DNA of 64,000 nt from Massalongia carnosa. Lineage: Eukaryota. This document shows, piece after piece, positions 1 to 64,000 of the stretch. The stretch spans positions 372,001-436,000 of the forward strand of contig OZ287071.1 of NCBI GenBank assembly GCA_965645245.1. Reading direction: 5' to 3'. The translations under genes and the position numbers were made by a program. The notes beneath the pieces were generated by a model, which worked only from the letters and a program-made list of their open reading frames with translations, ran no database searches and was not told where the DNA came from. Numbering within the stretch: position 1 is the first letter of the stretch; each line of letters opens with the position of its first letter.

Positions 1-1
1 G

Positions 2-748
2 AGATTATCGATTCATAAGACCCAGAAGAGGCGACAGACTCCTCATCAGCAACCATACGGGGCATCCCCAGCGAAATATGATGATATGACAGACACCGAT
101 CAATCTTCTATTCACACCGCCAGCGATGAATCAGATGGGGACGAGAACCTAGTAACTTTGGATGAAAGACATGGCGATCTTTCTGCTGAATGTTTCTACA
201 ACTATTTTCACCATGGATTTGACATTTTCATCTCCTATCCAACGATGCCTTCCCCTACTTTTCAGTCATCATCAACTCAAGGTATTCTGGCAACAGGATC
301 CAAAGGGGTCGACCGTGTGGTGGCGACGAAGATACTGCTGCATGCTAATGTACCAGGGTCGTATCCTTTCAATCGATACCGTCGAAGCCGATGGGTGATC
401 GATTCTCCCCCTTTACACCATGTGGATACTCCGCTTACATCCGAATCTAACTTCACTCATCTCTCGAACGCTTTACAGCAAATCTGGAAGAGTAGCTACG
501 CTAGCGAGAACGAGGAGAAATCATTGCAACGGGGAATGGTGCTCAATCGAGGGTGGGGAGATAGTCCCGGAAGCAGTTGCGAGCTACTGGGTGGTTGGGA
601 GGAGAGCGTGGACACGCAAAAGAACGGCTCTCACAACCCCTTGATTACCGGAGGGCCGGGCTCTGGTAACACCGAGCTTTTTGGATTCCCCGGCCTGGTG
701 TTTGAAGTCCTGAAGAATGATTCCGTGAGCTGCCTCACGGTGTATTGA
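2..748 (+). CDS. UPF0183 (PHAF1/C16orf70-like) family protein, 3' part; gene starts before the window
   Basis: The frame is open from base 2. It carries RLSIHK, FYNYFHHGFDI, KILLHANVPGSYPFNR and the terminal LFGFPGLVFEVLKN..V..LTVY, recalled from this family. Confidence 0.75.
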   Translation, partial: RLSIHKTQKRRQTPHQQPYGASPAKYDDMTDTDQSSIHTASDESDGDENLVTLDERHGDLSAECFYNYFHHGFDIFISYPTMPSPTFQSSSTQGILATGSKGVDRVVATKILLHANVPGSYPFNRYRRSRWVIDSPPLHHVDTPLTSESNFTHLSNALQQIWKSSYASENEEKSLQRGMVLNRGWGDSPGSSCELLGGWEESVDTQKNGSHNPLITGGPGSGNTELFGFPGLVFEVLKNDSVSCLTVY

Positions 749-1139
749 AATGCATGGCTGGCGAAGTAATGCTGGACTCTCAGTTAACGGCGTTAGAGGA
801 GGATTCTACTAAATGTGTTTTAGAGATACCCCAACTCAATATAAGTTCACTTGATAGATATTTTGGGAGTAAATTAAATGCAAACCATAACCGGGTTCAG
901 AGTAAGTCTTGAGGCGGTCTACTGGATTTTGGTTGAACTTTTGATGCACCATATTTCCGCTCTCTATTCATCTGGTTGACTAAATTATATCAAGTACTTA
1001 GGAGGAGATAGGTATTAAAGTCTAAGGGTTGTGTTATTCGAGATGAGCTTCGTACCCCTATTTATCGGCTCTGCGGGCCGTCTTCCTAAGCTCGCGTCCA
1101 AATCACCCTCGAACTGCAAGGGAGGTAAACAGCCATAGT

Positions 1140-4100
1140 ATGCTCCATTCTATTCGGACTTTCCCCAAATCGTGGTCGTCCACTTTGTCACTCCCAAAAT
1201 CGGCCTTTCCTCCACGAGCTCTCGTGGCAGATCAATCCAATTATCGCCAAAGGTGTACGGATGATCTTTACGCTTGGCAGAAAAGTCAGCGGAAAGGCAG
1301 AGATGGCTTCACGCTTCAAGACGGTCCACCTTATGCAAACGGAGATTTACATATTGGTCATGCATTGAATAAGATCCTAAAAGACATCACATGTCGCTTT
1401 CAACTATCTCAGGGAAAGCTTATTGATTTTGTGCCAGGATGGGATTGTCATGGACTTCCCATCGAGATCAAGGCGCTTCAGAAACAAAGGGAGCTCGGTG
1501 CGCTCACGGGTGATGAATGGCCAGCGGCTATATCTATCAGGAGAGCTGCAAGAGAGCTAGCAGCTGATACCGTGAATAAACAAAAGAGATCTTTCCAGGA
1601 ATGGGCGATAATGGCCGATTGGGAACATGCGTGGAAGACCATGGACAAGGATTTTGAGCTTAACCAGTTAGGAGTCTTCAAGACACTGGTCAAAAAAGGG
1701 TTGATTCATCGGAGGTTTAAACCCGTATATTGGTCGCCGTCATCAAGAACGGCACTGGCAGAGGCGGAATTAGACTATCAAGACCTCCATAAGTCCATGG
1801 CCGCTTTCGTCAAGTACCCCATGCAGGCATTCCCCCATTCGCTTACTGAAAAGCTGGGTGTTGACGGGAACGAAGTACATGCTGTCATCTGGACAACTAC
1901 CCCTTGGACCTTGCCGGCCAACAGGGCTATTGGTATACACTCTGATATAGAATACGCAGTTGTCAAATCTGCAAGTGATGGACTTCTATTGGTGGCCGCG
2001 TCGACAGTGGACGCAATCCAGAAATATTGCAACGGCACCTTAGAGACCTTGGTCACTTTCCCAGGCTCAAAGCTTGTTGGTGCAACCTACCATGACTCGG
2101 AATTTAAGCGTAGTACGTCACCACGACTCATTCTGCACGCAAATTTTGTGACTGCCGCGACTGGTACAGGCTTAGTTCACCTTGCCCCTGGTCATGGCGT
2201 AGATGACTATGAGGTTTGTCTCAAGAACGGCATCCAAGCTTTTGCTCCTGTCGACGACGAAGGACGGTTCACCAGCCTAGCGTCTCCCGATTACCCAAAG
2301 ATTCTTTTGGGTAAATTGGTCTTGACTTCTGGAAATGAGGCAGTGCTCGCTCATCTAGATGCCCACGGAAAGCTTTTAGGACGCCACATCTATAGACATA
2401 GATATCCTTATGACTGGCGATCGAAACACCCTGTCATCCTCAGAGCTACATCACAATGGTTTGCAGACCTGCGGGAAATACGGGACGGTGCAATACGATC
2501 ACTTGATACGGTAACCTTCATTCCAAGGAGTGGAAAAAGTAGATTGAAAAGCTTTATTGAGACTCGTAGCGAATGGTGCATATCACGACAACGTGCTTGG
2601 GGGTTGCCCATTCCTGCTCTCTACCATGAAAGGACTGGTGAAGCACTTCTGACTGAAGATAGCGTTGCACATATCATTTCAACTATCAAGGATCGTGGAA
2701 TAGATGCCTGGTGGACCGACGATGACGGAGAACCATCATGGACGCCTTCTTGGCTTAGAGATGAAGCTGGGACCTCTCCATATCGTAGGGGTAAAGACAC
2801 AATGGACGTCTGGTTTGATAGCGGCACTAGCTGGACCCAAACTAATTGTCATAGTAAAGAAGGGCTGAAGCATGTTGCAGATGTCTATCTCGAGGGTTCA
2901 GATCAACACCGGGGGTGGTTTCAGTCCAGTTTGTTGACTTATATCGCCCAACAGAGTGCAGAAACGATTCAAGCTGTTGAGCCCCAAGCTCCTTTTAGAA
3001 AACTCCTTACTCATGGATTTGCTCTAGATAAAGACGGGCGTAAGATGAGCAAGTCCGTTGGCAACATTGTCTCTCCGGATGAGATAATGCAAGGAACTCT
3101 CCTTCCGCCATGCAGAAAAAAGCACAGAAACAAAGCCGCAAATAATAGGGGTACGAACGAGCTCACATACGACTATATGGGTGTGGATGCTTTGCGGCTT
3201 TGGGTTTCTAGCTGCGACTATACTAAGGATGTCGTTGTCAGCCAAACTGTACTCAAAGCAATCAACAGCAGTTTGTCAAAATATCGGGTAACGTTCAAGC
3301 TTATCTTGGGGATCCTGAAGAACTTTCGTCCATCCGCCAATATTCAATTCTCCCAGCTAAATATCAATCATCAGATTGCGTTGCTGCAACTCAAAGAGGT
3401 TGAAAAATGTGTTTGGAAGCACTACAGCAATCTCGAATACATCAAAGCAGTTGGCGAAATAAATCGTTATGTCAATATCGATTTCTCCGCTTTTTATATG
3501 GAGACCATCAAAGATGCCGTCTATGCTGGGTGTAAGAAAAGCGCAAGTATCTCCGATCAGCAAATGGCCCAACACACGTTGCTTCAGATCTTCACTTCCT
3601 TGCAACAGGTGCTAGCTCCATTAACCCCTTTGCTCATCGAAGAGACCTGGGAATACACCCCAAAGGAAATTCGTGACTCACACAGTTACCCCTTTCACCG
3701 ACTTTGGACGAATGAAAATGGACTGTTTAATGGAATTATTGATCCTTGGCAGAATGAGCAACTTCAGAAGGACATGCCATATCTGCTGGTGGCTAATACT
3801 GCAGTTAAAAATGCACAGGAACGAGCAAGGAATGACAAGATGATGGGATCGTCTTTGCAATCATTCGTGGCCTTTCAAATTGATGAAACACCCTGCAAAG
3901 GGGAGAACATTGGCCTCGAGCTTTTCAGTCGCTATCACGAAGATCTGGAAACTCTCTTTGTGGTCTCCCGGGTAGAGATTTGCGATGGACCTCTACCCTC
4001 AGCCGTTACCTCAGCCGAGTGGTGCTATACTGCTGAATTTGATGTTGGGGGCTCAGCAGCCCGAGCTCATGTATACTCGCCCCTGAAAGCCAAATGTATT

Positions 4101-4250
4101 CGATGTTGGAGGTATGCTGCACCAGTAGATATTGGAGAACAGACATCATTATGTGATAGATGCGAGGAAGTCGTCGACGATCTCAGGAGATCGAAGCCGG
4201 AGCTTTTTGAGGACAACGGCGAGGGAGGTATTGCTGCCGTCACTGCTTAA
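1140..4250 (+). CDS. ISM1: Isoleucyl-tRNA synthetase, mitochondrial (bacterial-type), single exon
   Basis: DGPPYANGDLHIGH (HIGH motif), PGWDCHGLP, WTTTPWTLP editing domain, WCISRQR, EGSDQHRGWFQ, KMSKS and a C-terminal CxxC..CxxC zinc finger. Confidence 0.95.
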   Translation: MLHSIRTFPKSWSSTLSLPKSAFPPRALVADQSNYRQRCTDDLYAWQKSQRKGRDGFTLQDGPPYANGDLHIGHALNKILKDITCRFQLSQGKLIDFVPGWDCHGLPIEIKALQKQRELGALTGDEWPAAISIRRAARELAADTVNKQKRSFQEWAIMADWEHAWKTMDKDFELNQLGVFKTLVKKGLIHRRFKPVYWSPSSRTALAEAELDYQDLHKSMAAFVKYPMQAFPHSLTEKLGVDGNEVHAVIWTTTPWTLPANRAIGIHSDIEYAVVKSASDGLLLVAASTVDAIQKYCNGTLETLVTFPGSKLVGATYHDSEFKRSTSPRLILHANFVTAATGTGLVHLAPGHGVDDYEVCLKNGIQAFAPVDDEGRFTSLASPDYPKILLGKLVLTSGNEAVLAHLDAHGKLLGRHIYRHRYPYDWRSKHPVILRATSQWFADLREIRDGAIRSLDTVTFIPRSGKSRLKSFIETRSEWCISRQRAWGLPIPALYHERTGEALLTEDSVAHIISTIKDRGIDAWWTDDDGEPSWTPSWLRDEAGTSPYRRGKDTMDVWFDSGTSWTQTNCHSKEGLKHVADVYLEGSDQHRGWFQSSLLTYIAQQSAETIQAVEPQAPFRKLLTHGFALDKDGRKMSKSVGNIVSPDEIMQGTLLPPCRKKHRNKAANNRGTNELTYDYMGVDALRLWVSSCDYTKDVVVSQTVLKAINSSLSKYRVTFKLILGILKNFRPSANIQFSQLNINHQIALLQLKEVEKCVWKHYSNLEYIKAVGEINRYVNIDFSAFYMETIKDAVYAGCKKSASISDQQMAQHTLLQIFTSLQQVLAPLTPLLIEETWEYTPKEIRDSHSYPFHRLWTNENGLFNGIIDPWQNEQLQKDMPYLLVANTAVKNAQERARNDKMMGSSLQSFVAFQIDETPCKGENIGLELFSRYHEDLETLFVVSRVEICDGPLPSAVTSAEWCYTAEFDVGGSAARAHVYSPLKAKCIRCWRYAAPVDIGEQTSLCDRCEEVVDDLRRSKPELFEDNGEGGIAAVTA

Positions 4251-4851
4251 ACACGCAATGTAAGGTACAGATTTAATATCTCTAATCTCTGTAACCATAC
4301 CATTTCCTTAACTTTATTTAGTCTTAATCTCTGATTTCGGTGAATGTATGCTCTTCCTCACCCCCCCTATTCTTTCAGTCAAATCTGTGTATAACCTTCT
4401 TAAATGATCTTATCAGGTAAATACAGTATCCGAACACACGCTGAAAGACGCCCGAATTATATCCTTTTAATACTTTCAAGTAAACCCGCCATGAAGCCTG
4501 TTGTTAAGCCAAGAAGACGCTCGATATAGCTGACGTAATTCATGCCGTTGATGAAAGTGTTGGGTTCTTCTACGTACGCTCCCCACGCTCCTCCTGAAAA
4601 AGTCCCATCATCACTTCATACTGTTTCGAACTGTCTAGAAATCGCGTCAATGATTCTCACCTTTTCCATCACTTCAGACTCACGTCGGCCCTTGTCGTAT
4701 TAGCAGCAGTTAGTCGCAACCTAAATAGATTCACTCTGCCACACAAGGCTTTGCTTGTTGAAGGATTAGGAAATCCCACTTAACCAATCAACACCATTCT
4801 TCCGACATTAACACATTTTCCGATACCAACGCCTTGGCTGTTGATTAGAAG

Positions 4852-7410
4852 ATGGCACCGTTCAGCTCCGTCCATGCTCAAGACCTTAAAGATCAGAATG
4901 ACACACTCACTAAGGCTCTCAGTCAGATGCAGGATGAGATCACTTCCCTTAAAAAGGCTCAGTTCCGACAAGAGATTTTGGTTAAGCAACAAGAGGTCCA
5001 TATTAAAGAGCAGGAAACCCGCATGAAAAACCAGATTGCACAGCTCCTTTCCACAGCTCCCGGTGAACAGCCTGTGGTATGCATTGATGTTTCTCGTTCA
5101 TATTTTCATCAAGATGCCCCAGTACCTAGTGAAAAGGATAAGGCTCCTCTTTTGTCAACTGCAAAGGGTAAAGAGAAATCCGTGGGCTTTTCTGCTGCGC
5201 CCAGCCGAATGGAACCAGAGCTTAGCGCGATGCAGCTTACATGTAAGTATATCCATAGCGGTAATTATGGCCAGAGACTGATTGAAAGCTAAGCAGCGAT
5301 CAAGAAGCATAATCTGAATGCGGTCGAGCATGAGGAGTCTCCGCCACCACTAGCCACGGCGAAGCTCGGATCGTCCCTGCGTCCGGACATACCAGAGTTT
5401 GTTCCTTCTGGCAAGGTCAAAGATGTTAAGCCGCTCGCAGTTGTCTTCAAAGGATTTCTAGAATCGTCCATACATGCTATTCCAGGACATCCACCATCTA
5501 GCTTCCAAGGTATTGACAAGGCCGCAAATCCGTTTATTGAAACTAGGGGTCGGTTCTCGTCGCGAAGATCAAATGACAAGGGGCATTCTCGGTCCGACCC
5601 TTTCTTTCACGCTTCTTCGAGCGTACGGAATGATATTGCAGCTGTCCAAGTTGATCACCAGCCCCAATCTATGACGCCTCCAGCAAACGACCTTAACTCT
5701 AGTTATCTTTACTCTGGACTCCAAATCTTATCTCCTTCTGGTGAATATAGCATACATAATCAGCTCAAAATCGCAGGCGATCTCCCAAAGGACACGAAAT
5801 CTAACCATTTTTGCACTCCCCTGCGCAGACAAGGGAACCATGATCTTTGCCAGGTAAAGCTTGACATGTCTGAAGCTAACAGTACAGATCAGTCATCAAC
5901 CGCACTGAGTATCAAATCTTCAGACTATATTACATCCCCGCTAGTGCCAACCGACAAAGGATTAGCTCATTCAGTCCAGACTAAGCTTCCTCCTCTGTGC
6001 ATGTCTCAACTTAAGCAGAGTTTTCCGATCACATCTGAAGGCCCTGTAAAGCTCAAGAAGCGTTCATCAACACGCCCACTAGAATTTGGCCCTCTGATTA
6101 ATGTAGCTCCACCAAAATACAAGGAAGGATGTGGCGTGATGCCCCCAGTGCCACCTACGGACAAAAAGTGGGATCCGTTCTTGTCATTGTTGGACTACCA
6201 ACCAGAAGACACAGCTGCAGCTGGGCCTCAAGGAATATCATCGGTCAAGCACGAGATCCGAGATATTTCGAGACCGTCAGACCTCCTTTTTAAGGAAATG
6301 ATGGAGGCATCAAATGCATTTGGGGAGAAGGCTAAGGCGAGCAGAGGAGCAGGCCCCAGGGCTAATGCTGTAGAGGAGATCGAGGATGTACGTACAGCCT
6401 TCGCCAAGTAGTGCAAAGATAATCGAGCCCAAACCATTCTTACGATCATTCCCTCCCATGTGACTCACTCGCCCTCATCTACTCCTTCACTTCGTATCTC
6501 AAACCCACTAATTCGAATGATTCCAACGTAGGTGCCCGGGAATCGACAACCCGCATACACACGAATACTCGGCTCAGCTTTGGATGACCAATGTCGACGA
6601 TTGGTCTTGAAACGATTCGCCGATGGTGCAAGTTCGGTACCGAATTTCCAAGCGGCAGCCCGGCCACTTCACCTGAAGTTCCAGCGGGTGATTTTGAAGC
6701 TGCTCCTGGCTAACGGGGCTATCAAGAGTCTCGGGCATCTCGATGGCCCGGCAATGGGGGAGGCGGAGATGCATATGCACCTGTATATCTCGGAAACTGG
6801 GGCCACGAGCATCACACTTGTAGGACAAATCCACTCCACCGGGAACGATTTTCTGGTGTTGAATGCAACTCAAACGCGCCCCTTGCTTGAGTTTAACGTC
6901 AACTTCATGCTCCCTGGTCGCCTTGATACGGACACGATGACCGTCCGCACTGTACCCGCCGCTCTTCAAAGCGACTTCCCTCCAAAGTCTCCAGTTGACC
7001 TGGAGATTGACAATCTACGCAATCCATCGACCAGAGCGCTTCACTCCAACCTGCGCCATATCTCCTTTGCAATCAATGAATACGACTTCGTCATGCCCGA
7101 AGAAGAAGATTTGCCTAACAATACTGACTATATTGACCACCCGCTGTGGGATCCCAAGGCCCTTCACTTTTTCGATTTCCTTCGATCATTCAAGCTCGTT
7201 GGGAGAAAAGTTGTTACGATGCTCTTTACGGAGGAGAACCATAGTGCGGAGGAAGTTGACGAGTTTTTTATGGCCATGGAACGTACTTGCAATCTCCAAA
7301 AGTCTCTATGGCACGATCACGGTATGACCTGGCAGCTACATCAGGCTGGGGACGGTAAGAAGGCATGGATTCTTAAAGGCATTAATGCTGCTCGGGATGG
7401 CCACTTGTGA
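4852..7410 (+). CDS. Hypothetical 3-exon protein (short N-terminal coiled coil, long low-complexity middle, folded C-terminal domain)
   Basis: Exons 4852-5242, about 5294-6387 and 6532-7410 join in frame through introns GTAAGT..AG (from 5243) and GTACGT..ACTAAT..TAG (6388-6531). No family recognised. Confidence 0.6.
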
Positions 7411-8491
7411 GAAGGGTTTATGTGTAAATTAGGACGCCCAGCAACCTCTAGCTCATGCGCGTCCTCACTCTCTTTTGCCCCTACCTCTCACATTGCAGCA
7501 ACATTCACCGGCACTTTCAACGGCAGTGACGAGTCTTTACATTGCTGTAGTTTGGGGGATTTTGCACCGAGATGAGGGAGACGGCTTGGAGAACAAAAGG
7601 GTTTCACCCGACGAATGCTTTGGTTAGCTGGCTAATTGGCTGCTTTCCCCAGCAAGGGGAACGGGAGAGGGGGCGAATGTACGAGGAGGGGGGTGGCGGC
7701 TTTCTCTCGAGATCCTTTCGGGGACAGGAGATATGACAGAGAGTAGCTCGCTTCCTTTCTCAGCGGGATAGCATTTTATAAAGTCAATAGGAGGGGGGGT
7801 GCGCGGTTATGTGCAAGTGCGCCTGTTTGGAATAGCTACAGTAGCTACAAGGGCGAAAAAGAAAAGGGGGCGACGGAATGTGCTTTTCGGCAAGGGAGGC
7901 AGCAAGGTAATGCTGGTTAGTGTCCGTGAGCGGAGATTTAATAGATAGATGCCTGCTTAGATATTTTGTTACTTAAGCTTTGCTATACTATGTATGCTAT
8001 ATATGCTATGCTATGCTACCCTGTCCCCCCAGGGGTTATTCTAGATCGATCGCCTCATCTCAGTTCCATCAGTCAAGCTCTTTCGTTCAGTAGCATGATT
8101 GATTGCACAGATTGGACTTCTTAAGTGCCTAGTTTGCCCTCAGGGTAAGTTGATGCGGGCGAAGGGGGAAAGGTGGAGGGGGGGAGGGGGGGTGAAGGAT
8201 AAAGAGGATAATGAGGACGATAAATAACTGATTGAGACGTAACGCTACGGGGTATCTTAAATATGGAATGGGAAAAAGGCAATAATGCAATGCTGGCCCA
8301 TAACAAAAACAAGACCACTCAACAATCGACACCCCTAATCCAGTTTACTCCTTCTACACAGAGCTGACACGCCTACAAATCCACCCCCCAGCCCCTTCCA
8401 ACTTCGTCTCTCTGTCTCCACTATCATCCTCCAATGATGACTCCTAGCTCCACCACTAACAGGTCCCTCTAAACCCCCTCCCTCCCCTAAC

Positions 8492-11204
8492 CTAGCGGTC
8501 CCTCCCTTCGTCCTCCTCCGTTGCCCTCCTCGAGACTTCAATCAACTCCAGCCTTAACGCCTCAATTGCAGCCTTCTGCCTCCCAAAACCCGCCGTCATA
8601 TCGTCCCTTAGCGCTTGCACCTCGCTATGCACTGCCGCGCGGACTTCCCGCGCGATCTCAGCGCGGAGTTGGGCGCAGGAGGTGCAGGTGGAAGAAAACA
8701 AAGTATGGACGGTAGTTGTGGAAGGAGGGAGTTTGAGGTTATGGCTTGTTCCTTGGAGGGGCGAGGGGTGTGTAGTAGATGCAAGGGTGTGGGTCGGTGC
8801 AACAGCGAGGAAATCGCCACCGGTGTTGATAAGGGGAGGTTTTTTGAAGGAAGACCACTGAACCACTTGGTCTTCCGAGGTGAACGAATGCGAAAGGCTG
8901 ACATGACCTTTTGCGGGGTCTTTGCGGGCTTCTTTGGGTGGGGATACGTCGAGAAGGGGATGTGGGCTTAGGGAATTCTGAAAAGCGGGCCGCGAGGCGG
9001 CGGCTGCCCAGTCGATGACAGTGTCGTTAGATGCTTCTGAGGGGCCCGAGGAGAAGGCGCGAAAGGACATGGCTTTTTTACGGTGATTCCGAGGGCGGAA
9101 GGCTGGGGTTCGCCGGCGAGGGGTTGGTCCAGTTAGGTTCTGAGGGGGTGGGGGTCCGATATCGGTCCAGAGGCCTTCATCGAGGATGTCCAGAGGGGTG
9201 GGGTTTGAAGGGGTATGTTCTATTGAAGATGCTTGGGATTTGGGATCAGTCGTGCTGGATGGAATTGCGATGATGTTGGGTTTCATGTATGGGGCAAATA
9301 GCGCTAGGCCCTTGCTAGGTGTCGAGGTTCTGGTAGCCATCCTTCGGCCGCTTCGCTGCGTCCTGGTGGCCGAAGAGCTCGCTTCGATTGAAGGTGCCGC
9401 CACGGCGCCGTACGCTGAATGGCTATCTCCCTTTTGTAGCGCTGTTCTTAAAGGCGTGGGAGACGGGGGAGACATCTTACAGGACTGCTTTCCTCGATTA
9501 TTATCGGACAATTCGTCTACAACTGGAAACTCTTGAGTTCTTTTCTTCGCCCTGATAGTGGCTTCAGATAATTCCGACGCAAGTTCTAGCTTCTGCGAGA
9601 GCCTTTTCCCCGTTGCCATTTTTTCGGATAGAGATTTTATTGGAGAAAACAAATCCAGGTGATTCAGGGCTGTAGCTGGAAAAAATCTTTGGTGGGTGGT
9701 TGCTCTTTCAGCGGTTGTTTCGCTAATTGAAGACTCACGAATTGGGATCCTTGTTGGTTCATCCGTTCCGTCCACAACGGATATGACTTCTTCAGTTTCC
9801 ATACGACCTCTGGCAAGCACAGAGCCTACACTCTTTCTTCTTGGCTTGCTAGGCGCTGAGGACTGTGCGATTGTGCGGCCGGATCTGCTACGTTTCACTC
9901 CAACACCCTCTTCACTATTCATCCATTCCACATCGACAACACGGGAACCATCTGGAGGAAACCTTTCTTCACCAAGGTGGTTTCCACGAAGATCAAACAA
10001 CAGCACGTGTCCGTCTTGACGTCCTATCGCTATAAGTACTTCCCCTTTAAACGGAGCTGTAGCGCCGGTGCGGACTTGCCCGTCGCTATGGCCAAACACT
10101 CCAGTAACACGATGGAAAGACGTCACTGATAAACTGGTTGCTGGGCCTCGAACATGCCAAGATTCCACGACTTGACCCTTTTTCTTTCCCGGTTCTGCAA
10201 GGTCAATCACACAGCATTTTCCGTCCGCTCCCACTGTAACAAATCTAAGCTTATATCCGGGCACAAACGCTATAGCAGTGATTCCAAGTACTTTGTTCCC
10301 GATGCCAGCAACGCTGGTGTCACAGTTAAACCCGTGGGCCTCCGTACCATGTTCGAAAGCAGAAGCTGATACTGTATTACTGATAGCATGCACGTTTTTA
10401 ATATACATAGTTTCTATCCCAGATGTTGTTAGTCCTGGGCGATGAACACCCTTCGCACCGTCACGAGCAAGCTGAACGGCATCGTATGTAGCGCATGTAC
10501 CGTCGGCAAAAGCCAGTAGAAAGACACTTGGCCTCTCGGGATGAAAGTCTGCAGCAACTACTGCGGACTCAGAGCATTTGGGACGCAGCAAGATAGGAGC
10601 ATTGTTGTGTAGTATATTTGTTACATGAATTGTTGGTGGAGAAATGGAAACAGAAAGTAATAGTTGGAAATTGCATGATAGCGCAAACATATTAGGAGGC
10701 GATGGATGATTATGAGAAGGATCTAGGAGTCTTGATTCTTTGAGGGAGTATGTCTGCACCGCATTCTGAAGAGTGGTGGTGAAAAAGAGGCTCTTCGAAT
10801 CTCCAGCGTATCGAAGCAGTCGAAGTTGCCCCTATATCAATCAGCTTCTCCCCTCAAATCTTACACATAAAGCAACCTACATCGGAGCCTCTCAGCTTGT
10901 AACTTTTCTGCATGCCTTTCCTTGTGTCGTGTAACACCACCACCTGGCTGTCGGCAATCGCCAGCAAGCTACTGCCATTTTTAGCTTTCCTCGCGGCAAC
11001 GATACCGCCTGATCCGGAGTGGAAAATCTCTACGACGCCATTGTTTCCCCAGGTAAAGACGCCTCTGGTTGTGGTGACGATTAAATGGCGGCATGGAGAC
11101 AAGACTACCAAATCATGATTTGATTTCTCTCTTCTGAAGAGTAAAGAACGTCGGCGTGGTGGGATAACTAGATTTGACTTGTTCCTGTTGACAGGCTGCA
11201 TCAT
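8492..11204 (-). CDS. Fungal WD40-repeat protein with a disordered C-terminus and terminal coiled coil
   Basis: Exons 11204-10881 and 10831-8492 join in frame (intron 10832-10880). Beta-propeller-like segments include AADFHPERPSVFLLAFADG, VTVGADGKC and IGRQDGHVLLFDL. Confidence 0.75.
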
Positions 11205-11436
11205 TAACGGTCATCACCTTCTTGAAAGCATTCTTGGAGAAACAATGGCGCTCTTTGTAAATTGTAAATAGAAGGCGTAAACAACTGGAGGTTTCGGGGG
11301 ATTATAGTTCCGAGAAAGCGCTAAGCTATCTACGGGTAGGTACCTAATGTGCTGAACACTGTTTGAGGATAGGCCGGAGGGCAAAAAAATCAAGAAAGGC
11401 CTCTGTGTCCTCATTTTCTATCAATCTCTCCAGGTT

Positions 11437-12323
11437 ATGCCTCCTTTGCGTCGATACCTTCGTATCACCAAGTATTCTGTTCTTGAGTGCCGTATCTACC
11501 TTGATAACCCGGCCGATGCGCATCGCTGGCTCTTGAATGAAACCTCTCCTGTTCTCCCTCGAGTCATTGAAGCTGTACGTCCGCTTGTCCTACCGAAACT
11601 CCGGGAAGAGAACGCGCGTGCAAAGTCGGGGAAGGGAGGAAAGAAGAAAGGCTGGAAGGATGTGGTTATTGAGGGTTCATATATCTTCAACAGTTTCCAG
11701 CGATATTCTGCTGACTGATTTAATGCACGTGGATAGACGACTTTGAAGTGGCTATCTTTTTGACTGAGGTCAGCGCCAGACACGCAATCTTGAGGAAGGA
11801 GAAGAAGGTGAAGGGCGAAAAGGCAAGGCTAAGAAGTAGAGGAGGCAGATTGACAGGAGTTGGAACGGAAGATATGCCAGTTGAGATCGAGGATGGTCTT
11901 GAAGCCGATATTGTCCGAGAGGGAAGCCAAGAAGAGAACGTTCTAAACCTTAGAGACATTCCCGCAGCAGAGGATGTTCGTGCCAATATAGAGTTGATTC
12001 ATCCTACTAAAAGTAGGGAGCAAGCACTCCCTGTCTCTGGTGGCTCGGGAGAGGATGATTCTCAAAAGGATGAACAATTCAGTTCGAATGGAGGAAACTG
12101 TGCATCTGTATCCCTCAATATGGAGGAAGGTAATGATGATAAGAAGATGCCTCTCAGTACCACATACGACGGCTTTTCTATTTACGGGAGAATTCTTTGC
12201 CTAGTCGTTAAGAGGAGAGGCTGGGCAAGGGGCAAAGCCTCATCAACAGGGGGCGGGCAGGCAATGATGGAGGAGTGGATTGCATCTACACAAATGGGAG
12301 AAGGTTTGATGATGGAGGATTGA
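11437..12323 (+). CDS. Conserved fungal hypothetical protein
   Basis: Exons 11437-11674 and 11737-12323 join in frame. N-terminal RYLRITKYSVLECRIYLDNP and C-terminal YDGFSIYGRILCLVVKR look like conserved blocks. Confidence 0.75.
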
Positions 12324-14842
12324 ATAAGGGACCAAACACTCAGTTTGCTGCAATCGCCTGCCCAACGAAGGATAGCGATGGGATGGTAACATGAGTTGCT
12401 TACATCGAAGATATGGTATGATCCCCTTGCTCCACCAGCATACCCATTGGCTAATCATCTATTGGAGACCTTCTCAAACACGAAACAAGTTGATATCTTG
12501 CAAAATGAGTCGCGGACCCTCAAGTGATGCCCAACCAATCCATACACGGTCATCAGATACATCCACGCCGAGCCGGAGACCCGCTTGCGCGGAAAGGTTG
12601 ACGCAAGCAGACCAGAAATGCGTCGTTGGGCAAGCGCCCAACTAACTTGGCACCGAGACAATGCCGACGTTTGCATGAAGAGAAAAATTGCAATGGCGCA
12701 ACATCCACACCGCCCCCAACGACTTCTTTAGGTCGTTCGAAAGCGAAGGCTGGTGAGCTGCTAATCTAGCGCTGGAGCCAGAAGCACTCACAGTGTGAAT
12801 GACGATCTCAAAAAGAGCTGAACGAGAGTGGAGTAAGCAGCTGCGCTTCGTTGGGCTACTTACTCGGGACCAATTCTGGGCGAATTTGTCATCCAACAAT
12901 GCAACCCATCCCATACCCGTGATATCAGGATCGCAGAATTCCCGCCAAGCCACATCATGAAGGAGCAAGGCTTGATGCAACTCCATACCGGAGTCTCCTT
13001 GATCTCGAAGGAAAAATCTAGCTGACAGTAGTCCTTAATTTACAAATGTCTGTCAACCATGAGCAAACAATGACACTGGGGATGGTAAAGCGGGAGAAGC
13101 AGTACATGCTAGGTACGTACCATCGCACAGACCGAGGTTGAGCTGGGGGCCAGAAAAGTTAAGCTTTCCCTTTCCATTCTTGGCGCATTGGCAAATGGTG
13201 GCGTTTGGGGGAGTTGTGTGAAACCAAACAATACTTAGCGTTGGATAGTAGAGCCAGTAACCTACTCCACAGATAGAGAGCTCGCCACTCTCTCGGCTTT
13301 TTGGTGTAATATCAGATATGTAGTTCGGGCGTACCAATGTACACGAAAGAGTACGATGGCGTAGCTAGCGAGACGGCGGCGGCGTACTCCGTAGATATTC
13401 GGCATTCTCGGAACCCCCGCCGAGTAGTAACTAGCCCTTAGGGTTTTGAAACCCCGACGCCTGTATTTCGCAACCTCGATAGGTGTTCATTTGATACTTT
13501 CAAGACGTGGATGGACGAGGTCTACTCTTGCAATGTAGATTACACCGTTCTTCTCCCTTGTCATCCACTTTGATGTCTCCGAATGTGACCCCAAATACTC
13601 CACACAGAATGAACAAATCTCGACATGACACGTTGCGACTCTGCTGCATATGTCAACCTCCTTCGTCTGTGCTGCAAAACATCCACAGCTAGAGCCTGGG
13701 CACCACTCGTACACAACGCCACCAGGCGCTGAGTGATTTTGCCTGTTTTCCAGATGGTTCATCGAAGGTGGAAAGGTCTGTGGCTCTTAGGCATGCAGGA
13801 CGGAGATAATTGGCTGCGTTCCAGCTCCTGCAACACCTAACGAATGAGCTCATCGCAAGTCTTGTATAGGAGAACCCCCCTTCGCCCGTGCCCAATGGGC
13901 ATTTACCACGCCGTTGCTATGCACTCCTTTGCCATGACCTAAGGATTTTGGAAATCTGTGATACCGATGTCATCTTCGAACGACTCTTCAACCGATTGGG
14001 CGCACCTTTACTCTTCATTCGTACGATGAACAAATTGATTGTTCATCAATCGTCAGCGCAATCCTTTCGGTTAGCTACAGTCATCAATTAGCTGCAGCGA
14101 CCACGTGGGCGCCCCCTTTCCTCTCCACATGGAACCAAGCATGAGCGCAAAGGACTGCAAACTGAGTTCCAAAATGCGATCCGATGCGAGCGCACATCTA
14201 CGGCCCCCCGTGATCTCGTATTAACCGATAAATGCAGGAACGGCCCTGAGCTTAATCTTCGGTCCTGGAGTGGCGATGTGATACGAAAAACCGGAAGAGA
14301 AGCATCAAAGCTAAGGCCAATATGAAACGACTCTGAACTCAGGAGATCGGAGGAAACGATGTCAAATCTAAATCGTCCAAAACTTTTCAATCGGATAGCG
14401 TTGCTACTTGAAACTTTTATTACAGACGTCGTAGAGGATCAAACAACTGGAGCTCATGAGAAAAGCAAAATTTACAGGCCTTCTCACCCCTGGATGAGCG
14501 ATTATCAGCAACTTACGGTCTTACCCTTTCAAGCATTCCCTGTTACACCATTTTACACATTCTGCGCAAACCCATTCTTTGGGAGGGTGTGAAGTCAAAG
14601 GTCGTTAGTTTCCCGCTCAAGATTGCAGTTTCGGCAAGTTTGAAAGTCTAAATCCCTAATGGCCGCTCCGGTCCCAAGGGACATCACGCCCCTTTCTGCT
14701 GGAAGGTTCCTTTGGGCAGTAAAACACGCTGATCACTAGAAGGATTTAAGGAAGATGTGATTGCGCTCAATCTGCAGGCTAAGAGCTCCTCGGGCTCCCT
14801 AAAGCCCCCTAGAGCTCCTTAGAGTAGGGGGATCACGATCAG

Positions 14843-16098
14843 GGTCCATGCCTATCTGAACTCCGTACTCCGTACTTCAATTTCATCGTCATCAGGGCCA
14901 AGAACTCCCACACCGCTAGTGGGAAAGATGTGAAATTTGGACGAAGCTACCAGGATGCAAGGAATTGCCCCGGTCGATCATGTGGACCGCTTTCTTTACT
15001 ACTCCGTATAGGGAAGGCAAAGCGCATCATCCCACCCAGAGCCTTTTTTCAGCCTTGCAATTACTCTCTAAATCTTTCCAACGCGTCACCTAACCTTACA
15101 TACCGGCATGCAATACTACTTACAGTATAGCCTGACCCTTGTCAAATATACCCCAAGGCAAATGCAATCCTCCCTACGGAGTGATAATAATACATCCTAC
15201 ACCCTGAATGGCTTCATCCACTACCGAGTCAAATTTCAACCGCTCCGAACGGCGACCCTCGGGGAGAACTTCTCCCGTTTGATCATAGATGTCAAAGATG
15301 ATTCAACCCATAAATACCCTTCATCTCCCCCTCTCCTCTCCAACTCCAATTCATTACTATCACTTTAATACTCGATAGACCAAGCAAAAACTCCAATCCT
15401 CCCTCATCCTCGCTCCATAGGTCATCATCCGTCTCCTCTTAAACTGTCAGTGCCCGTCCTCGATCTTGATTCTATCCCCGTTCTACTCGGCTCGCCCGCT
15501 CGGTCAGCGAACGACTTCCAGAATGCCTAGCCTTTATCATGGTCCTTCGCAAACCAATTTCCCTCCGTGTCCGGGACCACCCCCAAATCGACCGCTTCCT
15601 CAACTGCCTAAGTGAGGGCACCGTATCATTCCCACTCGGCCATTCAATTTCACTGGATACATCATGTGCTCTAGAGTATCGAGCAGGCCCATCAGGCTCT
15701 TTTGCTATCAGCATCAGCAACTCAAAACGAACCCCCACATTAAAAGCGCTGGTTACATTAGATTGGATAAGACAGTTTCTGGATTTGCTCAGCAACATCA
15801 CGCAGCGATATTCCAAATCCCGCCTTCTACCCTTTATACACTTACCCAATGGCTATACTTGACTGGCCTCGGCGGTTTCGCTTCGCAGCGATCGCAAACT
15901 TGGCTGGATGATGCAATTTCATGCGAAGGATTCAGACACGTCTAGGCGGCACGGACCAGTTAAGCCACGTTCCAAGTCTGTCGACATTCGCATTCGCCTC
16001 CGGGCCTACGGGCCTACGGGCCTCAGCCTTAGGGTTATTGACCGCCGGTGAGACTTGAACGACGGTGGATTTGGCAGTGTCTCAGTTGGGCATGGACC
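14843..16098 (-). ncRNA. Candidate telomerase RNA (TER), template/pseudoknot core; true 5' and 3' ends not determined
   Basis: On the minus strand: template UAACCCUAA (16037-16029), a 7-bp hairpin 3 nt upstream (16066-16060 with 16047-16041), and a long-range helix of 16098-16081 with 14860-14843 (16/18 pairs). It lies in a gap with no credible CDS. Confidence 0.65.
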
Positions 16099-16676
16099 GC
16101 AAAGTTCCGTTGTTTGTCAAAGATATGTTTCATTTCCCCTTGGCTGTTTCAGGCATAACATTCCCCGAATACCCATGTATAAAATACCATTTTTAGCACC
16201 ATCAGCGGGAGGACTCAGGAAATTCGGGACCAGGCCGGTGTCATGTACTTCACGCAGGGAGAAGATTGGCGTCATTTTGAGTATAGATATGAATCTGATA
16301 TCATCGCGCTGCAAGCCTTTCACAGACCAATTAAGCGGAAAAAGATAGACAATCTCGGCTTTTTTCAATCAGATCATGTGCAACCTTGCCCGCGTCCAGA
16401 TCGAAGGCAGTAAGATTTCAGAATGCGATGACATGGCATGTGAATGTGAATGTGAAGAAACTCTCCCGTTTCAGCCCGATACCAGACATACTATTCGTCA
16501 CTATGCTCGTATCGTCGTTATGCGCTTCAACAATTGTCAAATCAGTGGCTGAAAACCGCATACGGAGTTTCCCGTAAACTAGGTAAAAGACGGGATTTAC
16601 CGGGCTCGCCGAGATACATTTTTCCTGTGACTTCGTCTAATCCGTTCAGTACGAGCTCAGTCGCGAATCACGAACC

Positions 16677-16727
16677 ACGACTCCCCCGACTCCCCCGACT
16701 CCCCCAACTCCCCCAACTCACCACTCA
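16677..16727. repeat. 9-bp tandem repeat (CGACTCCCC/CAACTCCCC), about 5 copies
   Basis: Seen directly, just upstream of the SAM37 start. Confidence 0.8.
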
Positions 16728-16855
16728 AATTACTGCTGGAGTTACTGCCATTGAAGCTTAACCCTGTGCTCAACTCACATCACTAGGATGTTATGCCGTT
16801 GATATGATTGAGTCATTCCGTACGCAAGCGGTAAACCCGGCATGAATTGCCCACA

Positions 16856-18384
16856 ATGGTACTAGAGCTTCACATCTGGGGTCCGGCCTGCGGGTTAGCA
16901 TCCATCGATCCTCAATGCCTTGCCACGGTTGCCTACCTGAGCCAAGCCATCTCTCGTGATAAATGGGCTCTAGTGGCGTGCTCGGATGCTACGGTGAGCT
17001 CAACAAGTTCGTGAGGCTCCGTTCCTATCAGCTTTTCCTCCAGGGTTACCTTCAACGCTGTGGTTAGGATTCTGATAACTGATGATGGACCGGTGACACA
17101 GAGGAGCTGCCGGCGTTACGTGATGGTACACAGTGGATAGGCGGGTTTCATAACATTGTAAACCACCTCCGGAAGAGATCCTTCCTCGTGGTGGATCGAG
17201 GGGACGAAGAAGAAATAGCAGACATCACCGCGTATATACCTCTCCTTGAATATCGATGGTGACCTCGCTTGGTGACTGATATTGAATCTAGATATTCGGC
17301 CTTCGTCGAATCCCGCGGTCTGCCTTTGCTCGATTTAAGTTTATATGTATCGAGCGAAAACTACTATGCATCCACGCGCCCGGCTTGGGCAGGCCTTCTC
17401 CGTTGGCCATATAAATGGCTTCTTCCTTCTCAACGTCGCGCAATCGCCAAACGTCGGACCCAACACCTGAGTCTTTCCGCTTTAGATCTCGACAGCAACA
17501 GCGAAGAGCAGAACCCCCGCTTGTCTGCCGCGGATTTAATACCTGTTTCTTTGCGTAGTTCTCGTCAAACGGTATCATCTCTCCTGAACCAACCACAGCA
17601 CACATCTCGTTTTCGTCTCGAAGCGCTGGCAGACTCCTTCTTAGAACCCCTTCAACAGCTCCTGGGCGAGAAGCGATACATGATCGCCAAGGATGGGGTG
17701 TCAAGTCTCGATTGCTTGACGTTTGCTTATCTGGCTCTCGCATTGCTTCCTGACGTACCGCAGCCTTGGTTAGCTAACCTGATGGAAGCCCGTTATCCAA
17801 CTTTGTGTGTATTTGTCAGGGATCTAAATCAGACATTCTTCGGGGGACCGATTGATCCTAAGGACGTATTTCCATCCTTGCAGCTTGACGAAGCCAAGGA
17901 TTTAGATGGAGATCATCTAAAGAATAAGAAAGGCGGAAAGTCACTGCAGTGGATGGCGCCGCAGAAGGGTAGGTTGACGTCGGCAGCTTCAGCCGTGGTG
18001 GAGAGTATAATCCATCCAATACCGATATTAGGCCATCTTTACAGCCCGAGGGTTCTCAGGCAAGAAAGCTTGCAGACAGGTGCGACTGAGGCAAATCCAT
18101 CAGAAGTCGCGAGTCCGCCAGGAGAGTCGAGTAATATTCCGGCCATCCTTGCAATCAGTGCCAGTCTAGTAGGTCTAGGTGGCTATCTTCTTCGAGCGGG
18201 AATTATCGGCTTTTCTCGTGAGGATGAAACACAGACCTTGTCCAATATGGGAGAAATAGGATCAATGCTTTCTCAGGTGGATTTTAGAAACTACGATTCT
18301 TCTCTATCCGCTGGGGGGGTAAGAGATGGTAAGGTTTCAGTCGCGGAAACCGCAGTCACACTCGGAGAAGTGGGGAAGGCTTAA
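16856..18384 (+). CDS. SAM37: Sam37/Tom37 metaxin-family mitochondrial outer membrane SAM complex subunit
   Basis: Starts MVLELHIWGPACGLASIDPQCLA. Introns 17007-17101 and 17232-17291 restore ELPAL..G and LPLLDLSLYVSSENY. The GST-C-like SSLDCLTFAYLAL and a C-terminal hydrophobic anchor follow. Confidence 0.85.
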
Positions 18385-19978
18385 AATCAATGATACTGAA
18401 AAATCTCCCTTCTTTCTGAGCTTCCACGGGCCAAAGATATCTTGAAGGTGAAAGCCCCATTTACACGGTTTTCAATCCTAGTTCAGAACAGAATACGTTG
18501 AAGGACGAGTTCTCATCAATAACTAGACTTCTGTATTGTACCTAGTAGAGATTAATGTCTTATCACAGTCGACTCTTGTTATATATCTCATTAGAGAGGA
18601 CTAGCCTCTCGTTTCTTAGTAGAGTAAACTTCGCATCATCGTCTCATTTCGTTGTCTGCTAAAAACTCAACAGGTCTATGTTCCAGGTAGTTCAAATTTC
18701 TTACAATCTTCTCTATGCTGGTTGCGCCAACGGCGTCTTTCCACAACGATTACTCTTTGTGGGGGCAGATGGAGAACATCACCCTTCGTGCTGAGTGCAT
18801 TTTTTACAAGAGCACTAGACTCTCTTTGGAGTGATTTAAGCTAGATGTTACTTCTTCAAGTGTCGATTTGCAATCCCCCTTGAAGAGAATGCCCAAAGAC
18901 TATACTTTCTCTTGTCATGATGATAGCGTTAGCTTTTCTGTTATCCCTATAACCCCCGTGTTTCCCTTTCGTTTTCGCTCACATTTGAATCATGCAGATC
19001 CTAAAACCCATCGTTAGCGCTAACGTGCATGTTCGGCGGATGAATGCAAAGAATGGGAAAGTCGAGTTTTGAGTTTTTTTTCGTCTTTACTATCCCTCCC
19101 CCCCCCCCCCCCTAAAAGTCCCTTTCTCTCTCTTTCCCGTCGCGCAGATCGAATGGATGGGAAGAGGACCGGAGTGAGGTGTTGGATGGACGACCGAATC
19201 GCTGAATCATCGAATCACCAAAGCACCTTGTACACTCATCGTGTGTCAACACAACACCATGAAGAAAGACATCTGCTTGAGCAGCTAACCAGACGTGCTC
19301 CTATACGAACGAACGACTAAACGAGCAGTAGAGATCTCCCCTTGGAAATTATCAAAATCCGAACGGTTTCCCCCAAGGTAACCAGGCGGATTGACACTGT
19401 TGTAGGGAGGAGCGTAAGGTCTTACTGTATGTACCATACCCGATCTTGACCAAGGTGGGTATGTATGTATTGCAATCCTCGCCAGCCCGGTTTGGCACAT
19501 TAACCCCATCTCCAAGCGGGCAAAACTCCCCTGTCATGTATGTATATGTATGAATAGATGTATGTATGGATGTCCGGGGGACTGGTCCATTCTCGTAAGG
19601 GAGCTACTGGGTGATAATTCAAGCTTGCTTGATATTTGCATACTCTGTGGCTAACGATACTTGTATTATATTGGTAGGTGCAATGTGCGTCAAACAGAAG
19701 ATACATGAAGGTAAGATAGATAGGTGATTGGGGAAGAAAAAGCAAAATTGGTCAAATAAAGTCAACTTCGACTTTCAAGTTGTTGTACAAGCCGGCTTCC
19801 GAGATAGGGTTGAGAGGTCGCTCCTCTGAGCTATCTCAAACGCTAGCTTCAATTTTTAGATGCTGGACGTCTCGCTGAGCGCGGGGATATCTTCTCGATC
19901 TGTAGAACAATCCTGCCAGTCGACCCAGGGGACTACAAGCATCATTCGCCCTTTCTTTAATATCACTCTCGCCCAACA

Positions 19979-21288
19979 TCAAGCCCATTTACCCAGGAGA
20001 GCCATCAAGCCTAGATTGATCAAGTATCAGTATCTGCCGCCCCGGCTCGCCTGTAACAGGATGCAAGTAAAAAGGTTCATACCAGCACCCAAACACATCA
20101 TGGCAAATGCACTTAATACCGCCCTCAAACTAGCTTTCCGCATCACAGCGCTAAACATGAACTCATGCGCCATCAACTCCACCAGCCCTGTGTAGATCAA
20201 AATGCCAGCGCTAATGGAATCAAAGACGCCGTTGACGATGAGAGCAGTCTGTGATCCTGGAGCATACGCGTTACGCACGCCGAGTCCAACAGCTATAGCG
20301 GTAGGAGTTGAGAAACCGTAAAGTGTTGCAAAAACGTAAGGCGTCCAACGCTTGGATCTAGACCACGGGGTAGCAGCCAACCGAGAGCCTAATCCTAATC
20401 CCTCAAAGGTTTGATGGAAGGCGAGGACTGCATACAGAGTCGTAAACTCCTCTCCTGCAACCGCAAGGGTGAGTCCAACGAAGATGGAATGAAACACGAC
20501 ACCAAATTCGAGGATGAATATAGCTGTCATCTGCGCGACATAATCTTCCGCTAGTTGGCTCTTATCATCCAGGTCATACTCCACGTGATCGCGGGAGTGG
20601 CTGAGATGATCTTCTCCTGGTGTATGGCCCCGGTTTGAGGGGTGTGATAGCTTGCGGGATGGTAGCGCATCTTGATCATTATCTCCGTGGTCATGGCTGA
20701 AAGTGGAGGAACGCATCGCCATGAGCTCGATGAAGAAGAGGACAAAAATCGTAAGAAGTACTATGCCCTGAACCCAGTCATATTCCGTTATTGAGCCGGT
20801 TAAGCAAGGGTTTTTGAGAGCATCGTTGGCCGGCCCCAGAAGCTAATAATGTTAGGGATGAGCCTCTTAACCTTTAAGACCTATGTTACGGCAAGCAAAT
20901 AAGTAAATTTAGAGAGGACTTATCTGCACATACATGGATAAAGGCTGTGGCAATGATGACACCAGACCCAAAATATTTAACAGCAAAAAAAGCCCATTGT
21001 GGAACCCCGATACCTTTGTGTCTGTTCGCAAAAACCGGAAACCATGCACCTGTATTCTGGTATGAGTAAATCCAACGCTTCTGCATACGCTTAAAACTGC
21101 TTACCAACCCATGAACCAACTAGGATGACGAATATCGCAGAGACACGGAGCCCAAGCCTACCGTCAAAGCCATTCCTGGAAGAGCAGCTCTGGACCACTG
21201 ATGCCACAGCTGATGTTGCTGTGGCTGCAACAGCCGATGGCGCCTGTCGGGCCACAACATGGAAGACTTTCTCTACGCTCGACATCAT
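19979..21288 (-). CDS. ZIP-family zinc transporter (Zrt1/Zrt2, ZrfB-like), 4 exons
   Basis: LRVSAIFVIL, KYFGSGVIIATAFIH, a His-rich loop, LEFGVVFHSIFVGL, FHQTFEGLGLG, SAGILIYTGLVEL and the terminal LMALLGKWA*. Confidence 0.93.
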
Positions 21289-21669
21289 CAATCCAGCGTC
21301 GAGAAAGTTTGAGAAAAAGAAAAAGAAGAGAAAAAGCGCAGGTGGTGCGGTGGTGACTCAAAAAGACAGTGGAGCGTAAATGTTGATATGCAAGCATGTG
21401 GTAAAGCTTGAAGGAGTAAGTGAAATACTCTAAGCCTTCCTACTAGCATCATTCCTCTCAGAACACGTAATAGTTCTTCAGGAATGAGGTTGATAGTTGG
21501 TTAAAGCCCCAGGATGGATCTCCATCAGTCGAAGAATGAAACAAAAAGAAAGGGGAAGAAGAGGAAAAGGGACAGGGAGAGTCAATTGATAATGCCAGTC
21601 AGGGATATTTTTAATTTAGAGCCAGCTAGCCATGATCTGTGGATTGCACACTTTTCTCAAAAAAGGCGC

Positions 21670-22367
21670 ACCTTGATGGGTCGCTAAACCTTACAGTCTG
21701 CCCAAAGCCGTCCTTTAGCGCGTATTAGCCTCCAAGCCATCATCCTTTTGGGAGAGAGCGCTTTCCGCTTGCATCGTCTTCACACCAAACTGCATGCTTA
21801 TCGGCTTGAGGATCGTCAAGGTATGTGGTGTGTGTGAGGTGTGAGGCGTGAGGCGTGAGATGTGTGCGCGTGTGTGTGTGTCTGTGTGGTACAGAGTACT
21901 TTAGAGGTAGATGCTTTGCAATAATTCATTCCGATGATTTTTTTAGTTTTCCGCTGCAAGGCCGTTGGAACGGAAGAAAGCTTTCCCCGATGCAGGTCAT
22001 CTCTTAGCTCAACATGGTTAGTGTATCGCAGCGGACTAACGATTACCCTTCATATTCTTGTGGACAAATCCCAGGGAATGTAGGACGATAGAGCATACTC
22101 CGTTCTCTTTTGTATGCATCCCAAGATTATGACGCCGTGATTGCCATTTATGTACGTAAACAACAGTCAGAAAGTGAAAACCCGACCCCTTAGGATACAG
22201 CCATTCCTCATTTCACTTATATTCATCATGACGAGAACGCTTCTCTATCATGCGGTATGTACCTCCAAACCTTCAAAAGCGTCTTCACACGTTCGGGGTC
22301 GTAGCATCCGCCCATCTGCTTGCGATATGTAAAAGACGAGCCGTCGATTGCAAGGGTGAATCAAGGT
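21670..22367. promoter_or_regulatory. Putative ZafA/Zap1 zinc-responsive CAAGGT sites upstream of the ZIP gene
   Basis: ACCTTG at 21670-21675, CAAGGT at 21817-21822 and CAAGGT at 22362-22367. Confidence 0.45.
21826..21888. repeat. (TG)n / GTGAGGC compound microsatellite
   Basis: Seen directly. Confidence 0.8.
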
Positions 22368-22395
22368 GTTCTTGCAGTCAATTTTCTTTTTTAGG

Positions 22396-22575
22396 GGAGG
22401 GGAAAAGACTTCCATCTGAAGGGTGTGGTCATTCTAAAATGAATGGGCTTTGTCATGAGATGGAAGGCTTTCCCTGAGGGAGGTGTTCGTTTCGAAATGA
22501 AGGGGCTTTTTCGATGAGGTGGAAGGCTTCCGCCCGAGGGGTGTGATTATTTTGGAATGAGTGAGGTTTATATGC
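22396..22575. repeat. Degenerate 58-60 bp tandem repeat, about 3 units
   Basis: Recurring GA(A/G)GG..TG...AATGA..GGGCTTT...ATGAG.TGGAAGGCTT blocks. Confidence 0.6.
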
Positions 22576-25500
22576 TTTCGTGTTGACGACTGATCAATAG
22601 GGACGTTGATCAATCGATTGGCCATCAAAATGGGCTTCCGCGTTGGCGATGATCAGATAATGACCACCTCCAAGGAGATGTTGATAGCCCGCACCATATA
22701 AAGGTCTATGATCCAGCAGACCGAGAGCCTATTCTGAATAGCACATATACATCAAATATCAGACATAACCTAACGGGGGTTCCTTCGCTCTCGTAATGGG
22801 ATTTTACGAGTGCATCTCGATCATTTCAAAAACCGCTAGCTTGAAACGAAGACATGAAAATATCTGCGATCCGTTACGCAGGGCGTTTAGTAGTATGATT
22901 CCAATTGGACTCGTGTGTAACAGGAACATAAAGCAGAGGAAAATGACCAATAGTGTCGTATCGAAAGGATCATTGTTGTTTCTCTATGATGACTAAAGCG
23001 GCTAGAAAGGCATTCCTCTCTCAGGATCATATAGGGCAGGTGAGGGGATCGCTTGGAGAAAGGCGTCATCCAAAACCGCCGGTCACGCCTGATAACACAA
23101 CAAATATAGCCTACTAGGACTTCGCGCACAAATATATGGGGGTTTGACAGTATGAGCTTGTTAGACCGAGGGTGTGGAGGTGGGGTGTTTCTGACAATCA
23201 CTGCACTTAGCACAGCCTCGCCCCCACCGAGTCGATGTCAAGCTTGAGGGGGATATTCTTCATCGAAGAGATCAAGAAGATTTTGGATGCTTCGGAGCTA
23301 AAAATAGCGTCGTCGGTGGGACAACCTTCCAGTCTCAGGTAGGCAGGCTTTCGGAATTCAAGTCCGGAGAAGAAAATGCATAAGGCAGCAACGAAAGGGT
23401 ATGATGCTAGAAACTCAAATACCAACGGTATTACTGCAGCATCTCACATTATTGTGTCGCTAGGCTCTCAAAAGGAGTTTCATGGTTAATGCCGGATTCA
23501 CTTATTTATAAATACAATGCTTCTTGAAAGCATCCCTGTAAATTTTCGTTCTTACAGAACTTCCATCAGAATCTTTTGCCAATCGGAGAATTTCTTGGGA
23601 AAAGCGTCTATGCATAAATCCTTTCTCGAGACTTGACATTGCAATAGTTTTTCCGTGTGCCACGCGTCAATCAGCACGTGGTCATGGGACATACAAGAAG
23701 AAAGTTGCTGTGCAAACAGCGCTATGGCCCCCGGGTGAAAACGGTATCAGTATAGCAGAAACCTTTACACTTGTAAGATCATCGAGGTCCTATTTTGGCT
23801 GTCACATACGCATAGGGTTCGCTTATACTCTAGAGTATTAGGAAAAGGTCCTTGAGCGAAAGCGCATGTGGAAAGTGTCAATGGTCGAGAAATTTAATAG
23901 GTATCTGAATGACTAATGGTCCTTTTGTATTTCGAACTCGGGATTAAGCTAAAAAAAAGTGGATATAGGTAGGCGAGTTTCATTTGGCTACAAAGTAAGT
24001 GAGAAGACAAAAATGAGAGGTTAAACTGGAAAGTCAAAGAGGTCCAGTGAGAGGTTAAGACGCTAAATGAGAGGATGAAGGAAGAAAATGCAGACTGAAA
24101 ATAAAAAACTGTTATACCGATAGATAGAGAGGTACACTGTGGTAATTTAATTTACGTTACTAAATCACAGTGCGAAAGGACCGATGATCATTCGTCTTCT
24201 TAGCTCTTCAGGGTATGGAAGTCTTTTGTTTTACTTTGGAAATCGCCTTGAACGAGGAGGATCTGAATACCTTGCGGTTAATGGAGAGATCTCTCATCTT
24301 CATAGCCGGAAGAAATTATAACAGGAACACCATGCTTGCCAAGACCATAAGAATAGCCCCTGCAAACGTTAAGGGAGCGAGGGGCTCTCCTGAGAAGAAA
24401 CAGTCCGAGCTTCTGCCGATGCTATTCGCGAATCTCGATTGCCCTACCAGCCTCCCTCTCAAAGACAACAGGGTGAAACAGATTCTTTGGCTGCGTTTGT
24501 GGATGGCATTTTCCGGAAAGAACCCCAATTCAGTACGGCTCCCGTTGATTTGCCAAGAACTGATTACGCCACGACGGGGTCTAGATTTGTCGATGCTTAA
24601 TGTAAAATGGGTTGTCGCTTGAGACAGAAATTATTGTTGTTATTACCGAGTCATTGGCTGGTCCTGACTTGGATCATAAGACTTGATCTGTTGAAAATGT
24701 ATTTCCCCTTTCTTAAAATATCCTTTTCGTTGGGGGGGAGATATCTTGACAACGATGAGTTGACGATAGCGTATGAAAGACTGTCGGGCAGTGCTTTCAC
24801 CAAATCTCCAGTCTAGCAGGCATGGAGCGCCACCGGGTTTTTCTCCCCATGCACCCCAAGCTATTTGATGGCTGACGTCAAGCCCATAAGGCTGAATCTT
24901 GTACCTGTCCACCAGCATCAGCGAGTATGAAACTTCCAAAATTAGGCAGGGAAGCCACGGGAGATGAGCAGGATCAATAAGGTCACGAAGGTACCCATGC
25001 GCTAACTAGTGCGTCGGGGCTACAGGGTACTATTAATACGGTGAAGGAAAAGTGAGGAAAGTCAAGTGCTGACAAGTTCGATGACCGTCGTTCTGCAAGC
25101 AGAGTTGTGGGCCAATGCGCTTCGAGAGCGCTTCCAAGCGAAGATTCTGCCTTGGGGTCGACGCTCAGCCCTAGAACTTTAACCGATGTCAAACACTCGA
25201 AAAAGCTCTGCACTTTTGGTGTTCATAACCTTAAATAGGGCTCCATGCTTGGCATGTTTGGGTGACGGAATCGGTCATTCGTCGAGTCACGAATGGAGTT
25301 GTGGAATAACCATAGTGGCTAGTTAGGCAGAAGGTACAGAGCAGAGTAGGTAACTAGAATGGAGCCATTAGACTGAAGGGAGCCGTACTGTGTTTCCGAG
25401 GAGGTACCTAGGAAAAGTAACAACGGTCCACGTAGAGAAACACTAAGAAGCGCCTGTGTGCTTTCTTCCCTCGCTTGCTCTCTTGGCCCCGGACCGTCGT

Positions 25501-26453
25501 TCCCCTCACTCTTCCCTGCCTGCTGCGGATGCGATTTGATCGACGATCCGCTATGTTCTGTATTGGCCCCTTTCACAGAGGAATACGAGCTGGGATCCCG
25601 ATGGCTGGGAATGCAAGATTTCAGATTGTAGCAGTTGTTCCGTCAATTCTGATTCAGCTGGTTGGAGTGCCGAAGAGCCAAACGCACAAAAGGTCGCCAA
25701 GAGCGAAGCAGGTCCAATCCGGATGAAGAGTAGCTAGAGAAAAATAGAGATGTCAGACTCTCGGAGACATCCGAAACTAAACCAACTCGCTTGACCACTT
25801 CCGGCCATGATGTATTCCAAGCATCCAAGCAGCGTTCGAGCAGTTCAAGCCCTATCGGCACTCAAACGACCTAGATGCGACCTTGCAGAAGCATGACAGG
25901 CTCTTGTCTCGATTCCTCTTAAACTGGCATCGATACCTTTCCTAGAGGCGTTTGGCTAAGTACTACGCCAAGCATGACCCTTCGTCAAACATTGCCATTC
26001 AGGCTCTTAGATTGTCCCCCAAGTCAGCAGCTACCTATAACAAGACCGCTCAAGCAAACTCGCAACCACCCACATTACAGAGTCCAGAATACCCCCTTAA
26101 ACCCATCCCCCTCCTCCGGTCTGGGCATGCCAGACCATGCCTATCTAACCCTACCTTACCCTCCCTTACCCTAACCCCCCCTAATACACAATACGACACC
26201 AGACAGACCGACTTTCAGCCTTTCAGCCCAGTCTATTCTCTCTTATGCGTCATTCCACACGGTGCCAGAGCCTTGGAGTTAAGCTTCTTAGGCTCCGGAA
26301 TGCGCGTGCAGCTCTGACACACCGTATCGTTGCCGACTGAATCTGAAGTTGTAGATAAACAGGCAGCTAGTCCTCCACGTAGTATTTGCCTGCATATACA
26401 AAGCTCTCGTCCTTTCCACTCGGTACATCATCATACTATCTTCATACAAATAC

Positions 26454-27738
26454 ATGGGGCTGCACATGATGGATGATTCGTATAGTCTTTACACGACTGT
26501 TGAGGGCGGAGAACGTGACATGGTAAGAACCATGGCATTTGTATGTTGGGTTAGCACTGTGCAAGCGGTGCTCTGCGTTAGTCCTCAACGACTGACTTTG
26601 GTCTACTTAGAACAACCAAGGACGATTTCCGCAAGACCTTAACTGGACACCAATCAGTGCTGCGTCTGAGCAGTTTGTCCCTGCTGAAACTTATGCCATC
26701 GACCCGGAATTGAATGCGCTTCATCAGCGAATGTCATCCCACGTAAGCGCGAGCTCCATAGCCACGTCGACGGATGCAGAAGACCTCTGGCAGTCCAACA
26801 GCCCGGCCGAGCATGTCGATCTTCGGCAAGGCTCTTTGAGCTTGAGCCCAAACCCAAATATCGAGCTATCCAATGCCCGAATGAGTACCCACAGCGACAC
26901 GACCGTTCGGAGGTCATCTTTTTTTCAAAGCCCCTATGACTCTAATGGTCCGTCTTCGCTTTGGCCTGCAAATAATACCTTGCTTAGGCCATGCCCGACC
27001 AGTCCTTCTCTGATGAACTCCCCAAACCAGTCCAGCGATTATGCAAACATGCAATCACCAATCCTGCAAAACTCCACGCCAGCGCAAGCCAGTCGGGTTT
27101 CATCGGAGAGCATCCTTTCCCAGTACGCGTTCGGGCAAAGGTCAATCAGCCAGCCTTTACCAAGCCCATCATCGACTAGCATATGTTCAAACGCCCCACG
27201 CGCATCAATGTCTCCCGCTCAGAGCGTTGGCAGGATAGCACCTAAAAACAAGCCCTCAGCTTCAGCAAATGAAAAGAAGAAAAAGACCAAGCCTCGACGG
27301 ACAGCACACAACGCCATAGAGAAGCGGTACAGGATCAGACTAAACGATAAAATAGCGGAGCTCAGGGACAGCATCCCAAGCCTCAGAATGCAGTCCGGAG
27401 CAGGTTATGATGGCGTCCAGTCCGATGAGTTTCTTGATCCTCGGAGTGAAGGTGTTTCTATGATCAAGGTGAAGAAATCCAACGTGCTTGAGAAAGCGAC
27501 GGAATATGTCAAACACCTCGAAAGCTGCAACCGACGACTTGAAGCAGAACTAAACCGAATTCTCAGTCTTTCACTAATGAACAACCTTGGAGGACAAGCA
27601 CAATCACTCCCAAGTAATTACTCAATAATGGAGAATAGCTATAGCATTCAACCATCTGCATTGCCAAGGAACCATGCTTCCGAACACTGCAGCTATCCTG
27701 TTCGAGACCATTTATCTGAGGGTGGGCTGCTACGCTGA
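26454..27738 (+). CDS. SREBP-type bHLH transcription factor lacking transmembrane segments (SrbB/Hms1-like)
   Basis: RTAHNAIEKRYRIRLNDKIAELRDSIPSLR...KKSNVLEKATEYVKHLE has Tyr in the basic region. Exon 26454-26522 splices in frame to 26611 (GTAAGA..ACTGAC..TAG). Confidence 0.88.
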
Positions 27739-29290
27739 CGTTCCGCCATAATTTTCATTTATGTTCAGCGTTGTCGGTTATGAGGTTTTGCTGGAATTTT
27801 GGACGTTTTGTATTTTGAAAGTATTCAACCTATTTGAACGGTATCTCGCTCAAGGTCCGGATACTATTCCTTCCCGAAACTGAGCGCTGGCGCCTGCTAA
27901 CATCTTATTTCCTTTTTTTGTTTTTTAGCGTTGCTGTCTTTCAACTTCGACATGTAACGAGATAGTGCCAACGTTGATGCATAGGATGACCTGGGTTCTT
28001 GGACAGCTAGCTTTCTGCGGTAGGGCGTGCTGGCTGTTTTCTATGAAACATCAACTTATGTATAACACATTTTTTAGCCGGTAATATGGAATACAATCGC
28101 TCCATTGATGGCATCATTGGCATGGATTGACGCACTTGGGGATTGAATGTTTGGGTTAAAGCCCGATATGTATCAGGTTTTCGGACAAGCTCGCCATTCA
28201 CCGCAACTTGACGCCGGTGCTAATCATGGCACCTGATCATGCACGCTGCACGCCTCGAACCTTCCCCTTTCTGTCAGCGGCACGCAGACAATATTCGCGA
28301 CAAGCGGGGGAGCTCGCCAAGCAGGAGATGATGGTTTAACTCCACCGAAAGAGGTAATCTTCTACAAAGCCCTTCATGATCCATGGAAGAACCAGAGGGT
28401 GGAACAAGCAAGTTACAGTTCATGGGGAGAGAAAATTGCTCGGTTGGTCGGCATTCAAGCAGGACAGGGAGCACCACACATATCTAAACTAGGTACTATG
28501 TACTTCGGTCAAGGAAGTTGCTAAGCTCCTAACGCATAGAGTTTGCACTTCGATCTCTGTCTACAACTATGCACAACTGCTTGCTGGCGAACCGATACGA
28601 TTGAGTAACAGAGTACAGAGTACCGACTACTACTACGTATCTCTGCCTGGTGCGAAAGATTGAATGATGGTGACTTGCAGCTGTACTCGGTACAACGTCG
28701 GTGCCCCCGAAACGGGAGAGGATGAATGACGAATTAGGTAGTCGGAGTTTACTCCGTGGCTTGAGGATCGATTAGGGCGAATATAATATAATAATATAAT
28801 AGTTACGAGGCGTTATGAGATAGATGTCACTCGCATCAGCACCCTTCCCAAGATGTGAAACATGGGTCAGAAATGGCATGAAGGAAAAGTGAAAATGAAA
28901 GTGAAAAGTGCAAACAGGTGGCGAATGCAATGCGGAATGGCTTTTTCGTTGCCGCCTATGTTCCTCCTCTGGGAAAATGATGACGAAAGATGGTCAAGGT
29001 TAAAGAGGTGCCTCGATGGTCGCTTTTCTTGATTCATCTGCCAACTGCTTCGACCCCGCATAGCTCCGACCAATCACACCACTGTCCTCGTTTAATTCCA
29101 ACCAAGCTCTTCCGCCTACTTCTCTCGCCCATACACGACCTTTCTTCCTTCTTCCTCCTACCTACATACATCTCTCCTCCCTTCTACCACATCTTGTCTT
29201 TCCCAGTCAAGGTTCCCTTTCATCCATCCATCCATCTTTCTTTACTTGGTTACCTACACCATCCTCGTTAATCAGTCAAACGATTACACA

Positions 29291-30400
29291 ATGATCGAGC
29301 CAATGGAAGCTTTCAAGGGTAAAGCGAGCTCTCTTGCTCCTGTTACTCCTCTCCCCACTGTTGTCCCAGGCAACACTCCTATCTACCAAGAAGCCGGCGA
29401 GGTTGGCCATCGTACGCTATGGTTAGTTCAAACTCATCATCAAGATGGCCCTATGTTGTAGTAGTGCTCACCTCGATCAGGGTTGTCTTCGTCCTTATGG
29501 TGCTGGCGTCCATCGCGTTTTACGCCTTGGCTTTCCGTCAACCAGTCGTAAGTACCTAACCAATTTTACATTATGACTCACTCTAACACAACTTAGCAAA
29601 AACGTCTTTTCCATGTCCTGACTGCCTTTATTACCACGTTTGCTGCTATCTCTTATTTCGCCATGGCGGTCGGTGACGGCGTCACCTACAACAAGATCAC
29701 CATCAAGGAATCCCAGAAGCACTTTCCCGACACCTTTCAAACCGTCTTTCGTGAGGTCTACTGGGCTCGCTATGTTGATTGGAGCATTACCACCCCGCTC
29801 CTTCTCCTCGATCTAGCTTTCTTGGCTGGTTTGAGCGGTGCCAACATTCTAGTTGCAGTTGTCGCCGATGTGATTATGATCTTGACTGGTCTCTTTGCTG
29901 CTTTGACAATTGACACGAACGCGAAATGGGGCTATTATGCTATTGCTATTATCGCTTACCTTGTGATCATCTATCAGTTAGGCATCAATGGTCGTCATGT
30001 TGTCCAATCAAAGGACAACAAGACCGCAACCTTCTTTGCAGCCATTGGTGGATTCACTTTAGTCCTTTGGACCGTCTACCCAATGTACATTTGTTCCCGT
30101 TGATATTGCTGGAACATGCTAACTTATCCTAGCATCTGGGGTATTGCCGATGGCTCCCGCAACATTAGCGTTGATGCTGAGATCATTGCCTATGCTGTCC
30201 TTGACGTACTCGCCAAGGCTGTTTTCGGTTTTTGGCTTCTGCTCACTCACGATTCCTTCTCAAGGTATGTAACATGCATATCCATCAACCTGCTTAGCTG
30301 ACATATCTATTATAGCTCTGCTTCTATTGAAGGATTCTGGGCCAACGGTCTCGCAAAAGATGGCGCTATCCGCGTTGGTGATGATGATGAAGGTGCTTAG
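29291..30400 (+). CDS. Microbial (type-1) rhodopsin, Leptosphaeria rhodopsin (LR/Mac)-like proton pump, 5 exons
   Basis: Introns are 29422-29480, 29548-29596, 30085-30132 and 30265-30315. Helix C is WARYVDWSITTPLLLLDL, helix G is AYAVLDVLAKAVFG with the Schiff-base Lys, and the C-terminus is GFWANGL..GAIRVGDDDEGA. Confidence 0.95.
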
Positions 30401-31224
30401 ACATGATCATTTGGAGAAGTCATGGGATAGGATGCGATGGATCTATCTATCTGACTCCAATTCTGCTCATGGAAAACTAGTCAAAAGTGCATGCAATGGA
30501 TCTTACAGGAACGCAAGGTTTGTTCTGATGGGAGCGAGTTGTGGATAATACGTGCGCTGGAGGTCGACGAAATGTTTCAAATTGCGTTGACGCTTTTCTT
30601 TCTCCCTTCTTTCTCCGTATTCCATCTGCATTTGACCACGCATGTAAAGTATGTAGTCGGAGCATGCATGAAAGCTTTCTGGTATCATATTCCTGCAGTA
30701 CTGTCAGCGTAACGCGGACTACATTTTGCTCCGTTGACGACACCATCTGATATCCTTGTGATGCTGCCTTGCAAAAGAGTTGCATTTTAGTGAACGCCAC
30801 CTATTACCTCCCGTGAGAGAAAACTGCAGGACACATTTCTGTATGAATGATTGATTGGATTAGAATCGAAACGAGTAAATACGATTGATGTACGAGCGGG
30901 ATCGAACCTTTGAATCAAAAGCCTACTCCAAAACTAATTCGAGTAGCTGCATGTTTAATATTTACAAGCGAATGTAAGGTCGTATCCTTAAAGCTGTATG
31001 TAACGATCGAGCTTGATGGATCTCGATTGGGGTTAATCACGTGAGATGATCAATCTAAAGAAACCCCGCGCACTTCGTAACCTATACTTACCGCTATAAG
31101 AACGCCTTTTTTTAACGTGGTCAAGACCACTTAACTTGGGTACCAATATGCAACGGTCAATGTCATAGCCTCTCAAAATCTTACTCACGTGAGCGTTTTT
31201 GGGTTTTCTTAAACCCCCACAATA

Positions 31225-31928
31225 ATGTCTGTTGGAGCAGCAGGCGCAAGCCTGAACCCGGAGCAGGCAGAGAATTTTGAGGATGTTGGTCATGTCTGTT
31301 GTAAGTAAATAGGCTCTGCTAAAATCTCATATAGATGGAGAAACAGTTTGCCGTCAAAGGTTAGCCATCCAACGAGCTGCTCGCCTTATGAAATCCACTC
31401 GGCCCTAGGCCTTATATCATCCAACTGAATATAGGACTGAGCTAGCCGTGCAACACTTGTCTACTTACTGGTCTATATTGGAGAAGACGAGAGGCTCAAA
31501 GCTACGGTTGACTCGAATAGACGATGAAATATATGAACACTTTAAGAGGGAGTTCCCGGATTTTGATCCCAAACAAACAATAAACGAGGATGTATTGAAA
31601 AGCAAAGAAGGAAAGGAGAAATGGCGCAACTTCATGATGGCATACGAGAAAACAGTAGATGACTACAATTTTGGGACGATGCTGAGAGCTAATCCGAAAT
31701 TCGAGTACGGAGAGAAAGAGACTATATTTGGTAAGTCCTCGTTGTGGGATAGGGATGTATGAAGCACTAACTCGAGAAGCCTTGCGAATGCAATTCTACG
31801 CCATTGAAATTGCAAGGTAGGTCTCAAACATCTTGAGCTGGAACTCAGGAATTGACCATAGCAGGAATCGAGAAGGCCTGAACGATTGGATTTTTGAGCG
31901 CGAGCACCCCAACCAAGACAATAGCTAA
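31225..31928 (+). CDS. PBDC1: PBDC1/Ypl225w-family protein (eEF1A chaperone), multi-exon
   Basis: The spliced product reads AENFEDMEKQFAVKAVQH..YW..LRLT..DDEIYEHF..GKEKWRNF..DYNFGTMLR..RMQFYAIEIARNREGLNDW. Confidence 0.88.
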
Positions 31929-32694
31929 ATTCTAACAATGTACCAATTGCTGCTGATACTACATGGAACTAACCCGCAGTCTCACACAATGGCGTTGTAT
32001 AAGAGGTCACTAGTAATGCCACGACGGAGAAAAACATGCTAGTCAATAGGCTACAACACTCATTAAATTTCTTCGAAGAGACCTTGCGACGGTGGCATCT
32101 GACACTTTGAAAGTGCAAATGGTCATACTGAACACCCTCTTCTCTTTTGTCCTTCTATGATTTTAGAATTTTTCATAAACGTCATCACTTTAAGCTGATA
32201 TGTTGAGCGGATTCACATCCAGAAGATACTATTTTCATTACATGTAAATCCCAAATGAATCCAGCTGTTCTCCAGAAAGACTCATTCGAAAGGTGTAAAC
32301 TAAATTGCCGAAGACCTACTTTGCTTTGTTAATCTTTGTGATACCAAAAGACTCTATCTCGTTCTCTTTGATCAATGTGCTTTTGGTATCGATAAGGCAT
32401 TCTCAAATCCCTTTGCAAAGAACAATACTCCCCACAATGCAAGTTCTCACTAGTAAATCGCTTTACGAGGTTTGCATTCAGGCTATTCGATATCCTATCT
32501 ACTAACATACCTTCATATCTTTCCTATTGTGACCACATTAGTCTCGTGTTGCTTCATCTTCAGTTTCCGATCAACATGTACCATTTCTTCATTCATCATC
32601 ATCAAAACTGTAACTACCCTTCACGTTCAGCTCTTCGAGCTCTTCGAGGCTCTAAAGCTTAATATCTAGGAAAAATTCTGAAGAGATTTATCCA

Positions 32695-35600
32695 ATGGAA
32701 ACCGATGTCGAGAAAACAGCGGATAACGATATCAAGGGCGAAGCAAGCGATCATGTGAAGCGCCCTGGCTGGCGGTCCCTTTTCAATTTCACGACAAGGT
32801 TCCACATCTTTCCCTTGTCTGTAGCTCTTGTCTTTTCCGTGGCTTCGGGCGTTATCATCCCAGCACTGTCCATTATTTTGGGGAAGATGTTTGACATTTT
32901 CACAAAATATGGAGCGAACGAGCTCAACGGGTCGGAACTTGTCAGGAAAGTTTCAATATATGGGCTAGTTCTCGTCGGGCTTGGATCTGCCAGTGGAGTA
33001 CTCAATGCTGGATATTTCATGGCATGGCTTGCATTTGGCGAGCTTCAAGCAAGGAACGTTAGAGACAGACTATTTGATGCCATGCTAGAGAAAGACATGG
33101 AATGGTATGACATGCGCAATGCTGGAATCGACACCTTAATATCGCGGCTACAAGCGTAAGACTTGTTTCCTGATCTTCAATGATTATTTTCTAACCTATC
33201 CCACAGCCATGTGCGGGAACTTCAAATCGCAACATCTCAGCCGTTTGGCTTTGCCATTCAATACACTGTCACAACGTTTGCAGCTTTGGGCGTAGCATTC
33301 TATACCGCTTGGAACCTGACACTGGTAACGATGGCGGCGGTGCCACTCGCGGCCGTGATTTTGGCTTGGATTTCCGCAAGAATGCAACCAAGTATTGATG
33401 CGCAAGCTGACGAGCTCACGCAAGCCTCGAAGCTGGCCAACTCGGCAATTTCTGCAATAGATACTGTCAAATACTTCAATGGGCAGGATTTCGAGGTTTG
33501 GCAGTACGCCAACTCTATCAAGAGAGCTGCAGGGTTTTACTTACATCAAGCACAAGCCAATGCCATGCAAATCGGGTTCGTACGCTTTGTAACGTTGGGT
33601 ATGTTTGTCCAAGGGTTTTGGTATGGTACCTACCTCGTCACGGCAGGGAAAAAGGAACCAGGTCAGGTTTTAACGGCATTCTGGGCTTGCCTAATGGCAA
33701 CGCAAGCTATCGAGCAAATCTTGCCACAGATGATAGTGCTCGAGAAAGGACGAGCGGCTGGGGCTACACTCAAATCTGTTTTGTCTCAAATGCGAAGAGG
33801 GTGTAAAATTATGAAGATAGCTGGCTGTTTGACTCCTAGTTATTGCGATGCAGATATTGAAGTCCGTAATGTAAGTTGCGCATAAATCTCATCCAAGATT
33901 CGCTAACTGAATAGGTATCGTTTACCTACCCCTCTCGGCCGGAGCAGCCTGCACTTAAAAATGCCAACTTTTTCTTTCCAGCGGGTGAAACTACTTTCGT
34001 GGTTGGAAGAAGTGGCTCAGGCAAAAGTACCTTGGGGAATTTGCTGATGCATTTTTATAATCCGGATTCAGGAGAACTGCTAATCGATGGCAACCCCATT
34101 CAGACGCTTGATATCAACTGGCTGAGGAACAATGTTACTCTTGTGCAACAACAGAGCGTGTTATTCAACGAAAAAATATTCACGAATATTGCCTTTGGCC
34201 GGAAAGATCACACAAAGGTAACGAAACAGGAGGTTAAACATTCAATTGAGACAGCACTTTTACAACAGACAATAAGCGATTTGCCGAATGGGCTAGATAC
34301 GGCCGTTGGGATTAACGGAAGTGCTATGAGCGGTGGGCAGAAGCAGAGAGTCGCCATAGCTCGAGCCCGACTCCGGGATACGCCTATTCTGATTCTTGAT
34401 GAAGCCACGAGCGCGCTGGATCATATTTCCAAAACACATATATTGGAGAGAATCCAAGAATGGCGCCGAGGGAAAACAACCATCATCATCACCCATGATA
34501 TGTCGCAGATATCAGAGGATGAGTATGTCTACGTCCTGGACAAGGGTGTGATTGTTCAAGAAGGATACCAACGTGCATTGAAACAAGCTGAAACCGGGCC
34601 TTTTGAGCTTTCTTTGCAACCTAGGATTACTTTTCCGCCAACGATTGGTCATCGACAGCGTAGAAAGCCATCTAATATGTCTAGCGAAGAATCAGCTTCA
34701 CTTCCGTCAACCGTCGCTTCCGAGGACCCGCTGGGTTTTAAATCTGTACCTTCAGTCTTTGGTTCACCGGGTGAAGGGATAAGCAATAAGGGAGCATCAC
34801 CTGCTTTAATATCTCCCTTATCTCCAGTCGCCCATCCGCCGAACCGTCTTTCCATCGCTCGTTCAGGCTTTGCCCCACGCCGGAATATTTCCGAGGCAAT
34901 TGATCTATTAGGCGATGTAACTACCCCAATGCTCTCTCCTACTAGAGAAGTTGGGGGAAAGCCCCAAGATGCACCAAACAGATCATATGATACGGAGAAC
35001 ACAATCTCTTCGTCTTCTCATAGCTTTCGAAGAGTGTTACAAGCTGCCATCACCCTTCCATCGAAAGTTCGAGCAAGCATGAGCTCACATCAAGCGCAGG
35101 AGCCGAAGCGAATCAAAACAGAGAAACCTCACGGGGTTGCTCCGATCCGGAAGATCCTCAAGACTGTATGGCCAACGCTGCCGTGGGGTAAACGCGTCAT
35201 CTTGGTGTGCGGGTTCTTTTGCGCTGCGCTGCATGCGGGAGCAACGCCTGCGTTTTCGTATGTGTTCTCGAAACTGCTGGCTTCCTTTTTTATTGTCAAA
35301 GAGCATCGCTCAAACATGGCATTAAAATGGTCCTTATCTATTCTCGGCGTGGCTGGCCTCGACGCAGCTTCCTCGTTTGCCATGCATTATCTTCTCGAAA
35401 ACTGTGGCCAGGCCTGGGTTGATGCCCTTCGGATTCAGGCCCTGAAGCGAATTCTTGACCAACCGCGGGCATGGTTTGACAGGGACAAGAATAATCTAAC
35501 CCGGCTAATTGAGTGTTTGGATCGTAACGCAGAGGAGATGAGAAATTTAGTTGGACGATTCGCGGGTTTTGTTTTTGTCGCCGTTACCATGATGTCACTA

Positions 35601-36944
35601 GCGATTACCTGGAGCCTAGTTTTGTGTTGGAAACTCACCCTGGTGGGTCTTGCTTCTGCGCCCTTCTTATACGCTGTAACGAGGGCGTTCGAAGCCATTA
35701 GCGGGAAGTGGGAGAGCAAAAGCAACGATGCTGGTGAAGTAGCAAGCTCCATTTTCACCGAGACCTTTACCAACATCCGAGTTGTAAGGGCGTTGACACT
35801 AGAAGGCTATTTCCACAAAAAGTACTCCAAAGCTACATATCGAGCGTTAGTCATTGGTCTGAAGAGATCCGCCTTTTCTGGGTCCTTTTACGGGCTCTCG
35901 GACTCCGGCATCATTTTTGCAACCGCATTGATCTTTTACTACGGTGCTATTCTCGCCTCGTCGGGCCATTACAGCATACAAAACATCTTCACCGTCTTCA
36001 CCATGCTACTCTTTAGCATAGCCAACGCTAACGCCATCATCGCATTTAGTAGGTTTTTGCATTTCCCAACGATCTCCTCTCATATTTGTTGACCTCATTA
36101 AGTTCCCCAAATGAACTCCTCCCGTGACATGGCCACCCGACTCCTTCGCCTTGCCAACCTTCCCTACAAAAAATCTCATGAACATACCGGCCACCACCGC
36201 CTTCCAGCCCTCGGCCCCATAACATTCTCCTCCGTCTCCTTTACATACCCCTCCCGCCCGTCGGCCCAGATTCTCTCCTCCCTCAATCTTACCCTGAGCC
36301 CCCACAAAACCACGGCTCTGGTCGGCGCCTCGGGCTCTGGAAAATCCACAATCGCTTCGCTATTGCTAGGGCTCTACCCCCCCACGGAAGGAACCCTTGC
36401 CATCGACACCTATCCGATCTCCGCCCTCTATATTCCCTCACTCCGCGCCTTCATCGCCATCGTCCCCCAATCCCCCACCATTTTCCCCACCACTGTCGCC
36501 TCAAACATCACCTACGGCCTCCCCGAATCCTCGCCTCTCCTCTCCCCTGCCAACGTCCGAGCTGCCGCTACCGCGGTGGGCATACACGGTTTCATCGTCA
36601 GCCTCCCTCGCGGGTATGATACGCTTATCGGTGCGGGCGGCACCGGTCTAAGCGGAGGTCAGGCCCAGAGGGTGGCGATCGCGAGGGCGGTAGTGAGGCG
36701 GCCGGCGATGCTGGTGCTGGACGAGCCAACGTCGGGCTTAGATGCAGCGAGCGCGCGGGATGTGCGGCAGATGGTCCTGGGGACTGGATGTGGAGTTCTG
36801 GTCGTGACACATGAGCAGGAGATGATGGAGGCGTGCGAGGAGGTTGTTGTTCTGGGCAGCGGCGGGGTGGTGGTTGAGAAGGGGCGATTTGAAGACTTGG
36901 TTAGACGGAGAGGGGGAGAGTTAAGGAGGTTGATTGGTGCATGA
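32695..36944 (+). CDS. STE6: Full-length ABCB transporter, Ste6/Mam1-like lipopeptide pheromone exporter
   Basis: TMD-NBD-TMD-NBD layout. Walker A GRSGSGKS and GASGSGKS, signatures MSGGQKQR and LSGGQAQR, and MFVQGFWYG and LDRNAEEMRNLVGRF typical of the Ste6 clade. Introns lie near 33157-33206, 33871-33914 and 36049-36102. Confidence 0.85.
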
Positions 36945-37571
36945 TGTGTTTTTGCTCCATAACTGGTTTCTTTAGCGCTTTCTTTCCGCTGGACATTTTG
37001 GCGATTGAAGAGTAGGGTAGGGAGAGTTTAAGCATTGGTTCAAAAGGGGTAGATCTCACGCTGGCGATCGGAGGAAGGCCGTTATGGATTTGTTCTCTGT
37101 TTCTAAGTTTTCATGGTGTTTGTTTAACTTTGCAGGACTGGACGCAAAGCCTTTGGTTCTGTTTTTTTTTTTCGGTCGCCATCCGAAAAAGTTTGCCTCG
37201 AATGGGGTTGGGATCCCTATCGATGTGTTTCCCCACGGCCCAATCCGCACATCCGTTTGGATAGCCATATCGATTTTTGCTTGGGTAAGTGATTTGTTTG
37301 TTTGCTGTAATTCTTATTGGTTTTTTCTTGGTGCACGCGCGAGGGAGAAGGAGAGATTGTTTACATATATACTCCAGAAAAGGAAAATGGATCGAGGGAA
37401 AAAGAAAAGAAAAAGAGTGGGTGTTTTATGTCTTTCCCCCAACTCCCTTTTCCTAATTTCCCCCCCTCGTTCTTCCCTTCCCCCCCCCCAAAAAAGCCTG
37501 ATCAAACCGTTCCCTTTCCCTTGCCGTGCACGGCTTTTGGTTTCAAAGTCTCCGTGGAGTTTGGAGTTGGG

Positions 37572-37612
37572 AGAAGAAGAAGAAGAAAAAGAAGAAGAAG
37601 GAGAAGGAGGAG
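37572..37612. repeat. (GAA)n microsatellite
   Basis: Seen directly. Confidence 0.8.
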
Positions 37613-37997
37613 TTTTTGAGGTGTGGGGTTTGGGGTGGATGGATGGATGGGGTTGCGTGCTTGCTTGTTTGCTTGTTTGATATACTTTATATTGTATGCA
37701 TATACGTATAAAAGTAAGTAAGACATGTGACGGTCGGGTCATGAAAATGCGTTGCGTTGGGTGACGTGGCGTGCTTTTACCGGTTACGCCCCTTTCATCC
37801 TCAAGAAGACTCCCCGGAAATGAGCAGAAGCATGCTGGGCAAGCAAGCGTGGATCGATGCTATTTTAACCCAGACCAAATTGATGAACGGATCGCTCGCT
37901 CGCTCGGTGAACGTTTCTCGAATAAAACGCCTCCTACGTCCATAAAAACCCCTAAATACGAACCAAGAAAAGTAAACGAACCCCCCTTAACGCCTCA

Positions 37998-39206
37998 TTA
38001 CCGCCCCCGTACCCCCAGCTCATCCACAGGCGTAACCGGCACACTGTTCCCTGGCGTCGTTCCCGTAATGTGAATTGCCGGCACCCCTATCCTTTCCCCG
38101 CTCGTCGCCGGTGGGAACCGCGGTCCCTCCCCCCTCCCAGCCACCGGACTCCTGTACGGCGGGGCGTCCACGTCGTCCAAGCCTACCTGATCGTAACCAG
38201 GCGGTGGCAAAGGCAGCTCTCTGCCGTGCGTGGACGTGTCCTGCACGTCTGAGTCTACGGTCATGAACGACTCGGCTGAAGGGGCGCGACGGTGCTGGGT
38301 CGAGGGGTGCGGGAGCTGGGAGAGGGAGCTGTTGCGACGGGAGCCGTTGTGGGAGCCCCCCATGCTGGCGGCAGAGTCGAGCAGCGGGCGCTGATCGTTG
38401 GATTCGACGCTGTCGGCCCGGAGGCGGGAGCCATCATGCCGTGCGAGGCCCAGATCGGCGTAGGAAACGCTGCTGACGCGGCGATCGCGGCTGCCGGCAC
38501 GGGCATTGTGTTCGGTGATCAGGGCGCTGGATCCGCCCGTTCTAGTGGGGGTGAGGCTGGTGGTGCTGCTGGTGGCGCTAGCGGCGCTGGTGGCGCGGGC
38601 TCGAGCGCGCAGTTGGCTCTGCAGGCGGAGCTGCTCAAGGCGAGCCCAGTCGCCTGCTTCTCGGGCGGCTTGCCGCTCCTGGCGTCGCTCTTCACGTTCC
38701 TCATACTCCCGTCGTCGAGCTTGACGGATTTGGTACAGAGATTCCATGTCCTCCTCCCGCCGGGATTCCTCTTCCTCGGCGGTTTCGGGAAATTCTACAA
38801 CGGTGTCGACTCCAGCGCGCTCGCCTTCGCGCGCGATGAGCCGTTCCGATGGGTACAAGGTAGGGTTGTAGGCGGGAAGGGTGATGACGCTGCGGACGGA
38901 GGTGTTTCGGTCAACGCCGTTGACGGCAGCGGGCGCTTCGGTGGAGCGCTGCGTCGTGGGTTCAGCGGACGTGACGGAAGGGTTGTAGGATGTGTCGCGG
39001 GTGTGAAGGGTGCGGGAGGAGTATGACTGATGGCTTCCGGACATGCGGCCGTACATGGACCCGGGTCTCCATAAACGCCATCTGGATTTCAAAAACTTGG
39101 TCGGGACGTATCTTGGATCCGCATGGCTGCTTCGAAAGTTGCGGAGGAGAATGTACGTTCCTGCCAGGAAAAAGATGGTGACGATAGATATGATTATCAC
39201 CTTCAC
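37998..39206 (-). CDS. Fungal single-pass membrane protein with a charged coiled coil; N-terminus probably further upstream (about 39345)
   Basis: 402-aa ORF: hydrophobic N-terminal helix, DRNTSVRSVITLPAY, REGERAGVDTVVEFPET, SSVSYADLGLARHDG, and PPGY/PPY motifs. Confidence 0.75.
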   Translation of the reverse strand: MKVIIISIVTIFFLAGTYILLRNFRSSHADPRYVPTKFLKSRWRLWRPGSMYGRMSGSHQSYSSRTLHTRDTSYNPSVTSAEPTTQRSTEAPAAVNGVDRNTSVRSVITLPAYNPTLYPSERLIAREGERAGVDTVVEFPETAEEEESRREEDMESLYQIRQARRREYEEREERRQERQAAREAGDWARLEQLRLQSQLRARARATSAASATSSTTSLTPTRTGGSSALITEHNARAGSRDRRVSSVSYADLGLARHDGSRLRADSVESNDQRPLLDSAASMGGSHNGSRRNSSLSQLPHPSTQHRRAPSAESFMTVDSDVQDTSTHGRELPLPPPGYDQVGLDDVDAPPYRSPVAGRGEGPRFPPATSGERIGVPAIHITGTTPGNSVPVTPVDELGVRGR

Positions 39207-39636
39207 GCTCGATTAGCGTATGTCTGGCGGTAAGGGAATTGAGCCTTACAATCAATGCGGTGTTTGAGGGCTCACTCGCGCTGTGTTTGTCCGGCGAATC
39301 GGTCGCTCGAGCAGTCAAAGATTTGTACATTGTAGAAGGTTGAAAAGCCCCAGGCTCCACTGCCCAGCTAGAAGGCGCCGATTGGGGTTTGGGGGGGTTG
39401 GTTTTTCGCTGACCAAATGAGACAGGCCAAGTACATACAAGAGGTGAACTTCAGACGAGACTGCGAATGCGCCTTGCCATGAAACGAGGAGGCAGCGGGG
39501 GAGATACGATGATGATGCCGTTTGGTGACTGACGAAGTCAAGAGAGTAAGTAAGGAAAGTGAGGTGATTGAGTGAAGTGACTTTGCACCGAGTACAGGCG
39601 TAATCAGCCACAGGAAGGCTAAGTAAGTTTGGTAAT

Positions 39637-39705
39637 TATGTACGCTGTATGTACGCTGTATGTACGCTGTATGTACGCTACTGTACATGTACCTCTGTAC
39701 GCTGT
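39637..39705. repeat. 11-bp tandem repeat (TATGTACGCTG), about 4 copies plus degenerate copies
   Basis: Seen directly. Confidence 0.85.
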
Positions 39706-39958
39706 AGGCAGGAAGGTGAGGCTGAGCTCGTCAAGCCCGATATAGATAGCTGTGATGCACAATGTAAACTACGGAGTACACGATCAAATATAGAGTACTC
39801 CGTACGGAGTACACCGAGTAACAGTAACCATTGCTGAAGCGAACGGTCATGAACTGCACGGAATGTGCCGGCATTCCTGTACTCTGTAGTTGCAGTTCTG
39901 CACAGAGGACCGATTCTAACCTTCACCGAAACTTGGCGTGCGCCCAAGGCTAAACGCA

Positions 39959-40062
39959 AGTACAGAGTACCTTTGAATAGAGTACCTTTGTACAGAGTAT
40001 CTTCGTACAGAGTACCTGGTACAGAGTACCTGGTACATACTCTGCTCCAGGTACCGAGTACT
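39959..40062. repeat. Cluster of GTACAGAGTACC-like repeats, about 6 copies
   Basis: Seen directly. Confidence 0.75.
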
Positions 40063-40401
40063 TGAATGACGACCTCTCAAAAACCTGTTCCGGCGGCAAA
40101 ATCCTACATGTGTACATACCGAGGCCGCTCAGATCCACCATATCACCATCACCCGCAAAATCCCGCTTGCGTATGCTCTGCGTGGGTGTTTTCCCCAGGG
40201 CATCTTCTTCGTCCTTTGCATTTCCAACGTGATTTTAGTCATCTACTGGAGGAAACGTTTCGTGAGACAGCTTCAAGATAATGATATTCCACCAATCTAG
40301 AAGGATACGATGGATTAGTGTAATGATGTTGTCGGAAGCTAAAAGCTGGCTTTCTGCTCAGGGTAGTGTGTCCGAGCATTGAACATCTGCTGCAAAACAT
40401 C

Positions 40402-41922
40402 TCAAACGTAGTCGTTGATATTGACCCGCGAATAAAAGGAGATGCGATCAAACTCCTTATCATGCGGTCAGCCCCAGACAGTGGATTGGTTCCATTAGAC
40501 TCACCTCCCAGTATTGGGCCAGACGGTCATGAGAGATCATGATCAGCTGCGAAGCAGTGTATCGATCTGCCATCGTTCGATTCAGCAACATCCTTCTCGC
40601 ATCACCAAACCCCACTTACTGCTTTGAAACTCTCGGAGGGCGCTTTGGCCCAGGCTTCTGACAACTCTTGCTCCCTTGAACATCTGTTCGTCTGCTAGCC
40701 GTATGAATCCTTTGGGTCCGATATCTTCCGCGATCCACGTGTATTCTCCCCTTGGAACGTTGGCGTCGCCTGTTAGTTTAACTGCCTCTAATCTACCCCA
40801 GCAGGAACCATCTGCAGGCGGCTCAGACGGGTCTTCTGGCAAAAGAGGGCCCCCACTGCCAACCTCAGTCTCCATCGTAGATGATGGCTCATCTAATATA
40901 ATAGGTTCCGAGGCGTGGGTCGTGGGTTCTGATGCCAACGTTGAAACGGAGGATTGGGATGACCATCTGGATGCCTCGAGCGGCGGTCGACCAGAATCCG
41001 CTCCTCGTTGCAGGATGGCCAAAAACTCGCACCCATGACTGGAATAGTCTCCAACCCAGATCCCTTGCCATGGTTTCTGTTTTGTGGGCATATACGATTC
41101 CTCAGGCAACGTGCTGAACGTCAGGACCTCTTTTGCGAACGCAACGCTTCCAGAGCCATGAAACTCGAGCCATTTGCGTATTCGAAAAGTACTCTCGCTG
41201 GCTTCGGCCATTAATCGAGGTTTGTGTGCAGGATCACGGAACTGGGACTGGCTTTCATTACGAACTCGTTCCGTAGCAGGCAAGGTAGCAGGCGGCCATA
41301 GAGCCATGCCTGGGTTCTGCAATGACATAGGAATAGGTTGGCATAGAGCTATGGATGACCTGATATGCCCTAGTCCACCCGTCTGCATCAACGTCTCATT
41401 CTGGCAACCACGAGTGGTATGGTTGTGCCATCCAATGTCAAGCTTGACCACCGGATCGTCGAGCCAAAGCGAGACCTTGGGGTTGAAGGTGTGAATGATT
41501 ACATGGGGGTTCCGCTCCCAGGGTTCAAAGTTCTGTTCTCCATGCTCTGCAACAAGCCGATAGGCTTCGATACACCCTCTTTGCGGATCATAGCGCGCAA
41601 AAATCACTTGACCCGTCATTGTTGATCCTGTGTGCGACTTGTCCGAGAACCATATCTTGTGATGGGGTAAGAACCAGTAGGGATAATGAGCAATGTACAG
41701 TTCTTTCCAGCTGGCGCAAGGAGATGACGATGCCAATGGACTGTCACTGGGTACGCAATCTCGAACGAGTTGTGCCCAGAGTAAATCATTTTGGGAATGA
41801 GATCGTAGTAGACGTGACGTCCGAGAAAGGTTGATGAGAGAGAGAGGGCGCAAAAGAGTGAAAATCTGGCTAAGAATTTCAGCAGGCAGAGATTCAAGAG
41901 GCGAGATCTTTGGGCTTATCAT
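40402..41922 (-). CDS. F-box protein with an FBXO31/cyclin-D1-binding-like C-terminal domain
   Basis: N-terminal LESLPAEILSQIF..L F-box, PWQGIWVGDYSSHGCEFL and LEAVKLTGDANVPRGEYTW. Two short 3' exons give ..ISHDRLAQYWE|EFDRISFYSRV..*. Confidence 0.85.
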
Positions 41923-42690
41923 TGTGGAGCTGTGATGGAGGATGAGAAGAGACAATGATGGTAGAAAATGTAAGCGATGATGGTGATGATGATGTCATAA
42001 GGGGAGTGGGGGATTGGAAGCTGAAGCATCTGTATGACTAATTATGCCATTGAACATGTTATTGCGGTAGAACTGAGATGCAGTCCCTTGAGTTAACAGA
42101 CGACTCCTCTCGTTTGGTCAGGACAAAACAAGGTGGTAGTCATTGTGAGCCTGACCATTTGGCGGGTTGATTTCAAAATTGAGGTTCGAATGATGCAAGT
42201 CATGCATTTACTGTTTCGCACCGCCACCCACAGGGCTTTCTCAACATTGGGCCAACGTACTGAATGCACTTTATGTTTACGCCCCACCATGAGCGCGTAT
42301 TATGCCTAGGTACGGAGTGTAGAGCACTCCGTATCTATTGCGCTTCAGAAATTTCCAGTCAGGCGTAAAGCCCGGATACCTGAACCTCTCCTTCTGTGGT
42401 CTTTAAATGATAATGTATGCCAGATATGGGACAAAAGGAGTCAAGTTATTTTCAGTAACTTACCCTGTACGAGTACGTGTAACAGGCCAAAGTACTAGTA
42501 ACTTGAAATCGTGCTAAACCACTTTAGGAATGGAAGAGCATCCCTTATGTTGTACTTCCATTTCGAAAGTGGCTTAGCAACATCCCTCGCCAAAGCAGGG
42601 TCAGCCTGTCACGAGATCCAATCACGTACGCGACATGACTCATCCTTGAGACGCGCCGGCCTGATAAGCTCCGGGGAAGTGGTTTGTTTA

Positions 42691-42725
42691 CATGATAAAC
42701 ATGATAAACATGATAAACATGATAG
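42691..42725. repeat. (CATGATAAA)x4 tandem repeat
   Basis: Seen directly. Each unit contains TGATAR. Confidence 0.85.
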
Positions 42726-43006
42726 GCTTCGATGCTGCAGCCTACACAACAAGTAACATAACAAAATCAGTCCCTTAGCTAGACCCGTATATAGCGCATC
42801 ACTCCCGCCTTGTGAGTGGTCCTTGTGGTTGTCATTGTATGTATCTGCGTGATTCATTTGACCTGGATCATCACATCTCATCCTCGAACAAATAATCCTC
42901 CTAGCTGCCATCGACTTTTCCAAAGTTCCCATGAACCATCCATACTTCTATCGTCATTACGTTCGATAAATCTTATCAAGCAACGTAATCAACGGTGGCA
43001 GAGAAC

Positions 43007-44971
43007 ATGGCCTCAGATATGACAGAAAATGTCCCGGATGACCTGCCCATAGCTCTTCGTCGCAAAAGACGTGGTAGCACCGTGCTTCCTGACCCGGCAA
43101 TCAAGATAGATCGAGAAACTGGGAATTTTCACCAAAATAATGTGGAAGCAAAGACACCAACCAAAGCCAAAAAAAGAGTCCGTTTTTCCGAGCCAGCTCT
43201 GGATCCCTCGTCTTCCAGCGGCTTAACACCTTATCTCAAGAGGTCAACCTTAACGCCCAAATCCTCATCTTCCGTTTCCAAACCTCTTTTGCTTTCTCAA
43301 GCTCCAAGGAGACGTCGATCATTCCCTAGCAACCTTTCTAGTTCATTGCCGTCTCCCTCCCTCTCGCCGCCACCAACCCCATTAATGTCTGGAGAGGTTC
43401 AGTTTGCGCCGTTTTACCAGATCCTTAACCCGCGCCTGAAGCGGCGACTGAGAAGAAATCACATAAGCGAGGAATTCAACAAAATTGTTGAGGAAAAGAG
43501 ATCAAGATCACAATTAGAACGAGAAGTACAAGATTTGAAGCATGAAATTGAGGCTAGAACTGAAAGAAGCGAGCAACTTCAAGAACTGGAAGAACAACTC
43601 ATATCACTCAAAGAGGAGATGCGGGAAAGGTCTACCACCGTAGATCCTCCGCTGGCGTTTGCGGATTCCGACCGGACAACTCCGAATTCCACCGGCTTTG
43701 GTGACGGCGATGCCGATGATGATTTCCTTATGCTTAACTTTGATGATAATGGAGCCGTTCGGTACAAGGAAAACGCCGAACCAACGGCACTCAACCTGGA
43801 CGCAACGACTCAGGTTTCCCTTCCGTCCCAAGATCACGCGGCAGCCTTTCGATCTGCTCGCATGGCGCTAGAATATCTTTTCCCCGGGGAGATATCCCTC
43901 GGACTCGACACGGAAGATCCAGGACCCATGCTTGACACCATGCTTGACCGGATACGTCATCTTAAAACGAATGCTCACATAGCCCAAAAGGACATATCAT
44001 TATGGAAGGACCAAGCGGCAAATCTTCGTAATCAGTTTAATGCCGTTTTGCAGCAAATACAACGTGCACGCGACTACGCGGAGACATTGAATACGGAACT
44101 TACACAAGAAAGGGCACGAGCTCGTCAAGCAGAGGGGAGAATCCAAGCACTGGAAATTAGTGCTACGCGAGACACAGAAAGAGTCAAGGAATTAGAAGAT
44201 GACCTGGACGAGAAATATCGATCGATCCATAAGCTTCAGGATGCGCTTGAGACTTACCGATCTGAAGTTGGTAAGCTTGAAGTATTTGTTACGAGGTTAG
44301 AGGGAGAGCATAGTGATGCTATGTCTAGCCTTCGATCTGAGATGGACGAGACAGCGGCAGACCTGCAGTGCCATGTCGCCGCCGAGGTAACTGGAAGGAG
44401 AGCTGCGGAGAAAGAGGCAGTTGAGCGAGGAGAGAGAATCCAACAACTTGAGCAAATGGAAGTGGAGCTGAAGGGCGCCATGAGCGAGAAGCAGAAGATT
44501 ATCCGGGGCTTGGAGAAACAACTTGCCGACGAGAAAGAGGGAAGCAAGAAGGAGCTTGATATTGACAAAGAGAAATGGGAGGAGGAGGTTGGGGTGCTGA
44601 ACGTCAAAATCGACAAGATGGCTTCCAAGATTGCCGAGCTTAGGAGCCAACTAAGCACAGTAGAAGGAGAGAAGGAAAGGTTGACGACACTTACCTTGCG
44701 AGTGATAGCAGCAGGGCAAGCAAGCGCGGCAAGACTGGGGGAAGATATGAGAGCTTTCGGAGAGACTGTCGCAAAAAGTGAGCAAAGTAGGGGAGTCGAG
44801 GTTGCGGAGCACAGGGGTCTCTTAACGCCAGTGAGCGTCTGCAAGTTTAGAGATCTCGGGGATTTCGTACTGATAGAGAGGCCGGGTGCAAAGGACAGAC
44901 GCAGGCCAGATAGCGGGATTGGGATTCTCGAGGAAGAGGATCTCGAAAACGTTGAGGATGCGGAGGTCTAA
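43007..44971 (+). CDS. Fungal coiled-coil protein with an RVxF (KRVRF) motif, function unknown
   Basis: About 654-aa ORF with DLPIALRR, KKRVRFSEP, a long heptad region and C-terminal GLLTP and DSGIG motifs. Confidence 0.8.
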   Translation: MASDMTENVPDDLPIALRRKRRGSTVLPDPAIKIDRETGNFHQNNVEAKTPTKAKKRVRFSEPALDPSSSSGLTPYLKRSTLTPKSSSSVSKPLLLSQAPRRRRSFPSNLSSSLPSPSLSPPPTPLMSGEVQFAPFYQILNPRLKRRLRRNHISEEFNKIVEEKRSRSQLEREVQDLKHEIEARTERSEQLQELEEQLISLKEEMRERSTTVDPPLAFADSDRTTPNSTGFGDGDADDDFLMLNFDDNGAVRYKENAEPTALNLDATTQVSLPSQDHAAAFRSARMALEYLFPGEISLGLDTEDPGPMLDTMLDRIRHLKTNAHIAQKDISLWKDQAANLRNQFNAVLQQIQRARDYAETLNTELTQERARARQAEGRIQALEISATRDTERVKELEDDLDEKYRSIHKLQDALETYRSEVGKLEVFVTRLEGEHSDAMSSLRSEMDETAADLQCHVAAEVTGRRAAEKEAVERGERIQQLEQMEVELKGAMSEKQKIIRGLEKQLADEKEGSKKELDIDKEKWEEEVGVLNVKIDKMASKIAELRSQLSTVEGEKERLTTLTLRVIAAGQASAARLGEDMRAFGETVAKSEQSRGVEVAEHRGLLTPVSVCKFRDLGDFVLIERPGAKDRRRPDSGIGILEEEDLENVEDAEV

Positions 44972-45239
44972 ATTGGATGTTAAGTTGTAGTTACCTCCTA
45001 ATATTCTCGATTGGTTGATGAATCAGGACTGGTGTTTCTTATCGATAAGAGTAACCTACTTAAGACGATATAGCCGCATTACAAGGCAGGAATATTATTG
45101 ACCTTTGCCTGCCATCTTCCTTTTCCAATGCAAACTCAGACAGGCATAGAAATTTCAATGCATGTTCACATCAAGGAGGAGAGTTTCGCGATTGTGAATT
45201 GATACATCTATCCTTTGTAGGGCATTCAACTCCAAAGCA

Positions 45240-47079
45240 ATGGAGGCTCCACCTCTCCGTCTTGTCCTAAAGAAAGTGATCGGTCTTACGCCCAGAATCG
45301 CATTCAGACCTCACTTATCGCCTAATTATGTTCCAAGGTTCAGCGTCAGAGCGTACGCGATGACTAGCCAGAACGTGCCATCTGTATGTTCAGTGCCCCC
45401 TGGGAGTGTTCAGTGCATTGTTATCTAAACCACAATACCGTCATAAGCTTAAAGACAGGTCGCTCTTCAGACAAGAGTCCTACGTCAACGGAGAATGGGT
45501 GAAGGCAGGATCGGGGGAAACGTTTGAAGTAAATGGTGCAGCCCCTTTACTAGAATTTCCGAGGGCGGACTGACAATGAGTTACCTAGACCCTGCCAGCG
45601 GAAAGCTGATTGGCACCTGCCCTGAGTTTACAAAGGACGATGTAGAGCATGCCATACAAGCCGCTGCTGAAGCATTTGGATCCTTCCGGCGAACCACACC
45701 GAGGGAGCGTTCTCGGATGCTCCGAAAATGGTACCATTTAATGTTGGATAACTCAGACGACTTGGCAAAACTAATAACCTGGGAGAACGGAAAGCCCATA
45801 GCTGATGCGAAAGGAGAGGTGGCTTATGCCGCCAGCTTCTTTGAATGGTTCAGCGAGGAAGCTCCAAGGAGCAACGGTGACACCATAAATGCGTCAATTA
45901 CCGGCAATAGAATATTTACTATTAAGGAGCCTGTTGGTGTATGTGGTCTGATCACACCGTGAGTATATTGGTATCTGATCCTCCGAACGTATCTGATGGA
46001 AGCCTGTAGGTGGAATTTTCCTGCTGCAATGCTGACTCGGAAGATCGGCCCTGCGCTTGCTGCGGGATGCACTGTAGTTGCGAAAGCCCCAGGCGAAACT
46101 CCCTTCACGTCTTTGGCCCTTGCAGAATTAGCTCATCGTGCTGGGATTCCGAAAGGCGTGATCAATATTATTACTGCTCTTAAAAATACTACAGCGATTG
46201 GCGAAGCCCTCACATCAAGTCCTACAATCAGGAAGGTTTCATTTACTGGGTCTACGAATGTTGGAAAGCTTTTGATGAAGCAATCCTCTGACACGTTGAA
46301 GAAGGTCTCGTTTGAGCTTGGCGGCAATGCGCCATTCATCGTTTTTGACGATGCAGACCTTGAGTTGGCTGTTAATGGGGCGATTGCCAGCAAATTCCGA
46401 AGCTCGGGACAGACATGCGTCTGCGCTAATCGTATCTTCGTTCAGAAGGGGGTTTATGATGAGTTTGCGTCATTACTCGCCAAAAAGGTCAAGAATTTTA
46501 AAGTGGGTGCTGGATTTGATGAAGGGGTTACTCATGGGCCATTAATCCACGACCGCGCTCTCAGCAAGGTCGAGGCACATGTACAAGATGCGAAGAAGAA
46601 AGGAGGCAAAGTGGCTGTAGGAGGTCAGAAGATGCCAAATCTTGGAGCTAACTTCTTCCAGCCTACGGTAATCACAGGAATGACACAGGATATGCGCCTG
46701 GCCTCTGAAGAAACCTTTGGACCGGTGGCAGGCCTTTTTCCGTTTGAAACCGAGAAAGAGGTGGTTGCTATAGCAAATAGCGTTAAGGTGGGTCTGGCTG
46801 GTTATTTCTACAGCAAAGACATACAAAGAGTCTATCGAGTTGCCGAAGCACTTGAGGTAGGCATGGTAGGGGTTAACACAGGGCTGATCAGTGATGCCGC
46901 CGCTCCGTAAGTTTCCACTTGCTGCTCAAGAAGAATATGTAACTGATCAACTATGCAGGTTCGGAGGAGTCAAGCTTAGCGGATTCGGGCGGGAGGGAAG
47001 CAAATATGGCATTTCTGAGTACCAGATCACGAAGATGGTAACTCTTGGGGGGATGGGCCAGGACCTCGAGGGTTCATAG
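45240..47079 (+). CDS. UGA2: Succinate-semialdehyde dehydrogenase (ALDH family), 5 exons
   Basis: ITPWNFPAAM, SFTGST, ELGGNAP, SGQTCVCANR, EETFGPVA and PFGGVK.SGFGREGSKYG. Confidence 0.92.
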
Positions 47080-47597
47080 GCTTAAATCTAAGAGTCTAGA
47101 GGTTGTGCTTTTCTCAACAGAAGATTTAAGCGAAACCATACTATATAGAAACACATGAAAATGGTATAGCAATTCTTTGAGTTGGGAACTCATTCGTGAA
47201 CCCTTTCCATTGTTCTCAGCTTCCGGGACTACTATGTTGTATATACAGAGACGCAACAGAGTACAATACATGCCGAGGTAAATCGGACTCGGATTAACTA
47301 TTCTGTAAAGATGTTACGAGAACAGGTTAGCGGTCTCCGATTCGGAATAACTAATTAACTTCCCGATCCCTTGTAGGGATCACCATCACATGGGTTATCT
47401 TCATGATCCAGGCTCGAAGACTAGAATTCAGATTCAGTACTATGTACAACGCAAGTAACATATCCCTACACTCAAGGCCTCCAACAAGTTACCCAAAGCG
47501 AAAGAACGCAGGACATCAGAACAATATAATAAGTCGCTAGAAATGCGCTTGACAACGAATCTACAACTAAAAGCTAAGGTACCTCGGGAAGGATGAG

Positions 47598-50500
47598 ATG
47601 TCTGCACAGTCTAACGGCCAGGCATCGAGGTCGCCTACGAGTAGCCTATCACAACCACCATACCTATCATCTGCTGTTGGGGGCATACAAGCTGTGCCAG
47701 GAAACATCGATGGATCAAGAGATGCTTATACTAGGAATCTCTTATTGAAGACGGACCGGCACTCTCGCTATGATGGGTCATTCACGGGGGATAGTGATCA
47801 ATACAACGGCGTACAAGAGGAGTTTGGACATAAGAAACAAAGATCCAGCAATTCTGGTGTTTTTCTTTTGCAGCCTCTGTCTGGGCTAGGCTCTCAATCC
47901 GAATCTGCAAAAATATCCCTACATCGGGTCAGCGAGAATGTTATGGGCAAGCGGAAGATCGAGCAGGGAGACTTGGCTATACCGAAGCGCAGAACCACCC
48001 GCCATCATCAGCATAAAAGAGCTGTCGTAGGTAATTCACCATTATCCGCCGAGGTCTATAACACAGTCCCTGCACGGGGCGAGGGGATTAGTGGCGGATC
48101 CAGTCGGGATGAGGCTCTCTCGATTCCTTTACGGATTAGTCCTACTTTCTATACTCCCGTTAAGAACAACGTCATTTCGGAGATCAAGGAAATAACAGAG
48201 CGACATGAACCGCGACCGGGTGTGGTCAGTGCTCTTGGACATGATACAGATCCAGCACAGATCGTTAACTTAGCCCTCAACCTCAGCGAGAGCCGACGTA
48301 GAACTTTTAGTGCAGGCCGTAGCCCACCAATCAATACTTTGGATAACAGGCGAATTCCATCAATGGTACAGCACAACTCCACCATATCAAATGATTTTTC
48401 TACGACAGCAGGCGGTGGGAGCTTACGTCAGTATCTACAGCAACAACGCCAAGCGTCAAGAAATGTTTCCCCAAGATCAAGCAAACGCCGGGATAGGGAT
48501 ATTTCCTTGCCGTCAACCCCACGCAAGATTATCAGTCAAGCTCAACAGATTCCGTCTTCCAATTTTGAAATAGGCCTGGCTGACGATGTCTACTTGACTG
48601 CTTCCGATGCAACACTGGCTCGAGCAGAGAAAGCAAGGCTTTCTCTGGAGTTATGCTATGAGTATAGACGACTATTGCAGTATCTTCCTGCAATACCTTC
48701 TGGTAAACACACCCTTAGTTTAAGCCGATCGACAACCAAATCGAAACTCGAGAACGAGAGTCCTACGAGGTTGTACAACCCTCTTCAGTACATACGTAAC
48801 AGAAGATTAAGGGGCCGCGAGGGCCGAATGCTCGACGCTGAGGCCGAGGGCTGGAAAGATCTTGATAGGGTCAGGAAGTGGATCGATATTATCGCCGGTG
48901 AGCGAGGAACGGGGGCAACAGCGGTCAACGATGACTACCTGCTTCCCGCCTTTGAGAGTCTTCATAGGGACCCGGTCTCGGAAGACGCGTCGACTGAGCA
49001 CATCGCCCAGAATTCTACCCTACTTCCAGCCCACAAGCCGCGACGACCGAAATTAGACTGGTCAATCACACCATGGGACTTACTCGCAGATGCGTACTGG
49101 CTGCATCAAGATGATAACCTTAGACGTATTGAAGACACACATGGTAGCAAAATTATCTTAGGTAAACACAACAATCAGGAAACCCCCTCACGGAGCAGCC
49201 GCGAGAGCGCTCGAAGTCCAACTAGGCGATCAAAGAGCATCACTAGGCAACTAATGACGCCAGAGAAACTTAGCTCGTTGATTTCGAGCAGCCGTGATGC
49301 TTCGAAGGAACGCGGGCGTCGCCAACAGCGAGTTCAGGAATCCAAATCACTTCTATCGAATGAAGTTAGCTCTCGAGATCGAAAGCGCCGCTGGCCACGA
49401 GGTCTTACCCTGTCTCGCAACTCATCCAGCTCGGGAGAATCCATAGAGGATAAAGAACAGGCGCATTTTCGCGATAGCGGATTCTTCGTCTCTCGTGATC
49501 ACCCTGATAGCGCCGCTCTCGAGAAACAAATGCGAGAGCTTGTGAAGAAAGAGGCCGAGGCAGAAATCTTAAAGGATACTGGGAAATCGGAGCAAAGGGG
49601 ACCTCCTTCTAAGGAGGAAACTCGGTTAAATCATAGGGATAAAGGACCTGCAGATGAAACACTGATTAACTCTGATATCCGTCGAATGAAAGCAACGCAA
49701 AGGTCACAGCATGTAAGATCAGCTTCAGATCAAATTCCCTCTTCAGGGAGAGGGAGTCTCGATGGGCAAAGGCGTGGAGGTTTCCGTTATTCTTTGGATG
49801 AACCTGGAACTCCTGGTAGTCAACGTTGCGCTCCACATGAAGCTGGAACCTATAGCATTACTGAACCTTCTACACCAATCAGCCGACCGGGAACGCCCAA
49901 GCGGTCTGTGCATTCAAGGCTGAGGTCATTCAGACAGCTTCAAGCCAAGGAGACGCAATTTTTCGAGGGAGATAGCACTTGTGCGCAGCCAAAAGCGGCC
50001 AAAGATTCCAGCGAGCAGGAAACCGTTAAATCTAAGGCTCCAGATTTGCCATACAAGGAGCGACATACGAATCTTGGTAAAGGTCTGCTATCGCCCATGA
50101 CTGTAGAACCCTTAGGGAGAAAGTCCAGACTTGTAGACCGCATACGTACCACCAAAGACCCTCATGAGCCTGAATCTAAATTTCGCGGCTTTTTCAAAGG
50201 TGGTAGAATCGCAGAACTGGTAGGGAACGAAGTTCACAAAGTCGGGGATAGGATATGGAGAAAAGAAAGCAGCAACAATCTTGCTCATGCTTCTTTAACA
50301 GGGTCTAACGACGTGTCCGAGGAGTCGGATCTTGAAGCTGATACTAGCGCAATGGATAGCAGCCCTGAAAATTACCTTTCCTGTAAGACAACTGAGATCG
50401 ACGATTCGGTCAGGGAGCCGCCGAATCCAACAGCAATAGATCGACCAAAATACCATATTAATCATCTTCCCAGCTTCCGATCTCCATTCAGTAGAGAAGA

Positions 50501-51521
50501 GCATCTTTCAAATATATCCAAAGGCAGTTTAAGCGACGATCACATTACCCGCCAGCAAGAGGCTCAACGAGCTCGAGGTCGGTCGAGTAGATTTGACCGC
50601 CTTGCACCGCCTCGAATTGACGTTGAAGGAATATCTCCGACGTCTTCACCTCCAATTACTCGAGTTCAAACACGAGACACTGAGGCTTCATATGATGGAT
50701 CGCGAAGTAGCGCCAGCCAATCAGATGCCCGCGTACGCGAAGCAGATAAACGACTTAACAGGATACTTGGTAGCCCAGGTATCGTGGGGTTTAGCGGGCC
50801 ACCAGTATCTCTCCTCTCAGGCTTAGAGAGCCGGCAGCGCAATTCTAGCGACCATGCAAACGTCCAAGGAGAGAGCCGATGGAGCATATCTGATCGAGCA
50901 CCTTCCATCGTTCTAGGGGCTGTTTCAAAACGAGATATCGCCCGAGCCCGAGCTTTGCTACTTTCCTCCGGCGTGAAAGCCAATGAAATCGTCCGCCGGG
51001 GTAAAGAAGCTCGTGATGTTCCTTCCGCTCTATTGTGCCGCCTTCAAGAGACTTCAAACAGATATCTTCCACATGTTCCTCGCTCGCAAGAGCATATCCT
51101 AGCAGCCCGAATTCTCATCAATAACATTGATGCTTCTAATCAGCAGCTTAGGGAAGCCGCAGAGAATTTCTCCGATAACATTGTGGAGAATCTCCACAAG
51201 CAACTCCAGGCCATAGATGAGCATATCACCCACAAGTTAACGCCTTCAGTACGTGCAGCTGCAGACGATGCTGATGGCTTTAGTGGTGAGCTCACAACGA
51301 CACACACCTTGGCTGTGAAACAATTACATAATAGTGTCGATATCATCCTCCGAAAACGGCGGCGCAGGTTTCGATGGATCCGACGGGGAGGGTATGTCCT
51401 GCTGGAGTGGACGTTGCTGGGTATCATGTGGTGGGTTTGGTTAGTCGTTGTGATAATCAGGCTGGTGCGATGTACCGTCGGGGCGGTCAATGCGGCACTA
51501 CGATGGTTGTTCTGGGTGTAA
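47598..51521 (+). CDS. MTC4: Mtc4 (maintenance of telomere capping 4)-like protein with a C-terminal membrane segment
   Basis: 1307-aa ORF. YNPLQYIRNR is recalled as the Mtc4 family signature, and the C-terminus reads RR.GYVLLEWTLLGIMWWVWLVV. Confidence 0.65.
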   Translation: MSAQSNGQASRSPTSSLSQPPYLSSAVGGIQAVPGNIDGSRDAYTRNLLLKTDRHSRYDGSFTGDSDQYNGVQEEFGHKKQRSSNSGVFLLQPLSGLGSQSESAKISLHRVSENVMGKRKIEQGDLAIPKRRTTRHHQHKRAVVGNSPLSAEVYNTVPARGEGISGGSSRDEALSIPLRISPTFYTPVKNNVISEIKEITERHEPRPGVVSALGHDTDPAQIVNLALNLSESRRRTFSAGRSPPINTLDNRRIPSMVQHNSTISNDFSTTAGGGSLRQYLQQQRQASRNVSPRSSKRRDRDISLPSTPRKIISQAQQIPSSNFEIGLADDVYLTASDATLARAEKARLSLELCYEYRRLLQYLPAIPSGKHTLSLSRSTTKSKLENESPTRLYNPLQYIRNRRLRGREGRMLDAEAEGWKDLDRVRKWIDIIAGERGTGATAVNDDYLLPAFESLHRDPVSEDASTEHIAQNSTLLPAHKPRRPKLDWSITPWDLLADAYWLHQDDNLRRIEDTHGSKIILGKHNNQETPSRSSRESARSPTRRSKSITRQLMTPEKLSSLISSSRDASKERGRRQQRVQESKSLLSNEVSSRDRKRRWPRGLTLSRNSSSSGESIEDKEQAHFRDSGFFVSRDHPDSAALEKQMRELVKKEAEAEILKDTGKSEQRGPPSKEETRLNHRDKGPADETLINSDIRRMKATQRSQHVRSASDQIPSSGRGSLDGQRRGGFRYSLDEPGTPGSQRCAPHEAGTYSITEPSTPISRPGTPKRSVHSRLRSFRQLQAKETQFFEGDSTCAQPKAAKDSSEQETVKSKAPDLPYKERHTNLGKGLLSPMTVEPLGRKSRLVDRIRTTKDPHEPESKFRGFFKGGRIAELVGNEVHKVGDRIWRKESSNNLAHASLTGSNDVSEESDLEADTSAMDSSPENYLSCKTTEIDDSVREPPNPTAIDRPKYHINHLPSFRSPFSREEHLSNISKGSLSDDHITRQQEAQRARGRSSRFDRLAPPRIDVEGISPTSSPPITRVQTRDTEASYDGSRSSASQSDARVREADKRLNRILGSPGIVGFSGPPVSLLSGLESRQRNSSDHANVQGESRWSISDRAPSIVLGAVSKRDIARARALLLSSGVKANEIVRRGKEARDVPSALLCRLQETSNRYLPHVPRSQEHILAARILINNIDASNQQLREAAENFSDNIVENLHKQLQAIDEHITHKLTPSVRAAADDADGFSGELTTTHTLAVKQLHNSVDIILRKRRRRFRWIRRGGYVLLEWTLLGIMWWVWLVVVIIRLVRCTVGAVNAALRWLFWV

Positions 51522-51917
51522 TATGCATTTGATTATTCCGTCAAGCGATTCAGCGAGCATACGGAGTGGTTAGTGATATAGGATCATGGTTTGCATTATA
51601 GGTTAGGCTAGTTATTGGGATGGATCCGCTCAAGAGCGAGTGTCTGCTACCTAATACTTTATAATATGTTTCGCTGCTTTCTTCATTCCTAAGAATATCG
51701 AGAGATACCACTCGAGTTGCCGGAAACATTCTTTGAAGCTTTGCGATAGATAGACAGACTGAGGATCGTACATGAAGCAACTGCTGAGCTTTGATACGTA
51801 CTAGTGTTAGCTTACCGTACTTGCCAAGCTATACGGATTCGGAACTTTCACTAATCTCGACTTTCTTCAACTATCTTTCGTTCGCTATTTATTTCAGCCG
51901 GACGCGCACAGCGCATC

Positions 51918-54204
51918 ATGCTGCGCAACGCTTTGCCTCTGCGCAGGAGCTTGATTTTAAAATCAATTGGGCTCAGAGCAAACTCCCAATGGCCGGCTGT
52001 CGGGCCCATCAATAGAGTTAGTCGTCTACCTGCAGCCCCCAAGCTCGTCGATTTCCTCTGAATGCATGCTGACTGGAATCTCGCAGAGGCGCTTCGCGAG
52101 TACGAAAAGGGTAGATCTGAATACCAAACCGAGCATTCACGATTCCGATGCCGTGGTACTCCCCGGCTCACAGAGTCAAACTGCAACGGCGCCTACACCC
52201 CCTCCTCCTGGACCTATAGCTTCGGTTTCCCCGGCGATCCCCTCGCCCGCAACGCCGAGCGAGAATAAGATCATACCTCCGGAGAACGTTCCTCTTGTGC
52301 CTCCGCCTCCTCCAGGAGGGAAGATCCAAACTTCCCCCCCCATTTCATTACCTTCGACCAAACTACATAATGCGAAACCTATTTCTCCCCGATCTCCGCC
52401 TGTATCCAAGTCTGAAGCTACAGTTCCACCTCCTCCGCAACCACCCCCGCCACCGCCCCCGTCGCCTCCCAGGAGAAAAGGTGGGCGTTTTCGAAGGTTT
52501 CTCTTGTATTTATTTATCTTCGGTGGGTTAAGCTATGCGGGTGGGGTCTACTACTCGCTGGTCTCGGATAATTTCCATGATTTTTTCACCGAGTACGTTC
52601 CTTTTGGCGAAGATGCAGTTCTCTACTTTGAGGAAAGGGAGTTCAGGAAACGGTTTCCCAGAATGACGAATCCGTCCAATCGCCCTCCTCCAGATTCGGG
52701 GAACAAAATCACAATACCTAGCAGAAGTGGGGTTTCATGGAAAATTTCTGAGGAGGGGAACAAGGACATTGATTCGGTGTCAAAAGGCCGGCACTTGAGT
52801 GCGGTTGATGACCACAAAGCCAAGGCTGGGCTTGAAACTGCACAGCAAACACCTTCTGTTGCAACGCCAGCAGAGAAAACCAAAGCTGTGGAGCAGGTTA
52901 AGAAAGAAGCTTCTTCAGATCCATCCAAGTCGCCACCTGCCGGCGAAAAACCTAAGACTGATGTTTCACCACCACCAAAAGAACCCGAAAAGCCTGCGCT
53001 GAAGTCAACGCCCAAAAGAAGTGAACCTAAGGATGAGTCTATGAAAAAACCGGAAGTTGATGAGCCAAGTAAAATAATGCCTGTCACTCGGATAGATCCC
53101 TTGAATATCAAGAACGCCGATGAACCCCTGGTGCAAGACCTGGTTAAAATAGTCAACGACATCATCACCGTCATTAATGCCGATAATGCTTCGAATAAAT
53201 ATTCGTCGTCGATTGAAAAGGCAAAGTTGGAGCTAGCAGGTGTTGGACAGAGAATCCTGGCCCTAAAGCAAGCTGAGCAGCAAGCAGCTGATCAGAAGAT
53301 TAAGTCGACGCAGCAGGAATTTGATAGAGCGGCCAAGGAGCTTGTGCGACGACTTGAGGAGGAGATGAAAGACCAAGAAGCCAGATGGCGTGACGAGTTC
53401 GAAGCCGAGCGCGAAAAGATATCGCAGTCCTTCCAAGAACGCCTAGACGCCGAAAAAAAGCGCTCGCAGCAAATCTCCGAGCAGCGTCTACGCAACGAAC
53501 TCCTCGAACAAGCCATCGAGATGAAGAGACATTTCATTGACGACGTGCAAAACCGCGTCGAAACCGAACGCGACGGCCGCCTCTCCAAGCTATCCGACCT
53601 CTCCGCCAGCATCGACGAGCTCGAAAGCCTTACTTCCCAATGGAACTCGGTCGTCGACGCCAACCTCAAAACGCAGCACCTTCAGGTTGCTATTGAGGCC
53701 GTGCGCGCCTCCCTTGAGCGCGCCGACCGGCCCCGCCCCTTTGTCCACGAACTCGCTGCGCTCAGGGAACTTGCTGCCGACAATGCTGTCGTCAACGCAG
53801 CCATCGCTTCCATCAATCCGACAGCCTACCAGCGCGGTGTTCCCACAACTGCCCAGCTAATCGATCGCTTCCGGCGTGTGGCGGGCGAAGTCCGCAAAGC
53901 GGCTCTCTTGCCCGAAGGCGCGGGTGTGGCAGCGCACGCGGCGAGTTTCTTGCTAAGCAAGCTGCTGTTTCGGAAGCAAGGACGGGCTGTGGGAGATGAT
54001 GTAGAGAGTGTGCTAACCAGGACGGAGACTCTGCTGGAGGAGGGGGACTTGGACGGTGCGGCGAGGGAGATGAACGGGCTCGAAGGGTGGGCGAGAAGTT
54101 TGAGCGCGGACTGGATTGGAGAGGCGAGGCGGGTGTTGGAGGTCAGGCAGGCGGTGGAGGTGATCGGGGCAGAAGTAAGGTTGCAGGGGTTGGGTGCGGA
54201 TTGA
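51918..54204 (+). CDS. MIC60: MICOS subunit Mic60 (mitofilin/Fcj1)
   Basis: Presequence exon 51918-52016 and intron 52017-52086. A TM segment is followed by SDNFHDFFTEYVPFGE, and the mitofilin domain has GDLDGAAREMNGL.GW..L..DW..EAR..LEV.Q. Confidence 0.93.
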
Positions 54205-54994
54205 GTTGGTTTGGTGCTGGAAGAGGCGTGGGGTTGGATGTGGGCATGGAGGAGAAAAGGGAGGGGACGAGGAGCTGCTGTATGTTTACGTGGTATCCAT
54301 TGTTTTTCTTCATCGTCTTTCTTTTCCGAAGGAGCAAAACTCCTTCATGCAGATATCGAGGACCAGGATTGATTACACTCGGCGCGGTGCTGAGGGGGGG
54401 AAAGTCACCTGCATGGAGAGGCCTGGATTGTGTGTAGAGGTACTGAGGTAAGATTACATAGATAGGTACAGAGTAGGCAGTCAAGAGCCAAAGGGCGAAA
54501 TACCTCCTGCCCTTTATTTTGTTCTTCTTTGAGTTAGGTTCCCTCGCCCTTTTTCATTTCTTGCCTACCTTGCATAATTATGTTCCTCCTTTCGTTGTGT
54601 TTTGTTTGGGCTCGTTAGGGGGCGGGGGCTGTGCAAAGTGAGGTCTAGGAGGGAAGAGGAGTCTTACGGTTACTGGTCTAGAGTCTAAAGGTACCTAGTT
54701 GTAGGCATACGAACGACAATGGATTCTCTATACAAATCCGATTCTTATTGGTGATGGTAAGTTTTTTGAAGTTCTGGCAGGACATTGATGGACGGCAATT
54801 CCGCGGACTAGTCTGAGCCTCTTAAGTGCCGGAGGTATCTGCTCTGCGCATGATTGGGGCAGGCGCTCACCGGGAGTTAACAGAGCGACTAGGAGGGGAG
54901 GGATCCGCTAGGAAATAGGGCTGACCAAGAAGAAGTGTAACCGACCACCCAGCAAACAAAAGCGCCAGAGGAGCAACATATCGCTAAAGTACTA

Positions 54995-55408
54995 GGTTCG
55001 GGTGAAAAGTATTGACGGATTAAGCGAGAAAATCAAAATCGATATTTCAATCACCTCCACAATCAAAAATACTAAACCTTCAATTCAACACGATAATTTC
55101 TACAATTGATGTCGAAGTCAGACGTATGTATGAAGTAGTTGATCTAAAAATTTAAAGCATATTTTACACTCAATATTTAGTAGAAAAACCATGATTTTTA
55201 ATCACAGCCCGACAACGATCTCGCATCGTGTTGATCCATTTCAGATGCTTATTTTCCACCACCAACCCGTTCCATTCGTTCGTTCCTGCTATGAATATGT
55301 CTTTTGCATTCGTGACTAAACGAGGATATCGTTTGATCTTCTGCTTGCAGCCCCTCCACACGTACTCGATGGGATTGAGATCAGGACTCGAAGGGGGCCA
55401 GGTCATGA
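54995..55408 (-). mobile_element. Truncated Tc1/mariner transposon: 3' end of the transposase plus a probable terminal repeat
   Basis: 55170-55406 encodes WPPSSPDLNPIEYVW..W..M.DRC.AVI...GFSTKY*. TA followed by GGTTCGGGTGAAAAGTATTGACGG at 54995 looks like a TIR, but no partner was found. Confidence 0.75.
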
Positions 55409-55409
55409 C

Positions 55410-55575
55410 CGTGCGTTCTTTCCTGCAGCTACACTGCGCTAAAGTACCATCGCCTGGAACCTCGGGGCAAAGATGTTGTGACCAAACATTCGCGTGCGTT
55501 CTTTCCTGCAGCTACACTGCGCTAAAGTACCATCGCCTGGAACCTCAGGGCATGGGCATGTACAAACATTCGCAT
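55410..55575. repeat. 83-bp tandem duplication
   Basis: CGTGCGTTCTTTCCTGCAGCTACACTGCGCTAAAGTACCATCGCCTGGAACCTC occurs at 55410 and 55493. Confidence 0.9.
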
Positions 55576-55724
55576 GCAATAATGGGCCTTAAACTGTCAA
55601 TTCTCATGGCAGTTGTCGTGGCTAAAAGAACTAGTTTTCCTTCTCAGTTATTTTGGTCTGCCTCCTGCTTCTCCAGCTCATTCATCATCATATTCAGTAC
55701 CTTCAGCCTCATTTGCTCCTCAAC

Positions 55725-56471
55725 ATGAATCAGCATCGACCCTATGTCATTGATATTAACAACGACCCGCTGCCTCAAACAGGGGCCACTGTCTCCAGTC
55801 CTGTCGCGCGATCCGCATCCCTTCCAAGATCCAGCATAGAATGGTTCATTGCCATTCGCAGATTCGATGGAAGCTCATACATGCTTGTGGTGCCGCTGAA
55901 CAGCTTGGGTGGTCACAAACAAGCACTTGACCAAGTGCGAGACCAACTCGTCAAAGTTTTCTCGCCAACATGGTACGAGCACATACTCTCGATCCTTTTT
56001 ACCAGGACCGCCGTGGGGACTGCCCGAGTCAGACGAGTACGTCTCATGCATGATTCGCTCACCCCGATGCTAACGGATCATGATAAGATCATGGCCTGCG
56101 ATCCTAGCCCACATATACGCTTTCGTGTCAACCTCCACGACTATGAGCATGATGCCCTGCTCACCGAAATCCTCCATAACCGGAACTCCGTCCTGTTAGA
56201 ATCCGAATATCGTTTGGAGGACAGTCCGTTCGCCTTCAACTCTTCACGCTTAGACGGTTATTACAGGTATAGGATCATTGTATTTCAAAAATTGCTGGAC
56301 AAGCAGAAGGTTGCTGGGCTCCTGATCTCCCTCCTGCTCATCTCTCCAGCACTGGGTCTCGTCGTTGGTACATACTTGCGCCGCGCGGATGTAGGGGTTG
56401 CGGTCAGTGCTGGGGTTTTCGCGCTTGCTTCGTTCTTGCAAGGACTTGCGGCTTGGTTCGCGGTTGACTGA
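55725..56471 (+). CDS. Hypothetical accessory protein with two C-terminal transmembrane helices
   Basis: ATG at 55725, an in-frame 51-nt intron at 56037-56087 (GTACGT..GCTAAC..AAG), and a hydrophobic Gly/Ala-rich hairpin at the C-terminus. Confidence 0.65.
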   Translation: MNQHRPYVIDINNDPLPQTGATVSSPVARSASLPRSSIEWFIAIRRFDGSSYMLVVPLNSLGGHKQALDQVRDQLVKVFSPTWYEHILSILFTRTAVGTARVRRVRLMHDSLTPMLTDHDKIMACDPSPHIRFRVNLHDYEHDALLTEILHNRNSVLLESEYRLEDSPFAFNSSRLDGYYRYRIIVFQKLLDKQKVAGLLISLLLISPALGLVVGTYLRRADVGVAVSAGVFALASFLQGLAAWFAVD

Positions 56472-56708
56472 TTTAAAACTGGCATTGTTCAATAAACGAT
56501 AGGCGTTCTTGGAGAGGAGATAAACGGCATCCAGCAGATTCTGGTAACGGGGAAAGCTTATACGGTGTTCCCAATTGGTGGTCCTGTAGAGTTCCATGAA
56601 TTTAGCCACGTAATGTGGCAATATTGAGTTCACTAAACGATCATCTTCCCAGAACATTCTCTAAACTAATTTATTGAACATTCACAAATCTAATTACTCT
56701 TGTTCACT

Positions 56709-57268
56709 CCCTTTTGCACCAGCGCTAAACGCGGCCGCTAAATTAGCTTCATAATTTAATAATTACAAAATCAAAACCCAGCTACGACGATGATTATGAC
56801 GAAGAAAATTTTTGATTTTCAAAATAGTACGTAGTTGTTGAGCTTTTAACTATATGAGCTGATGATACTGAAAGTACGAAACAGCTATATAAGTATTGAA
56901 GAGGGGTAGTCGTGGGTGGTGCATACGTGATGACCTCAAGGAGAGAAGACCGGCAGAAAGCAAACAAGGAACGCACGTGAAAACAACAAACAGAACGTTG
57001 GCGGTGACGACTCGGCCACTCTGACGCTGTCACTCGGACACGAATACTGACTCTGAAGGAAAGAAAAACGTTGATTGCCTGTCTGTCTAGAGGGTGAAAC
57101 TTCCCCTATCTATAGAAAAATAGGCGCCTCAGCCCCGGAAAAACCTCCCCTCCGCTCCGTCCACACCAATCCCCCTCCCCTCAGCACCTGCCCTTGTCCC
57201 TATTCACCCTATCACAGTATATGCTTTTTTTCACTAATCTTTTTGGTTTTAGCGCGAGTGCAAAAGGG
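56709..57268. mobile_element. Possible MITE / non-autonomous DNA transposon
   Basis: 21-bp inverted repeat (19/21 match), CCCTTTTGCACCAGCGCTAAA at 56709-56729 versus 57248-57268, with a noncoding interior. No clean TSD. Confidence 0.4.
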
Positions 57269-58160
57269 GATAAAAAAAAAGCAATGTACTTTACTACTGT
57301 ATGCATAAGTTTCAATCAAATTTTATGAAATAAACCTTTATATCTTGATGACTATCGTGATCATCAGGGATATTTTCTGATTTTCAAAAATAATCTTGTT
57401 GTCTTTAATTGAGATTTAAATCATCCATCGCGAAGGCATACACTCCCGCACTAGTATTTATTCTAACTACAAAGTATTAGTAAGCAGGAGCATCAAATTT
57501 TGGTTTACCATTAGAGATTGCTTTTCACTATTCATTAAATTCTGCAGCTGTTCCTTTCGAAACTAGACTAAAATATGAGAGTAAAGGAAGAAGAGCGAAA
57601 AGTGAGTGGAGTTGCGGAAATCAAGAGGCGTTCTGTCAAAAGGGGTTAAATAGAAGTAGATGGAACCTAATATGATTAGTAGAGACTTAAGGTCTCGGAG
57701 GACCTACCGTAAATGTAATTCTGATCCAAAACCCACCCATAAACGGTTAGTTCAAGCCAGCATGCCGTTAGGTGTTTTACCAAACCACTAAGCTAACCAC
57801 GTTCAGAGGTTTCCACCGCGGACATTAAGATTCCGGGAAAGAGGAGGCTGCCTGGAGTATGCACCATGGCACCATCCACGGCCCCTAAGCTTCTATTTCT
57901 TGTTTCAGATGCGGCTCTGTTGCGCGTTGCGCTAAGCCGGGGTGGTGAGTAGGGCTAGGATATGTATTAAACATGTTTATTGACTAACCCGATCGGGAAG
58001 TGTTTAATACGTGTCAGTTGGCCCAACTGACAGACACAGGGATTAGCTACAGGGGGGGAGGGGGGGGGGGCGGAAGAAGCGGGAAGATAGAAAGTGGGGA
58101 AAAGATACTTTATTTTGTTAGCAATTTGCGTACAATTTTATGTATCTCCTACTCTACTAG

Positions 58161-60188
58161 CTAGGTGTTTATCCAAGCTCTCGTCGCATCACCAAATATC
58201 GTTTGACTCGCCGGTCTTTTCGATGATGACATGGACGCATCAGATAAAGAGATCTCTTCTTGCAGTAGTCTATCCTCCATCTCACAAAGATCCGTCTCAT
58301 TGATGTCGATGCCAGCAAACTGAAGCTTGCTTTTGAAATCTGTTGGCCGATTAAGAGTACGCTCATTCATGTAAATAAACATGAGTTTATCGACATTGAT
58401 GGAATGTAGAGAGTTCCGAATTTTGGTCATGATCAAATTCATGACCGACCAATTTCTTTCTGCCAGCACCGAATTAGCAGGCTGCATTATTACCTTTCTA
58501 GCTATGTTGCTGAGATCAAAAGCAAAGCTTCTGGAAAAGTTCCAAAACAGCTCCGAATCCGTTTGATATGTCCAGCATTCGGAGGCAGGATAAAAACCGT
58601 CTTCTTGATTTCGAAAAGAAAGCCATTGCTTCATTGCCGACTTTGCTTCTTCAACGTTCAGATATTCAGCAAAGAATCTATGCATGATAGAGAAAAATGC
58701 CTGCGACGTGGATACTCCAATCACCTGAATGTTATGATTCTGAGGAACCAACAGAGCTGCTACCACATGAAGTTCAGTTATTTGACTGAGATATCGATCT
58801 TCCCAAACTATCTCTGCAATGTGATGCAAATCCATCTCAGAATCTTCATCCTCTTTGGCCATTGTATATAGGTGAGATCGAAGCCTGTTCCAATTGGCAG
58901 TCACCGCGTACAGTTTATGCCCCTCGGCCTCGGACATGTATTGTGCTTTATGTATGGGATCAAGAATTTTCTGTATGATGGCCAGCTTTTTCCAAAACGA
59001 GAAGTCGTTGACGAATGTTCCTAAAGGATGACTTCTGCCCTGATCAATGCCCGGAGCATTTTGCTGAAAATAATCCAAAATTGCCTGCTTGCTTTTTAGC
59101 ACTGAGTTCAAAAGGCCTACAGTCGTACCCCATCTGGTCAAAACGTTGAGAATCAGTGATTGACGTTGATTGTATGCCTTTGAAAGTTATAAATTAGCAA
59201 TGACGTTTTGATGCCGCATTGAAATTTCATTCCTACTTACCTTCATCTGAAAATTCCATAGAATGGCCAATTCTTTATTCGATCCACGAAAAGCTATCAC
59301 TATCGACTGAGCTTTTTGCATGATGTCTGCAAAAAAAGGAAGCTTCAAAATGTCTCCCAAAAGAAGCTGTAAACCGTGACTGTCGCAAGGAACGAAAAAG
59401 ACGTGTCTCATCTCAGGAAACTTTCGAATTTCAGACCACATGGCCTTCATAGTAGAGCAAGTATCTGTTCCTATACAATTGACTCTCCAGAGCTGATTAT
59501 TGGTCGCTTCTCTACAGCCTTTTATCATCCACTCAGCTTGAACAGCTGCAGTCATCGTCTCAGCGATGCCGGCCATTGCTTTTAAATGAAAGCCCCCCCC
59601 TCGAGAGGTAGCTGATGAAGGGACATGACAACAGATATTAATAACCCGTTCCTTCTTAATGTTGGCCGTTTCGTCGGTAAAGAAGTTGAGATAACTGCAG
59701 GCATCTAACTGCTGATTTACTTTCAGTTTAACCGTCTCATAGGCGTCGTCCAATAATTTCCCGCCAACGAGCTTATGATGTGGAGGTTTATATCCAGGAT
59801 GCAGTGCTTGATGATGAGCAATCACATAGGGATTTTCGAAGTGGTTAAACGGAAGATTGGTCATAAAGACGGACATTGCAGCAGCGCGATGAGCATGCGC
59901 AACTTGGGCTTGATTTAAGGGACGAATCAAAGGGGTGATGGGCAATTGGATCAAAGATTTGCTGCTCCTAGAAGACGTCTCTTGCTGTCTTCTTTCTTGC
60001 ACTTCTTGAAAGGCATTGCATGTCTGCAAATGCTGCTGACCCCTGGTAGCAACTTTGGCAGACTGATATCCGCAATGCGTACAACGATGCTGAGGGTATT
60101 TCATGCCTTCAATGATGACATCAACGAAATTCTCATCTACCAATGCATTTTTCGGTCGACCGCCAGAATGTCCAGATTGTCGAGACAT
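58161..60188 (-). CDS. hAT transposase (about 654 aa), apparently intact
   Basis: Exons 60188-59241 and 59177-58161 join in frame. It has a BED finger (CTHC..HLQTC), FTDET, GTDT, CDSH (CxxH), TRW and the C-terminal dimerisation motif AERNWS. Confidence 0.9.
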
Positions 60189-60286
60189 GATCAATGTATG
60201 TGTTGAGAATTGAGCCGAGATGTCTGCTTATTAATAAGAGCACTAACCGAATGCGGATCATGCACTAAGGGTTATTTCGGCCGTGG

Positions 60287-61613
60287 CACGCGGGTGACAA
60301 AATAAATTGCAACGTGTAAGCGAATTTACCCCCCCTTTTTTATTCAAATTTTCATCTCATCATCAACCATCATCTGCATAGCTGATAAAATTCATCTAAA
60401 TTACATGAGATCAATAACCAGTCATCGCCCCCTTTGCATCTTTTACCTCTTTCAATATTTTGGGCATGGATAACACCCTTTCATTGATAAATTCTTGACT
60501 GACTCGAGCCCATCCCTCCCTAATCAGCTGCTCCAAACTTGCATCGTCCCAATGAGGAAATTTACGAACATGCTGCTTTGCGGGCTGCCAGCAATTTTCA
60601 ATGGGAGCTAGATCAGGAGATGAAGCACAATTGAAATAGTGCTCTAAATCGTGATCTAACTTTCACTTTTTGACCGCGTTTCGTGTCTTGCCCGTGCCAT
60701 GACCAGACTCTCCATCTTCTTCAAGTACGAAGTCATCTCCACGCTCCAACCAGGGCTTGACGACGGGATCAAGAATAGCGTCAATATACACCTGATGAGT
60801 CATTTTTCCATTGCTATTGCTGGGCACATCGTAGAAGTAGATATCCGACTTGAAATTGTAACCAACTGCTGCCCAGCAGTGCTTTCTTTTACGATCTTTC
60901 TCAGGTGGTGCATCACGATGCTGAATACAATCCCAACGATATCTTGTTCCGGGCTTACGAATGATTCGTAACTGTCCTTCAGGCCCGTAGCCAAAATGAA
61001 TCCCATCGCTGAATCGTACGCGATGCCAGTCTTCGGACCGAGGATATTTATTTAACATAACTGTAGCAAATTCTTCTCTTCTTTCTTCTGATGCCATTGC
61101 CAGCCACCCTTTGACACAGGCTAGATATTTATGATAATTCAAGGCAGCTGTAAGAGTTCTCTTCATTGTACGTCCCATCACGTCGGCCCCAATCTCCTGT
61201 GCTAAAGCATCCCATGTGTAGCGTTTTCCTTCCAATTGTAGATCTTGATCCTGCAGAATGTGATCTGCCTCCTTCAGCTGATCATCACTAATCTTTCGCT
61301 TTCGACCCCGAGTCTCAACGAGAGAAGAATTGTGACGTGTGCGAGAAGAAGCTCCGCTTTTGATGATGTTATAGCCCGCGCGCTCGGCCACGCCAAATTC
61401 CTGAAAAATGGCCCGTGGATCGAATGGAATTGCATGTGAGATGAGAAATTGATAAGCTCCTTGAACTTTGGCCTTTGTGGGAGTATCATAATGAGGCTTT
61501 TTGGGTCGAGATATTGATGATGAGATAAAAAGTTGAAAAAAAGGAGGGTGTTTTGATGGGGCATTCAGGGGTAAATTCGCTTACACGTTGCAATTTATTT
61601 TGTCACCCGCGTG
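60287..61613 (-). mobile_element. Tc1/mariner(IS630)-like element, 1327 bp, nested in the hAT
   Basis: Perfect 46-bp TIRs CACGCGGGTGACAAAATAAATTGCAACGTGTAAGCGAATTTACCCC at 60287-60332 and 61568-61613. Flanking direct repeat CGTGG at 60282-60286 and 61614-61618. Confidence 0.95.
60411..61514 (-). pseudogene. Inactivated Tc1-like DD38E transposase
   Basis: One frame reads HYDTPTKAKVQGA..GRKRK..RFSD..VLEEDG.SGHG..SPDLAPIENCW. There is an in-frame TGA at 60663-60665 (probably a former TGG), and ATA at 61514 where an ATG would be expected. Confidence 0.88.
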
Positions 61614-63383
61614 CGTGGCAACACATCACTAATCATTCGAGATGTCATCCATCTGCCAGCTAAGGGAGGCAAAACGGAATATATTGTTAGATGGTGAGGC
61701 TACCATTGGTTAGATGGTCAGGCTACCATCAATATAGGCATCCATCGTGATTCATACGGGTGTCTACCAGGCACCTATGGAGGTGCCTAACAGGCAGCTA
61801 TGGGAAGCCTACAGCATTACTGCTGTGTGACTGCTACAAAAGCAGGTAGATAGCCCACATAGATAATAACCCTCAATGACATGTATGCTTCTTATTTGCC
61901 CTACTTCCGTTTCATGATCAATAGCCTGGTGTTTCAACAGTATGTATAGAGATAATAGGAAGGTACCTCAAATTAGGTAGAAATGTCTAGTAATTTCAGG
62001 TATTGATCTATGAGAAAGATAAATTTGACATGCTTAAGTAATATTATACCATAAAGACAGGGTCCAAGTCTGCACGTGACGTATAATACGTGTCAGTTGG
62101 CCCAACTGACGTATTTTTCCTAGCCCTAGTGGTGAGGCAGCTACCTACAGCTAACTGCTTTGGGAGGGTTTAGAAGTTCCGGGTTGGGATGCCAGGAAGT
62201 TCAAGGTGGGTAGGGATTGGGGCGGGGTTTTCGGTGTCGGGGAGGGACTTTTCTCTATGGGATGATGGCGACCAGGCTTCATGCATATATTTGGCAGTCT
62301 AATGTTGAAAGTTAAAATAGCCGAAAGGGGTTTAGACTGGGGTTCAAGTAAGCCTTCCGTATAATCTAAATCTCGAAAGCTTTTGAAGGAATAGTTGAAT
62401 GATGAGTTTCTTATTTCGTCGCCGGCGAAACATTTTATTGTTCTTATTCTTATCACCCTTGAAAACCTAAAAGAGTTTTGTTCGGACCTCCTGTTTTCTA
62501 CAACCCTTCGCATTTCCAACCTACAGCCAGCGGAGCAAGAAATCTCTCGTTGTTTTAAGGTTTAACCTAATTTGATTGAGAAAAGAATATCTTTTATGGA
62601 CACGGTCGAGAGATATGATACGCTAAACAGTTATTTCAAAGGTTAAGAGAAAATGACATTAGGTGGCATGCTTCATGAAAGCGAATGAGAAGGTTAGGAT
62701 AGGCGATCACACAAGAGATAAATGGAATGTGTTAAAGAGCGCAAGGAGAACACGGGCATTGGGGGTGGCCCTCGAAATGACCTGTCACTTGGAAAATTTT
62801 ATGGGCGAACAAGGTTGAGATCAAAGAGCACGAAAGAAATCCACAACAAGGATTATGTTTACCCCCAGCAACTTAAACGGGTTGAGAGGGAAGAATAAGC
62901 CGGCTTATATATTTGCTCCTAATCACCCCCCACCAAAACCCTGTAAATCAGCCAACAATCATCGCTATAATGCCTGAAGAACGAGGCGCCATACGGATGC
63001 AGCAGTTACTAGAACCGCTATCATGAATCACTTCCTTGGATTTGAAGTCGGACCAGAAAAGCAGCGGCAACACTCGGAAACGGGGGGGTCTAATTAGAGA
63101 ACCGTGAGGTTTTCGTGATATAAATACATATATACTTCATCCTATCGTTAAGGTAGAAGGAGCAAAGGTACGGAAGGATTTTTCCAAACGCACTTTTCGT
63201 AGAACTTTCCATAATGGAGTCTTGGAAGGTACCGCTATTCACAAGTAAAATATAAAATACATATGCAACGGGGTTTGAGACTAAGAAAGCTTTCAATACA
63301 AGGCTTGTTAGATTTTGATGTTGGTTGAGGATAGGGGGTGAAGAAATATAGTTGTGATAGAAGGGAGAGGGGCGCATGCATGT

Positions 63384-64000
63384 CTATCGCTTGTTCCTGT
63401 TAGCCTGGTATTTTTCGTGCTTGGCAATAAGTTCTTTCCTATAAGGGTTGCGTTAGCGAGCTATTTGCAGGACGAGAAGCGCGCTCGCCTGTCACTTACT
63501 GTAGCTGCATCGGCGTAGGGCTATATGCGCTAAATTCCATACTAAATTCTCCCTTGCCCTGCGTAGCTGCCCTCAACAGGCTGGAAAAGCCAAACATGCT
63601 GTTGAGACTGCAATCAGCGTACAGCGTGAAATCTTCGGCCCCAATGTCCGTTTCATTTATGGTCGCATTGCGCTTGTTCAGTAGGCCTATGATGTTGCCC
63701 TGAAACTCATTCGGCGCCGTAATGGTCGTTTTCATAAGGGGCTCGAGGATCTGCGGGCGAGCAGTAATAAAGGCTTTGCGGAACGCTTGTCGCGTCGCAT
63801 TCTTGAAAGCCATTTCCGACGAATCGGTTATGTGTGTCACGCCGTCATTGATCACCATGCGGGTGCCGATGACGGGGTGGCCGACCAAGGGCCCTTTCTG
63901 ACAAGCTAGTTGGAAGCCTTTATCACAGGCGAACAGGAATTTCTCCGAGATTTTGCCACCAACAACCTGCTGAACGAACTCACCAGCCCCCAACGTACCA
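63384..64000 (-). CDS. MEF1: Mitochondrial elongation factor G1, 3' part; gene starts beyond the window
   Basis: DG.TH..DSSEMAF, ILEPLM and [15 protein letters not shown]. Intron 63439-63499 is followed by the final exon [17 protein letters not shown]. Confidence 0.93.

What the first reader, a model, noticed from the sequence alone, without database searches (positions are those of the whole stretch)
60282..61618. Tc1/mariner-like transposon with CAC...GTG ends and a non-TA (5-bp CGTGG) target duplication
Seen: perfect 46-bp TIRs starting CACGCGG, no TA at either junction, and CGTGG repeated on both sides. An alternative parse gives GCAC ends with a 3-bp GTG TSD. The transposase has Tc1/IS630 motifs (FSD, EED, SPDLAPIENCW) with 38 residues between the second D and the E. 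Established: Tc1/mariner elements almost always duplicate TA, while CAC ends with 5-bp GC-rich TSDs characterise Transib/RAG. Inference: this may be a fungal ITm lineage with altered target selection and cleavage stagger. I do not know whether it has been described.
Basis: partly seen in the sequence, partly recalled or inferred. Interest (0 to 1): 0.75.

Follow-up and report, generated by a model that had tools for sequence, protein, structure and literature searches.

The report
Fungal Tc1 transposons with 5-bp duplications
A widespread group of fungal jumping genes has an enzyme of the Tc1/Sleeping Beauty type but, instead of inserting at TA and copying two bases, inserts into varied GC-rich sites and copies five, a natural change in how this enzyme family cuts its target.

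Summary
Confirmed and extended. Window 60287-61613 is a 1,327-bp cut-and-paste transposon with 46-bp CACGCGG inverted repeats. Of 41 two-ended genomic copies, 33 have an exact 5-bp target duplication (31 different sequences) and none has TA. Empty sites hold one CGTGG in 16 of 16 copies of the host repeat, which is an LTR nested in the hAT. The transposase is Tc1-type by sequence and fold (DDE_3, DD38E; Sleeping Beauty and Mos1 are the best matches), not Transib. The trait is clade-wide: sister families in this genome (21 of 31, 10 of 12) and relatives in metagenome contigs (20 of 37) also show 5-bp duplications, while other Tc1 families of the same genome give TA in 20 of 20. The 5-bp elements form one branch (100/100) nested among 2-bp fungal Tc1 families. 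Targets are GC-rich, loosely TA-N-SCWGS-N-TA. Most likely the transposase dimer attacks target strands 5 nt apart; clamp-loop and helix-2 residues that touch target DNA in Mos1/SB are remodelled. Nine novelty searches of the paper library found no description, but Repbase and Dfam could not be searched.

The parts
60287..61613 (-). Whole transposon, 1,327 bp; at least 45 copies or fragments in G000, median 0.6% from the majority base
60282..60286 (+). Left copy of the 5-bp target site duplication (CGTGG)
61614..61618 (+). Right copy of the 5-bp target site duplication (CGTGG)
   Evidence: contigs of three public runs skip 1,332 = 1,327+5 bases here
60287..60332 (+). Left terminal inverted repeat, 46 bp, begins CACGCGGGTGACAAAA
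61568..61613 (-). Right terminal inverted repeat, 46 bp, perfect partner
60338..60366 (+). Inner 29-nt inverted repeat arm (partner 61514-61542, 90% complementary); possible second transposase-binding site (inferred)
60411..61514 (-). Tc1-type DD38E transposase gene, 367 codons; inactive in this copy (start codon lost, stop at 60663-60665). Catalytic codons D170 at 61007-61005, D267 at 60716-60714, E306 at 60599-60597
60201..61939 (.). Host: LTR-like repeat (TG...CA, ~407 bp without the insert) split by the transposon; own duplication GTATG at 60196-60200 and 61940-61944
58002..62128 (-). Outer host: hAT element (DUF659 and Dimer_Tnp_hAT frames), interrupted by the LTR; left limit approximate

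Best explanation
An autonomous cut-and-paste transposon of a fungal Tc1 sub-lineage (D-to-E spacing mostly 37-38) that has changed its target geometry. Shown: one Tc1-fold transposase gene between short TIRs; variable 5-bp duplications; one-copy empty sites; one clade nested among 2-bp/TA fungal Tc1 families. Inferred from Mos1/Sleeping Beauty: a transposase dimer binds both TIRs, excises the element and joins its two 3' ends to opposite target strands; here the attacks are 5 nt apart, not 2, and gap repair copies 5 bp. Inferred and less sure: the 'bend, flip and trap' TA reading was lost, and a longer acidic clamp-loop tip, the NGK loop and the D-S-G helix-2 start now hold a bent GC-rich target, with flanking TpA steps favoured 2-3 bases outside the duplication.
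For: 33 of 41 copies with exact 5-bp TSD, 0 TA; 16 of 16 empty sites with one CGTGG; sister families 21 of 31 and 10 of 12; metagenome relatives 20 of 37 distinct sites, none TA; control Tc1 families 20 of 20 TA, 0 of 20 5-bp. Pfam DDE_3 E 2.6e-9; Sleeping Beauty best by sequence and fold (Foldseek E 2.8e-10; Z 20.1, rmsd 4.8, 216 aligned; Mos1 Z 18.8, rmsd 2.5, 192 aligned). 5-bp rows on one branch 100/100, with family L260 and P0297 on the next branch out at 97/94 (21 rows, SH-aLRT 99). The nearest 2-bp family has a similar TIR start (CAAGGTTGGGTGAC) and loosened flanks, TA at 12 of 19 ends. Clade-invariant residues fall at positions matching Mos1 W159 (H173), the TA-trapping loop (N235, K237) and SB P247/K248 (S270, G271) (roles from passages of PMC5481204 and PMC8934666; the mapping is my alignment). 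Target profile repeats in three sets; TA at 58 of 168 half-sites versus 4.9% background.
Against: No biochemistry: the stagger is read from repaired products. 8 of 41, 10 of 31, 2 of 12 and 17 of 37 two-ended elements lack an exact 5-bp match (tip indels, mismatches, swapped flanks and four visibly mis-called ends explain some, not all). The duplications of the nearest proteins P0152, P0257 and P0258 are unknown, so the branch of the switch is not fixed. A first tree placed a long IS630 branch (L257) inside the clade; it was left out afterwards, and the AU test did not finish. The clamp loop of the model is low-confidence (pLDDT under 50 at 178-186, 190-200), so the residue story is correlation only.
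Confidence: 0.85

Rival explanations
1. The elements are mobilised in trans by another enzyme that makes 5-bp duplications (Transib/RAG-like, or a 5-bp hAT), and the Tc1 gene is cargo.
For: CAC termini and GC-rich 5-bp TSDs are Transib hallmarks (PMC1131882, passages); a reference list cites 5-bp hAT5 elements (PMC12730594).
Against: Every family carries its own diverged Tc1 gene with the triad kept (D170 142, D267 147, E306 142 of 163 proteins) and nothing else between the TIRs; TSD length follows the transposase tree; termini vary CAC 16, CAA 15, CTC 6 of 37; a survey reports Transib absent from fungi (PMC5751038, passages), another only in soybean rust.
Confidence: 0.04
2. The enzyme keeps a shorter stagger (2 or 3 nt) and the extra duplicated bases come from repair, or the true ends are one base further out with a 3-bp TSD.
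For: At this one locus the GCAC/3-bp parse fits, and the 1,332-base skip in other runs fits either parse. 3- and 4-bp TA-based TSDs exist in pogo and Sailor.
Against: The 3-bp parse fits 11 of 41 copies against 33 of 41. Exact matches peak only at length 5 (lengths 3, 4, 6: 0, 0, 0 of 41); repair-made extensions would scatter in length.
Confidence: 0.06
3. Biology as in the best explanation, but the lineage and its 5-bp TSD are already catalogued (Repbase, Dfam or a paper outside the library).
For: The clade is common in well-studied ascomycetes (Pyrenophora tritici-repentis, Botrytis deweyae), and Repbase held 148 fungal Tc1/mariner entries in 2016 (PMC5751038 table).
Against: Nine novelty searches gave no such description; ITm papers of 2016-2021 list only TA, TAA, TAAA, TATA; the P. 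tritici-repentis genome paper has no 'TSD' or 'target site' in its main text.
Confidence: 0.3

Closest known systems
Tc1 family (Sleeping Beauty, Tc1, fungal impala-type)
   Same: ~360-aa transposase with two HTH modules and a DDE domain, FSDE / SPDL.PIEN.W motifs, ~1.3-kb element with short TIRs; best sequence and fold match; nested among fungal Tc1 families.
   Different: Variable GC-rich 5-bp TSD instead of TA; CAC/CAA/CTC termini instead of CAGT; D-to-E spacing 37-38 instead of 34; EEDGDSGHG for QDNAxxH; FN..SPDL for WP..SPDL; clamp-loop tip 2 or more (mostly 3) residues longer and acidic.
Intruder (DD38E) and DD37E TRT/Mosquito
   Same: Same or similar D-to-E spacing.
   Different: Intruder was found only in animals (PMC7731502, passages) and is listed among TA-duplicating families (PMC8533490). 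No sequence of these families was on hand, so kinship was not tested; shared spacing is probably independent.
ITm lineages with other TSDs: Fot/Fot-like (TAA, TAAA), Sailor (TATA); Tc4 (TNA), Zator (3 bp) and TBE (3 bp) recalled, not from a call
   Same: Show that ITm duplication length can move from 2.
   Different: The Fot and Sailor forms are fixed, TA-anchored words of 3-4 bp; here 31 different 5-mers in 33 sites, 65% GC.
Transib / RAG1
   Same: 5-bp TSD, CAC start, palindromic preferences such as cCAWTGc (PMC1131882).
   Different: Transib is 3-4 kb with a ~700-aa transposase unlike other superfamilies; this is 1.3 kb with a 367-aa Tc1 fold. Convergence, not membership.

Membership tests
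IS630-Tc1-mariner / Tc1 | DDE transposase homologous to Tc1/IS630 | tested here: met
   Pfam DDE_3 37.5 bits, over the 28.6 cut-off; SB E 1.4e-10; IS630 model E 1.6e-14, below its cut-off
IS630-Tc1-mariner / Tc1 | Tc1/mariner fold of the catalytic domain | tested here: met
   SB Z 20.1 (rmsd 4.8, 216), SETMAR 18.9, Mos1 18.8; next class, integrases, 10.5 or less; Foldseek agrees
IS630-Tc1-mariner / Tc1 | Single transposase gene between terminal inverted repeats | tested here: met
IS630-Tc1-mariner / Tc1 | TA target site duplication | tested here: not met
   0 of 41 TA, 33 of 41 exact 5-bp; control families 20 of 20 TA
DD34E/Tc1 | 34 residues between second D and E | tested here: not met
   38 here; among 163 proteins of the clade 37 (57), 38 (39), 41 (8), 34 (7)
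DD38E/Intruder | Groups with Intruder transposases | not testable with these tools
   No named Intruder sequence was available; spacing matches, host range and TSD do not
Transib | 5-bp TSD | tested here: met
Transib | CAC terminus | tested here: inconclusive
   CAC in this family; CAC 16, CAA 15, CTC 6 of 37 relatives (the search pattern allowed only C[AT][CA])
Transib | ~700-aa RAG1-like transposase | tested here: not met
   367 aa; the Pfam scan lists DDE_3 and no RAG1 family; element length 1.3 kb
Transib | Fold match to Transib/RAG1 structures | tested here: inconclusive
   Not among the rows shown; an unlisted family is not excluded
Repbase/Dfam catalogued family | Entry with the same ends and a stated 5-bp TSD | not testable with these tools
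   No access; the FASTA supplements of PMC7325037 could not be read and five motifs were absent from its six readable files

The most novel reading that the evidence does not exclude
An undescribed family-grade ITm lineage, spread over at least three classes of Pezizomycotina, in which a Tc1 transposase moved from a fixed 2-bp TA stagger to a sequence-tolerant 5-nt stagger and converged on the Transib/RAG signature; a relaxed 2-bp sister family in the same genome (TA or AA/TT flanks) may mark the intermediate step, so that the residues setting stagger length in a DDE enzyme can be mapped by swaps between natural relatives.
Probability: 0.6. Interest if true: 0.82.

Novelty: new variant of a known kind. 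Interest (0 to 1): 0.74.

Why it matters
TA duplication with a 2-bp stagger is treated as a defining trait of Tc1/mariner ('strictly at TA', PMC5481204), and the structural model for it is TA-specific. A natural, recently active clade on the same scaffold with a 5-bp stagger makes the question of what fixes stagger length and target sequence in DDE transposases directly testable with close TA-type relatives as controls. It offers a Sleeping Beauty-like enzyme free of the TA requirement. It also warns that TSD-and-terminus rules for classifying transposons would miss these elements or call their non-autonomous derivatives Transib-like, in a genome where they form about 11 clusters.

Tried and rejected
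GCAC/3-bp parse: 11 of 41. hAT as direct host: the hAT copies lack the site; an LTR lies between. No relatives confirmed in viral contigs, prokaryote genomes or plasmids; four viral hits to the TIR pattern have no transposase match. RAG1 family search of G000 gave nothing, but its control rang nowhere, so it is no evidence. No Transib/RAG1 row among those shown in the fold searches: inconclusive. No RNA holder listed. The truncated window protein had no Pfam match; the intact copy did. First end-calling scripts mis-set boundaries at A-runs and control regexes were wrong (fixed). First tree (83 rows) drew long branches into the clade; L257, L198, P0224 and other rows were dropped. AU test unfinished. 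A CxxC...CxxC pair (C130/C133/C193/C196) is common in the clade but also in two 2-bp families, so it does not explain the switch. An RSS-like reading of CACGCGG...ACAAAA was considered and dropped: the spacer is 3 bases and termini vary. Ends of family L194-L198 were not found. A review of TSD lengths was not held. Complex prediction was not run: a transposase dimer without DNA would not bear on stagger.

Full report
Observation. Window 60287-61613 is bounded by perfect 46-bp inverted repeats that begin CACGCGGGTGACAAAA, with CGTGG on both sides and no TA. The minus strand encodes a Tc1-like transposase that is dead in this copy: against the intact copy L006 the start codon is lost, there is a stop at 60663-60665 and the FSDE motif is altered. 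The host genome G000 is 52 Mb in 25 contigs; named homologues are all ascomycete, so a fungal host is inferred.

Copies. A DNA search scored 40 of 247 candidates and a pattern search found 75 TIR matches; 45 loci were fetched, 41 with both ends, and the 4 one-ended loci were left out of the count. Exact duplications by length 1 to 10 were 13, 2, 0, 0, 33, 0, 1, 0, 0, 0 of 41; the 33 five-mers hold 31 different sequences, 65% GC against 45% in the flanks; TA occurs at no junction; shuffled pairing gives 0.15 matches on average. Of the 8 misses, L009 and L011 have the 5-mer displaced by a 1-2 base change at the tip (I shifted L009 by one base by hand and it still counted as a miss), L005 and L012 are near matches, and L013, L015, L020 and L038 have unrelated flanks. 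The rival parse fits 11 of 41. Copies differ from the majority base by a median 0.6% and 15 of 41 have an unbroken frame, so the family moved recently.

Empty site. The element does not sit in the hAT directly. Eleven hAT copies run straight from the 60208 side to the 61940 side; between lies a TG...CA repeat of about 407 bp with its own GTATG duplication, read as a solo LTR. All 16 copies of that repeat that I fetched have a single CGTGG at the site. Contigs of three public runs from three studies skip exactly 1,332 bases here, the element plus five; these are probably other LTR copies, not the same locus.

The enzyme. The intact 367-aa protein matches Pfam DDE_3 over its cut-off. Sleeping Beauty is the only PDB sequence match at E up to 10 and the only significant one for the alignment profile. 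The model (mean pLDDT 78.9) matches Sleeping Beauty, SETMAR and Mos1 at Z 20.1, 18.9 and 18.8, well above integrases at 10.5 or less (Foldseek agrees). The triad is D170, D267, E306; spacing across 163 relatives is mostly 37 or 38. It is less than half the size given for Transib transposases (about 700 aa; PMC1131882, passages).

The trait is clade-wide. In G000, relatives at 53-78% amino-acid identity have CACGC ends and exact 5-bp duplications in 21 of 31 elements whose two ends were called (41 examined); a further set at 46-54% gave 10 of 12 (20 examined). The 5-bp elements of G000 fall into 11 clusters at 85% nucleotide identity. Of 80 metagenome loci at 40-63% identity, 45 had both ends and flanks by a rule blind to the duplication, 37 distinct; 20 of 37 have an exact 5-mer, none has TA, and four of the misses are visibly internal pairs. 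Named members come from Dothideomycetes (Pyrenophora, Clathrospora, Bimuria), Leotiomycetes (Botrytis, Pseudogymnoascus) and Orbilia (class assignment from my own knowledge); their flanks were not seen. The profile finds 470 clusters at 50% identity with E up to 1e-30. Control: four other DDE_3 families of G000 gave TA on both sides in 20 of 20 paired elements (22 examined) and no 5-mer, and a fifth gave TA at 11 of 11 single ends.

Target preference. Across 84 distinct sites chosen for an exact 5-mer (63 from G000, 21 from metagenomes) the duplication is 65% GC with A or T at the centre in 75%; T is favoured at -3 (57%) and A at -2 (62%), symmetrically; TA stands at 58 of 168 half-sites against 4.9% in the window, on either side in 51 of 84 and on both in 7. 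The same shape appeared separately. The loose consensus is TA-N-SCWGS-N-TA.

Origin. On the catalytic and C-terminal region, rooted on two bacterial IS630 proteins, the 13 rows with a 5-bp duplication lie on one branch (bootstrap/SH-aLRT 100/100) with four proteins of unknown flanks; outside come P0257/P0258 (99/97), then family L260 and P0297 (97/94), then TA families L214, L272 and L274 (88/79, weak) (36 rows, LG+G4). A 53-row mixture-model tree with 21 such rows agrees (SH-aLRT 99). An earlier 83-row tree pulled a very long IS630 branch into the clade; long rows were then dropped, and the AU test did not finish. No named Tc1, impala, Zator or Intruder sequences were available. Family L260 starts CAAGGTTGGGTGAC, close to clade ends such as CAAGTGGGTGAC but two bases longer before the GGGTGAC block, and its 19 ends have TA 12, TT 3, AA 2, CA 1, TG 1 outside; one copy has TT on both sides, suggesting a loosened 2-bp target.

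Mechanism. From Mos1 (PMC5481204, passages): a dimer joins the transposon 3' ends with a 2-bp stagger at TA, bends the target, flips the adenines and traps them on the V214 loop, with W159, R186, F187 and K190 holding the distortion. In Sleeping Beauty H187, P247 and K248 shape target choice (PMC8934666, passages). A variable duplication of fixed length 5 is most simply a 5-nt stagger (inference). Comparing 21 clade rows with 7 two-base families and 11 other outgroups, residues fixed in the clade and rare outside include H173 (three after the first D, the W159 position), H212, N235 and K237 (the loop that aligns with the TA trap), E265, D269-S270-G271 (S270 and G271 match P247 and K248 by the alignment) and N295 in place of the conserved W; the clamp-loop tip is 12-28 residues with 2-6 acidic ones against 9-10 with 0-1. 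So the target-facing surfaces are the ones remodelled. This is correlation; P0257/P0258 already share some of them (H173, D269), and the loop is poorly modelled.

Known or new. It works like Tc1 and descends from Tc1, but fails the TA test, so I file it as a variant lineage and not as an ordinary member. ITm exceptions in the papers I read are TAA and TAAA in Fot-type pogo (PMC7386202, passages) and TATA in Sailor (PMC8533490, passages); Tc4, Zator and TBE 3-bp duplications are recalled. Intruder shares DD38E but is animal-only (PMC7731502, passages). Passages of PMC2836289, PMC7325037, PMC5751038, PMC11544213, PMC5718144, PMC10085805, PMC12730594 and PMC3538342 show no such element; two Paracoccidioides families had no definable TSD and were not compared. 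Nine novelty searches found no description; I saw only listings for the papers not named above. The library lacks most subscription journals and Repbase Reports, and the FASTA supplements of PMC7325037 were unreadable, so prior cataloguing remains open (about 30%).

Verdict. Real, reproducible across families and assemblies, with a clean internal control. Interest 0.74; new variant of a known kind.

Noticed in passing
window 58002-62128: Triple nesting: hAT, interrupted by an LTR-like repeat with a GTATG duplication, interrupted by this element.
   Followed up: yes
L260-L267, L280-L298 (G000): Nearest 2-bp Tc1 family (TIR CAAGGTTGGGTGAC..., DD41E) has TA at only 12 of 19 ends, with TT/AA in several: a possibly relaxed 2-bp target.
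   Followed up: partly
L012, L013 (G000:C13:562704-578421) and L015: Two inverted copies 13 kb apart have mismatched flanks, one side reading as the reverse complement of the partner's; L015 shares a flank with L012 in the opposite orientation. Suggests recombination or rearrangement between copies.
   Followed up: no
L199-L211 (G000): TA-flanked ITm family over 3 kb (ends CAGTCGAC/CTGTCGCT) with a split transposase frame and a second frame of over 630 codons on the opposite strand.
   Followed up: no
L212 565-3139: A 2.6-kb TA-flanked DDE_3 element whose TIR also starts CAC (CACCCG), showing that a CAC start alone does not predict the 5-bp duplication.
   Followed up: partly
L006 protein residues 130-133 and 193-196: Two CxxC motifs (linker and clamp loop) common in the clade and in families L214 and L260; possible zinc site joining linker and clamp loop.
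   Followed up: partly
P0327 (Pyrenophora tritici-repentis, 679 aa): A clade transposase annotated as an HMG box protein and about twice the usual length: a fusion or a mis-called gene that spreads the 'HMG box' name to the cluster.
   Followed up: no
41 copies in G000: C>T/G>A changes dominate (161), 74 at CpA: a weak RIP-like bias only.
   Followed up: partly
window 55410-55552: Two 60-bp direct repeats, 98% alike, 83 bases apart.
   Followed up: no
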